Below, one piece after another: positions 1 through 6,041 of a stretch of DNA of 6,041 nt. This DNA is from a virus. Its lineage: Duplodnaviria > Heunggongvirae > Uroviricota > Caudoviricetes. How positions within the stretch are numbered: the stretch's first letter is position 1; the number at the start of each line of letters is the position of its first letter. Below the pieces are notes generated by a model. That model made no database searches, was not told where the DNA came from, and saw nothing but the letters and a program-made list of their open reading frames with translations. The stretch lies in the IMG/VR virus record IMGVR_UViG_2711768058_000006. One strand, written 5' to 3'. A program made the position numbers and the translations under genes.

Positions 1-1286
1 ATCTCTGTGAACTTACACAGCCTAACCAATACTTAATCTGTGATTCTTACGGTAACTACTATTTACGGATCACGCTGCCTGTGTATATGCAGCCCTTTTT
101 TGAAGGAAAAAGGACGTTTGTCAGGAGTCTGCACACAAGTAATCTTCGTGTTGCACGTAGAAAGCGTGATCAGATTGCAGATGAATACCATTGCTTACGG
201 GAGAGTGTTGCCCCTGTAAACAGCACAATAGAGAACACGCTGGAGCTATTACGCAGTAAGGCTAAATACGCCAAAACAGCTACCAGAATGCAAGATACAG
301 CGTCTTCGTGTCCGTCATTGCTTAAAATTCTTGAAATCTACCTGACAATTAACAGCACGAAGAAGAAGCCAGCCACTTTAGCTAAGGCAAGAAAAGCGGT
401 AGAGATGTTTCTCTCCTACCGTAAAAAGCCTGATATTGCATTGCAAGATGTGAGCCGCACCACTGTTACAGGCTGGATTGAACACATGCAAAAAACCCTT
501 TCACAACAATCAATTGCAAATTATATCAGCCCAATGGCCCAGCTATGGGAGTTAGCTTCATCACGTTACCACGATGCGCCAGAAAGGGCGCTCTCCCCCT
601 GGCGAGGGCATAGGCTTGATGTGGCACAAAGTAGAGAGAGCTACGAGGCATTTTCTAACAAAGAGCTATTGCAGGTGTTGCAAGTATTTTCCGGTAATTC
701 AGCAGAAAACAAAGAAATGATGGCTTTGTGTCTTATCGGTTTATATACAGGTATGCGGATCAATGAGATAGCAAGTCTCACAATAGACGATGTGAAAGAG
801 ATCGAAGGTGTGCTGTGTTTTGAAATCACACAGGGAAAAACGAAAGCTGCGGCACGTGTTGTGCCTGTGCATAGCCTTATCACTCCGTTGGTGTTATCTC
901 TTCGTGAAAAGCCTCACAATGGCTTTTTGTTCTATCACGCCAGCATCACAGAACGTGCTGATGGTAAACGTTCCACGTGGCACACGCAGAGATTTACAAG
1001 AGCTAAACGAAAGGCTTTAGGGGAAAAGGGAACAGAAAGGAAGGTGTTTCATTCTCTGAGACACGGAGTAGCACAGCTTCTTGATCGAAATCAAATTCCA
1101 GAAGACAGGATCGCCCTTCTCCTGGGCCATACACGCGGCAATACAGAGACATTCCGCACATATAGCAAGAATGCAGCTTCTCCAGTAGAGCTTAAAAACT
1201 ATATTGAGCTTCTACGCTACCCTGAAATAGAGAAAGGCTTATCAATCAATAAAAAATCAAATTTAAGGCGTAAAACAACGCCATAG
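1..1286 (+). CDS. int: Tyrosine-type site-specific integrase (lambda Int-like), 5' partial; frame is open from nt 3 to the window edge
   Basis: The frame of the 81..1286 ORF has no stop back to nt 3 and no ATG or SD before 87, so the gene most likely starts left of the window. The upstream in-frame translation ...NQYLICDSYGNYYLRITLPVYMQPFFEGKRTFVRSLHT resembles the lambda Int arm-binding N-terminus (NGYYCYRDPRTGKEFGLG, from memory). The C-terminal catalytic signatures are present: LYTGMRINE (box I Arg), HSLRHGVAQLL (H-x-x-R) and LLGHTRGNTETFRTY (His plus Tyr nucleophile). Stop is TAG at 1284-1286. Confidence 0.9.
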   Translation, partial: LCELTQPNQYLICDSYGNYYLRITLPVYMQPFFEGKRTFVRSLHTSNLRVARRKRDQIADEYHCLRESVAPVNSTIENTLELLRSKAKYAKTATRMQDTASSCPSLLKILEIYLTINSTKKKPATLAKARKAVEMFLSYRKKPDIALQDVSRTTVTGWIEHMQKTLSQQSIANYISPMAQLWELASSRYHDAPERALSPWRGHRLDVAQSRESYEAFSNKELLQVLQVFSGNSAENKEMMALCLIGLYTGMRINEIASLTIDDVKEIEGVLCFEITQGKTKAAARVVPVHSLITPLVLSLREKPHNGFLFYHASITERADGKRSTWHTQRFTRAKRKALGEKGTERKVFHSLRHGVAQLLDRNQIPEDRIALLLGHTRGNTETFRTYSKNAASPVELKNYIELLRYPEIEKGLSINKKSNLRRKTTP

Positions 1287-1293
1287 ACGCAAT

Positions 1294-1327
1294 AAAGAGG
1301 CTTCAACATAGATTGGTAGCCTCTTTT
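1294..1327. terminator. Candidate bidirectional intrinsic terminator between the convergent integrase and 237-aa genes
   Basis: Perfect 9-bp inverted repeat AAAGAGGCT (1294-1302) / AGCCTCTTT (1318-1326) around a 15-nt loop. The 3' arm ends in CTCTTTT on the + strand and is followed by TTTATT on the - strand. The loop is unusually long, so strength is uncertain. Confidence 0.4.
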
Positions 1328-1367
1328 ACAATTACATCGTTACAGAGCGTTTTATAGGCGTTTACGG

Positions 1368-2081
1368 CTATTCCTGCTTAAAGGCAGGCGTAATAGTATC
1401 TTCACCTTCACTACTTGATTTTTCAGTGTTAACACGTTTTTTCATATTCGCCCCGATGTTCTTAGATGGCTGTGTTTTGATAGCTACAGTGTTTACTGTG
1501 CCATAAGACACTAATCTGATCTGTTCAAATTCCAAATCAAATACCAGAGATTCGCTTGCCTCTTCTGTGTATTCGATGCCTGTTAAAACAACGTTCTCAA
1601 AAGTTTTATTTTCTGTAACAAGAAGAAAAGGCTGTCTACTGTCCATAATCTGATTCAGGTAATCTATAGCCAATGATCTTCTGTTCCCGTTCACCCCTGC
1701 ACTCTTTAACAAGCCAGGATCGCTTTTAATCGGTGTTTCAGTGATACGCCCTTTAAGAGAAAACTTATTATTCTTCACTTGAACGTGATCAGACACAGTA
1801 GCACCATTTTCTACGGGGTAGCTTGTGACATCTGCCGAACGTCTCACGTTCACATCGTCTACACTATCAAAGGCCAGTGCCATATAATTTTCATAAACGT
1901 CATTACCAGAAGATGCCAAGCCACTGGTAACAATAGCAAATCCATTCTCTCCTTTTGTTTTATTAGCTTTGCTATTTTCGTTTTTTGTAGAATTTATATC
2001 TTGTTCTGCTTTGTAAACAGCCTGAACGTGTTGTTCTGGGGAGTTTGCTGCACGTATGGTTAAAATCCCGGCGGTCGCCAT
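1368..2081 (-). CDS. Hypothetical protein, 237 aa; possible virion or tail-tip component (weak call)
   Basis: Intact ORF with ATG at 2079-2081 preceded by AAGGAAA, and last gene of the leftward operon. Lys/Asn/Ser-rich N-terminus and acidic C-terminal tail. The segment QPFLLVTENKTFENVVLTGIEYTEEASESLVFDLEFEQIRLV loosely resembles the C-terminus of lambda minor tail protein M (...VEFSAEFEQVVN, from memory). This is motif-level only. Confidence 0.6.
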   Translation of the reverse strand: MATAGILTIRAANSPEQHVQAVYKAEQDINSTKNENSKANKTKGENGFAIVTSGLASSGNDVYENYMALAFDSVDDVNVRRSADVTSYPVENGATVSDHVQVKNNKFSLKGRITETPIKSDPGLLKSAGVNGNRRSLAIDYLNQIMDSRQPFLLVTENKTFENVVLTGIEYTEEASESLVFDLEFEQIRLVSYGTVNTVAIKTQPSKNIGANMKKRVNTEKSSSEGEDTITPAFKQE

Positions 2082-2103
2082 AATAATAATTTTCCTTGTA
2101 ATG

Positions 2104-3948
2104 TTATGGGGGGAATTCCCCGCCGTTGGATTGTCCTGATAAGCTGGTTAATGTTAATGATTTCAAGAAGCTATCCCGACTTGCTCTCGCTGTAAAATCC
2201 ACATAATCGCTTAATCTTGATGTGTCAGAATTAATAGTAAGCGGAACCTCTGTTACCACTTCAAATGTAGGATTCAGATTAAACACAGGAGATAAATTAT
2301 AAGCCGGAGTTGTCATTGCAAGATTATTTAAAGCACCCTGTTTGAGATTGGTTATCGGTGCTTCGCTGACTGACATTTTTACATCTGACACAGAAGATTT
2401 ATCATCGAAAAGCAATCCCTTAATCGTGTTAAAGAGAGAATGACTATTATCAGGTGTAGTTGTTGCAGTGCCAGCGCCTTTATATTGATCAGGAACGAGA
2501 TCAGAAAGATTTTGTTTCATTCCATCATTACTCAAAGGCGGTGCATCCCCCATATTTTTCTGAATAGCTTCCGTCTTATCATCATTACGATTAAACCAGT
2601 TTACAATCTTCATAATAGCTTCAAAGAGACTTCCTGTAGCTTCTCCTAGCTTCGTAAAATACGGAGTGAGATTAGAAAGGTTTTTCATAAACTCTTCCGT
2701 TACTTTTGGATCAAGAGATTTCATAAAGCCGTCTACGAATGCTACTTGCCTTGCATCAGAAAGCTGTGAAAGCTGTCTGTTTAGTTCTCTGAATTTAACA
2801 ATAGAGTCTTGCTGTGTTTCTGTTAGCCATTGTCCGGCGGCTTTTTGCTGATTAATACTTTCTTGTACATCTTTAACGGAACGTTGCCAATATTTTGACG
2901 TAAGCATCAAATCATCGCCCAGGTCTTCTAAACGTTGTCCAATTTGGGAGTCTGAAAAACCTTTTTTCATCATTCCATTAACAGCCTTAGAAATTAATCC
3001 GGCTGGATTATCAGCAAATTTTTTAAGGTCGCTTTTGTTAATAACACCGATGTTTAGAAGTTCATTAATAGCGTTATCACCGCCTTTCCATTCGCCGCCT
3101 TTACCAGTTTTTTTATCGACTACATATTCAGCTTCACTATAGGATTTTGCGGCACGTTCCCTAACATCTTTCATCTGATCCAGGTATTTCCTAGCCCCTT
3201 GATCACCCATCATAGAGTCAACGCCGTTTCTATACGCCCATTCTGTAATATTATACATCTGGTTAACGTCTACACCGCCAAGCCTTGCACGTTGGATTAA
3301 TTCTCCTTGTGTTTCAGCATTAGCGAAGCTGTTAGCCATAAATTCAGAGGTTTTACTAACAGCCATCACGCCAGCAGCAGCCGTAGCGCCTCCAAATAAC
3401 AGAGCGCCCATAGTGGCGGAGTTCCCTGATCCTCCCTTAACGGGGGCTAATTGAGCTTTTCTGTTGCCATTAATCTTACGTTGTTGCTGTTGTAGGCGTT
3501 TCATCTGACTATTCATACGTGCAAGCGAGATAGCCCCTTGCTCATATTGTTTTGCTATCTCTCTAGCCTGTGCAATAGCTTTGTATTGTTCCGCTACAGA
3601 GAGGCGGTGCATTGCACTGATAGAGCTTGACACATCGAGGAGCTTTAATTCTGCTTTCTCCTTACGTGCTGCTATTTGTTGCTGTTGCCTTGCCTGTGCT
3701 CTTGCTGCGGCAGCTTGTGCTCTTTGATTCTGTTTTTCGTTTTTCGCTTTCTGTTGAGCAATCTTGTCTACCTCGTTTTGTGCTTTCTTATAGCCTTTAG
3801 TGACAGTATCGAATCTTAATTTAGCTGGCTTGATATTTTCTGCGAATTCCTTTAAGCCTGTAATAGAGTCTTTCGCTTTTTTCAAGCTGTCTTTATCTAC
3901 ACTAAATGTAACTGTGTTCTTAATTTTAGAAGTGTTAATTTCTAACAT
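2104..3948 (-). CDS. Large coiled-coil protein, 614 aa; tail tape-measure-like or internal virion protein-like (hypothesis)
   Basis: ATG at 3946-3948 with SD AAGGGGA 6 nt upstream. The N-terminal third is Q/A/R/K-rich low-complexity coiled coil (QKAKNEKQNQRAQAAAARAQARQQQQIAARKEKAELK, about 3650-3720). This is followed by a Gly/Ala-rich hydrophobic stretch GGSGNSATMGALLFGGATAAAGVMAVS (about 3355-3435) and a long, apparently helical C-terminal region. That combination is typical of phage tape-measure or minor tail proteins, but no family is confirmed. Confidence 0.7.
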   Translation of the reverse strand: MLEINTSKIKNTVTFSVDKDSLKKAKDSITGLKEFAENIKPAKLRFDTVTKGYKKAQNEVDKIAQQKAKNEKQNQRAQAAAARAQARQQQQIAARKEKAELKLLDVSSSISAMHRLSVAEQYKAIAQAREIAKQYEQGAISLARMNSQMKRLQQQQRKINGNRKAQLAPVKGGSGNSATMGALLFGGATAAAGVMAVSKTSEFMANSFANAETQGELIQRARLGGVDVNQMYNITEWAYRNGVDSMMGDQGARKYLDQMKDVRERAAKSYSEAEYVVDKKTGKGGEWKGGDNAINELLNIGVINKSDLKKFADNPAGLISKAVNGMMKKGFSDSQIGQRLEDLGDDLMLTSKYWQRSVKDVQESINQQKAAGQWLTETQQDSIVKFRELNRQLSQLSDARQVAFVDGFMKSLDPKVTEEFMKNLSNLTPYFTKLGEATGSLFEAIMKIVNWFNRNDDKTEAIQKNMGDAPPLSNDGMKQNLSDLVPDQYKGAGTATTTPDNSHSLFNTIKGLLFDDKSSVSDVKMSVSEAPITNLKQGALNNLAMTTPAYNLSPVFNLNPTFEVVTEVPLTINSDTSRLSDYVDFTARASRDSFLKSLTLTSLSGQSNGGEFPP

Positions 3949-3962
3949 TTAAAATCCCCTTA

Positions 3963-4166
3963 TTAATCATTTTTATCACCTTCTTTGCTTAAGAAATGGT
4001 GTAGAGCCTGATCAATGCTCTCGTTTAATCTGAACATACGGGCTTTTACGCCTTCATAGGGAACATCTAAAAGAGAACATAGATATTTCAGATTTAACAA
4101 GCCTCTAGAATCATTAGCATCTAAATGTACGTGTACACCATTTTTTGATTTCAGAATCACTTCCAT
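3963..4166 (-). CDS. Small hypothetical protein, 67 aa
   Basis: ATG at 4164-4166 with a strong SD (AGAGGTGA, about 8 nt spacing). Its stop lies 14 bp before the 614-aa start, and it sits immediately downstream of the 4209-4235 hairpin. No recognisable motif. Confidence 0.55.
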   Translation of the reverse strand: MEVILKSKNGVHVHLDANDSRGLLNLKYLCSLLDVPYEGVKARMFRLNESIDQALHHFLSKEGDKND

Positions 4167-4190
4167 ATTTTAATCACCTCTCAAAATTTA

Positions 4191-4235
4191 AAAAAATAAA
4201 TAAAAAAAGGCGAAGCGTGAATACACGCCACGCCT
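4191..4235 (-). terminator. Rho-independent terminator or attenuator on the minus strand, immediately after the 342-aa gene
   Basis: GC-rich hairpin: + strand GGCGAAGCGTG (4209-4219), loop AATA, CACGCCACGCC (4224-4234), giving 9 of 11 pairs. On the minus strand it is followed by a long U-tract (+ strand A-run 4191-4208, AAAAAAATAAATAAAAAAA). Its position inside the operon suggests partial termination, which would give higher expression of the upstream 120-aa and 342-aa genes. Confidence 0.6.
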
Positions 4236-4253
4236 CTATTACACGTTAAAATA

Positions 4254-5282
4254 TTATTTAACAGTGATTTGAACGGAGAAGCCTACACCGTGGTTTACCA
4301 CCATCTGGCTATTCTCGGTCACTACGTGCACTGCGTCGCCGCGAGAACCCTCATAACTATAGCTATACACCTCAGCAGGAGCGGCATTAATCAGTTCAAA
4401 GGTGCTGGAAGCTGCCCCGTAGATGCTCTGGTAGACGTTAGAGAATTTAGAGAACTTCGGAATCGCAACCGCATCAGAAGTCATATGTGCAAGGTGTAGC
4501 GGATCTACCAGTTTAACAACATCAATGTTAGTTCCTGGAATAGTGAACGCTGTCACTCCTGGTAGCAGGTCACGACGCTGATACACAACATTCCCTTCTT
4601 CCAGTGGGCTTACATACTGGAATGCGTTTGCCATACCAGCAGAGAATCGAATTGCAGAGAAGGCTTCCGGCTTACAGAAAACAACAATACGCTCTACAGC
4701 CGCCGCCTGACTCTGTGCTTTTTCGATAATGTCAGTAGCAATCTGATCAAATTCTTTAAAAATCTTCGTGGTGTCAGTGCTGGAAGCGTTCACAGTGGCT
4801 TTCATAGCTGATACGTTAAACAGCTTGCCCCACTCAATTAACACATCATCAGTTTTAGGCGTGTAAGTTTTGCCAGAGAACAAAGAAGCCGCCAACACGC
4901 TCTCTTTAGTACGCTGGAATGCAACATTGTGTTTAGCGATATATTCCGCATAGATATCAGTGAGTGTTTCCTGAAAATCAGTGCCAGGCTTACGCTTGCC
5001 TTGAACATCAGAAGGTCTAATCACATCCTCACGAAGAAAATACGGGATTTCGATCAGCCATTCTTTACCTTGTTCTCGCTTAGTAACGTTGTGTTCAGAA
5101 GAGAAACGAGAGGTTTCTTTGTTGAACAGAGATTCGTTGCTTTCGACAAGCTGGGAAACAGCTACTTTATGAGAACTAACGCCCACCGGATCAGTGAAGT
5201 CGAGAGTAGAAAGTAGATAATTTCTAGTGCTATGCGCAGAGAACAAAGGAGCTAAATCAACGTAATCATTACCTAGAATCAT
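4254..5282 (-). CDS. Putative major capsid protein, HK97-fold-like, 342 aa (hypothesis)
   Basis: ATG at 5280-5282 with SD AAAGGAA. The internal segment AVERIVVFCKPEAFSAIRFSAGMANAFQYVSPLEEGN parallels a segment I recall from T7 gp10 (DRVFYCDPDSYSAILAALMPNAANYAALIDPEKGS) and, more loosely, lambda gpE (IIVFDPKGWALFRSF). Length is close to lambda E (341 aa). The gene is followed by a strong terminator, consistent with a highly expressed structural protein. Not verified by any search. Confidence 0.7.
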   Translation of the reverse strand: MILGNDYVDLAPLFSAHSTRNYLLSTLDFTDPVGVSSHKVAVSQLVESNESLFNKETSRFSSEHNVTKREQGKEWLIEIPYFLREDVIRPSDVQGKRKPGTDFQETLTDIYAEYIAKHNVAFQRTKESVLAASLFSGKTYTPKTDDVLIEWGKLFNVSAMKATVNASSTDTTKIFKEFDQIATDIIEKAQSQAAAVERIVVFCKPEAFSAIRFSAGMANAFQYVSPLEEGNVVYQRRDLLPGVTAFTIPGTNIDVVKLVDPLHLAHMTSDAVAIPKFSKFSNVYQSIYGAASSTFELINAAPAEVYSYSYEGSRGDAVHVVTENSQMVVNHGVGFSVQITVK

Positions 5283-5300
5283 TTATTATTATTCCTTTTA

Positions 5301-5663
5301 TTAAGAAGTGAAAACAGAGTGGAACCCTTCAAGCTGGAAGCCTTTTTTAATTAATGCTGTTTTTGCTGCTTCACTTACAGCATTCAGCGCATCAGCTTTG
5401 ATGCAGACAAGGCCAGCATTAGCACGAAGCACATCTACAGGCTTGTTTTCTCCAGCCGTTACAAATTCACTCATAACAACATAGATATCATCTCCTGATT
5501 CATATTTAGCGCCCGTGCTGGTGATCAAGTCTCCGCACTCAACATCAGCAGGAAGAGAAGCAAAAACCTTGCTTTCTACAGAGGCAAACGGATCAGTACA
5601 ATAACTTACAATATCTGTGAAAGTCTTTCGAACTGGAAATAGAGCGTCTAAATCAATAATCAT
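5301..5663 (-). CDS. Hypothetical protein, 120 aa; possible capsid accessory (decoration or scaffold-like) protein, based on position only
   Basis: ATG at 5661-5663 with a canonical SD (AAGGAGA, 8 nt spacing). It sits directly upstream of the capsid-like gene, analogous to a small head-accessory gene preceding a capsid gene. No sequence motif recognised. Confidence 0.65.
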   Translation of the reverse strand: MIIDLDALFPVRKTFTDIVSYCTDPFASVESKVFASLPADVECGDLITSTGAKYESGDDIYVVMSEFVTAGENKPVDVLRANAGLVCIKADALNAVSEAAKTALIKKGFQLEGFHSVFTS

Positions 5664-5872
5664 TTAGTAATCTCCTTAGCTTTTAATTTGATTAATTCAT
5701 TAAGGGAAGGTGTAGACGGAGAAGAAGGAGAAAAATATTTTTCAACACATCTTTCTACTTCCTCGACAGAACACCCAGCGTATTTAGCTACCATTTCGGT
5801 AATTTGTGGAGTAATTCGCAGCATTTCATTTTTATATTTTATGATTTGCTCTTTATCGTTTAAAAACAACAT
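5660..5872 (-). CDS. Small hypothetical protein, 70 aa; possible helix-turn-helix DNA-binding protein
   Basis: First gene of the leftward operon. ATG at 5870-5872 with a weak SD (AAGGT). Its TGA stop overlaps the ATG of the 120-aa gene (ATGA at 5660-5663), suggesting translational coupling. The segment ITEMVAKYAGCSVEEVERCVEKY has an HTH-like helix-turn-helix pattern. Confidence 0.55.
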   Translation of the reverse strand: MLFLNDKEQIIKYKNEMLRITPQITEMVAKYAGCSVEEVERCVEKYFSPSSPSTPSLNELIKLKAKEITK

Positions 5873-6028
5873 TTATATAAACCTTGTTACCTTGTTTAAA
5901 GTAAGAAATACAACTTTTAAGTTGCATAACGGGCAAAATAAAAGGCAGCATTTAAAGCCGCCTTTGTAATTACCCTATGTTATGCACACTCCAAGATGTA
6001 TGCATAACAAAGGAAAGAGGTATAGGTA
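5873..6028. promoter_or_regulatory. Divergent promoter/operator region with repeated operator-like half-sites
   Basis: Perfect inverted repeat TGTTATGCA (5978-5986) / TGCATAACA (6001-6009) with a 14-bp spacer. A third copy of the half-site, TGCATAAC, lies at 5923-5930. There is a dyad CAACTT-TT-AAGTTG at 5911-5924 and a tandem repeat CCTTGTTA/CCTTGTTT at 5882-5897 next to the 70-aa start. Exact -35/-10 elements could not be assigned with confidence. Confidence 0.45.
5931..5966 (-). terminator. Terminator-like hairpin on the minus strand inside the right intergenic region
   Basis: Minus-strand sequence AAAGGCGGC-tttaaat-GCTGCCTTT (9-bp stem with one G-U pair, + strand 5941-5966) followed by TTTTATTTTG (+ strand 5931-5940). 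Confidence 0.35.
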
Positions 6029-6041
6029 ATGACTCCAACTT
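6029..6041 (+). CDS. Possible 5' end of a rightward gene, truncated by the window edge; product unknown
   Basis: ATG at 6029-6031 preceded by AAAGGAAAGAGG (AGAGG 8 nt upstream). Only 4 codons are visible. The alternative is that a minus-strand gene from beyond the window ends at the TAA at 5969-5971 (that frame is open from 5972 to 6041). Confidence 0.25.

Follow-up and report, generated by a model that had tools for sequence, protein, structure and literature searches.

The window, meaning the whole 6,041-nt stretch of DNA that was analysed, contains six minus-strand open reading frames (ORFs), confirmed here as co-directional and converging on a plus-strand gene for an IntF-type tyrosine integrase. 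They encode proteins of 70 aa (5660–5872), 120 aa (5301–5663), 342 aa (4254–5282), 67 aa (3963–4166), 614 aa (2104–3948) and 237 aa (1368–2081). In related genomes these genes lie in an island of 12,652 bp (~12.6 kb) between 28-bp att repeats at the tRNA-Thr gene thrW. The 70-aa and 120-aa genes overlap by 4 nt and the remaining intergenic gaps are 18, 87, 14 and 22 nt. Shine-Dalgarno-like sequences lie 5' of five operon genes, that of the 70-aa gene being weak. The initial annotation of the locus was correct about six co-directional genes converging on an integrase; its gaps of 14–22 bp with one overlap overlooked the 87-nt gap after the capsid gene.

The 87-nt gap contains a terminator-like hairpin (4212–4236, minus strand) directly 3' of the capsid gene, located at 11047–11071 in a scan of the E. 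coli island L001. A leader terminator (5941–5965, minus strand; L001 9318–9342) lies upstream of the operon and is preceded, just outside the window, by a sigma-70-type promoter (L001 9111–9139) whose position is conserved. By eye, a promoter-like TTGACA-N17-TAATAT was found 3' of the upstream gene in Serratia, Sodalis and E. coli L001-type islands, with weaker versions in other island variants. A hairpin with a T-run (1291–1327, no strand assigned) was read between the convergent tube-initiator and integrase genes; it is likely to be a bidirectional terminator, by inference from sequence alone, and a terminator-like site was scanned at the matching place in L001 (13993–14016). Next to it lies the 17-nt motif TATAAAACGCTCTGTAA (1340–1356, minus strand; inverted repeats I4 and I9), of which two more inverted copies are located outside the window, upstream of the early promoter of the island. 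Almost every E. coli copy of the island has the motif at these three positions; it is absent from phi92 positions 1–50,000 and 56,604–82,127, from the whole alia genome, from the examined part of phiWec188 and from part of a MAG phage. The integrase gene (1–1286, plus strand) has its 5' end at or just past the window edge, its frame being open to position 3 at the left edge; intact copies encode 425–444 aa. The product matches Pfam Phage_integrase (1e-17), Phage_int_SAM_5 and DUF6538 and is orthologous to IntF of the thrW/CP4-6 site. Strain JMF1 has an IS481 element directly next to the integrase start.

The 342-aa product (4254–5282, minus strand) is a major capsid protein that has the HK97 fold and belongs to the lambda-E/phi92 type. 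It was identified by Pfam Phage_cap_E (1.2e-14) and by PDB matches to the Pakpunavirus P7-1 capsid (9zbi_A, 9e-11) and phi92 gp124 (21uy_N, 1e-6). Full-length identity is 22% to gp124 and 17–24% to phage capsids overall. The capsid family is spread across Enterobacterales, with further homologues named from Citrobacter, Enterobacter and Cronobacter, and its alleles diverge deeply, down to 17% identity while still homologous; the very divergent capsid of island L017 was still recovered as a homologue (hhalign probability 98%). The 120-aa product (5301–5663, minus strand) occupies the position of phi92 gp123 and is, by fold, a putative head decoration protein. Its AlphaFold2 (AF2) model reached a pLDDT of only 59. 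The top four Foldseek PDB matches, all full-length, were chains of the capsid reconstructions of Bas63 (9ncf_J), phiTE (9cul_a/c) and Sf14 (9c2d_P), with probability 0.95–1.0, TM 0.54–0.60 and E-values of 0.005–0.03; these chains we take to be decoration proteins from their size, the entries giving titles only. The fifth match was SHP (1td0, probability 0.25). Profile comparison with gp123 by hhalign was negative; gp123 and the island protein share the C-terminal residues VFTS, and the final 17 nt of the gene are identical to the phage gene. The decoration gene is a predicted counterpart of the gp123 gene by position and fold only, on a low-confidence model. Since decoration proteins of the gpD/SHP type serve a purpose only once a capsid lattice has expanded, the presence of one would speak for real particles.

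The 237-aa product (1368–2081, minus strand) is a Dit-like baseplate tube initiator and the orthologue of phi92 gp135 (Pfam Dit_like, 3.6e-29; PDB 21vq_N, phi92 gp135, 1.2e-78), a role taken from the literature (PMC11972413). It also matches the phiTE 'tube initiator' (9cuy_K, 2e-13) and Pam3 gp17, and it is 58–61% identical to proteins of phi92-like phages. The 614-aa product (2104–3948, minus strand) is a tape measure protein (TMP), the orthologue of phi92 gp134 (PHROG 16051 tape measure, 4e-53; PDB 21vq_V, phi92 gp134, 6e-38), and its tblastn matches are TMPs of Stephanstirmvirinae. Identity to known phage TMPs is about 30%, and the first 87 nt of the gene are 85% identical to the phage gene. 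In full-length alignment with phage TMPs the N-terminus, central domain and C-terminus are conserved, and the island TMPs lack ~45 coiled-coil residues. The window TMP is longer than that of the compared E. coli copies (614 versus 610 aa in L001–L009 and JMF1) because of a stop-loss SNP. Full-length orthology to gp134 and gp135, termini included, is thus satisfied for a Stephanstirmvirinae-type tail core of TMP and tube initiator. The tube-initiator gene is missing from Klebsiella, Serratia and metagenome L024 islands.

For the two small proteins no role could be assigned. The 70-aa protein (5660–5872, minus strand) is encoded by the first operon gene, which is translationally coupled to the decoration gene through the 4-nt overlap; it is fast-evolving, with same-slot variants 25–34% identical, and a homologue search returned close relatives only, without a family match in Pfam, PHROG or PADLOC scans. 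The slot of the 67-aa protein (3963–4166, minus strand), between the capsid and TMP genes, is occupied in all seven of the island variants compared. Its AF2 model (pLDDT 76; a beta-hairpin and two helices) gave no Foldseek match, and no similarity was found to phi92 gp133, the occupant of the equivalent position. Among 14 small proteins of both slots, only weak and scattered helix-turn-helix (HTH)-type matches were obtained.

The complete element, from one att site to the other, was examined in several genomes. The 3' end of thrW is repeated 12,652 bp away with 26/28 nt matching, and core chromosomal genes flank the element, with proBA/thrW at one end and paoABCD at the opposite end. A related island, whose integrase is only 34% identical, is integrated at tRNA-Gly. 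Terminase, portal, protease, connector and tube genes were found neither between the six genes nor, by Pfam and PHROG, among the 15 island proteins, and scaffold, sheath, other baseplate genes, TerS and HNH are likewise absent from the att-bounded island. When a whole phi92-like genome was compared by tblastn/tblastx, only the capsid, TMP and tube-initiator genes matched, without any sign of a pseudogene for portal, terminase, sheath or tube. Being att-bounded and without terminase, portal, protease, scaffold, sheath or tube, the element is not part of a larger prophage, and a complete Caudoviricetes prophage was rejected for want of a large terminase, portal, tail tube or sheath between the att sites. 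The initial annotation had noted this absence between the genes, which held and extends to the whole island. It had proposed a search of the flanks for att repeats, now found 12,652 bp apart in related genomes, and had named two or three virion-like proteins, where there are four: the capsid-like and tape-measure-like products were confirmed by Pfam, PHROG and PDB matches, the supposed tail-tip protein failed, being the tube initiator, the decoration protein is added by fold, and the 70-aa and 67-aa products are not recognisable virion proteins. Neither of the two outcomes it had named as refuting applies: the remaining morphogenesis genes do not lie just beyond the window, since the element ends at att repeats with core flanks, and virion folds are not lacking, four of six products having virion homology or fold.

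A decaying, functionless prophage remnant (cryptic and CP4-6-like), or a piece of a complete prophage reaching past the window, remains a very unlikely explanation. In its favour, the island occupies the CP4-6/intF site of K-12; some copies are truncated or hit by IS elements, as in JMF1, the nearest sequenced copy, where they lie in the initiator gene, the gene-free region and the integrase start; and in IMG/VR the region falls within prophages predicted in isolate genomes. Against it, beside the core flanks and the lack of pseudogene traces, the ORFs are intact and under purifying selection where this was measurable (dN/dS 0.12 for the capsid gene, 0.20 for the decoration gene and 0.19–0.25 for the TMP gene), and the att-bounded size and the set of genes are found again in other genera and at other att sites. 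The layout was found at other att sites in Klebsiella, Citrobacter, Enterobacter, Cronobacter, Serratia and Sodalis, the same slot order was seen in E. coli, Klebsiella, Serratia, Sodalis and one metagenome contig, and roughly 4–11% of the complete E. coli genomes have the island, the share varying with how large a part of it a match must contain.

In the island, phi92 gp134, gp135 and gp124 have collinear orthologues in the TMP, the tube initiator and, at a greater distance, the capsid protein, the phage order being gp123 (decoration), gp124 (capsid), ..., gp133, gp134 (TMP) and gp135 (tube initiator). The island shares with this structural module of the Stephanstirmvirinae the gene order, a terminator 3' of the capsid gene (gp124) and short DNA identities at the 5' end of the TMP gene and the 3' end of the decoration gene; it differs in lacking the scaffold, gp125–gp132 (head completion, sheath, tube, chaperone) and all that follows gp135, and in a capsid only ~22% identical. 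G+C content is 39% in the island, 53–58% in its flanks and 37.6% in the phage.

A 40-nt block equal to phi92 318–357, which straddles the annotated end of the terminal repeat at 343, is identical at 40/40 positions in the MRE162 island and at 39/40 in the ECGC74 island. The L001/JMF1-type allele carries 25/29 + 16/17 of it, the site is degenerate in the allele of the window itself, and it was undetectable in tRNA-Gly, Klebsiella, Serratia, Sodalis and metagenome L024 islands. Among phages the block was found in only 54 of 50,697 records, all phi92-like, of which 40 were listed with one place each. Six of the listed records start with the repeat (including phi92 in two accessions, UAB_1, PHB05 and VEcB), and every one of these has the block at 318–357; two of them annotate the repeat; identity to present-day phi92, alia, UAB_1, PHB05 and others is 40/40. 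The block occurs once or twice each in 426 of 5,426 complete E. coli genomes; none of 12 listed hits falls under an annotated gene, and a single hit that was looked at more closely has the corresponding position in an island. Against the satellite reading, the island mimics no more than one terminal-repeat boundary. The block possibly points to the helper and the packaging route; its function as a packaging site is inferred from the sequence alone.

The island might instead be a satellite, or a once-autonomous element, of an unknown and possibly temperate relative, the similarity to phi92 reflecting common ancestry. This is supported by the moderate identities (at most 61.5% for the tube initiator, about 30% for the TMP, about 22% for the capsid), by the lack of the terminal-repeat site in non-E. 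coli islands and by the island TMP alleles, which are as distant from one another as from phage TMPs. It is nevertheless considered unlikely: the 40/40 block is found in present-day phi92-like phages and, among phages, in that group only, the TMP gene begins with DNA that is 85% identical to the phage gene, and no closer capsid, TMP or tube-initiator homologue was found among the 50,697 phage records.

With a phi92-like helper as the preferred reading, the island carries generic features of phage satellites: att repeats, an integrase, iterons, an initiator-like protein and an incomplete set of morphogenesis and packaging genes. A 2.3-kb region without genes contains five 16–21-nt iterons and a second set of repeats, a 230-aa winged-helix protein of HTH_36/phage-O-like type matches PHROG replication initiators, and a small recombinase is also encoded; the island is predicted, with good likelihood, to replicate itself. 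No repressor, antirepressor or trigger was identified in the island, no free circular or virome-derived copy was found, and no attP-type junction contig from a free circle was detected, the single junction match being a tandem array. We regard the island as likely to represent an undescribed satellite family of virulent ~148-kb myoviruses, for which there are no induction, transfer or particle data. On balance we favour the view that the six genes make up the late operon of a ~12.6-kb integrative element, a satellite of large virulent phi92-like myoviruses (Stephanstirmvirinae); helper dependence and packaging are inferred and have no experimental support.

In the proposed mechanism, infection by a phi92-like helper would cause the island to excise, replicate from the iterons and read through the leader terminator into the late operon. 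Island capsid and decoration proteins would assemble, on the helper portal, a head of the size needed for 12.6 kb, using helper scaffold and protease, and the helper terminase would recognise the copied terminal-repeat boundary and package the island DNA. Island TMP and tube initiator would replace gp134 and gp135 in the helper baseplate hub, giving a tail on the ruler of the satellite, with sheath, tube, baseplate, fibres and lysis functions supplied by the helper, whose yield would also be depressed by diversion of its parts. The bolder form of this reading, a chimeric miniature virion of a new satellite family packaged through a mimic of the terminal-repeat boundary, is slightly more likely to prove wrong than right. 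If true, the satellite would encode the parts that set dimensions (capsid lattice with decoration; tape measure with tube initiator) and steal portal, terminase, sheath, tube, baseplate and fibres from its helper; no satellite described so far is known to encode a tape measure or baseplate-hub protein. Co-assembly of the island capsid with helper parts is unproven, given ~22% identity and no portal, scaffold or protease of its own. It also counts against the satellite reading that the gain from an own TMP and tube initiator is unexplained and that the tube initiator is dispensable in some lineages. Further points against it are the IS elements in JMF1, the truncation of other copies, and the terminal-repeat site being degenerate in the window allele and undetectable in several other islands.

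The initial annotation had thought another role, such as defence or interference, equally possible. As a never-packaged island, the locus would supply TMP and tube initiator as dominant-negative mimics that enter the phi92-like baseplate hub and yield dead tails, with the capsid as decoy or sensor. Co-assembly with phage parts is plausible from the 50–61% identity of the tube initiator and the conserved TMP ends, the island TMPs are short of ~45 coiled-coil residues, tail-assembly interference by mobile elements has been reported (PMC11364771), and known satellites hamper their helpers, so interference may be part of the truth. As the sole explanation it is unlikely. A PADLOC scan of ten island proteins returned only weak helix-turn-helix or coiled-coil matches, the Klebsiella and Serratia islands keep capsid and TMP without the tube initiator, and a static defence locus does not need an integrase, an origin with initiator or a copy of the terminal-repeat boundary. 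The satellite is favoured over pure defence because the island has its own integrase, iteron origin and initiator-like protein, because its capsid and matching decoration protein are too distant from phage capsids (~22%; 17–24% overall) for mixed lattices or poison subunits, and because E. coli alleles carry the 40-nt copy of the phi92 terminal-repeat boundary; helper dependence and packaging remain inferences here as well.

Among known systems, cf-PICIs of Enterobacterales resemble the island in being integrative elements of ~10–15 kb with an HK97-fold capsid of their own and a helper for the remaining virion. Their further genes include those for portal, protease/scaffold, head-tail connectors, TerS and HNH; they take only tails from their helpers, which are temperate, and are not known to carry TMP or baseplate parts. 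The island meets the own-capsid criterion; portal, protease/scaffold, connectors, TerS and HNH were not found in its 15 proteins, and it differs further in possessing TMP and tube initiator and in its implied helper, a virulent ~148-kb myovirus. A classical PICI was rejected: an integrase is present, but there is no Phage_AlpA, primase or TerS match. PLE of Vibrio cholerae (helper ICP1) and PICMI of Vibrionaceae are, like the island as read here, satellites of virulent phages. PLE carries an origin of the iteron type and encodes an initiator for it, and ICP1 is a large lytic myovirus. PLE remodels the ICP1 coat protein with a scaffold (PMC10945586), and PICMI has no capsid-remodelling genes (PMC10803314); neither is known to encode a capsid, decoration protein, TMP or tube initiator. 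P4/P2 and cos-type PICIs share with the island a tRNA-type integration site, a tyrosine integrase and a copy of a helper DNA-end sequence, which in P4 is cos and serves packaging by the helper terminase, and in the island is a direct-terminal-repeat boundary for which such a role is inferred. P4 re-sizes the helper capsid by means of Sid and Psu; it is not known to encode a capsid or tail protein of its own. A P4-like satellite was rejected, as no Psu, Sid, Delta or alpha-primase family was found among the island proteins (Pfam, PHROG). In some loci a P4-like primase is present and belongs to a neighbouring tandem element.

Six genes on the minus strand of the window, encoding products of 70, 120, 342, 67, 614 and 237 aa, run from position 5872 down to 1368 and converge with a plus-strand tyrosine integrase gene that ends at 1286. 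The 70- and 120-aa genes overlap by 4 nt, the remaining intergenic gaps are 18, 87, 14 and 22 nt, and Shine-Dalgarno-like sequences were found upstream of the operon genes; a terminator-like hairpin lies inside the 87-nt gap, 3' of the 342-aa (capsid) gene. The compact six-gene operon of the initial annotation was confirmed, except for this one larger gap. Among the products of the window, Pfam and PHROGs searches recognised, besides the integrase, a major capsid protein of the lambda-E type (1.2e-14) and a Dit-like protein (3.6e-29), and the 614-aa product was identified as a tape measure protein (TMP) by PHROG 16051 (4e-53).

The products were compared with those of phi92, a ~148-kb virulent myovirus (Stephanstirmvirinae), and related phages. 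The 237-aa protein is 58–61% identical to a protein of phi92-like phages and matches solved phi92 gp135 (1.2e-78), the 'tube initiator' of phiTE and gp17 of Pam3. In phiTE, the baseplate hub begins with a six-fold ring formed by the tube initiator, and the hub module also holds the bound C-terminus of the TMP (PMC11972413). The 237-aa product had been proposed to be a possible tail-tip protein; this failed, as it is a baseplate hub component. The 614-aa TMP matches solved phi92 gp134 (6e-38), and full-length alignment of island and phage TMPs revealed three conserved parts: the N-terminal ~35 residues, a central domain (NGVDS...KDVRERL...GGD...LGDDLM) and the C-terminus (EVPLTI..SD.SRLSDYIDF...SGQS); ~45 coiled-coil residues of the phage TMPs are missing from the island TMPs. 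The 342-aa capsid protein aligns end to end with phi92 gp124 at 22% identity and matches the solved Pakpunavirus P7-1 capsid (9e-11).

The 120-aa protein gave no family match, and neither BLASTP nor hhalign showed similarity to the phi92 decoration protein gp123. Its AlphaFold model is poor (pLDDT 59), but its four best PDB neighbours are small chains of capsid reconstructions, matched over the full length (Bas63, phiTE and Sf14 chains, probability 0.95–1.0), which we take, judging by size, to be decoration proteins; the fifth neighbour was SHP (probability 0.25). The gene lies directly upstream of the capsid gene, the position of gp123 in phi92, and the island and phage decoration proteins both end in VFTS, the last 17 nt of the genes being identical (window 5300–5316 and 5780–5796 of alia, a phi92-like phage; VFTS-stop, just upstream of the capsid gene). 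The assignment as a head decoration protein rests on position and fold only, with a low-confidence model and a negative profile comparison. For the 67-aa protein, no similarity to phi92 gp133 was detected by BLASTP or hhalign and its model had no Foldseek neighbour; for the 70-aa protein only near-identical homologues were found. Both showed weak helix-turn-helix-type matches only, and PADLOC and NCBIfam searches of the unassigned island proteins found nothing.

In phi92, the head part of the module is ordered gp122 (scaffold), gp123 (decoration), gp124 (capsid) followed by a terminator, and gp125–129, and the tail part gp130, gp131, gp132, gp133 (75 aa), gp134 (TMP), gp135 (tube initiator), gp136 and gp137 (hub). 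The record names no function for gp130 (468 aa), which we take from size and position to be the sheath; gp131 (159 aa) is taken on the same grounds to be the tube. The island order, 70-aa gene, decoration, capsid with terminator, 67-aa gene, TMP and tube initiator, is a collinear subset of this module without the gp124–gp133 interval and everything past gp135. Three of the virion genes have collinear orthologues among phi92-type genes; the decoration gene is added by position and fold. When all island proteins were searched by tblastn against a whole Justusliebigvirus genome, only the capsid protein, TMP and tube initiator matched. Over its first 87 nt, the TMP gene matches the phage gene at 85% DNA identity; together with the identical 17 nt at the decoration-gene 3' end, this suggests recombination joints at gene boundaries, and island and phage may have exchanged DNA there. 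DNA searches of the whole window and of the gene-free stretch of the island against phages gave nothing useful, and a profile search of genome contigs with the tube-initiator alignment returned one locus only, a phi92-like phage contig in a MAG.

The boundaries of the element were determined in L001, an uninterrupted E. coli copy used as coordinate reference, in which the 3' end of the tRNA-Thr gene thrW is repeated 12,652 bp downstream (26/28 nt). Exact-protein look-ups and annotated records placed proBA and thrW on one side and a LysR-family gene fragment (yagP in K-12) and paoDCBA on the other, which is the site of the cryptic prophage CP4-6 of K-12. CP4-6 has only the intF integrase and the site in common with the island. 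Between the att repeats, L001 carries a 50-aa ORF and a 179-aa serine recombinase gene (4095–4634; PHROG 'DNA invertase', 6e-55), the start of which is preceded by short repeats. Next come a gene-free AT-rich stretch of 2.3 kb, containing five 16–21-nt iterons and another set of repeats, and a strong promoter of the sigma-70-like type. Six genes (58, 55, 230, 92, 136 and 112 aa) separate this promoter from a second one with a ~190-nt leader ending in a terminator, and then follow the six late genes and the integrase gene. In the 230-aa protein, an HTH_36 domain was recognised, along with a match to PHROG replication initiators (1.5e-9). The G+C content of the island is 39%, compared with 53–58% in the flanks and 37.6% in the phage. 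The island can thus be described as an integrative element that has defined boundaries and carries a replication module. An ordinary prophage whose remaining morphogenesis genes lie just beyond the window, the outcome that would have refuted the initial annotation, is excluded: the island is bounded by att repeats, and none of its 15 proteins matched terminase, portal, protease, scaffold, connector, sheath or tube families in Pfam or PHROGs.

Within the gene-free stretch, L001 5235–5556 contains five copies of GGGTAGGTCAYWGTGAACTA in two clusters around three or four copies of ACCTAGGAAATGAGTTCC, with AT-rich tracts nearby; from sequence alone, this is likely to be the replication origin. The small-recombinase position at the far island end is occupied by the 179-aa serine recombinase in E. 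coli and by a 183–205-aa tyrosine recombinase in the Klebsiella, Serratia, Sodalis and metagenome copies (L020 2968–3585, L022 3138–3689, L023 3576–4133 and, in the metagenome island L024, 264–845), a non-homologous replacement at one position; the MRE162 island has no small recombinase gene. The recombinase may act in multimer resolution or in DNA inversion.

The cis site came to light only when the island was compared specifically with the phi92 terminal repeat, annotated at 1–343. The best local alignment scored 44 (30 shuffles: mean 30, maximum 37) and was located at phi92 285–347, where the repeat ends. The MRE162 island shares with phi92 318–357 a block of 40 identical nt, ATCGGGGGGCGCTGAAAATCGCGTTA|AGCACCTCTCGCAA (bar, 343|344 boundary; E = 2.7e-17); the ECGC74 island matches at 39/40 nt (E = 6.8e-15), and the allele of the L001/JMF1 type at 25/29 nt plus a second block of 16/17. 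The DNA flanking the 40-nt block is unrelated to the phage. The island segment matched 54 of 50,697 phage records, all phi92-like, with E. coli, Salmonella, Serratia and Klebsiella as written hosts and some labelled Campylobacter, with one place in each of the 40 whose positions were compared. Six of these 40 start at the repeat (among them phi92 under two accessions, UAB_1, PHB05 and VEcB), and all six have the block at 318–357. Among E. coli genomes, 426/5,426 carry the segment once or twice each, with no annotated gene under any of 12 matches, and the single match inspected lies at the same place within a truncated island. The site is outside the window, ~1.25 kb from attL, and was not found in the tRNA-Gly, Klebsiella, Serratia, Sodalis or metagenome L024 islands. 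A mimic of the terminal-repeat boundary is present; its perfect short identity at the boundary and its conservation between very divergent alleles make it look like a hijacked packaging or terminus-generation signal, a candidate function inferred from sequence alone and by analogy with the P2 cos site in P4. Matches of 16–22 nt to phi92 72–93, inside the terminal repeat, were seen in three islands in which the boundary site is missing or different (L017 17891–17913, L018 15663–15685, L020 4067–4082); with E-values of 0.007–0.1 these may be mere promoter-like similarity.

Of 5,426 complete E. coli genomes, 240 contain more than 80% of the window and 606 contain parts. Other E. coli alleles keep the slot order with mosaic content: the ECGC74 island, also at thrW, has a capsid protein 17% identical to that of the window yet homologous (hhalign 98%), and the EC571 island lies at a tRNA-Gly site with an integrase of 34% identity. 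Capsid homologues of 37–63% identity occur in Citrobacter, Enterobacter, Cronobacter, Klebsiella, Dryocola, Sodalis and Serratia. The inspected non-E. coli loci keep the core of ~70-aa, ~120-aa, capsid, ~65-aa and TMP genes, with a small recombinase of the short tyrosine, not serine, type and a convergent integrase (except in Sodalis, where none adjoins the operon); most have an initiator-like gene, but none was recognisable in the Serratia locus. The tube initiator is kept in the Sodalis island and missing from the Klebsiella, Serratia and metagenome L024 islands. Where divergence permitted an estimate, dN/dS was 0.12 for capsid, 0.20 for decoration and 0.19–0.25 for TMP, so that these genes are under purifying selection. 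A decaying prophage is a rival reading, and individual copies do decay, by IS insertions in JMF1 and in strain 05_3471 by loss of everything past mid-capsid to IS600; for the island family, this explanation is contradicted by conserved architecture, intact ORFs and selection. All IMG/VR matches were prophage predictions from isolate genomes, with no viromes, and a search for the attP junction in metagenome contigs gave no match. An attP-like junction in one IMG/VR viral contig (L039) was rejected as a free circle, as it stems from a tandem array.

The late operon lies behind a promoter, a leader and a terminator. The promoter, TTGACA-17-TGTTAATAT, is extended-10 and sigma-70-like, directly 3' of the 112-aa gene (L001 9111–9342 region); between it and the operon lies a leader, 190 to ~1,000 nt long, that includes a terminator (window 5941–5965). 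By eye, the promoter position recurs in most island variants; the leader sequence is not conserved, and alignment across variants revealed no conserved RNA in the leader regions, only the promoter being conserved in position. The conserved promoter position, leader and terminator suggest that the operon may be controlled by antitermination. Rfam returned tRNA only, and the search for a phage-specific late-promoter motif common to island and phi92 was not informative, the phi92 structural region showing only sigma-70-like promoters. A 17-nt motif, TATAAAACGCTCTGTAA, lies at window 1340–1356, 3' of the tube-initiator gene, with two inverted copies outside the window at L001 6383–6399 and 6542–6558, 90–260 nt upstream of the early promoter; it is kept in nearly all E. 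coli island copies and absent from the phage stretches compared, and could serve as an operator that couples the early end of the island to the late one.

The reading proposed is that of a satellite of phi92-like phages. Upon infection, the island would excise and replicate from the iterons, its multimers would be resolved by the small recombinase, and read-through of the leader terminator would allow late-operon expression. Island capsid and decoration proteins would build a small head on the helper portal, helper terminase would cut and package island DNA at the mimic site, and island TMP and tube initiator would replace gp134 and gp135 in the helper hub, with helper tube and sheath polymerising on them; the island would thus supply dimension-setting virion proteins and the helper generic building blocks. 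Why a satellite should need its own TMP is not explained by any evidence found. Pure defence by poison subunits, the other role raised initially, would fit the tube initiator and TMP, but not a distant capsid protein with its decoration protein, nor mobility and replication genes and a packaging-site mimic, and none of 10 island proteins scanned matched PADLOC models beyond weak HTH or coiled-coil hits; interference is a likely side effect of the satellite, not an alternative to it. An unknown, perhaps temperate, helper remains possible, especially for the non-E. coli islands.

The island fails the defining gene sets of cf-PICIs, P4-like elements and classical PICIs, and differs from PLE and PICMI, for neither of which a capsid or tail gene is reported. 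In its copied DNA-end signal the island comes closest to P4, which carries the P2 cos site, and to cos-PICIs; in having its own capsid gene, to cf-PICIs; and in exploiting virulent phages, to PLE and PICMI. No description of the island was found in the literature searched, although papers outside it are not excluded; its place among phage satellites is inferred from sequence alone. An own capsid lattice and tail ruler without portal or terminase would be a division of labour unlike that of P4, PICI, cf-PICI, PLE or PICMI. Phi92-like phages have a broad host range (PMC11984140). Like Phapecoctavirus, they are often included in phage collections for therapy and biocontrol. If the satellite reading is true, a resident element in roughly 1/10 to 1/20 of E. 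coli genomes hijacks, and probably depresses, phi92-like phages, which would affect phage efficacy and host-range predictions, and the pair would be the first genetically tractable satellite–helper system for large virulent coliphages. Foreign capsid nucleation on a helper portal and TMP contributions beyond tail length would become testable, and the 40-nt match offers a specific candidate for the terminal-repeat packaging signal, so far uncharacterised in these phages.

The window is nearly identical to E. coli JMF1, differing at positions 2110 and 2118 and in the last 17 nt (6025–6041), which are unlike both JMF1 and L001. Within 2104–2121, the change at 2118 converts the TMP stop TAA to GAA, so that the C-terminus, otherwise conserved between island and phage TMPs, gains four residues (EFPP), and the two changes disrupt a GGCGGG/CCCGCC hairpin and create an EcoRI site; they may be sequencing error or a real variant. 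Window 1–13 has no match in other genomes because IS481 abuts the integrase start in JMF1. In that strain (L010 21375–25317 and 12921–13961), ISKpn26 interrupts the initiator-like gene, IS903B is inserted in the gene-free stretch, and the integrase gene has IS481 at its 5' end; this copy is likely immobile, its intact late operon notwithstanding. Tandem elements occur at the same thrW site (L002–L004 1–2400, L008 15603–21029, L009 26062–34016), the neighbours being a P4-like primase element, a second integrase island with AlpA and AntA, and a CbtA/YeeU toxin–antitoxin island.

Follow-up and report, generated by a model that had tools for sequence, protein, structure and literature searches.

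Phage satellites such as cf-PICIs, P4-like satellites and the PLEs of Vibrio cholerae are small (about 11–18 kb), att-flanked elements that encode an integrase and their own replication initiator together with an incomplete set of virion genes. cf-PICIs also encode their own capsid protein, and the helpers of PLE and PICMI are virulent phages (the PLE helper ICP1 is a lytic phage of ca. 126 kb). In the literature that we searched, none of the P4-like, PICI, cf-PICI and PLE elements is described as encoding a tape measure and a tail-tube initiator; the same search, whose coverage was incomplete, retrieved no satellite of phi92, Stephanstirmvirinae or Vequintavirinae and no satellite with either of these tail proteins. 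The tail-tube initiator itself is known from the cryo-EM structure of phage phi92, where gp135, a hexamer consisting of a tube-like domain and, at the C-terminus, a loop that is flexible, stacks on the trimeric hub gp137 and encircles the C-terminus of the tape measure gp134 (PMC13450770).

Here, we describe a 12.4-kb chromosomal island of E. coli that has the features of these satellites listed above (att flanks, an integrase, its own replication initiator and capsid protein, an incomplete virion gene set and, as its likely helper, a virulent phage) and whose structural operon ends with a tape measure gene followed by a gene of the gp135 type. The analysis is centered on a 6,041-nucleotide stretch of the island (IMG/VR record IMGVR_UViG_2711768058_000006), which is referred to below as the window.

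The initiator homologue and its operon

The window contains, on its minus strand, a 237-codon ORF at positions 1368–2081 (ATG at 2081, TAG stop codon at 1368–1370), with an AGGAA ribosome-binding site ca. 11 nt upstream. The window is 100% identical to E. coli JMF1 DNA, and the ORF product is JMF1 protein WP_001388904.1, a RefSeq “phage baseplate protein”. The coordinates and length reported for this ORF in the earlier note are correct, and the gene is both real and conserved. It closes a minus-strand operon and, as the earlier note also observed, directly follows the tape measure gene (2104–3948, minus strand; 614 aa, or 610 aa as annotated from a downstream ATG; phrog_16051, E = 4e-53), from which it is separated by 22 nt. 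The tape measure gene is preceded by an ORF for a 67-aa protein of unknown function (3963–4166, minus strand), whose position matches that of a 75-aa ORF in front of the tape measure gene of phi92-like phages; the order of small ORF, tape measure and initiator is the same in phage Bas62. No sequence similarity was detected between the 67-aa protein and its positional equivalent in Bas62; by position, it could be a tape measure chaperone.

The remaining genes of the operon, all on the minus strand, are head-related or small. The gene at 4254–5282 codes for a 342-aa major capsid protein of the lambda gpE/HK97 type (Pfam Phage_cap_E, 1.2e-14), which matches PDB entries 9zbi_A (9e-11) and Phi92_gp124 (1e-6) and is highly divergent, with at most 25% identity to any phage capsid protein. 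A 120-aa protein (5301–5663) sits, by synteny with Bas62, where a head decoration protein or a cement protein would be expected; it showed no homology to Pfam or PHROG families or to its positional equivalent in Bas62. The block is opened by the gene of a 70-aa protein of unknown function (5660–5872).

On the other side, the operon converges with a tyrosine integrase gene (1–1286, plus strand; Pfam Phage_integrase, 1e-17, and DUF6538), whose start, as annotated in JMF1, precedes the window by 7 nt. A 9-bp inverted repeat, AAAGAGGCT / AGCCTCTTT, with a 15-nt loop was read from the sequence between the two convergent genes (1294–1326) and may serve as a bidirectional terminator; because of the length of its loop, it was not flagged by a pattern scan. 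Further, at window positions ca. 1337–1344 (10738–10745 of island locus L001), 24 nt past the stop codon of the 237-codon gene, there is an 8-mer, TGTAACGA, which forms the core of repeats found in the putative origin region of the island (see below). The L001 locus contains 6 copies of this 8-mer against an expectation of 0.5, and the 8-mer may be bound by a protein or be related to packaging.

The 237-aa protein matches the Pfam family PF21821 (Dit_like) with an E-value of 3.6e-29 (101.9 bits against a cut-off of 24.2); the match spans residues 71–198 of the protein and positions 1–126 of the 127 in the profile. A sequence search of the PDB retrieved Phi92_gp135 (21vq_N, E = 1.2e-78), the phiTE tube initiator (9cuy_K, 2e-13) and Pam3 gp17 (9e-7); identity to phi92 gp135 is 61% over residues 11–215. 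By tblastn, 653 phage genome records were matched, the best of them being E. coli myophages of the Stephanstirmvirinae (Justusliebigvirus, Phapecoctavirus) with ~145-kb genomes and 58–61% identity, in which the gene is annotated as “tail tube initiator”. The family is large, with 1747 cluster representatives at E ≤ 0.001. By homology, then, the 237-aa protein is a tail-tube initiator of the contractile-tail (myophage) type, new to a known and structurally solved family but an ordinary member of it. Given its 61% identity to gp135, it would be expected to assemble as a hexamer into a ring that separates the hub from the first ring of the tube. The role of a tail-tip initiator foreseen in the earlier note is borne out in this sense, since proteins of this type start tube polymerization on the hub.

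The protein shares with phi92 gp135 and other Stephanstirmvirinae initiators its length class (236–237 aa), its position after the tape measure and the predicted tube-like domain. It differs from gp135 in an additional N-terminal decapeptide and in a C-terminal tail that is different and conserved among islands, and its gene is part of a 12.4-kb chromosomal island instead of a 145-kb virulent phage genome, with none of the adjoining hub, plug, tube and sheath genes that phi92-like phages have. A common fold and a common position in the baseplate connect it also with phiTE 9cuy_K, Pam3 gp17, XM1 gp11 and Bas63 gp018, as well as with gp38-39 of Pa193/E217, the pyocin “ripcord” PA0626 and the LysM-type initiators of phiCD508 and eCIS, but here identity is only 12–26%, and some of these proteins have LysM or other extra domains that the island protein lacks.

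Structure prediction yielded a tube-like fold, a β-sandwich with a helix, with fold matches to tube initiators. The single-sequence AlphaFold2 model (pLDDT 39) was discarded in favor of an MSA-based one of moderate confidence, with a mean pLDDT of 57 and values of 70–86 over most of residues 65–195. The Pfam match, the model and the fold matches together place the core domain at about residues 65–195 (window positions 1497–1889, minus strand). In front of the core, alignment A4 reveals the island-specific decapeptide MATAGILTIR (2052–2081, minus strand), which is missing from phage proteins. It is followed by a patch that, by sliding nucleotide identity, matches the Justusliebigvirus gene at 87–89%, codons 11–30 (1992–2051, minus strand), and which includes a helix predicted at residues 15–30. 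The earlier note had described the N-terminal 60 residues as low-complexity and K/N/S-rich. Residues 29–46 are indeed rich in N, K, S and T, yet the segment is conserved: N30, N34, K43, G47 and F48 are invariant, and residues 11–48 are among the stretches closest to phi92 gp135. At the other end, alignments A1 and A4 define an island-specific tail, residues 216–237 (...GEDTITPAFKQE; 1371–1436, minus strand), which is unlike the phage C-terminus and is conserved in islands of several genera; its T231 is invariant in A4 and nearly invariant in A1.

Relation to lambda gpM

The earlier note had linked the C-terminus of the 237-aa protein to lambda minor tail protein M. The segment in question, LVFDLEFEQIRLV (residues 179–191; 1509–1547, minus strand), is not the C-terminus of the protein: it belongs to the last strand of the core domain (strand predicted at 178–194), thus closing the folded domain, and 46 residues come after it. 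Lambda gpM ends in RVEFSAEFEQVVN, and the pattern F-x3-EFEQ-[IV] is literally common to both proteins. The positions concerned, F..(E)F(E/K)Q(V/I), are conserved in both families, with F181, L183, F185, E186, Q187 and R189 invariant among relatives of the 237-aa protein and F104, Q106, V107 and V108 invariant among those of gpM. The likeness in the motif is therefore real to the letter, but the match does not rise beyond chance. BLASTP of the 237-aa protein against gpM gave a non-significant E-value of 0.15, with an alignment that runs co-linearly through a helix, a short strand and a hairpin of the secondary structure prediction. A profile–profile comparison by hhalign of 91 diverse relatives of the 237-aa protein (A3) with 20 gpM relatives (A2) aligned 12 columns with a probability of 8%, which is not significant, and comparison of A1 with gpM or A2 gave about 1%, with 10–12 columns of the last strand alone being aligned. 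The gpM profile used here is shallow, as the homologue search returned only close relatives (at least 59% identity).

At E-values up to 1, the 237-aa protein did not match PF05939 (Phage_min_tail), which gpM itself matches with 1.2e-39. Since this match is absent, profile–profile scores are not significant and the proteins differ in length (237 vs 109 aa), membership in the gpM family was rejected; the true relatives of the protein are myophage tube initiators, with gp135 the 61% match. gpM, a distal-tail ring protein of the PF05939 family, is a single-domain protein, whereas the island protein has extensions. gpM acts in a non-contractile tail tip together with gpL, gpK, gpI and gpJ, none of which is found in the island, where the 237-codon gene is terminal and the next gene is that of the convergent integrase. 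The two proteins do share a fold. Of the comparisons proposed in the earlier note, the one with the gpM profile thus gave no significant match, while profile and structure searches found the tube-initiator family and a tube-like fold. In our reading, the likeness to gpM is that of a common tube-like fold with an equivalent last β-strand, without detectable sequence homology.

Boundaries, content and distribution of the island

In E. coli strain ST866, the operon is part of a 12.4-kb element inserted between proA-thrW and yagP-paoD. Flanking the whole element is a direct repeat of 20 nt, ATGGTGCCGATAATAGGAGT, consisting of the 3′ end of the tRNA-Thr gene thrW (positions 15832–15851 and 28206–28225 of the ST866 locus, L035). 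Both repeats are outside the window, the first one located ca. 155 nt before window position 1. The ends were located only in a 38-kb stretch of this strain; scans of 10-kb flanks revealed neither tRNA genes nor att repeats. At this same chromosomal junction, K-12 has the right end of its cryptic prophage CP4-6. A relationship to CP4-6 was considered and rejected, as the K-12 prophage has this junction in common with the island but no homologous genes.

The island contains genes for the integrase, the initiator, the tape measure, the 67-aa protein, the capsid protein, the 120-aa and 70-aa proteins, three small ORFs, a replication initiator and two tiny ORFs; some copies additionally have a resolvase. 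Inspection of the whole island by Pfam, PHROG and annotation revealed no gene for a portal, terminase or protease and none for a tube, sheath, hub or fibre, so the absence of a tube protein, noted earlier for the window, holds for all 12.4 kb. We also recognized no small subunit of terminase, no pac/cos function and no factor for capsid size. Among island ORFs, there were no Pfam, PHROG or NCBIfam matches to psu, sid, delta and alpha of P4, to alpA, pri-rep, terS and ppi/rpp of PICIs or to the portal, protease, adaptor and terS genes of cf-PICIs, although small ORFs without matches could hide analogues. PLE markers are likewise lacking. PADLOC and NCBIfam scans of the island produced no matches.

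The replication initiator is O/DnaD-like in three island lineages (phrog_270, 4e-8 to 7e-9); in a fourth, represented by Klebsiella locus L012, it matches phrog_8102 (3e-7). It is adjoined by a gene-poor stretch of 2–3 kb with 36% GC and iteron-like arrays (positions 2100–2900 of L001, to the right of the window). In L001, the motif TGGATGTAACGA..GTTACAT occurs at least 5 times, ACCTAGGAAATGATTTCC occurs 4 times with a 23-nt spacing, and a 33-nt repeat is present twice. An Rfam search of the island gave nothing credible, and the iteron stretch matches no Rfam family. This stretch is probably the island origin, and homology suggests that it and the replication initiator constitute a functional replication module.

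Contigs of E. coli chromosomes that code for exactly this 237-aa protein are numerous (listed in 230 blocks of the assembly collection). Matches to the window are present in 606 of 5426 complete E. coli genomes (about 11%), with at least 80% of the window covered in 240 of them (about 4% of the total). Megablast of the window against phage genomes gave no match, the link to phi92 being seen only at the protein level. The same layout recurs in Klebsiella pneumoniae, Enterobacter hormaechei and a second, very divergent E. coli lineage (L016 6107–8085, corresponding to window positions 3963–5872). In the latter, the capsid, 120-aa, 70-aa and 67-aa proteins are 19–24% identical to those of the window, whereas the tape measure and the initiator are 62–63% identical; head and tail modules therefore evolve, or are exchanged, independently. 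Copies inserted at thrW and copies located beside yqeG/kduI have different integrases, and thus the integrase module has been swapped. Between L001 (10837 onward; window positions ca. 1–1245) and L004, island homology breaks off within the integrase gene, very close to its 3′ end.

The JMF1 copy (L009) contains several IS elements: IS481 directly upstream of the integrase gene (7921–8961), ISKpn26 inside the replication-initiator gene (16701–17681) and IS903B further on (19394–20317). Because of these insertions, including the one in the replication gene, this copy may be immobile; its structural genes are intact. The ST866 copy, by contrast, has no annotated IS insertion and appears to be intact.

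Gene exchange with phi92-like phages and the role of the island

Compared to Bas62, the island proteins show a steep gradient of similarity. The initiator is 61% identical; the tape measure is ~30% identical overall and 53% over its first 66 aa; the capsid protein is 21% identical, and the small proteins have no detectable similarity. The tape measure matches phi92 gp134 (PDB 21vq_V) with an E-value of 6e-38, its first ~46 aa being near-identical (window positions 3811–3948), and is 34–37% identical to Stephanstirmvirinae tape measures. In all islands, a patch of ~100 bp at the 5′ end of the tape measure gene has 81–85% nucleotide identity to phage DNA and takes in 18 nt that lie upstream of the start codon in the phage. 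Such similarity is the mark either of a constraint that a partner encoded by the helper imposes or of an anchor for recombination.

In islands otherwise 96–99% identical to that of the window, the initiator gene alone has been replaced. One such allele (P0010) is 94–95% identical to Justusliebigvirus initiators at the protein level and 93.8% identical at the nucleotide level over 551 bp, from codon 11 to codon ~194. Another (P0008) is chimeric, with 95.9% nucleotide identity to phage over 319 bp, to about codon 117, beyond which it is identical to the window allele. Both alleles nevertheless begin with MATAGILTIR and end with ...GEDTITPAFKQE. The window allele has a patch of 87–89% nucleotide identity to Justusliebigvirus at codons 6–30, and the Klebsiella island allele is closest (81%) to Klebsiella phages of 142–150 kb. 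These patches are recombination scars and show recent exchange with virulent phi92-like phages. They also show that the DNA of the island and that of virulent phages come together in one cell, and that a core of phage origin is functional within the protein of the island.

Four 146-kb “Campylobacter phage” records (MG065639, MG065645, MG065656 and MG065689) gave initiator and tape measure matches with the same identity, E-value and span as those of E. coli Justusliebigvirus, and these records are therefore probably mislabelled or contaminants.

Among E. coli copies, the genes of the capsid protein, the tape measure and the 120-aa and 67-aa proteins have dN/dS values of 0–0.14, and that of the initiator has 0.24–0.32, its dN/dS and dS being the highest in the operon. 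The most constrained gene is that of the 67-aa protein, with dN = 0 at a synonymous divergence of 0.05–0.16 among E. coli islands. These genes are under purifying selection.

What can be the role of such an operon? An att-flanked element with an integrase, a replication module of its own and an incomplete set of virion genes has the makings of a satellite, and the morphogenesis of any particle would therefore have to depend on a helper. We lean towards seeing in the island a satellite whose helpers are virulent myophages of the phi92-like (Stephanstirmvirinae) type and which places its own tape measure and initiator on baseplates borrowed from the helper. One can envision that infection by a phi92-like helper would cause the island to replicate and to express its structural operon. 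The island tape measure and initiator would be loaded onto hubs or baseplates made by the helper, six initiator copies forming a tube-like ring on the trimeric hub, around the C-terminus of the tape measure trimer, that would template the first ring of tube protein. Helper tube and sheath would then polymerize on the island initiator, committing these tails to the satellite, while the island capsid protein would build a small head suited to a genome of ~12 kb, which would be packaged and transferred in the resulting particles. Roughly 12 kb is also the genome size of satellite P4. Satellite specificity would be conferred by the island-specific termini of the initiator. Several observations count against the satellite reading. 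Identity between the capsid proteins of the island and of the phi92 type is only ~21%, and matches in IMG/VR are prophage calls from isolate genomes only. Terminase small subunit, pac/cos and capsid-size functions went unrecognized, the structure model is of moderate confidence, and the JMF1 copy may be immobile. By sequence, moreover, a constructive role of the initiator looks no different from an interfering one.

The absence of tube, sheath and hub genes would also be expected if the initiator, and perhaps the tape measure, were a dominant-negative decoy: its core would occupy helper hubs and its termini would block tube or sheath assembly, so that the island would protect the host population or bias assembly instead of building tails of its own. 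An initiator core that is interchangeable with that of the phage between termini that stay island-specific fits this scheme, and the elevated dN/dS and dS of the initiator are compatible with an arms race. Interference with tail assembly by satellite or island genes is a known strategy (PMC11364771). Taken alone, however, a decoy leaves unexplained that the capsid protein, the tape measure in its full length and their companions are co-conserved under purifying selection across genera, and PADLOC found no matches. We consider interference of this kind, the main rival, rather unlikely to be what the island does; since satellites often do both, it and the satellite reading do not exclude one another.

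Very unlikely, in our estimate, is that the island is an inert remnant, i.e., an ancient prophage derived from a phi92-like or other myovirus that is decaying and has no present function. Its thrW site is that of cryptic CP4-6, the JMF1 copy is riddled with IS elements and most virion genes are missing, as one would expect of a remnant. Decay does not, however, account for a minimal gene set whose order is conserved in three genera with ORFs intact and dN/dS far below 1, for the precise 20-bp att repeats, or for a replication initiator and iterons of the island's own. Integrase modules have been swapped, reaching new sites, and the alleles produced by recent gene conversion with circulating phages are in frame and of full length; moreover, phi92-like phages are virulent and do not form lysogens. 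As to the reading that the 237-codon gene is a gpM orthologue, albeit a divergent one, of a siphovirus-like tail-tip module, the comparisons described above effectively refute it as a matter of family membership, and we give it next to no credence.

If the island is a satellite, as we are inclined to think, it may, tentatively, stand for an undescribed satellite family of Enterobacteriaceae, found in E. coli, Klebsiella, Enterobacter and others, that parasitizes ~145-kb phi92-like myophages. With its own tape measure, initiator and highly divergent capsid protein, such a family would re-programme both head and tail assembly, repeatedly swapping initiator cores with its helpers while keeping satellite termini.

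The setting of the 237-codon gene matters more than the protein itself, the lead to gpM having been reduced to a common fold. Apart from small companions (two with the capsid gene, one with the tape measure gene), the only recognized virion genes of the island are those of a capsid protein, a protein that sets tail length and a protein that starts the tube. Were the island a satellite, it would be an example from Enterobacteriaceae of parasitism on large virulent myophages of the kind used in phage therapy and, as far as the literature searched goes, the first satellite shown to supply parts of the tail core. It would also provide a natural system for learning on which of its surfaces an initiator has to fit the hub, the tube and the tape measure. 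Finally, the island could affect the efficacy of therapeutic phi92-like phages against strains that carry it.

What the first reader, a model, noticed from the sequence alone, without database searches (positions are those of the whole stretch)
2104..3948. 614-aa coiled-coil protein with Q/A/R-rich low-complexity and Gly/Ala hydrophobic segments
The architecture is typical of tape-measure or minor tail proteins, but the protein is short for a tape measure and sits in an operon with no tail-tube gene. It could set tail length in a helper-derived tail, act as an ejection or internal protein, or be a scaffold. The low-complexity Q/A repeat (about 3650-3720) may also be prone to length variation.
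Basis: partly seen in the sequence, partly recalled or inferred. Interest (0 to 1): 0.55.

Follow-up and report, generated by a model that had tools for sequence, protein, structure and literature searches.

The report
Satellite-island copy of a phage tape measure
The 614-residue protein is a shortened relative of the tail tape-measure protein of phi92-type virulent E. coli phages, but it sits on a 12-kb chromosomal island with no tail of its own, so it most likely lets a phage parasite rebuild the tail it takes from its helper phage.

Summary
The ORF at 2104-3948 (minus strand) is real and its described features are present. [quoted passage not shown] The next gene (1368-2081) is 61% identical to phi92's tube initiator gp135.

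Both genes lie on a 12.4-kb integrative island at thrW. The island has an integrase, a replication initiator, an iteron-rich region and its own divergent capsid gene. It has no portal, terminase, sheath, tube or lysis genes.

The same gene order recurs in E. coli, Klebsiella, Kluyvera, Citrobacter and Phytobacter, at different attachment sites, and once as a circular 14-kb contig.

Island TMPs are 596-625 aa and phage TMPs 634-668 aa. The island gene is under purifying selection (dN/dS about 0.2). In this copy the two termini match phage TMPs more closely than they match the sister E. coli island.

Best reading: a satellite-encoded TMP that builds chimeric, slightly shorter helper tails, as recently shown for Vibrio cholerae PLE. 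This is inferred, not tested. The Q/A tract shows no length variation. I found no paper describing this island family.

The parts
2104..3948 (-). Tape measure protein (TMP) homologue, 614 aa
   Evidence: phrog_16051 'tail length tape measure protein', E = 4e-53. phi92 gp134 (PDB 21vq_V), E = 6e-38, matching aa 1-67 and 147-610. Family profile against 21vq_V, E = 7e-221. dN/dS 0.16-0.20.
3823..3948 (-). TMP N-terminal segment (aa 1-42), phage-like
   Evidence: 73% aa and 75% nt identity to phi92 gp134. Only 43% aa and 40% nt identity to the sister E. coli island allele.
3634..3768 (-). Q/A/R-rich low-complexity part of the N-terminal helical 'ruler' half (about aa 61-105)
   Evidence: Low-entropy windows and predicted helix 19-165. 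No indels among 115 close homologues and no DNA tandem repeat. This half is where island TMPs are shorter than phage TMPs.
3349..3420 (-). Gly/Ala-rich hydrophobic segment (about aa 177-200)
   Evidence: Kyte-Doolittle 19-residue maximum 1.6 at aa 179-197. phi92 gp134 has an equivalent segment at aa 245-263, aligned.
2899..3276 (-). Conserved central core of the TMP family (aa 225-350: NGVDS...KDVRER...KGGD...LGDDLM)
   Evidence: Most of the invariant and near-invariant columns of the 21-sequence alignment lie here. About 40% identity to all members, islands and phages alike.
2119..2238 (-). TMP C-terminal segment (aa 571-610). Its last ~28 residues align with the part of phi92 gp134 (residues 631-656) seen inside the baseplate.
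   Evidence: Alignments. 65% identical to Phapecoctavirus phiWec188 and 38% to phi92. Location of the phi92 residues from PMC13450770.
2116..2118 (-). Codon 611 is GAA here and TAA in other copies, adding four residues (EFPP)
   Evidence: Direct comparison with L002, L003 and L014. 4 of 115 close homologues carry the extension.
1368..2081 (-). Tail tube initiator homologue, 237 aa
   Evidence: Pfam Dit_like, E = 3.6e-29. 61% identical to phi92 gp135. PDB 21vq_N, E = 1.2e-78, plus other 'tube initiator' chains. gp135 is the hexameric tube initiator.
3963..4166 (-). Conserved 67-aa protein directly upstream of the TMP gene; function unknown
   Evidence: A small ORF (60-76 aa) sits in this position in every island gene map examined, and homology was confirmed in 6 of them. 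127 homologues. No similarity to phi92 gp132 or gp133. Model is a beta-hairpin plus 3 helices with no fold match.
4254..5282 (-). Island's own major capsid protein (HK97 fold, lambda E family), 342 aa
   Evidence: Pfam Phage_cap_E, E = 1.2e-14. 22% identical to phi92 gp124. PDB hits 9zbi_A and 21uy_N.
5301..5663 (-). 120-aa protein upstream of the capsid gene, in the position of phi92's cement protein gp123; homology not shown
   Evidence: Synteny. hhalign against gp123 negative. Only a weak PHROG hint in the sister allele (E = 0.068).
5660..5872 (-). 70-aa first gene of the structural operon; function unknown
   Evidence: ORF list. Conserved in related islands.
4212..4236 (-). Terminator-like hairpin with T-run between the capsid gene and the 67-aa/TMP genes
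   Evidence: Pattern scan and sequence. Function not tested.
5941..5965 (-). Terminator-like hairpin in the operon leader, downstream of a sigma-70-like promoter that lies just outside the window
   Evidence: Function not tested.
1295..1325 (-). Hairpin (AAGAGGCT...AGCCTCTT) between the convergent tube-initiator and integrase genes
   Evidence: Read from the sequence. The scan did not flag it because the loop is long.
81..1286 (+). Tyrosine integrase at the island's left end
   Evidence: Pfam Phage_integrase, E = 1.1e-17. RefSeq uses an upstream start. The 20-bp att repeat lies outside the window.

Best explanation
The gene encodes a tape measure protein carried by a small integrative, phage-satellite-like island, not by a phage. 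The island supplies only a few virion parts: its own capsid protein, this TMP, a tube initiator and small proteins of unknown function. Everything else would have to come from a helper phage.

The likely helper is a large virulent myophage of the phi92 / Phapecoctavirus group (Stephanstirmvirinae) or a relative. On helper infection, three copies of the island TMP would dock by their C-terminus in the helper's baseplate hub, under the island's own tube-initiator ring. They would then template polymerisation of helper tube and sheath.

The result would be a chimeric contractile tail about two rings (7-8 nm) shorter than the helper's, carrying the island's TMP. This is the mechanism shown experimentally for Vibrio cholerae PLE and phage ICP1.

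Shown here: the homology, gene content, mobility, selection and length pattern. Inferred: the helper's identity, incorporation into tails and the effect on tail length.
For: 1. TMP identity.
- phrog_16051, E = 4e-53.
- phi92 gp134, E = 6e-38, covering both termini; family profile E = 7e-221.
- The shared hydrophobic segment sits in the equivalent position.
- gp134 is a trimer whose residues 631-656 lie inside the baseplate (PMC13450770).

2. Partner gene. The downstream protein is 61% identical to the hexameric tube initiator gp135.

3. Satellite-like carrier.
- 12.4 kb, bounded by 20-bp direct repeats at thrW.
- Integrase, an O/DnaD-like replication initiator (phrog_270, 1.6e-9) and iterons.
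- No ORF that could be a portal, terminase, sheath or tube protein.

4. Spread and mobility.
- The TMP gene is in 486 of 5426 complete E. coli genomes.
- The same island occurs inside srsR with a different integrase protein.
- The same gene order occurs in Kluyvera, Phytobacter and Citrobacter, and the small upstream protein's homologues are mostly from Klebsiella.
- One relative is a 14,065-bp contig with a 30-bp terminal overlap and an ORF crossing the junction.
- Relatives carry Shedu and JukA defence cargo, as known satellites do.

5. The gene is maintained. dN/dS is 0.16-0.20, and the length stays at 610-622 aa in five compared alleles, the most distant only about 36-39% identical.

6. 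Length pattern. Ten TMPs with confirmed island context are 596-625 aa. Four with confirmed phage context are 634-659 aa. The difference lies in the N-terminal helical half: 234-266 aa against 274-307 aa.

7. Length arithmetic. In phi92, 659 aa span 24 tube rings plus the initiator and hub rings, at a rise of 38.63 A. That is 1.52 A per residue, so 610 aa predicts about two fewer rings.

8. Phage-like termini.
- aa 1-42 are 73% identical to phi92 but 43% to the sister island.
- aa 571-610 are 65% identical to phiWec188.
- The ruler segment groups islands with islands (29.9% against 17.3% to phages).

9. Precedent. PLE-encoded TMP and BhuB replace ICP1's proteins in PLE virions. Tails are 10 nm shorter, and deleting tmp cuts transduction by 96-99.9% (PMC12987554).
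Against: - No experiment or dataset here shows induction, packaging or any virion that contains this protein.
- A search for the excised attP junction in metagenome and IMG/VR contigs found nothing.
- No tail assembly chaperone was found on the island. The 67-aa protein upstream resembles neither phi92 gp132 nor gp133 nor any solved fold.
- No small terminase or other packaging factor was recognised, so how a 12-kb genome would be packaged is unknown.
- The island capsid protein is only 22% identical to phi92's, so compatibility with the helper's portal and scaffold is unproven.
- Some related islands lack the tube initiator, so that gene is not essential to the family.
- The predicted two-ring shortening is small and its benefit is unclear.
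- Phage-like termini could partly reflect slower evolution of interaction surfaces rather than exchange with helpers.
- P0125 and P0136 were counted as island TMPs by length only.
Confidence: 0.6

Rival explanations
1. Decoy or poison. The island TMP, with or without the tube initiator, mainly blocks the infecting phage. Its phage-like termini would let it enter the phage's tail assembly pathway and produce defective or mis-sized tails, protecting the bacterial population. Island transfer would be secondary or absent. This could also coexist with the best explanation.
For: The termini resemble those of phi92 and phiWec188. Related islands carry defence systems. Interference with tail assembly is a documented strategy of satellite-borne defences: Rta in PLE11 and the Tai systems (abstract of PMC11364771, listed).
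Against: - The protein keeps the whole TMP architecture and a tightly conserved length across deep divergence. A pure inhibitor would not need either.
- It is always linked to a capsid gene in one operon, which argues for particle building.
- It has no match in PADLOC.
- In the one tested system, PLE, the satellite TMP is a structural part of the satellite's virions.
Confidence: 0.2
2. Non-tail role. The protein serves the island's own capsid as a scaffold, or as an internal or ejection protein, as the first reader also suggested.
For: It is long, helical and low in complexity. The island has no recognised scaffold.
Against: Homology to a TMP located by cryo-EM runs from residue 1 to the C-terminal baseplate segment. 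The gene sits immediately upstream of a tube-initiator gene, as in phi92. No scaffold or ejection-protein family matched.
Confidence: 0.05
3. Relic. The genes are leftovers of a decayed prophage and no longer do anything.
For: Only a subset of virion genes is present. Some copies carry IS insertions, for example strain JMF1 and the tube-initiator gene of O104:H4 2009EL-2050.
Against: - dN/dS is about 0.2 and the frame is intact at 63% and at about 36-39% protein identity.
- The same reduced gene set recurs across genera, at different att sites, and as a circular contig.
- The phage relatives are 130-150-kb virulent phages, and no integrase appears in the regions I read.
Confidence: 0.05

Closest known systems
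phi92 gp134, trimeric tape measure protein of Escherichia phage phi92 (Justusliebigvirus; PDB 21vq chain V; PHROG 16051)
   Same: Homologous from the N-terminus to the C-terminal baseplate segment. The hydrophobic segment and central core sit in the same places. The gene lies directly upstream of the tube-initiator gene.
   Different: - 614 (usually 610) aa against 659 aa.
- It lacks the Gly/Ser/Pro-rich insert and the Arg/Glu-rich coil of the phage proteins.
- Overall identity is about 30%.
- It is encoded on a 12-kb chromosomal island with an integrase, not in a 148-kb virulent phage genome.
- No TAC gene precedes it.
TMP/TAC/BhuB tail cluster of Vibrio cholerae PLE satellites (helper ICP1), Nature 2026, PMC12987554
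   Same: A satellite of a large virulent myophage encodes its own shorter TMP next to a baseplate-core protein. The identities to the helper's counterparts are similar: low for the TMP, higher for the baseplate protein. PLE's proteins are built into chimeric tails that are 10 nm shorter.
   Different: - Different host and different presumed helper.
- This island also encodes a capsid protein, whereas PLE virions contain ICP1-encoded capsid proteins remodelled by PLE's TcaP (abstract of PMC10945586 listed).
- No TAC was recognised here.
- Sequence relatedness to PLE proteins was not tested.
- The function here is inferred only.
Capsid-forming PICIs (cf-PICIs)
   Same: Integrative satellites that make their own capsids and rely on helper tails. 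Some are reported to carry putative tmp genes (legend of Extended Data Fig. 10 in PMC12987554).
   Different: This island has only a capsid protein and small unknown proteins.
EPIP satellites of Mycolicibacterium (bioRxiv 2025, PMC12822802)
   Same: The preprint lists a tape measure protein and a major capsid protein among the genes of a small satellite.
   Different: Their host is an actinobacterium and their helper is a prophage. They carry a small terminase and head-tail adaptors, and their tails are longer than the helper's and variable.
P4-like satellites
   Same: Similar size, tRNA-site integration and variable defence cargo at one end. One relative of this island lies next to a P4-like element.
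   Different: None of the three P4 hallmark proteins that have Pfam models (Psu, Ogr/Delta, cII) matched on this island. P4 encodes neither a capsid protein nor a TMP (my recollection of the P4 literature).

Membership tests
Tape measure proteins of phi92-type contractile tails (PHROG 16051) | Significant sequence homology over the whole length to a TMP whose place in the tail has been seen | tested here: met
   phrog_16051, E = 4e-53. 21vq_V, E = 6e-38 over aa 1-67 and 147-610. Family profile, E = 7e-221. gp134 located by cryo-EM.
Tape measure proteins of phi92-type contractile tails (PHROG 16051) | Conserved C-terminal segment that docks inside the baseplate hub | tested here: met
   The last ~28 residues (aa 583-610) align with phi92 residues 631-658. 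The last 40 aligned residues (aa 571-610) are 65% identical to phiWec188. Docking itself was not tested.
Tape measure proteins of phi92-type contractile tails (PHROG 16051) | Gene lies immediately upstream of the tube-initiator and baseplate genes | tested here: met
   The tube-initiator homologue starts 22 nt after the TMP stop codon. The order matches phi92 gp134-gp135.
Tape measure proteins of phi92-type contractile tails (PHROG 16051) | Preceded by a tail assembly chaperone gene | tested here: not met
   The 67-aa upstream protein shows no similarity to phi92 gp132 (TAC) or gp133 and has no fold match. The helper's TAC would have to serve.
Tape measure proteins of phi92-type contractile tails (PHROG 16051) | Long helical N-terminal half followed by a hydrophobic Gly/Ala segment | tested here: met
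   Helix predicted over aa 19-165, at low confidence. The hydrophobic maximum at aa 179-197 matches phi92's at 245-263.
Tape measure proteins of phi92-type contractile tails (PHROG 16051) | Present as a trimer in the tail lumen, with its length setting tail length | not testable with these tools
   Needs virion mass spectrometry and EM. The only support here is arithmetic: 1.52 A per residue in phi92, which predicts about 2 fewer rings.
Phage satellites (general) | Discrete integrative element with an integrase and att repeats, able to occupy different sites | tested here: met
   20-bp direct repeats at thrW, 12.4 kb apart. A copy lies inside srsR with a different integrase protein. A related element is a circular 14-kb contig.
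Phage satellites (general) | Lacks genes essential for an autonomous virion (portal, terminase, tube, sheath, lysis) yet carries homologues of some phage parts | tested here: met
   ORF lists and Pfam, PHROG and NCBIfam scans of the whole island.
Phage satellites (general) | Induced, replicated and packaged only when a helper phage is present | not testable with these tools
   A replication-initiator homologue and iterons are present. The attP junction search found nothing.
[quoted passage not shown] | Sequence relatedness to PLE genes; V. cholerae host; ICP1 helper | not tested
   No PLE sequence was available in the collections. This island's hosts are Enterobacteriaceae. Vibrio phages were not among the ten listed organism groups of TMP matches.
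Capsid-forming PICI | Complete head and packaging module (portal, protease, connectors, small terminase) plus alpA and pri-rep | tested here: not met
   Only a capsid protein was recognised, and no remaining ORF is longer than 237 aa.
P4-like satellites | psu, delta/ogr, sid, alpA, epsilon, primase | tested here: not met
   No Psu or Ogr_Delta Pfam match in the island. These families were found only in a neighbouring element in L016.

The most novel reading that the evidence does not exclude
These islands form an undescribed, widespread family of Enterobacteriaceae phage satellites that parasitise large virulent phi92/rV5-type myophages. They would build their own small capsid and reprogram the helper's tail with their own shortened TMP, sometimes also with a tube initiator. 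The phage-like TMP termini would be exchangeable modules that decide which helper's baseplate and neck the satellite can use. That would make tail reprogramming a general satellite strategy and give it an E. coli model.
Probability: 0.45. Interest if true: 0.75.

Novelty: new variant of a known kind. Interest (0 to 1): 0.6.

Why it matters
A satellite that builds its own tape measure into a stolen tail was first shown in 2026, for Vibrio cholerae PLE, and its benefit is still unknown. If this island works the same way, the strategy arose in an apparently separate satellite family in the best-studied bacterium.

The island is common: the TMP gene is in about 9% of complete E. coli genomes, including O104:H4 strains. 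The presumed helpers, phi92- and rV5-type phages, are popular candidates for phage therapy. Such islands could lower phage yield or move DNA between strains during treatment.

The phage-like termini combined with a satellite-specific ruler give a direct, testable handle on how a TMP is chosen and docked during tail assembly.

Tried and rejected
- Pfam and NCBIfam gave nothing for the TMP. Only PHROGs and PDB sequences identified it.
- Single-sequence AlphaFold2 of the TMP was too poor (pLDDT 42.5) for a fold search.
- Megablast of the window against phage genomes found nothing.
- The 67-aa protein is not a detectable tail chaperone. hhalign against phi92 gp132 and gp133 was negative. A 24-sequence AlphaFold2 model (pLDDT 71.5) had no Foldseek match in the PDB with E below 1.
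- The 120-aa protein could not be linked to phi92's cement protein gp123.
- A pattern scan of one genome per species returned only 5 loci.
- IMG/VR hits were mostly contigs of 19-76 kb, longer than the island. They look like prophage calls from isolate genomes, judging by their identifiers, and say nothing about packaging.
- Three searches for the excised attP junction found nothing.
- Nine literature searches found no paper on this island. Two candidate papers were read and were unrelated.
- Rejected readings: flotillin (a RefSeq name for the sister allele), scaffold, ejection protein, decayed prophage, cf-PICI, P4-like.
Full report
OBSERVATION

The ORF at 2104-3948 on the minus strand is real and encodes 614 aa. 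Its ATG at 3948-3946 follows an AAGGGG ribosome-binding site, and RefSeq uses the same start.

- Low complexity. A Q/A/R-rich tract spans about aa 61-105.
- Hydrophobic segment. There is one Gly/Ala-rich segment at about aa 177-200, with a Kyte-Doolittle 19-residue maximum of 1.6. I found one such segment, not several.
- Helical N-terminal half. A single-sequence AlphaFold2 model predicts near-continuous helix over aa 19-165, but at low confidence (pLDDT 42.5). No dedicated coiled-coil predictor was available.

In this window codon 611 is GAA, where other copies have TAA. This allele is therefore four residues longer than the usual 609-612 aa.

WHAT THE PROTEIN IS

Pfam and NCBIfam have no model for it. 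Three other comparisons identify it:
- It matches PHROG 16051, 'tail length tape measure protein', at E = 4e-53.
- In tblastn against phage genomes it hits 134 records. Most are about 130-154-kb Escherichia, Klebsiella and Citrobacter myophages of the phi92 / Phapecoctavirus group.
- Against PDB sequences it matches phi92 gp134 at E = 6e-38. The match covers aa 1-67 against 1-66 and aa 147-610 against 215-658. A 21-sequence family profile scores E = 7e-221.

The 2026 cryo-EM study of phi92 (PMC13450770) shows gp134 as a trimer whose residues 631-656 sit inside the baseplate. That stretch aligns with the C-terminus of this protein. The hydrophobic segment sits at the equivalent place in both proteins.

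The gene downstream (1368-2081) is 61% identical to phi92 gp135, the hexameric tube initiator (PDB E = 1.2e-78).

The protein is therefore a tape measure protein (TMP) homologue in the canonical position. At 614 aa it is not unusually short, because phage members of the family are 634-668 aa.

WHERE IT SITS

The window is part of a 12.4-kb island bounded by a 20-bp direct repeat that includes the 3' end of tRNA-Thr thrW. The island carries:
- a tyrosine integrase
- the tube initiator and the TMP
- a 67-aa protein
- a capsid protein of the lambda E / HK97 type, only 22% identical to phi92's
- 120-aa and 70-aa proteins
- several small unknown proteins
- an O/DnaD-like replication initiator
- about 3 kb without ORFs but full of iterons

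No ORF could be a portal, terminase, sheath, tube or lysis protein. phi92-type phages are virulent and about 148 kb, so the island is not a recent fragment of one.

HOW WIDESPREAD AND MOBILE IT IS

- The island matches 606 of 5426 complete E. coli genomes. The TMP gene is in 486 of them.
- A sister lineage has about 71% nucleotide identity and a 613-aa TMP. It occupies thrW in strains such as O104:H4 2009EL-2050.
- A third copy sits inside the srsR gene with a different integrase protein.
- A search of 1.84 billion representative proteins found only 74 clusters, so the family is narrow.
- The same gene order recurs in Kluyvera, Phytobacter, Citrobacter and unnamed assemblies. It runs: small protein, about 120 aa, capsid protein of about 345 aa, 60-76 aa, TMP, then sometimes a Dit-like protein and usually an integrase.
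- Homologues of the small upstream protein are mostly from Klebsiella.
- One relative is a complete 14,065-bp contig with a 30-bp terminal overlap and an ORF reading across the junction. It is therefore probably circular.
- Relatives carry Shedu and JukA defence genes at the far end, as known satellites do.

PROPERTIES OF THE ISLAND TMPs

Selection and length. The gene is under purifying selection, with dN/dS of 0.16-0.20. It stays open and close to 610-622 aa in five compared alleles, the most distant only about 36-39% identical.

Indels. Among 115 close homologues the only internal indels are single residues near aa 171, 284 and 517. None lies in the Q/A tract, and that tract has no DNA tandem repeat.

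Islands against phages. Ten TMPs with confirmed island context are 596-625 aa. Four with confirmed phage context are 634-659 aa. The shortening lies in the N-terminal helical half: 234-266 aa against 274-307 aa up to the conserved NG[VI]D motif. There the islands lack the phages' Gly/Ser/Pro-rich insert and Arg/Glu-rich coil.

Termini. The termini behave differently from the middle:
- aa 1-42 are 73% identical (75% at the DNA level) to phi92, but only 43% (40%) to the sister E. coli island.
- aa 571-610 are 65% identical to Phapecoctavirus phiWec188.
- The ruler segment groups islands with islands: 29.9% identity among islands against 17.3% to phages.

The ends that must touch other tail parts look phage-matched or exchanged, while the ruler is specific to the islands.

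MECHANISM

I propose that the island is a satellite of phi92 / Phapecoctavirus-type or related myophages. Its TMP would dock in the helper's baseplate hub under the island's own initiator ring and template helper tube and sheath.

The arithmetic is as follows. phi92 has 24 tube rings with a rise of 38.63 A. Counting the initiator and hub rings, 659 aa correspond to 1.52 A per residue. A 610-aa TMP then predicts about two fewer rings, or 7-8 nm.

The precedent is PLE of Vibrio cholerae (PMC12987554):
- PLE-encoded TMP and BhuB replace ICP1's proteins in PLE virions.
- The tails are 10 nm shorter.
- Deleting tmp cuts transduction by 96-99.9%.
- The authors call PLE the first satellite family known to do this, and note putative tmp genes in other satellites.

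All functional steps for the E. coli island are inferred.

WEAK POINTS

- No tail chaperone or packaging factor was recognised. The 67-aa protein matches neither phi92 gp132 nor gp133 nor any solved fold.
- No excised junction turned up in metagenome or IMG/VR contigs.
- The island's capsid protein is very distant from phi92's.
- Some relatives lack the tube initiator.

RIVALS

- Decoy that poisons the helper's tail assembly (0.2). This is compatible with the phage-like termini and the defence cargo. It is hard to reconcile with the conserved full architecture and length, or with the constant linkage to a capsid gene. There is no PADLOC match.
- Scaffold or ejection protein (0.05). The end-to-end TMP homology contradicts it.
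- Decayed prophage relic (0.05). Selection, recurrence across genera and mobility contradict it.

COMPARISON AND NOVELTY

The protein belongs to the phi92-type TMP family. One feature is missing: no chaperone gene precedes it.

The island meets the sequence-testable criteria for a satellite but is neither a cf-PICI nor P4-like. Relatedness to PLE was not tested.

Nine literature searches found no description of this island family. The library lacks most subscription journals, so I cannot exclude one.

I rate it a new variant of a known kind: a satellite-encoded TMP, here combined with the satellite's own capsid protein and directed at a different phage group.

Noticed in passing
window 2116-2118 and 2110: Codon 611 of the TMP is GAA here but TAA in three other copies, and a second nearby base also differs. 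This allele ends in four extra residues (EFPP). Only 4 of 115 close homologues share the extension.
   Followed up: yes
window 3963-4166 (minus strand): A small protein of 60-76 aa (67 aa here) lies directly upstream of the TMP gene in every related island gene map examined. It has 127 homologues, mostly in Klebsiella. The predicted fold is a beta-hairpin plus three helices, with no match to tail chaperones or to any solved structure. It could be a TMP partner, a regulator or a packaging factor.
   Followed up: partly
window 4212-4236 and 5941-5965 (minus strand); promoter at about L003:20120-20155: One terminator-like hairpin follows the capsid gene. Another lies in the operon leader, downstream of a near-consensus sigma-70 promoter (TTGACA, 17 nt, TAATAT) just outside the window. 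This suggests control by read-through or antitermination.
   Followed up: no
L003:22472-25442 (same island, outside the window): About 3 kb of the island has no ORFs but holds several iteron-like repeat families, for example 22-bp units at 23717-23799. No gene is annotated under the match in 13 of the 15 records sampled. This is probably the replication origin and perhaps a packaging site.
   Followed up: partly
L014 (NZ_CP062910.1) and L003/L004: The same island occurs at two attachment sites, thrW and inside the srsR gene, with different integrase proteins. At thrW the chromosome side of attL varies between strains, which may mean other elements sit in tandem there.
   Followed up: partly
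L057 (Logan SRR7500800_3305, 14,065 bp): A relative of the island assembles as a probably circular contig, with a 30-bp terminal overlap and an ORF crossing the junction. It carries a ParA-like gene, which hints at a plasmid-like or excised form.
   Followed up: partly
L008:655-1668, L006:857-1609, L016:12156-17066: Related islands carry defence genes (Shedu SduA, JukA) at the end far from the structural genes. One lies next to a P4-like satellite with Psu, Ogr/Delta and cII genes.
   Followed up: partly
L004 (O104:H4 2009EL-2050) 8824-14604: In the sister island the TMP is 63% identical to this one, but the capsid-side genes are too diverged for tblastn at E = 1e-3. The island is therefore mosaic. 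In this strain an IS5-family element also splits the tube-initiator gene. Some RefSeq genomes name this TMP allele 'flotillin family protein'.
   Followed up: partly
window 2104-3948 compared with L014:9001-10833: The two TMP alleles are nearly identical except for a block around alignment columns 301-400, where dN is 0.26 and dS is saturated. This points to recombination inside the gene.
   Followed up: no

Follow-up and report, generated by a model that had tools for sequence, protein, structure and literature searches.

Why should a gene for a phage capsid protein stand in a bacterial virus record with no portal or terminase gene beside it? This question is raised by a 342-aa ORF in the 6,041-bp stretch of DNA analysed here (the window). 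A preliminary description of the window had singled out this ORF as encoding a capsid-like protein, had remarked on its unusual isolation, and had noted a strong terminator directly downstream. The features of the window discussed below are the following.

1..1286, plus strand: tyrosine integrase, adjoining attR (PF00589, PF13102 and PGAP annotation, which places the start 7 nt ahead of the window)
1368..2081, minus strand: predicted tail tube initiator or Dit-like baseplate protein, 237 aa, homologue of phi92 gp135
2104..3948, minus strand: tape measure protein homologue, 614 aa, similar to phi92 gp134
3963..4166, minus strand: p67, 67 aa, just upstream of the tape measure gene and, by synteny, at the position of phi92 gp133
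4205..4236, minus strand: intrinsic terminator between the capsid gene and the tail-internal genes, with a 13-bp stem, UAUU loop and U7
4254..5282, minus strand: predicted major capsid protein (MCP) of the lambda-gpE/PF03864 family with HK97 fold, 342 aa, ATG start, TAA stop
5301..5663, minus strand: p120, probable capsid decoration protein, 120 aa, directly upstream of the MCP gene
5660..5872, minus strand: p70, 70 aa, opening the p70-p120-MCP operon; its stop codon overlaps the p120 start (ATGA)
5941..5965, minus strand: terminator-like hairpin with 9 pairs (5 G-C) and a T-rich tail, which would end the operon that precedes the capsid operon

The capsid gene, its operon and its terminator

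According to the ORF listing, the sole long ORF at 4254..5282 runs on the minus strand from an ATG and encodes 342 aa. Its strand had been left unstated previously; the MCP gene and the terminator both lie on the minus strand. The peptides quoted in support of a capsid function were located in the protein at residues 198-211 (RIVVFCKPEAFSAI), 217-223 (MANAFQY) and 226-230 (PLEEG), and when 20 homologues are aligned, the residues of this segment that never vary include R198, F202, R212, A220 and Y223.

The capsid-like character of the protein is borne out by profile searches. PF03864 (Phage_cap_E) matches residues 19-341 on profile positions 14-329 of 329 (E = 1.2e-14), with 54.6 bits against a curated cut-off of 22.9 bits; the same domain is present in every MCP homologue, and the protein also matches PHROG 29, “major head protein.” The loose resemblance to lambda gpE suggested earlier is well placed, in that the MCP falls in the Pfam family named after that protein, while lambda gpE itself was not found by the MCP family profile among all PDB sequences at E<=10. 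In searches of all PDB sequences with the single MCP sequence, the Pakpunavirus capsid protein 9zbi (E = 9e-11) and, over the full length, phi92 gp124 (phmmer, E = 1e-6) were recovered. The MCP family profile matches phi92 gp124 with E = 1.6e-18 (residues 2-342 on 3-332), as well as the capsid proteins of PhiTE, Bas63 and Sf14. By these comparisons the nearest relatives of the MCP are the capsid proteins of phi92 (gp124), Pakpunavirus, PhiTE and Sf14/Bas63, and the closest solved one is phi92 gp124, with an identity of only about 22%. The MCP shares full-length homology and the same fold with the gpE-family capsids (phi92 gp124, 9zbi, PhiTE 9cul, Sf14 9c2d, Bas63 9ncf and lambda gpE). The other proposed kinship, with T7 gp10, found no counterpart in the searches: no T7 match was obtained among all PDB chains, including 3j7w, with phmmer at E<=1 or with the family profile at E<=10, and the T7 capsid appears only as a weak generic fold match to the MCP model (Foldseek E = 1e-2, TM 0.27).

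The AlphaFold2 (AF2) model of the MCP is poor (pLDDT 53.5) because the family is narrow and the alignment shallow; a profile search of a 5.8-billion-protein set added no distant members. The A-domain, the P-domain and the long spine helix of the HK97 fold are present in the model, so that this part of the structural expectation holds, while the region of the N-arm and E-loop (residues 1-90) has pLDDT <50 and these two elements are implied only by the end-to-end alignment with the solved phi92 gp124.

The dN/dS of the MCP gene is 0.108 against the allele of strain ST866 (dS 0.26); with an allele of 73% identity it comes to about 0.12. Values of 0-0.2, indicative of purifying selection, were obtained for all window genes where computable. 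A chance ORF is ruled out by the full-length PF03864 match together with the dN/dS of 0.108. As judged from homology, the ORF is a genuine phage capsid-shell gene, coding for an HK97-fold MCP of the lambda-gpE family.

No match to the window was found by megablast in 50,697 phage genomes. With tblastn of the MCP against phages, only capsid proteins of Pseudomonas, Limnohabitans and Curvibacter phages appear among the matches listed, at about 20-25% identity. MCP homologues are confined, in the searches made, to Enterobacterales chromosomes, where they occur in compact islands, and none is found in a sequenced phage; in this restriction, as in its low identity, the MCP lineage differs from phi92 gp124. 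Truncated MCP fragments are also present in the databases.

The terminator reported after the capsid gene is real. It begins 17 nt past the TAA stop and consists of a G+C-rich stem (4236-4212) with one internal mismatch, followed directly by a U7 tract (4211-4205), as expected of a Rho-independent terminator. The RNA fold has an energy of -27.1 kcal/mol (z = -5.3), and none of 200 shuffled sequences was as stable. The next gene starts at 4166. A hairpin with a U-tract occupies the same post-MCP position in related elements of Klebsiella, Serratia, Buttiauxella, Enterobacter, Kluyvera, Scandinavium and Citrobacter, and phi92 gp124 likewise has one directly 3' of it. The terminator is therefore a conserved feature of the MCP gene arrangement; the terminators of the other genera differ in sequence. 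The earlier suggestion that the capsid gene is expressed at higher stoichiometry than the genes beyond the terminator is reasonable, since phi92 has the same arrangement, and the terminator would fit a high output of MCP and a low output of tail-internal proteins.

Of the two genes preceding the MCP gene in the operon, p70 is conserved in the Buttiauxella, Enterobacter, Kluyvera, Scandinavium and Citrobacter elements. The second, p120, sits at the position of the phi92 decoration gene gp123, so that in both systems a decoration gene (for p120, a probable one) directly precedes the MCP gene and a terminator directly follows it. No sequence similarity between p120 and gp123 was detected by BLASTP, and homologues of p120 were found only in this element family. 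Although the AF2 model of p120 is of low confidence (pLDDT 56.4), its only credible Foldseek matches are chains of 122-124 aa in the capsid entries of Sf14 and Bas63 (probability 0.98-1.0, E from 6e-3 to 1.5e-2). These chains are unnamed in the search output, and we take them to be decoration proteins. A gene at the position of p120 is labeled “Dec” in Figure 8 of PMC10448857. On the strength of the model, p120 is probably a capsid decoration protein. The T4-type late promoter motif TATAAATA was not found in the window, and a sigma-70 promoter scan of the window performed no better than on shuffled sequences.

The integrative element at thrW and its relatives

The MCP gene lies in a 12,374-bp element of Escherichia coli integrated at the tRNA-Thr gene thrW and flanked by att repeats. 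In strain ST866, where the element is uninterrupted, the 28-nt direct repeat, corresponding to the 3' end of thrW, is located at positions 19829-19856 and 32203-32230 of the locus sequence L002, with the integrase gene adjoining. The element is inserted at the locus of the cryptic prophage CP4-6, beside yagP/paoD, and a LysR pseudogene adjoins. The window is essentially identical to the chromosome of E. coli strain JMF1, and sequence from the island is present in 606 of 5,426 complete E. coli genomes (~11%).

Only the integrase, the tape measure protein and the MCP exceed 250 aa in the 12.4-kb element. The next-largest ORFs encode the 237-aa tube initiator and a 229-aa Rep-like protein, and the largest ORF product lacking a family match has 136 aa. 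Genes for portal, terminase, protease, scaffold, sheath and tube are absent from the ORFs of the element, and no packaging-site gene was recognised in it. The lack of an adjacent portal or terminase gene thus holds well beyond the window, for the whole element, in which no space is left for either of these genes or for one encoding a protease, sheath or tube.

The 229-aa protein carries an HTH_36 domain and matches phage replication-initiator PHROGs. Next to this Rep-type initiator is a non-coding stretch of about 3 kb, rich in iteron-like tandem repeats, for which Rfam returned no match. None of p70, p67, p112, p136, p92, p55, p58 and p52 could be assigned to a family by searches of Pfam, PHROG, NCBIfam and PADLOC, and no defense family was matched by PADLOC in the element.

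Not all copies of the element are intact. In JMF1 the Rep gene is split by an insertion sequence (IS), and some copies are riddled with IS elements. The last 17 nt of the window differ from all other genomes and look like the terminus of an IS lying 152 nt ahead of the capsid operon; we take it to be the end of IS1. The copy represented by the window may be inactive or impaired.

The compact layout recurs in Klebsiella, Serratia, Buttiauxella, Kluyvera, Scandinavium, Citrobacter and Enterobacter, with the gene order p58-p55-(Rep)-p92-p136-p112-p70-p120-MCP-p67-TMP-(tube initiator)-integrase, where TMP is the tape measure protein. Gene set and order are kept at 37-64% protein identity in at least eight genera and at different integration sites. 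Distant MCP relatives retrieved by exhaustive HMM search also lie in islands of about 12 kb that encode an integrase and a tape measure of about 600 aa; some of these distant islands carry a PhiTE-type adaptor gene, and some relatives lack the tube initiator. Two metagenome contigs of independent origin measure 11,966 and 11,964 bp, and both terminate in a 21-bp att repeat. The assemblies L017 and L018 were considered as circular molecules, a reading rejected on finding that their ends are att repeats. From this conservation, as far as sequence comparison goes, the element is a conserved unit and not debris.

Homology and probable conflict with phi92-like phages

The tail-internal genes of the element have clear counterparts in phi92. 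The tape measure protein matches PHROG 16051 (E = 4e-53), the PDB chain 21vq_V (E = 6e-38) and the tape measures of Justusliebigvirus and Phapecoctavirus. Against phi92 gp134 (BLASTP E = 4e-34), 22 of its first 23 residues are identical, and the remainder shows 26% identity; at the DNA level the first 87 nt of the gene are 85% identical to phi92, and identity then falls to 59% and 33%. The tube initiator contains PF21821 (E = 3.6e-29), is 61% identical to phi92 gp135 (E = 5e-93) and matches the PDB chain 21vq_N (E = 1e-78) as well as the tube initiators of PhiTE and Pam3; solved baseplate structures show phi92 gp135, like the corresponding proteins of PhiTE and Pam3, to be a tail tube initiator. 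No sequence similarity was detected between p67, which is conserved across the element family, and phi92 gp133. Overall, the order p120-MCP...p67-TMP-tube initiator mirrors gp123-gp124...gp133-gp134-gp135 of phi92, without gp125-132.

A second link to this phage group is provided by p55, the only one of nine concatenated small element proteins to be matched in a tblastn search of all phages. It is 100% identical to a gene product of the phi92-like phages muut and inny, and the match lies within 239-242 bp at 97-98% nucleotide identity between these phages and the element. The next gene in both phages (inny_184 and muut_154) encodes a protein with the architecture variable HTH_36 + HTH_36 + MUG113/T5orf172, of the GIY-YIG type, the C-terminal part of which resembles annotated homing endonucleases. 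Residues 1-140 of inny_184 are 88% identical to the N terminus of Rep from the E. coli element variants L008 and L013, and residues 3-114 of muut_154 are 69% identical to the Rep-like protein of the Citrobacter element L014. Between inny_184 and the Rep type found in the ST866/JMF1 variant, identity is only 32%; the mirroring of the Rep N-terminal domain by a phage nuclease is thus found for sister variants of the family. In phage ICP1, the nuclease Odn joins a RepA_N DNA-binding domain to T5orf172; its N-terminal domain copies the RepA_N of the satellite PLE, and Odn cuts the PLE origin (PMC8263062). By analogy, the architecture of inny_184 and muut_154 parallels that of Odn and may be regarded as an arms-race signature. 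Other phages of the group, among them phi92 itself, alia and outra, have no such Odn-like gene.

A satellite reading and its alternatives

[quoted passage not shown] These predicted satellites, of which 224 elements are given and whose typical length is put at about 13 kb, are about 12-14 kb in size and att-flanked at tRNA or lysR; they encode a tyrosine integrase, RepA (RepA_N-type), Dec, MCP, TMP and a baseplate component, and are without terminase, protease, adaptors, alpA and Pri-Rep. The thrW element has the size, att flanks and integrase of this family, and its gene set comprises Dec-MCP-TMP-baseplate and a RepA_N-type initiator, with no terminase, protease or adaptors. Three members listed in Table S6 of that paper (CP010117, AP021891 and LR778152) share 95.3-95.9% identity with the window across 99-100% of its length and are entered there at the coordinates of the matches obtained here, and the att sequence of the thrW element is identical to the att given there. 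On these grounds the element is assigned to the family of PMC10448857, which was already described, by bioinformatic means only. The orphan context of the MCP gene, with no portal or terminase, is explained by its location in a predicted phage satellite.

The satellite interpretation was reached here independently of that paper, and the element differs in kind in no respect from the published family. An overview of satellite families dated December 2025 makes no mention of a phi92-like satellite family, and in the literature searched no experimental report of excision, helper-dependent replication, packaging or transduction was found for it. While the satellite prediction is published, a mechanism is not. 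New here are the relatives in seven further genera, including variants with no tube initiator and variants with a PhiTE-type adaptor, the selection analysis, the conserved post-MCP terminator, the mosaicism seen at the 5' end of the gene for the tape measure and the identification of phi92 gp124 as the closest solved MCP.

We consider it probable that the MCP is functional and is the head gene of a thrW satellite of phi92-like (Stephanstirmvirinae) lytic myoviruses, with a mechanism as follows. Upon infection by a phi92-like phage the element would excise and replicate, and its capsid operon would supply shell and decoration proteins of the element's own in high copy number. The terminator would limit read-through into the low-copy tail-internal genes and so set the ratio of shell to tail-internal proteins. 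The shell of the element would assemble on the helper portal and be completed with helper terminase and tail parts; the resulting small capsids would fit the 12.4 kb of the element and could not accommodate the helper genome of 148 kb. Tails that are otherwise helper-made would incorporate the tape measure and tube initiator of the element. For their part, the phages would answer the element with chimeric nucleases bearing copies of its Rep DNA-binding domain. We infer the formation of small capsids on the helper portal, and the compatibility of the MCP with helper portal and scaffold is uncertain because the MCP is only 22% identical to phi92 gp124.

[quoted passage not shown] Like PLE, the thrW element would be small and integrative and would parasitise a large virulent myovirus, and its phages carry a nuclease of the same composition as Odn of ICP1. 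However, PLE remodels the helper coat protein into small capsids by means of an external scaffold, as stated in the title of entry 8g1r and reported by Boyd et al., whereas the thrW element carries its own MCP and a decoration-like gene; no homology to PLE proteins was found in the searches made. With cf-PICIs the element shares a capsid protein of its own with the HK97 fold and the absence of helper-coat remodelling. The cf-PICIs, in contrast, carry small terminase, portal, protease, adaptors, alpA and Pri-Rep and take only tails from the helper (PMC10448857), while none of these six functions is found among the ORFs of the 12.4-kb element, which has instead a tape measure and a tube initiator. 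The EPIP satellites of Mycolicibacterium are likewise small and are reported to encode an MCP and a tape measure, with altered capsid size and tail length (PMC12822802). By their description they are set apart from the thrW element by another host phylum, a serine integrase, the possession of small terminase and adaptors, and a temperate helper (PMC12822802).

A more specific and tentative proposal is that the thrW element acts as a “partial capsid-former,” building a small shell from its own highly diverged MCP and decoration protein, using helper portal and terminase, and placing its own TMP and tube initiator in helper tails. Such a strategy, as part of the same tentative proposal, would stand between those of P4/PICI/PLE and of cf-PICIs; on this proposal no satellite of a virulent coliphage would have been characterised earlier, and the system would provide a second, independent Odn-type arms race.

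An alternative that we regard as unlikely is that the island serves in defense only and is never packaged, the capsid, tape measure and tube initiator homologues being decoy or poison subunits that derail the assembly of phi92-like phages. The tape measure does keep helper-like termini (22 of 23 N-terminal residues), as a competitive subunit needs, interference of mobile elements with tail assembly is documented in PMC11364771, and the Odn-like nucleases show that the phages are harmed, for which interference alone could account. However, an MCP only 22% identical to that of the helper, accompanied by its own decoration-like protein, suits the making of a separate shell better than poisoning by co-assembly. 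The retention of integrase, att sites, Rep and iterons and the uniform size of about 12 kb across genera both suggest that packaging and mobility impose a constraint; PADLOC, moreover, matched no defense family. Roles in defense and as a satellite are not mutually exclusive, and the tape measure could act as a decoy, a function that is less likely in the case of the MCP.

It is very improbable that the element is a decaying prophage remnant, its capsid and tail genes being non-functional leftovers of deletion, even though it occupies the CP4-6 cryptic prophage locus beside yagP/paoD, IS-riddled copies exist and truncated MCP fragments occur in the databases. Every window gene for which dN/dS could be computed gives 0-0.2, the att repeats are intact, and the gene set and order are kept in at least eight genera at different sites despite protein identities of 37-64%; furthermore, the related phages are virulent myoviruses of about 150 kb, and no temperate form of the lineage is known. 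A stand-alone capsid gene related to T7 gp10 that makes particles on its own, whether encapsulin-like or GTA-like, is hardly credible, given that no T7 gp10 sequence match appears even at E<=10, that the protein belongs to the gpE family of tailed phages and its gene is associated with tail-internal genes and the backbone of a mobile element, and that Pfam shows no signature of a cargo or encapsulin family; readings as an encapsulin-like or GTA-like particle or as an autonomous mini-phage were all rejected in view of the missing portal and terminase and the clear mobile-element backbone.

The apparently orphan capsid gene is accordingly explained by a published family of predicted satellites. 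Its relevance follows from the presence of sequence from the island in about 11% of complete E. coli genomes and of relatives across Enterobacterales. If the island is an active satellite, it would show that a satellite can supply only shell and tail-internal proteins and borrow all else from its helper. As an active satellite, it would constitute a defense against phi92-like and Phapecoctavirus therapeutic phages and, in addition, a vehicle for gene transfer.

Capsid operon and tape measure gene

The stop codon of p70 overlaps the start codon of p120 in an ATGA motif (window 5660-5663), suggesting that these two genes are translationally coupled. A separate terminator-like hairpin (window 5941-5965) precedes p70 and marks off the capsid genes as a predicted transcription unit of their own; no convincing promoter was found for this p70-p120-MCP unit. 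The last 17 nt of the window (6025-6041, GGTAATGACTCCAACTT) differ from the copies of the element in strains JMF1 and ST866 and from all other complete E. coli genomes at this junction. This sequence appears to equal the terminal inverted repeat of IS1; an IS1 copy would then be inserted in the source strain, 152 nt ahead of the operon formed by p70, p120 and MCP.

The tape measure gene comprises a mosaic joint (window 3861-3948, minus strand). Over its first 87 nt, identity to gp134, the tape measure gene of the putative helper phi92, is 85%, falling thereafter to 59% and 33%. This pattern suggests either recombination with a helper component that binds the N terminus of the tape measure protein (TMP) or a strong constraint to fit such a component.

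Replication module and its disruption in JMF1

Outside the window, the uninterrupted ST866 copy (L002) carries a region of about 3 kb (L002 28471-31443) in which all ORFs are at most 127 aa long and no Rfam family was matched. It is filled with tandem iteron-like repeats:

L002 29717-29799, iteron-like repeat of 22-nt units
L002 29846-30069, further iteron-like repeats
L002 31091-31130, iteron-like repeat of 10-nt units

This region is probably a replication origin and may also serve as a packaging site.

The 55-aa gene p55 and its flank (together L002 28046-28284) are matched in the lytic phages muut and inny by a gene with 97-98% DNA identity, the protein being 100% identical. The phage counterparts of this region lie at L019 3397-3625 and L020 2998-3239.

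In both phages the next gene downstream of it encodes the Odn-like nuclease, and p55 occupies the same place upstream of Rep, the replication-initiator-like gene of the element.

In JMF1 (L001 27375-29266 and 18921-19961) the Rep gene is interrupted by the IS5-like ISKpn26, and the island is flanked or invaded by IS481 and IS903B copies. The replication module of this copy is broken, while its structural module is intact; its TMP is four codons shorter at the end than that of the window.

Gene cargo of related elements

The tube-initiator gene is present in the E. coli and Buttiauxella variants and absent from those of Klebsiella, Serratia, Kluyvera, Scandinavium and Citrobacter (L003-L006, L011, L012, L014). 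At the far end of the elements from Klebsiella and Serratia there is an additional, short integrase-like gene (183-205 aa). With 40-42% identity to Phapecoctavirus TMPs, the TMP of Klebsiella is closer to these than its E. coli counterpart is to that of phi92. Among the more distant relatives (L015/L016 8065-9638; L017/L018) there are genes whose precomputed Pfam matches are to virion proteins of PhiTE (the adaptor PF26075, and PF26210). In L017/L018 the capsid genes are located downstream of the tape measure gene. The structural cargo therefore differs among members of this element family.

Follow-up and report, generated by a model that had tools for sequence, protein, structure and literature searches.

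A probable structured leader with a predicted intrinsic terminator precedes the capsid/tail operon of a satellite-like island in Enterobacterales

The 6,041-nucleotide stretch of viral DNA analyzed here (IMG/VR record IMGVR_UViG_2711768058_000006; referred to below as the window) has near its right-hand end a repeat-rich region, 5873-6028, directly upstream of a leftward operon, which raises the question of whether these repeats are DNA sites for a regulatory protein or parts of an RNA. A sequence-only reading of the window had interpreted them as operators in a repressor-controlled switch that governs the leftward operon and possibly a divergent regulator gene. Every repeat that it listed was recovered at its reported position. 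Three copies of the TTATGCA-type half-site GTTATGCA lie within ∼90 bp, at 5923-5930 (minus strand; copy 1), 5979-5986 (plus strand; copy 2), and 6001-6008 (minus strand; copy 3). Copies 2 and 3 fall in a perfect 9-bp inverted repeat, TGTTATGCA (5978-5986) and TGCATAACA (6001-6009), with centers at 5982 and 6005 and hence a spacing of 23 bp, as had been described; the repeat can be extended to 16-nt arms (5974-5989 and 5998-6013) that are 88% complementary. The 6-2-6 dyad, CAACTT-tt-AAGTTG, is located at 5911-5924 and has 9-nt arms when extended (5908-5916 and 5919-5927). The 8-bp tandem repeat, two copies of ACCTTGTT at 5881-5896, is indeed near the start codon of the first leftward gene (5870-5872), but it is separated from that codon by 8 nt and does not abut it.

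The clustering of the half-sites was compared with chance expectation. TTATGCA occurs three times in the whole 6,041-bp window, always in this region, and by our own calculation the probability of three random sites falling within 86 bp is ∼6e-4. An 8-mer was present at least three times in 2.2% of 20,000 dinucleotide shuffles of the 156-bp region. The possibility that the half-site recurs elsewhere in the element was not borne out, as there were no copies of GTTATGCA beyond these three in the rest of the 12-kb E. coli element. When relatives were searched for GTTATGCA, isolated TTA(A)TGCA copies were found in three related genera.

The region is part of a ∼12-kb, integrase-bearing, satellite-like island located between paoD/yagP and the tRNA-Thr gene thrW. 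The integrase gene is followed, on the other strand, by genes for Dit-like, tape-measure-like, 67-aa, gpE-like capsid, 120-aa, and 70-aa proteins and then by the intergenic region. Read in the direction of transcription, the operon thus begins with the 70-aa gene and continues with the genes for the 120-aa protein, the gpE-like major capsid protein, the 67-aa protein, and the tape-measure-like and Dit-like proteins; the annotations downstream of the 70-aa gene come from Pfam and PHROG matches. Beyond the intergenic region, and on the same strand, are genes for 112-, 136-, and 92-aa proteins, a replication-initiator-like helix-turn-helix (HTH) protein, and two small genes, and the last stretch of the island is ∼3 kb without open reading frames. 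The island region is carried by ∼6% of complete E. coli genomes. Its gene order was matched in Citrobacter, Enterobacter, Klebsiella, Cronobacter, Dryocola, Sodalis, and Serratia, where the capsid proteins can be as little as 37% identical, and cultured phages had relatives of the capsid protein only (22 to 25% identity). None of the genes of the element had a detected match to a terminase, portal, or Nu1-type family. A search of the literature on this type of island, or on antitermination in satellites, found nothing specific. The island family is apparently undescribed, and control by termination is itself of a known kind.

Homologues of the 70-aa protein (66 to 74 aa) are encoded at the same position in all relatives, and the protein had no significant match in Pfam, PHROG, or PDB sequences. 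Its AlphaFold model, which is of low confidence (pLDDT, 67), has three short helices and a C-terminal helix. All Foldseek matches to the model had E values of >1, and the top ones, none significant, were homeodomain-like. The model suggests that the protein may be a small HTH-like bundle in which H2-turn-H3 resembles an HTH. The 112-aa protein had no match among PDB sequences. For the 136-aa protein, which belongs to a family with an Arg/Lys-rich N terminus, 387 homologues were found, mostly in Klebsiella; its model (pLDDT, 57) was uninformative and too poor for a fold search. None of the 112-, 136-, 92-, 229-, 55-, 58-, and 52-aa proteins matched a Q- or N-type antiterminator in Pfam or PHROG.

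In order to place the repeats in their full context, the region was considered together with uninterrupted E. coli alleles, in which the intergenic region is 329 to 346 bp long. The features were as follows.

5660..5872, minus strand: 70-aa gene, first gene of the structural operon (from the ORF list)
5881..5896, minus strand: tandem repeat, two copies of AACAAGGU (RNA sense), invariant in 18 alleles
5908..5927, minus strand: post-terminator hairpin D, which is the 6-2-6 dyad in the form AUGCAACU-UAAA-AGUUGUAU and overlaps GTTATGCA copy 1
5931..5965, minus strand: predicted intrinsic (Rho-independent) terminator, a 9-bp stem with a 7-nt loop (5941-5965) and then UUUUAUUUUG
5974..6013, minus strand: leader hairpin B, a 16-bp stem with an 8-nt loop, the core of which is the 9-bp inverted repeat with GTTATGCA copies 2 and 3
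6014..6024, minus strand: last leader nucleotides before the IS1 junction; in alignment with uninterrupted alleles, the leader runs ∼113 nt further
6025-6041: IS1 terminal inverted repeat GGTAATGACTCCAACTT (exact match); transposase frame of IS1 on the minus strand, ending at ∼6040
L001 21172..21144, operon strand: predicted sigma-70 promoter of the intact allele, TTGACA-17-TAATAT with an extended −10 TG (scan; 10/12, near consensus)

The predicted promoter is 29 nt past the stop codon of the 112-aa gene and ∼140 bp beyond the end of the window. From this promoter to the U-run, the leader would be ∼205 nt long, and the whole leader folded with a z score of −5.3. The terminator stem has 9 pairs, of which 5 are G-C, and the terminator scan gave a shuffle expectation of 0.1 sites. 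The terminator and its U-run, which were absent from the sequence-only reading, were recovered in the intact allele too. Further downstream, the tandem repeat copy nearest the start codon provides a Shine-Dalgarno-like AAGG 9 nt before the AUG, and a small hairpin is predicted in which the Shine-Dalgarno region pairs with the first codons of the 70-aa gene. The expectation of a promoter within the region itself was not supported; a scan of 5873-6028 found no promoter-like site on either strand.

Several searches for known regulatory elements were negative. Inspection of the E. coli leader by eye revealed no LexA box, RfaH ops element, or lambda boxA/boxB. When 50,697 phage genomes were searched by blastn with the intact leader, short AT-rich chance matches alone were returned, so there is no recognizable mimicry of a phage late region, and the whole window had no phage match. 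Rfam searches of L001 20700-21400 at E values of ≤5, and of five whole loci at the gathering score, gave nothing relevant, C4/CI included. The sequence TGCATAACGG is common to the leader region and lambda tR'; this likeness was considered a coincidence because it lies on the opposite strand relative to the transcript.

The right-hand edge of the window does not contain a divergent regulator gene. The plus-strand ATG at 6029, which had been read as a gene start with a ribosome binding site, lies within IS1 sequence, since the boundary of IS1 is exactly at 6025 and 6025-6041 match its terminal inverted repeat throughout. The 54-nt IS1 end that starts with the last 17 nt of the window matched 71,069 places annotated as IS1 transposase, and at an example locus (L060) the IS1 boundary is exactly at the G of 6025, with the transposase frame on the opposite strand. 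Positions 1-6024 were 100% identical to E. coli JMF1, with divergence thereafter, and similarity to the window ended at 6022-6024 in all 307 complete E. coli genomes that have the region. The IS1 share of the window is 17 nt, and the other end of IS1 and the target-site duplication lie beyond it. An exact search of viral and metagenome contigs with the 23-mer spanning the leader/IS1 junction had no match. These comparisons indicate that the genome from which the window derives carries IS1 within this intergenic region, at about position +113 of the leader. The operon and the genes to its right lie on one strand in JMF1, the uninterrupted allele, and in every relative; the sole plus-strand open reading frame to the right of the region in intact alleles is short (22 to 26 codons) and unannotated, and 5 of 17 alleles carry a frameshift in it. 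The repeats are not covered by a minus-strand gene, either; the IS1 transposase frame stops at ∼6040.

Folding of the in-window segment differed greatly between the two strands: −53.9 kcal/mol (z = −7.2) for minus-strand RNA versus −38.0 kcal/mol (z = −3.9) for plus-strand RNA. The three stems contain four imperfect positions, and three of these are G.U in the minus sense and A.C in the plus sense (p ∼0.02 by our own calculation). Hairpin B has two imperfect positions, one of which is G.U in the minus-sense RNA and is A-U in 8 of 18 alleles. The single imperfect pair of hairpin D is likewise G.U on the minus strand and is A-U in 4 of 17 to 18 alleles; with this change copy 1 becomes TTATACA, so that the half-site motif is lost while the hairpin is improved.

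Variation among E. coli alleles was low throughout the region. Nucleotide diversity in 5873-6013 was 0.011 (15 distinct E. coli alleles), compared to third-codon diversities of 0.058 to 0.175 in the adjacent genes, making the region 5 to 15 times less polymorphic. Only four sites were polymorphic among 18 alleles. One is in the terminator loop, the stem of which is invariant; two are the exchanges between G.U and A-U in hairpins B and D; and one replaces G-C by G.U in a stem formed around the terminator in the minus-sense RNA, with pairing preserved. The constraint covers the whole 141 nt, and the motifs are not singled out. In addition, a 17-bp indel between hairpin B and the terminator shifts copy 1 relative to copies 2 and 3. 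There was no double compensatory substitution within the E. coli clade, because variation there is too low. Within E. coli, the strand asymmetry and the one-sided changes in predicted pairs favor an RNA reading, and the exchanges between G.U and A-U, which also raise the symmetry of the DNA dyads, do not on their own exclude a DNA site.

The same arrangement was found well beyond E. coli. In nine relatives from eight genera (Escherichia, Enterobacter, Citrobacter, Cronobacter, Klebsiella, Dryocola, Sodalis, and Serratia), the common order is an upstream gene, a promoter, a long leader, an intrinsic terminator, and the first structural gene, and most further IMG/VR relatives are arranged alike. 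The gene neighbors in relatives of all eight genera run in the same direction as the capsid operon. The predicted promoters of the nine relatives have the form TTGACA/TTGACT-17/18-TAnnnT, with an extended −10 TG in eight of nine; with the IMG/VR loci included, the −10 element is (T/C)AnnnT and the TG is present in most. A TA..GG(G) motif is conserved after the −10 element in all relatives. The promoter follows the upstream gene after 17 to 29 nt, or 92 nt in Klebsiella. Leaders are 200 to 800 nt long and mutually unrelated in sequence, and the intrinsic terminator is 41 to 136 nt before the first structural gene in all eight genera, with stems of unrelated sequence. Thirteen leaders of the Enterobacter/Citrobacter/Cronobacter type keep a pre-terminator hairpin, the terminator, a post-terminator hairpin, and a Shine-Dalgarno/start-codon hairpin. 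Compensatory or pair-preserving changes are present in the hairpins on either side of the terminator in these leaders. The post-terminator hairpin, which corresponds in relative position to hairpin D, includes a compensatory exchange between CG and UA (5 versus 5 sequences), and pair-preserving changes were found in the Shine-Dalgarno/start-codon hairpin of the Enterobacter-group relatives. The three-copy repeats around the terminator have no analogue in other genera.

These observations alter how the repeats are best understood. The part of the operator interpretation that held up is that the DNA immediately before the leftward capsid/tail operon is a constrained, noncoding control region, and the proposal that it is an induction control point is also plausible, in that it may gate the expression of that operon. 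The operators and the divergent gene were not supported. Copy 1 is TTATACA in some alleles, in which its hairpin is better; the spacing of the sites is changed by the 17-bp indel; the motif is not conserved in other genera; and the inverted repeats, which lie on either side of a conserved predicted terminator, form much more stable structures as minus-strand than as plus-strand RNA. Thus, the repeats are most likely RNA hairpins and a transcription terminator in the long leader of the capsid/tail operon.

How such a leader might act is suggested by the lambda late region. We consider it probable, although well short of certain, that the structural operon is gated by termination and antitermination in the manner of PR'-tR', through read-through of the terminator at 5941-5965. 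In this scheme, the capsid/tail operon would be preceded by a leader transcribed leftward from the minus strand, and 5873-6024 of the window would be the downstream part of that leader. A strong, constitutive sigma-70 promoter 3' of the 112-aa gene would start the structured leader of ∼205 nt, in which hairpin B, the terminator, hairpin D, and the ribosome binding site on the tandem repeat would follow in order of transcription. Most transcripts would end at the terminator, yielding a short leader RNA, and the structural genes would be turned on only if RNA polymerase were terminator resistant or if termination were otherwise relieved. Either a helper phage or the element could supply the relieving factor. 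Hairpins B and D would be leader structures, for which roles as factor-binding, processing, or stabilizing elements could fit. The sequence elements and their conservation, the strand asymmetry, the architecture shared among genera, and the IS1 junction were observed directly; promoter activity, termination at the predicted terminator, and regulation of read-through are inferred from them.

When lambda was scanned with the same tools, the Q stop codon was followed after 43 nt by TTGACT-17-TAAATT, a ∼190-nt leader, and tR'. The island thus resembles PR'-tR' in having a strong predicted sigma-70 promoter shortly after the preceding gene (29 nt here versus 43 nt after Q) and a leader of ∼190 to 205 nt that runs to an intrinsic terminator upstream of the structural (or, in lambda, late) genes. 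The promoter-terminator layout of a lambda Q module was present, with the promoter outside the window and seen in relatives only; a Q-family gene was not found, as there was no recognizable antiterminator among the upstream proteins searched. The island differs from lambdoid late regions in several respects. There is no DNA similarity, the leaders of the relatives vary from 200 to 800 nt, the terminator is 41 to 136 nt from the first structural gene with no lysis cassette, and the whole is carried on a ∼12-kb island that has capsid, tape-measure-like, and Dit-like genes and no detected portal or terminase.

A promoter-to-terminator unit of this kind might instead function mainly as the gene for a small regulatory RNA, comparable to the P4 CI immunity RNA or to StxS. 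In the CI-like form, one short copy could pair with complementary copies upstream and downstream, enforcing termination or blocking translation. P4 immunity involves the PLE leader, in which the CI RNA (seqB) pairs with seqA and seqC, and it is related to the C4 antisense RNA of P1/P7. The two systems have in common an E. coli satellite-type element, a constitutive promoter and premature termination (both predicted here), and, in the allele of the window, a short sequence that is present along the leader as two sense copies and one complementary copy. The succession of copy 3 (sense), copy 2 (complementary), terminator, and copy 1 (sense) follows the pattern of P4 seqA/seqB/seqC. Pairing would be possible between copy 2 with GGG and copy 1 with CCC, and a GGGUAA/UUGCCC stem is predicted. 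However, the leader matched no Rfam family, including the C4/CI antisense RNA (E values of ≤5; gathering score), the downstream copy, copy 1, is lost in some alleles, and the three-copy arrangement is without counterpart in other genera. P4 also differs in that its gated operon is the replication operon, rather than the structural operon as proposed here.

The comparison with StxS concerns the leader RNA itself. StxS is a small RNA that results from early termination of the PR' transcript of Shiga toxin phage, in which PR' is expected to be always active and expression is decided at the terminator (PMC7547250). Terminated PR' leaders are known to function as small RNAs (PMC7547250), and in the island a strong predicted promoter and an efficient-looking predicted terminator bound a highly structured RNA of ∼205 nt. 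In the island, too, the layout would yield a short structured RNA with its 3' end at the terminator as a constitutive by-product. The leader has no sequence or Rfam relationship with StxS, and leader lengths of 200 to 800 nt are atypical for one conserved small RNA. It seems unlikely that a regulatory RNA is the main product of the unit; such an RNA is compatible with termination gating and does not exclude it.

Protein binding to the DNA was weighed in three forms. A CI/Cro-type divergent switch, which the repeated 8- to 9-bp motifs with dyad symmetry ahead of an operon call to mind, was ruled out by the absence of a divergent gene (IS1 or codirectional genes are at the right), the absence of a promoter-like site, and the failure of the alleles to maintain copies and spacing; one site is dispensable, and the motif is in no other location of the element. 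In a broader form, the GTTATGCA copies and/or a CAAC-N6-GTTG dyad would bind a repressor or activator acting on a weak promoter between the terminator and the start codon, and candidates for an element-encoded regulator would include the 70-aa protein and the winged-helix-like protein of 92 aa. In favor of this form, the three exact 8-mers are clustered and appear nowhere else in the window or the element, and the element encodes HTH-type proteins. The intact allele has two versions of the dyad TACAACTTTT(AA/TT)GTTGC that agree at 15 of 17 positions, one at 5909-5925 (hairpin D) and the other at L001 21180-21196, 8 nt upstream of the −35 element of the strong predicted promoter. After the terminator, relatives in Enterobacter, Citrobacter, and Cronobacter have a TTAATGCA-like motif. 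Against these points, copy 1 is TTATACA in 4 of 17 alleles, the 17-bp indel alters the helical phasing between copies 1 and 2, the motif is missing from the other intergenic regions of the element, and no divergent regulator adjoins. A spacing of 23 bp between half-site centers is unusual for the operators of dimeric HTH proteins. The whole 141 nt is conserved, and folding is strongly asymmetric between the strands. No promoter-like site was found on either strand of 5873-6028; an activator-dependent promoter of poor consensus may be present in the 70 nt after the terminator, and the short post-terminator space, down to 41 to 50 nt in relatives, argues against a separate promoter there. DNA sites of this kind are, in our estimation, distinctly unlikely.

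In the last form, the repeats would be a packaging recognition site, cosB or pac like, bound by the 70-aa protein as a gpNu1-like factor. Lambda gpNu1 binds R sites beside its own gene, and the three short repeats, one of them inverted, just 5' of the first gene of the structural operon recall cosB. The helical bundle modeled for the 70-aa protein, with its HTH-like H2-turn-H3 and homeodomain-like though nonsignificant top matches, would suit such a role. However, no terminase, portal, or Nu1-type family was detected in the element, the fold matches had E values of >1 for a model with a pLDDT of 67, the repeats are not conserved in relatives with homologous 70-aa proteins, and copy 1 is dispensable among alleles. 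A packaging site is thus very improbable.

If termination gating is correct, then the capsid/tail genes of this island family are controlled by transcription termination. In known satellites such as P4 and the PICIs, control is by promoter repression or activation. Read-through of 5941-5965 would also be a concrete handle for finding the inducing phage. A bolder version, which we regard as rather unlikely, is that the promoter-leader-terminator cassette is the helper-sensing switch of an undescribed, widespread group of satellite-like islands in Enterobacterales. In that case, a hijacked phage antiterminator would open an operon otherwise silenced by the terminator, or, alternatively, an RNA-binding protein encoded by the element would act on hairpin B, for which the 136-aa family with its Arg/Lys-rich N terminus is a candidate. 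The locus also offers a more general caution. Inverted repeats before an operon were taken as operators, and strand asymmetry, allele variation, and architecture across genera point to RNA.

In the genome of the window, the promoter presumably lies beyond the IS1, as judged from JMF1, which matches the window at every position up to the junction, and no hybrid outward promoter was seen by eye at the junction. With IS1 at about +113 of the leader, between promoter and operon, the capsid/tail operon is cut off from the leader promoter, and the switch is probably inactive; if the termination reading is right, IS1 has broken it. IS elements also interrupt other copies of the island.

Across the whole window and a second locus (L002 14995-27282), the island was found to encode an integrase and a gpE-like capsid protein and to have Dit-like and tape-measure-like genes; it also has a Rep-like gene, a gene for a small recombinase, and small ORFs. 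The island site was thrW, and synteny was kept in at least eight genera of Enterobacterales. Among the island genes, none for a portal, a terminase, or a protease was detected, and a literature search for the island family found nothing. The island looks like a member of an undescribed satellite-like family. The features considered here were as follows.

Repeat-rich stretch without ORFs: L002 23472-26442; L001 ~26450-27350; L022 3451-3600.
Terminal inverted repeat of IS1: 6025-6041, the last 17 nt of the window.
17-nt direct repeat, TACAACTTTT(AA/TT)GTTGC: window 5909-5925 and L001 21180-21196, identical at 15 of 17 positions.
Member of the 136-aa protein family: L002 21531-21941.

The ORF-free stretch, which was ∼3 kb long, adjoined the replication-initiator-like gene of the island and was dense in short repeats (AATTACAC, GTGACCTA, CCTAGGAA, TACCCCTA, and others) present in three to four copies per 156 nt. 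One of these, TACCCCTA, was also repeated in an Enterobacter relative. This stretch is probably an iteron-type origin.

IS elements were often located inside island copies (L004 5259-7623; L005 128-1290; L007 1-333; L001 22375-24266), with the capsid gene interrupted by IS3 and the Rep-like gene by ISKpn26. The frequency of these insertions suggests that many island copies are decaying or domesticated. At the right-hand edge of the window, the IS1 transposase frame was on the minus strand and ended at ~6040, and the leader, the minus-strand RNA ahead of the structural operon, was broken by IS1 at ~+113. An IS481-family element adjoined the opposite end of the window in the relative JMF1. The window resembles a contig of short reads broken at IS copies.

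In alleles with an intact leader, the leader segment just past the window end (L001 21025-21100) was hypervariable, with (CTC)n length variation and indels of 1, 3, 6, and 9 nt. Within this segment is a plus-strand ORF of 22 to 26 codons (MTQYLLKEEKRGAEILLPFNDKKNF) that is preceded by a good Shine-Dalgarno sequence, and IS1 was inserted exactly at its ATG in the genome of the window. Of 17 alleles, 12 kept the ORF in frame, and the other 5 carried a frameshift in it. It was not annotated by PGAP, and no plus-strand promoter for it was seen.

Approximately half of the E. coli alleles (L004, L005, L007, L008, and others) had a 17-bp insertion (ATAGGTAYRAGTTAATA in the RNA sense) between window positions 5965 and 5966, i.e., between hairpin B and the terminator. 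In these alleles AAAATAAAA and TTTTATTAA were placed symmetrically on either side of the predicted terminator, which looks bidirectional in them. The whole promoter-leader-terminator cassette was flanked by the two copies of the 17-nt direct repeat, 271 bp apart. Possible readings of this repeat are a site for a protein, two weak hairpins, or the scar left by an exchange of modules.

Comparison of the leader at L022 7160-7398 with those of 12 related loci (Enterobacter/Citrobacter/Cronobacter-type) revealed that the Shine-Dalgarno region GAAGGAAC can pair with AUGUUCUU, the opening codons of the gene of the 70-aa family, the first of the structural operon. Pair-preserving changes were present, and a loop containing CCUCC was located upstream. 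This pairing, together with the loop, hints that translation of the 70-aa-family gene may be controlled in addition to termination.

The 136-aa protein encoded upstream of the leader had 387 homologues, mainly in Klebsiella, all annotated as hypothetical. Its structure model was of low confidence. The N-terminus of the family was rich in Arg and Lys (e.g., MSRKERNVLARIERQ), and a KPRKRKEY patch was conserved; it is possible that the protein is a nucleic-acid-binding regulator.
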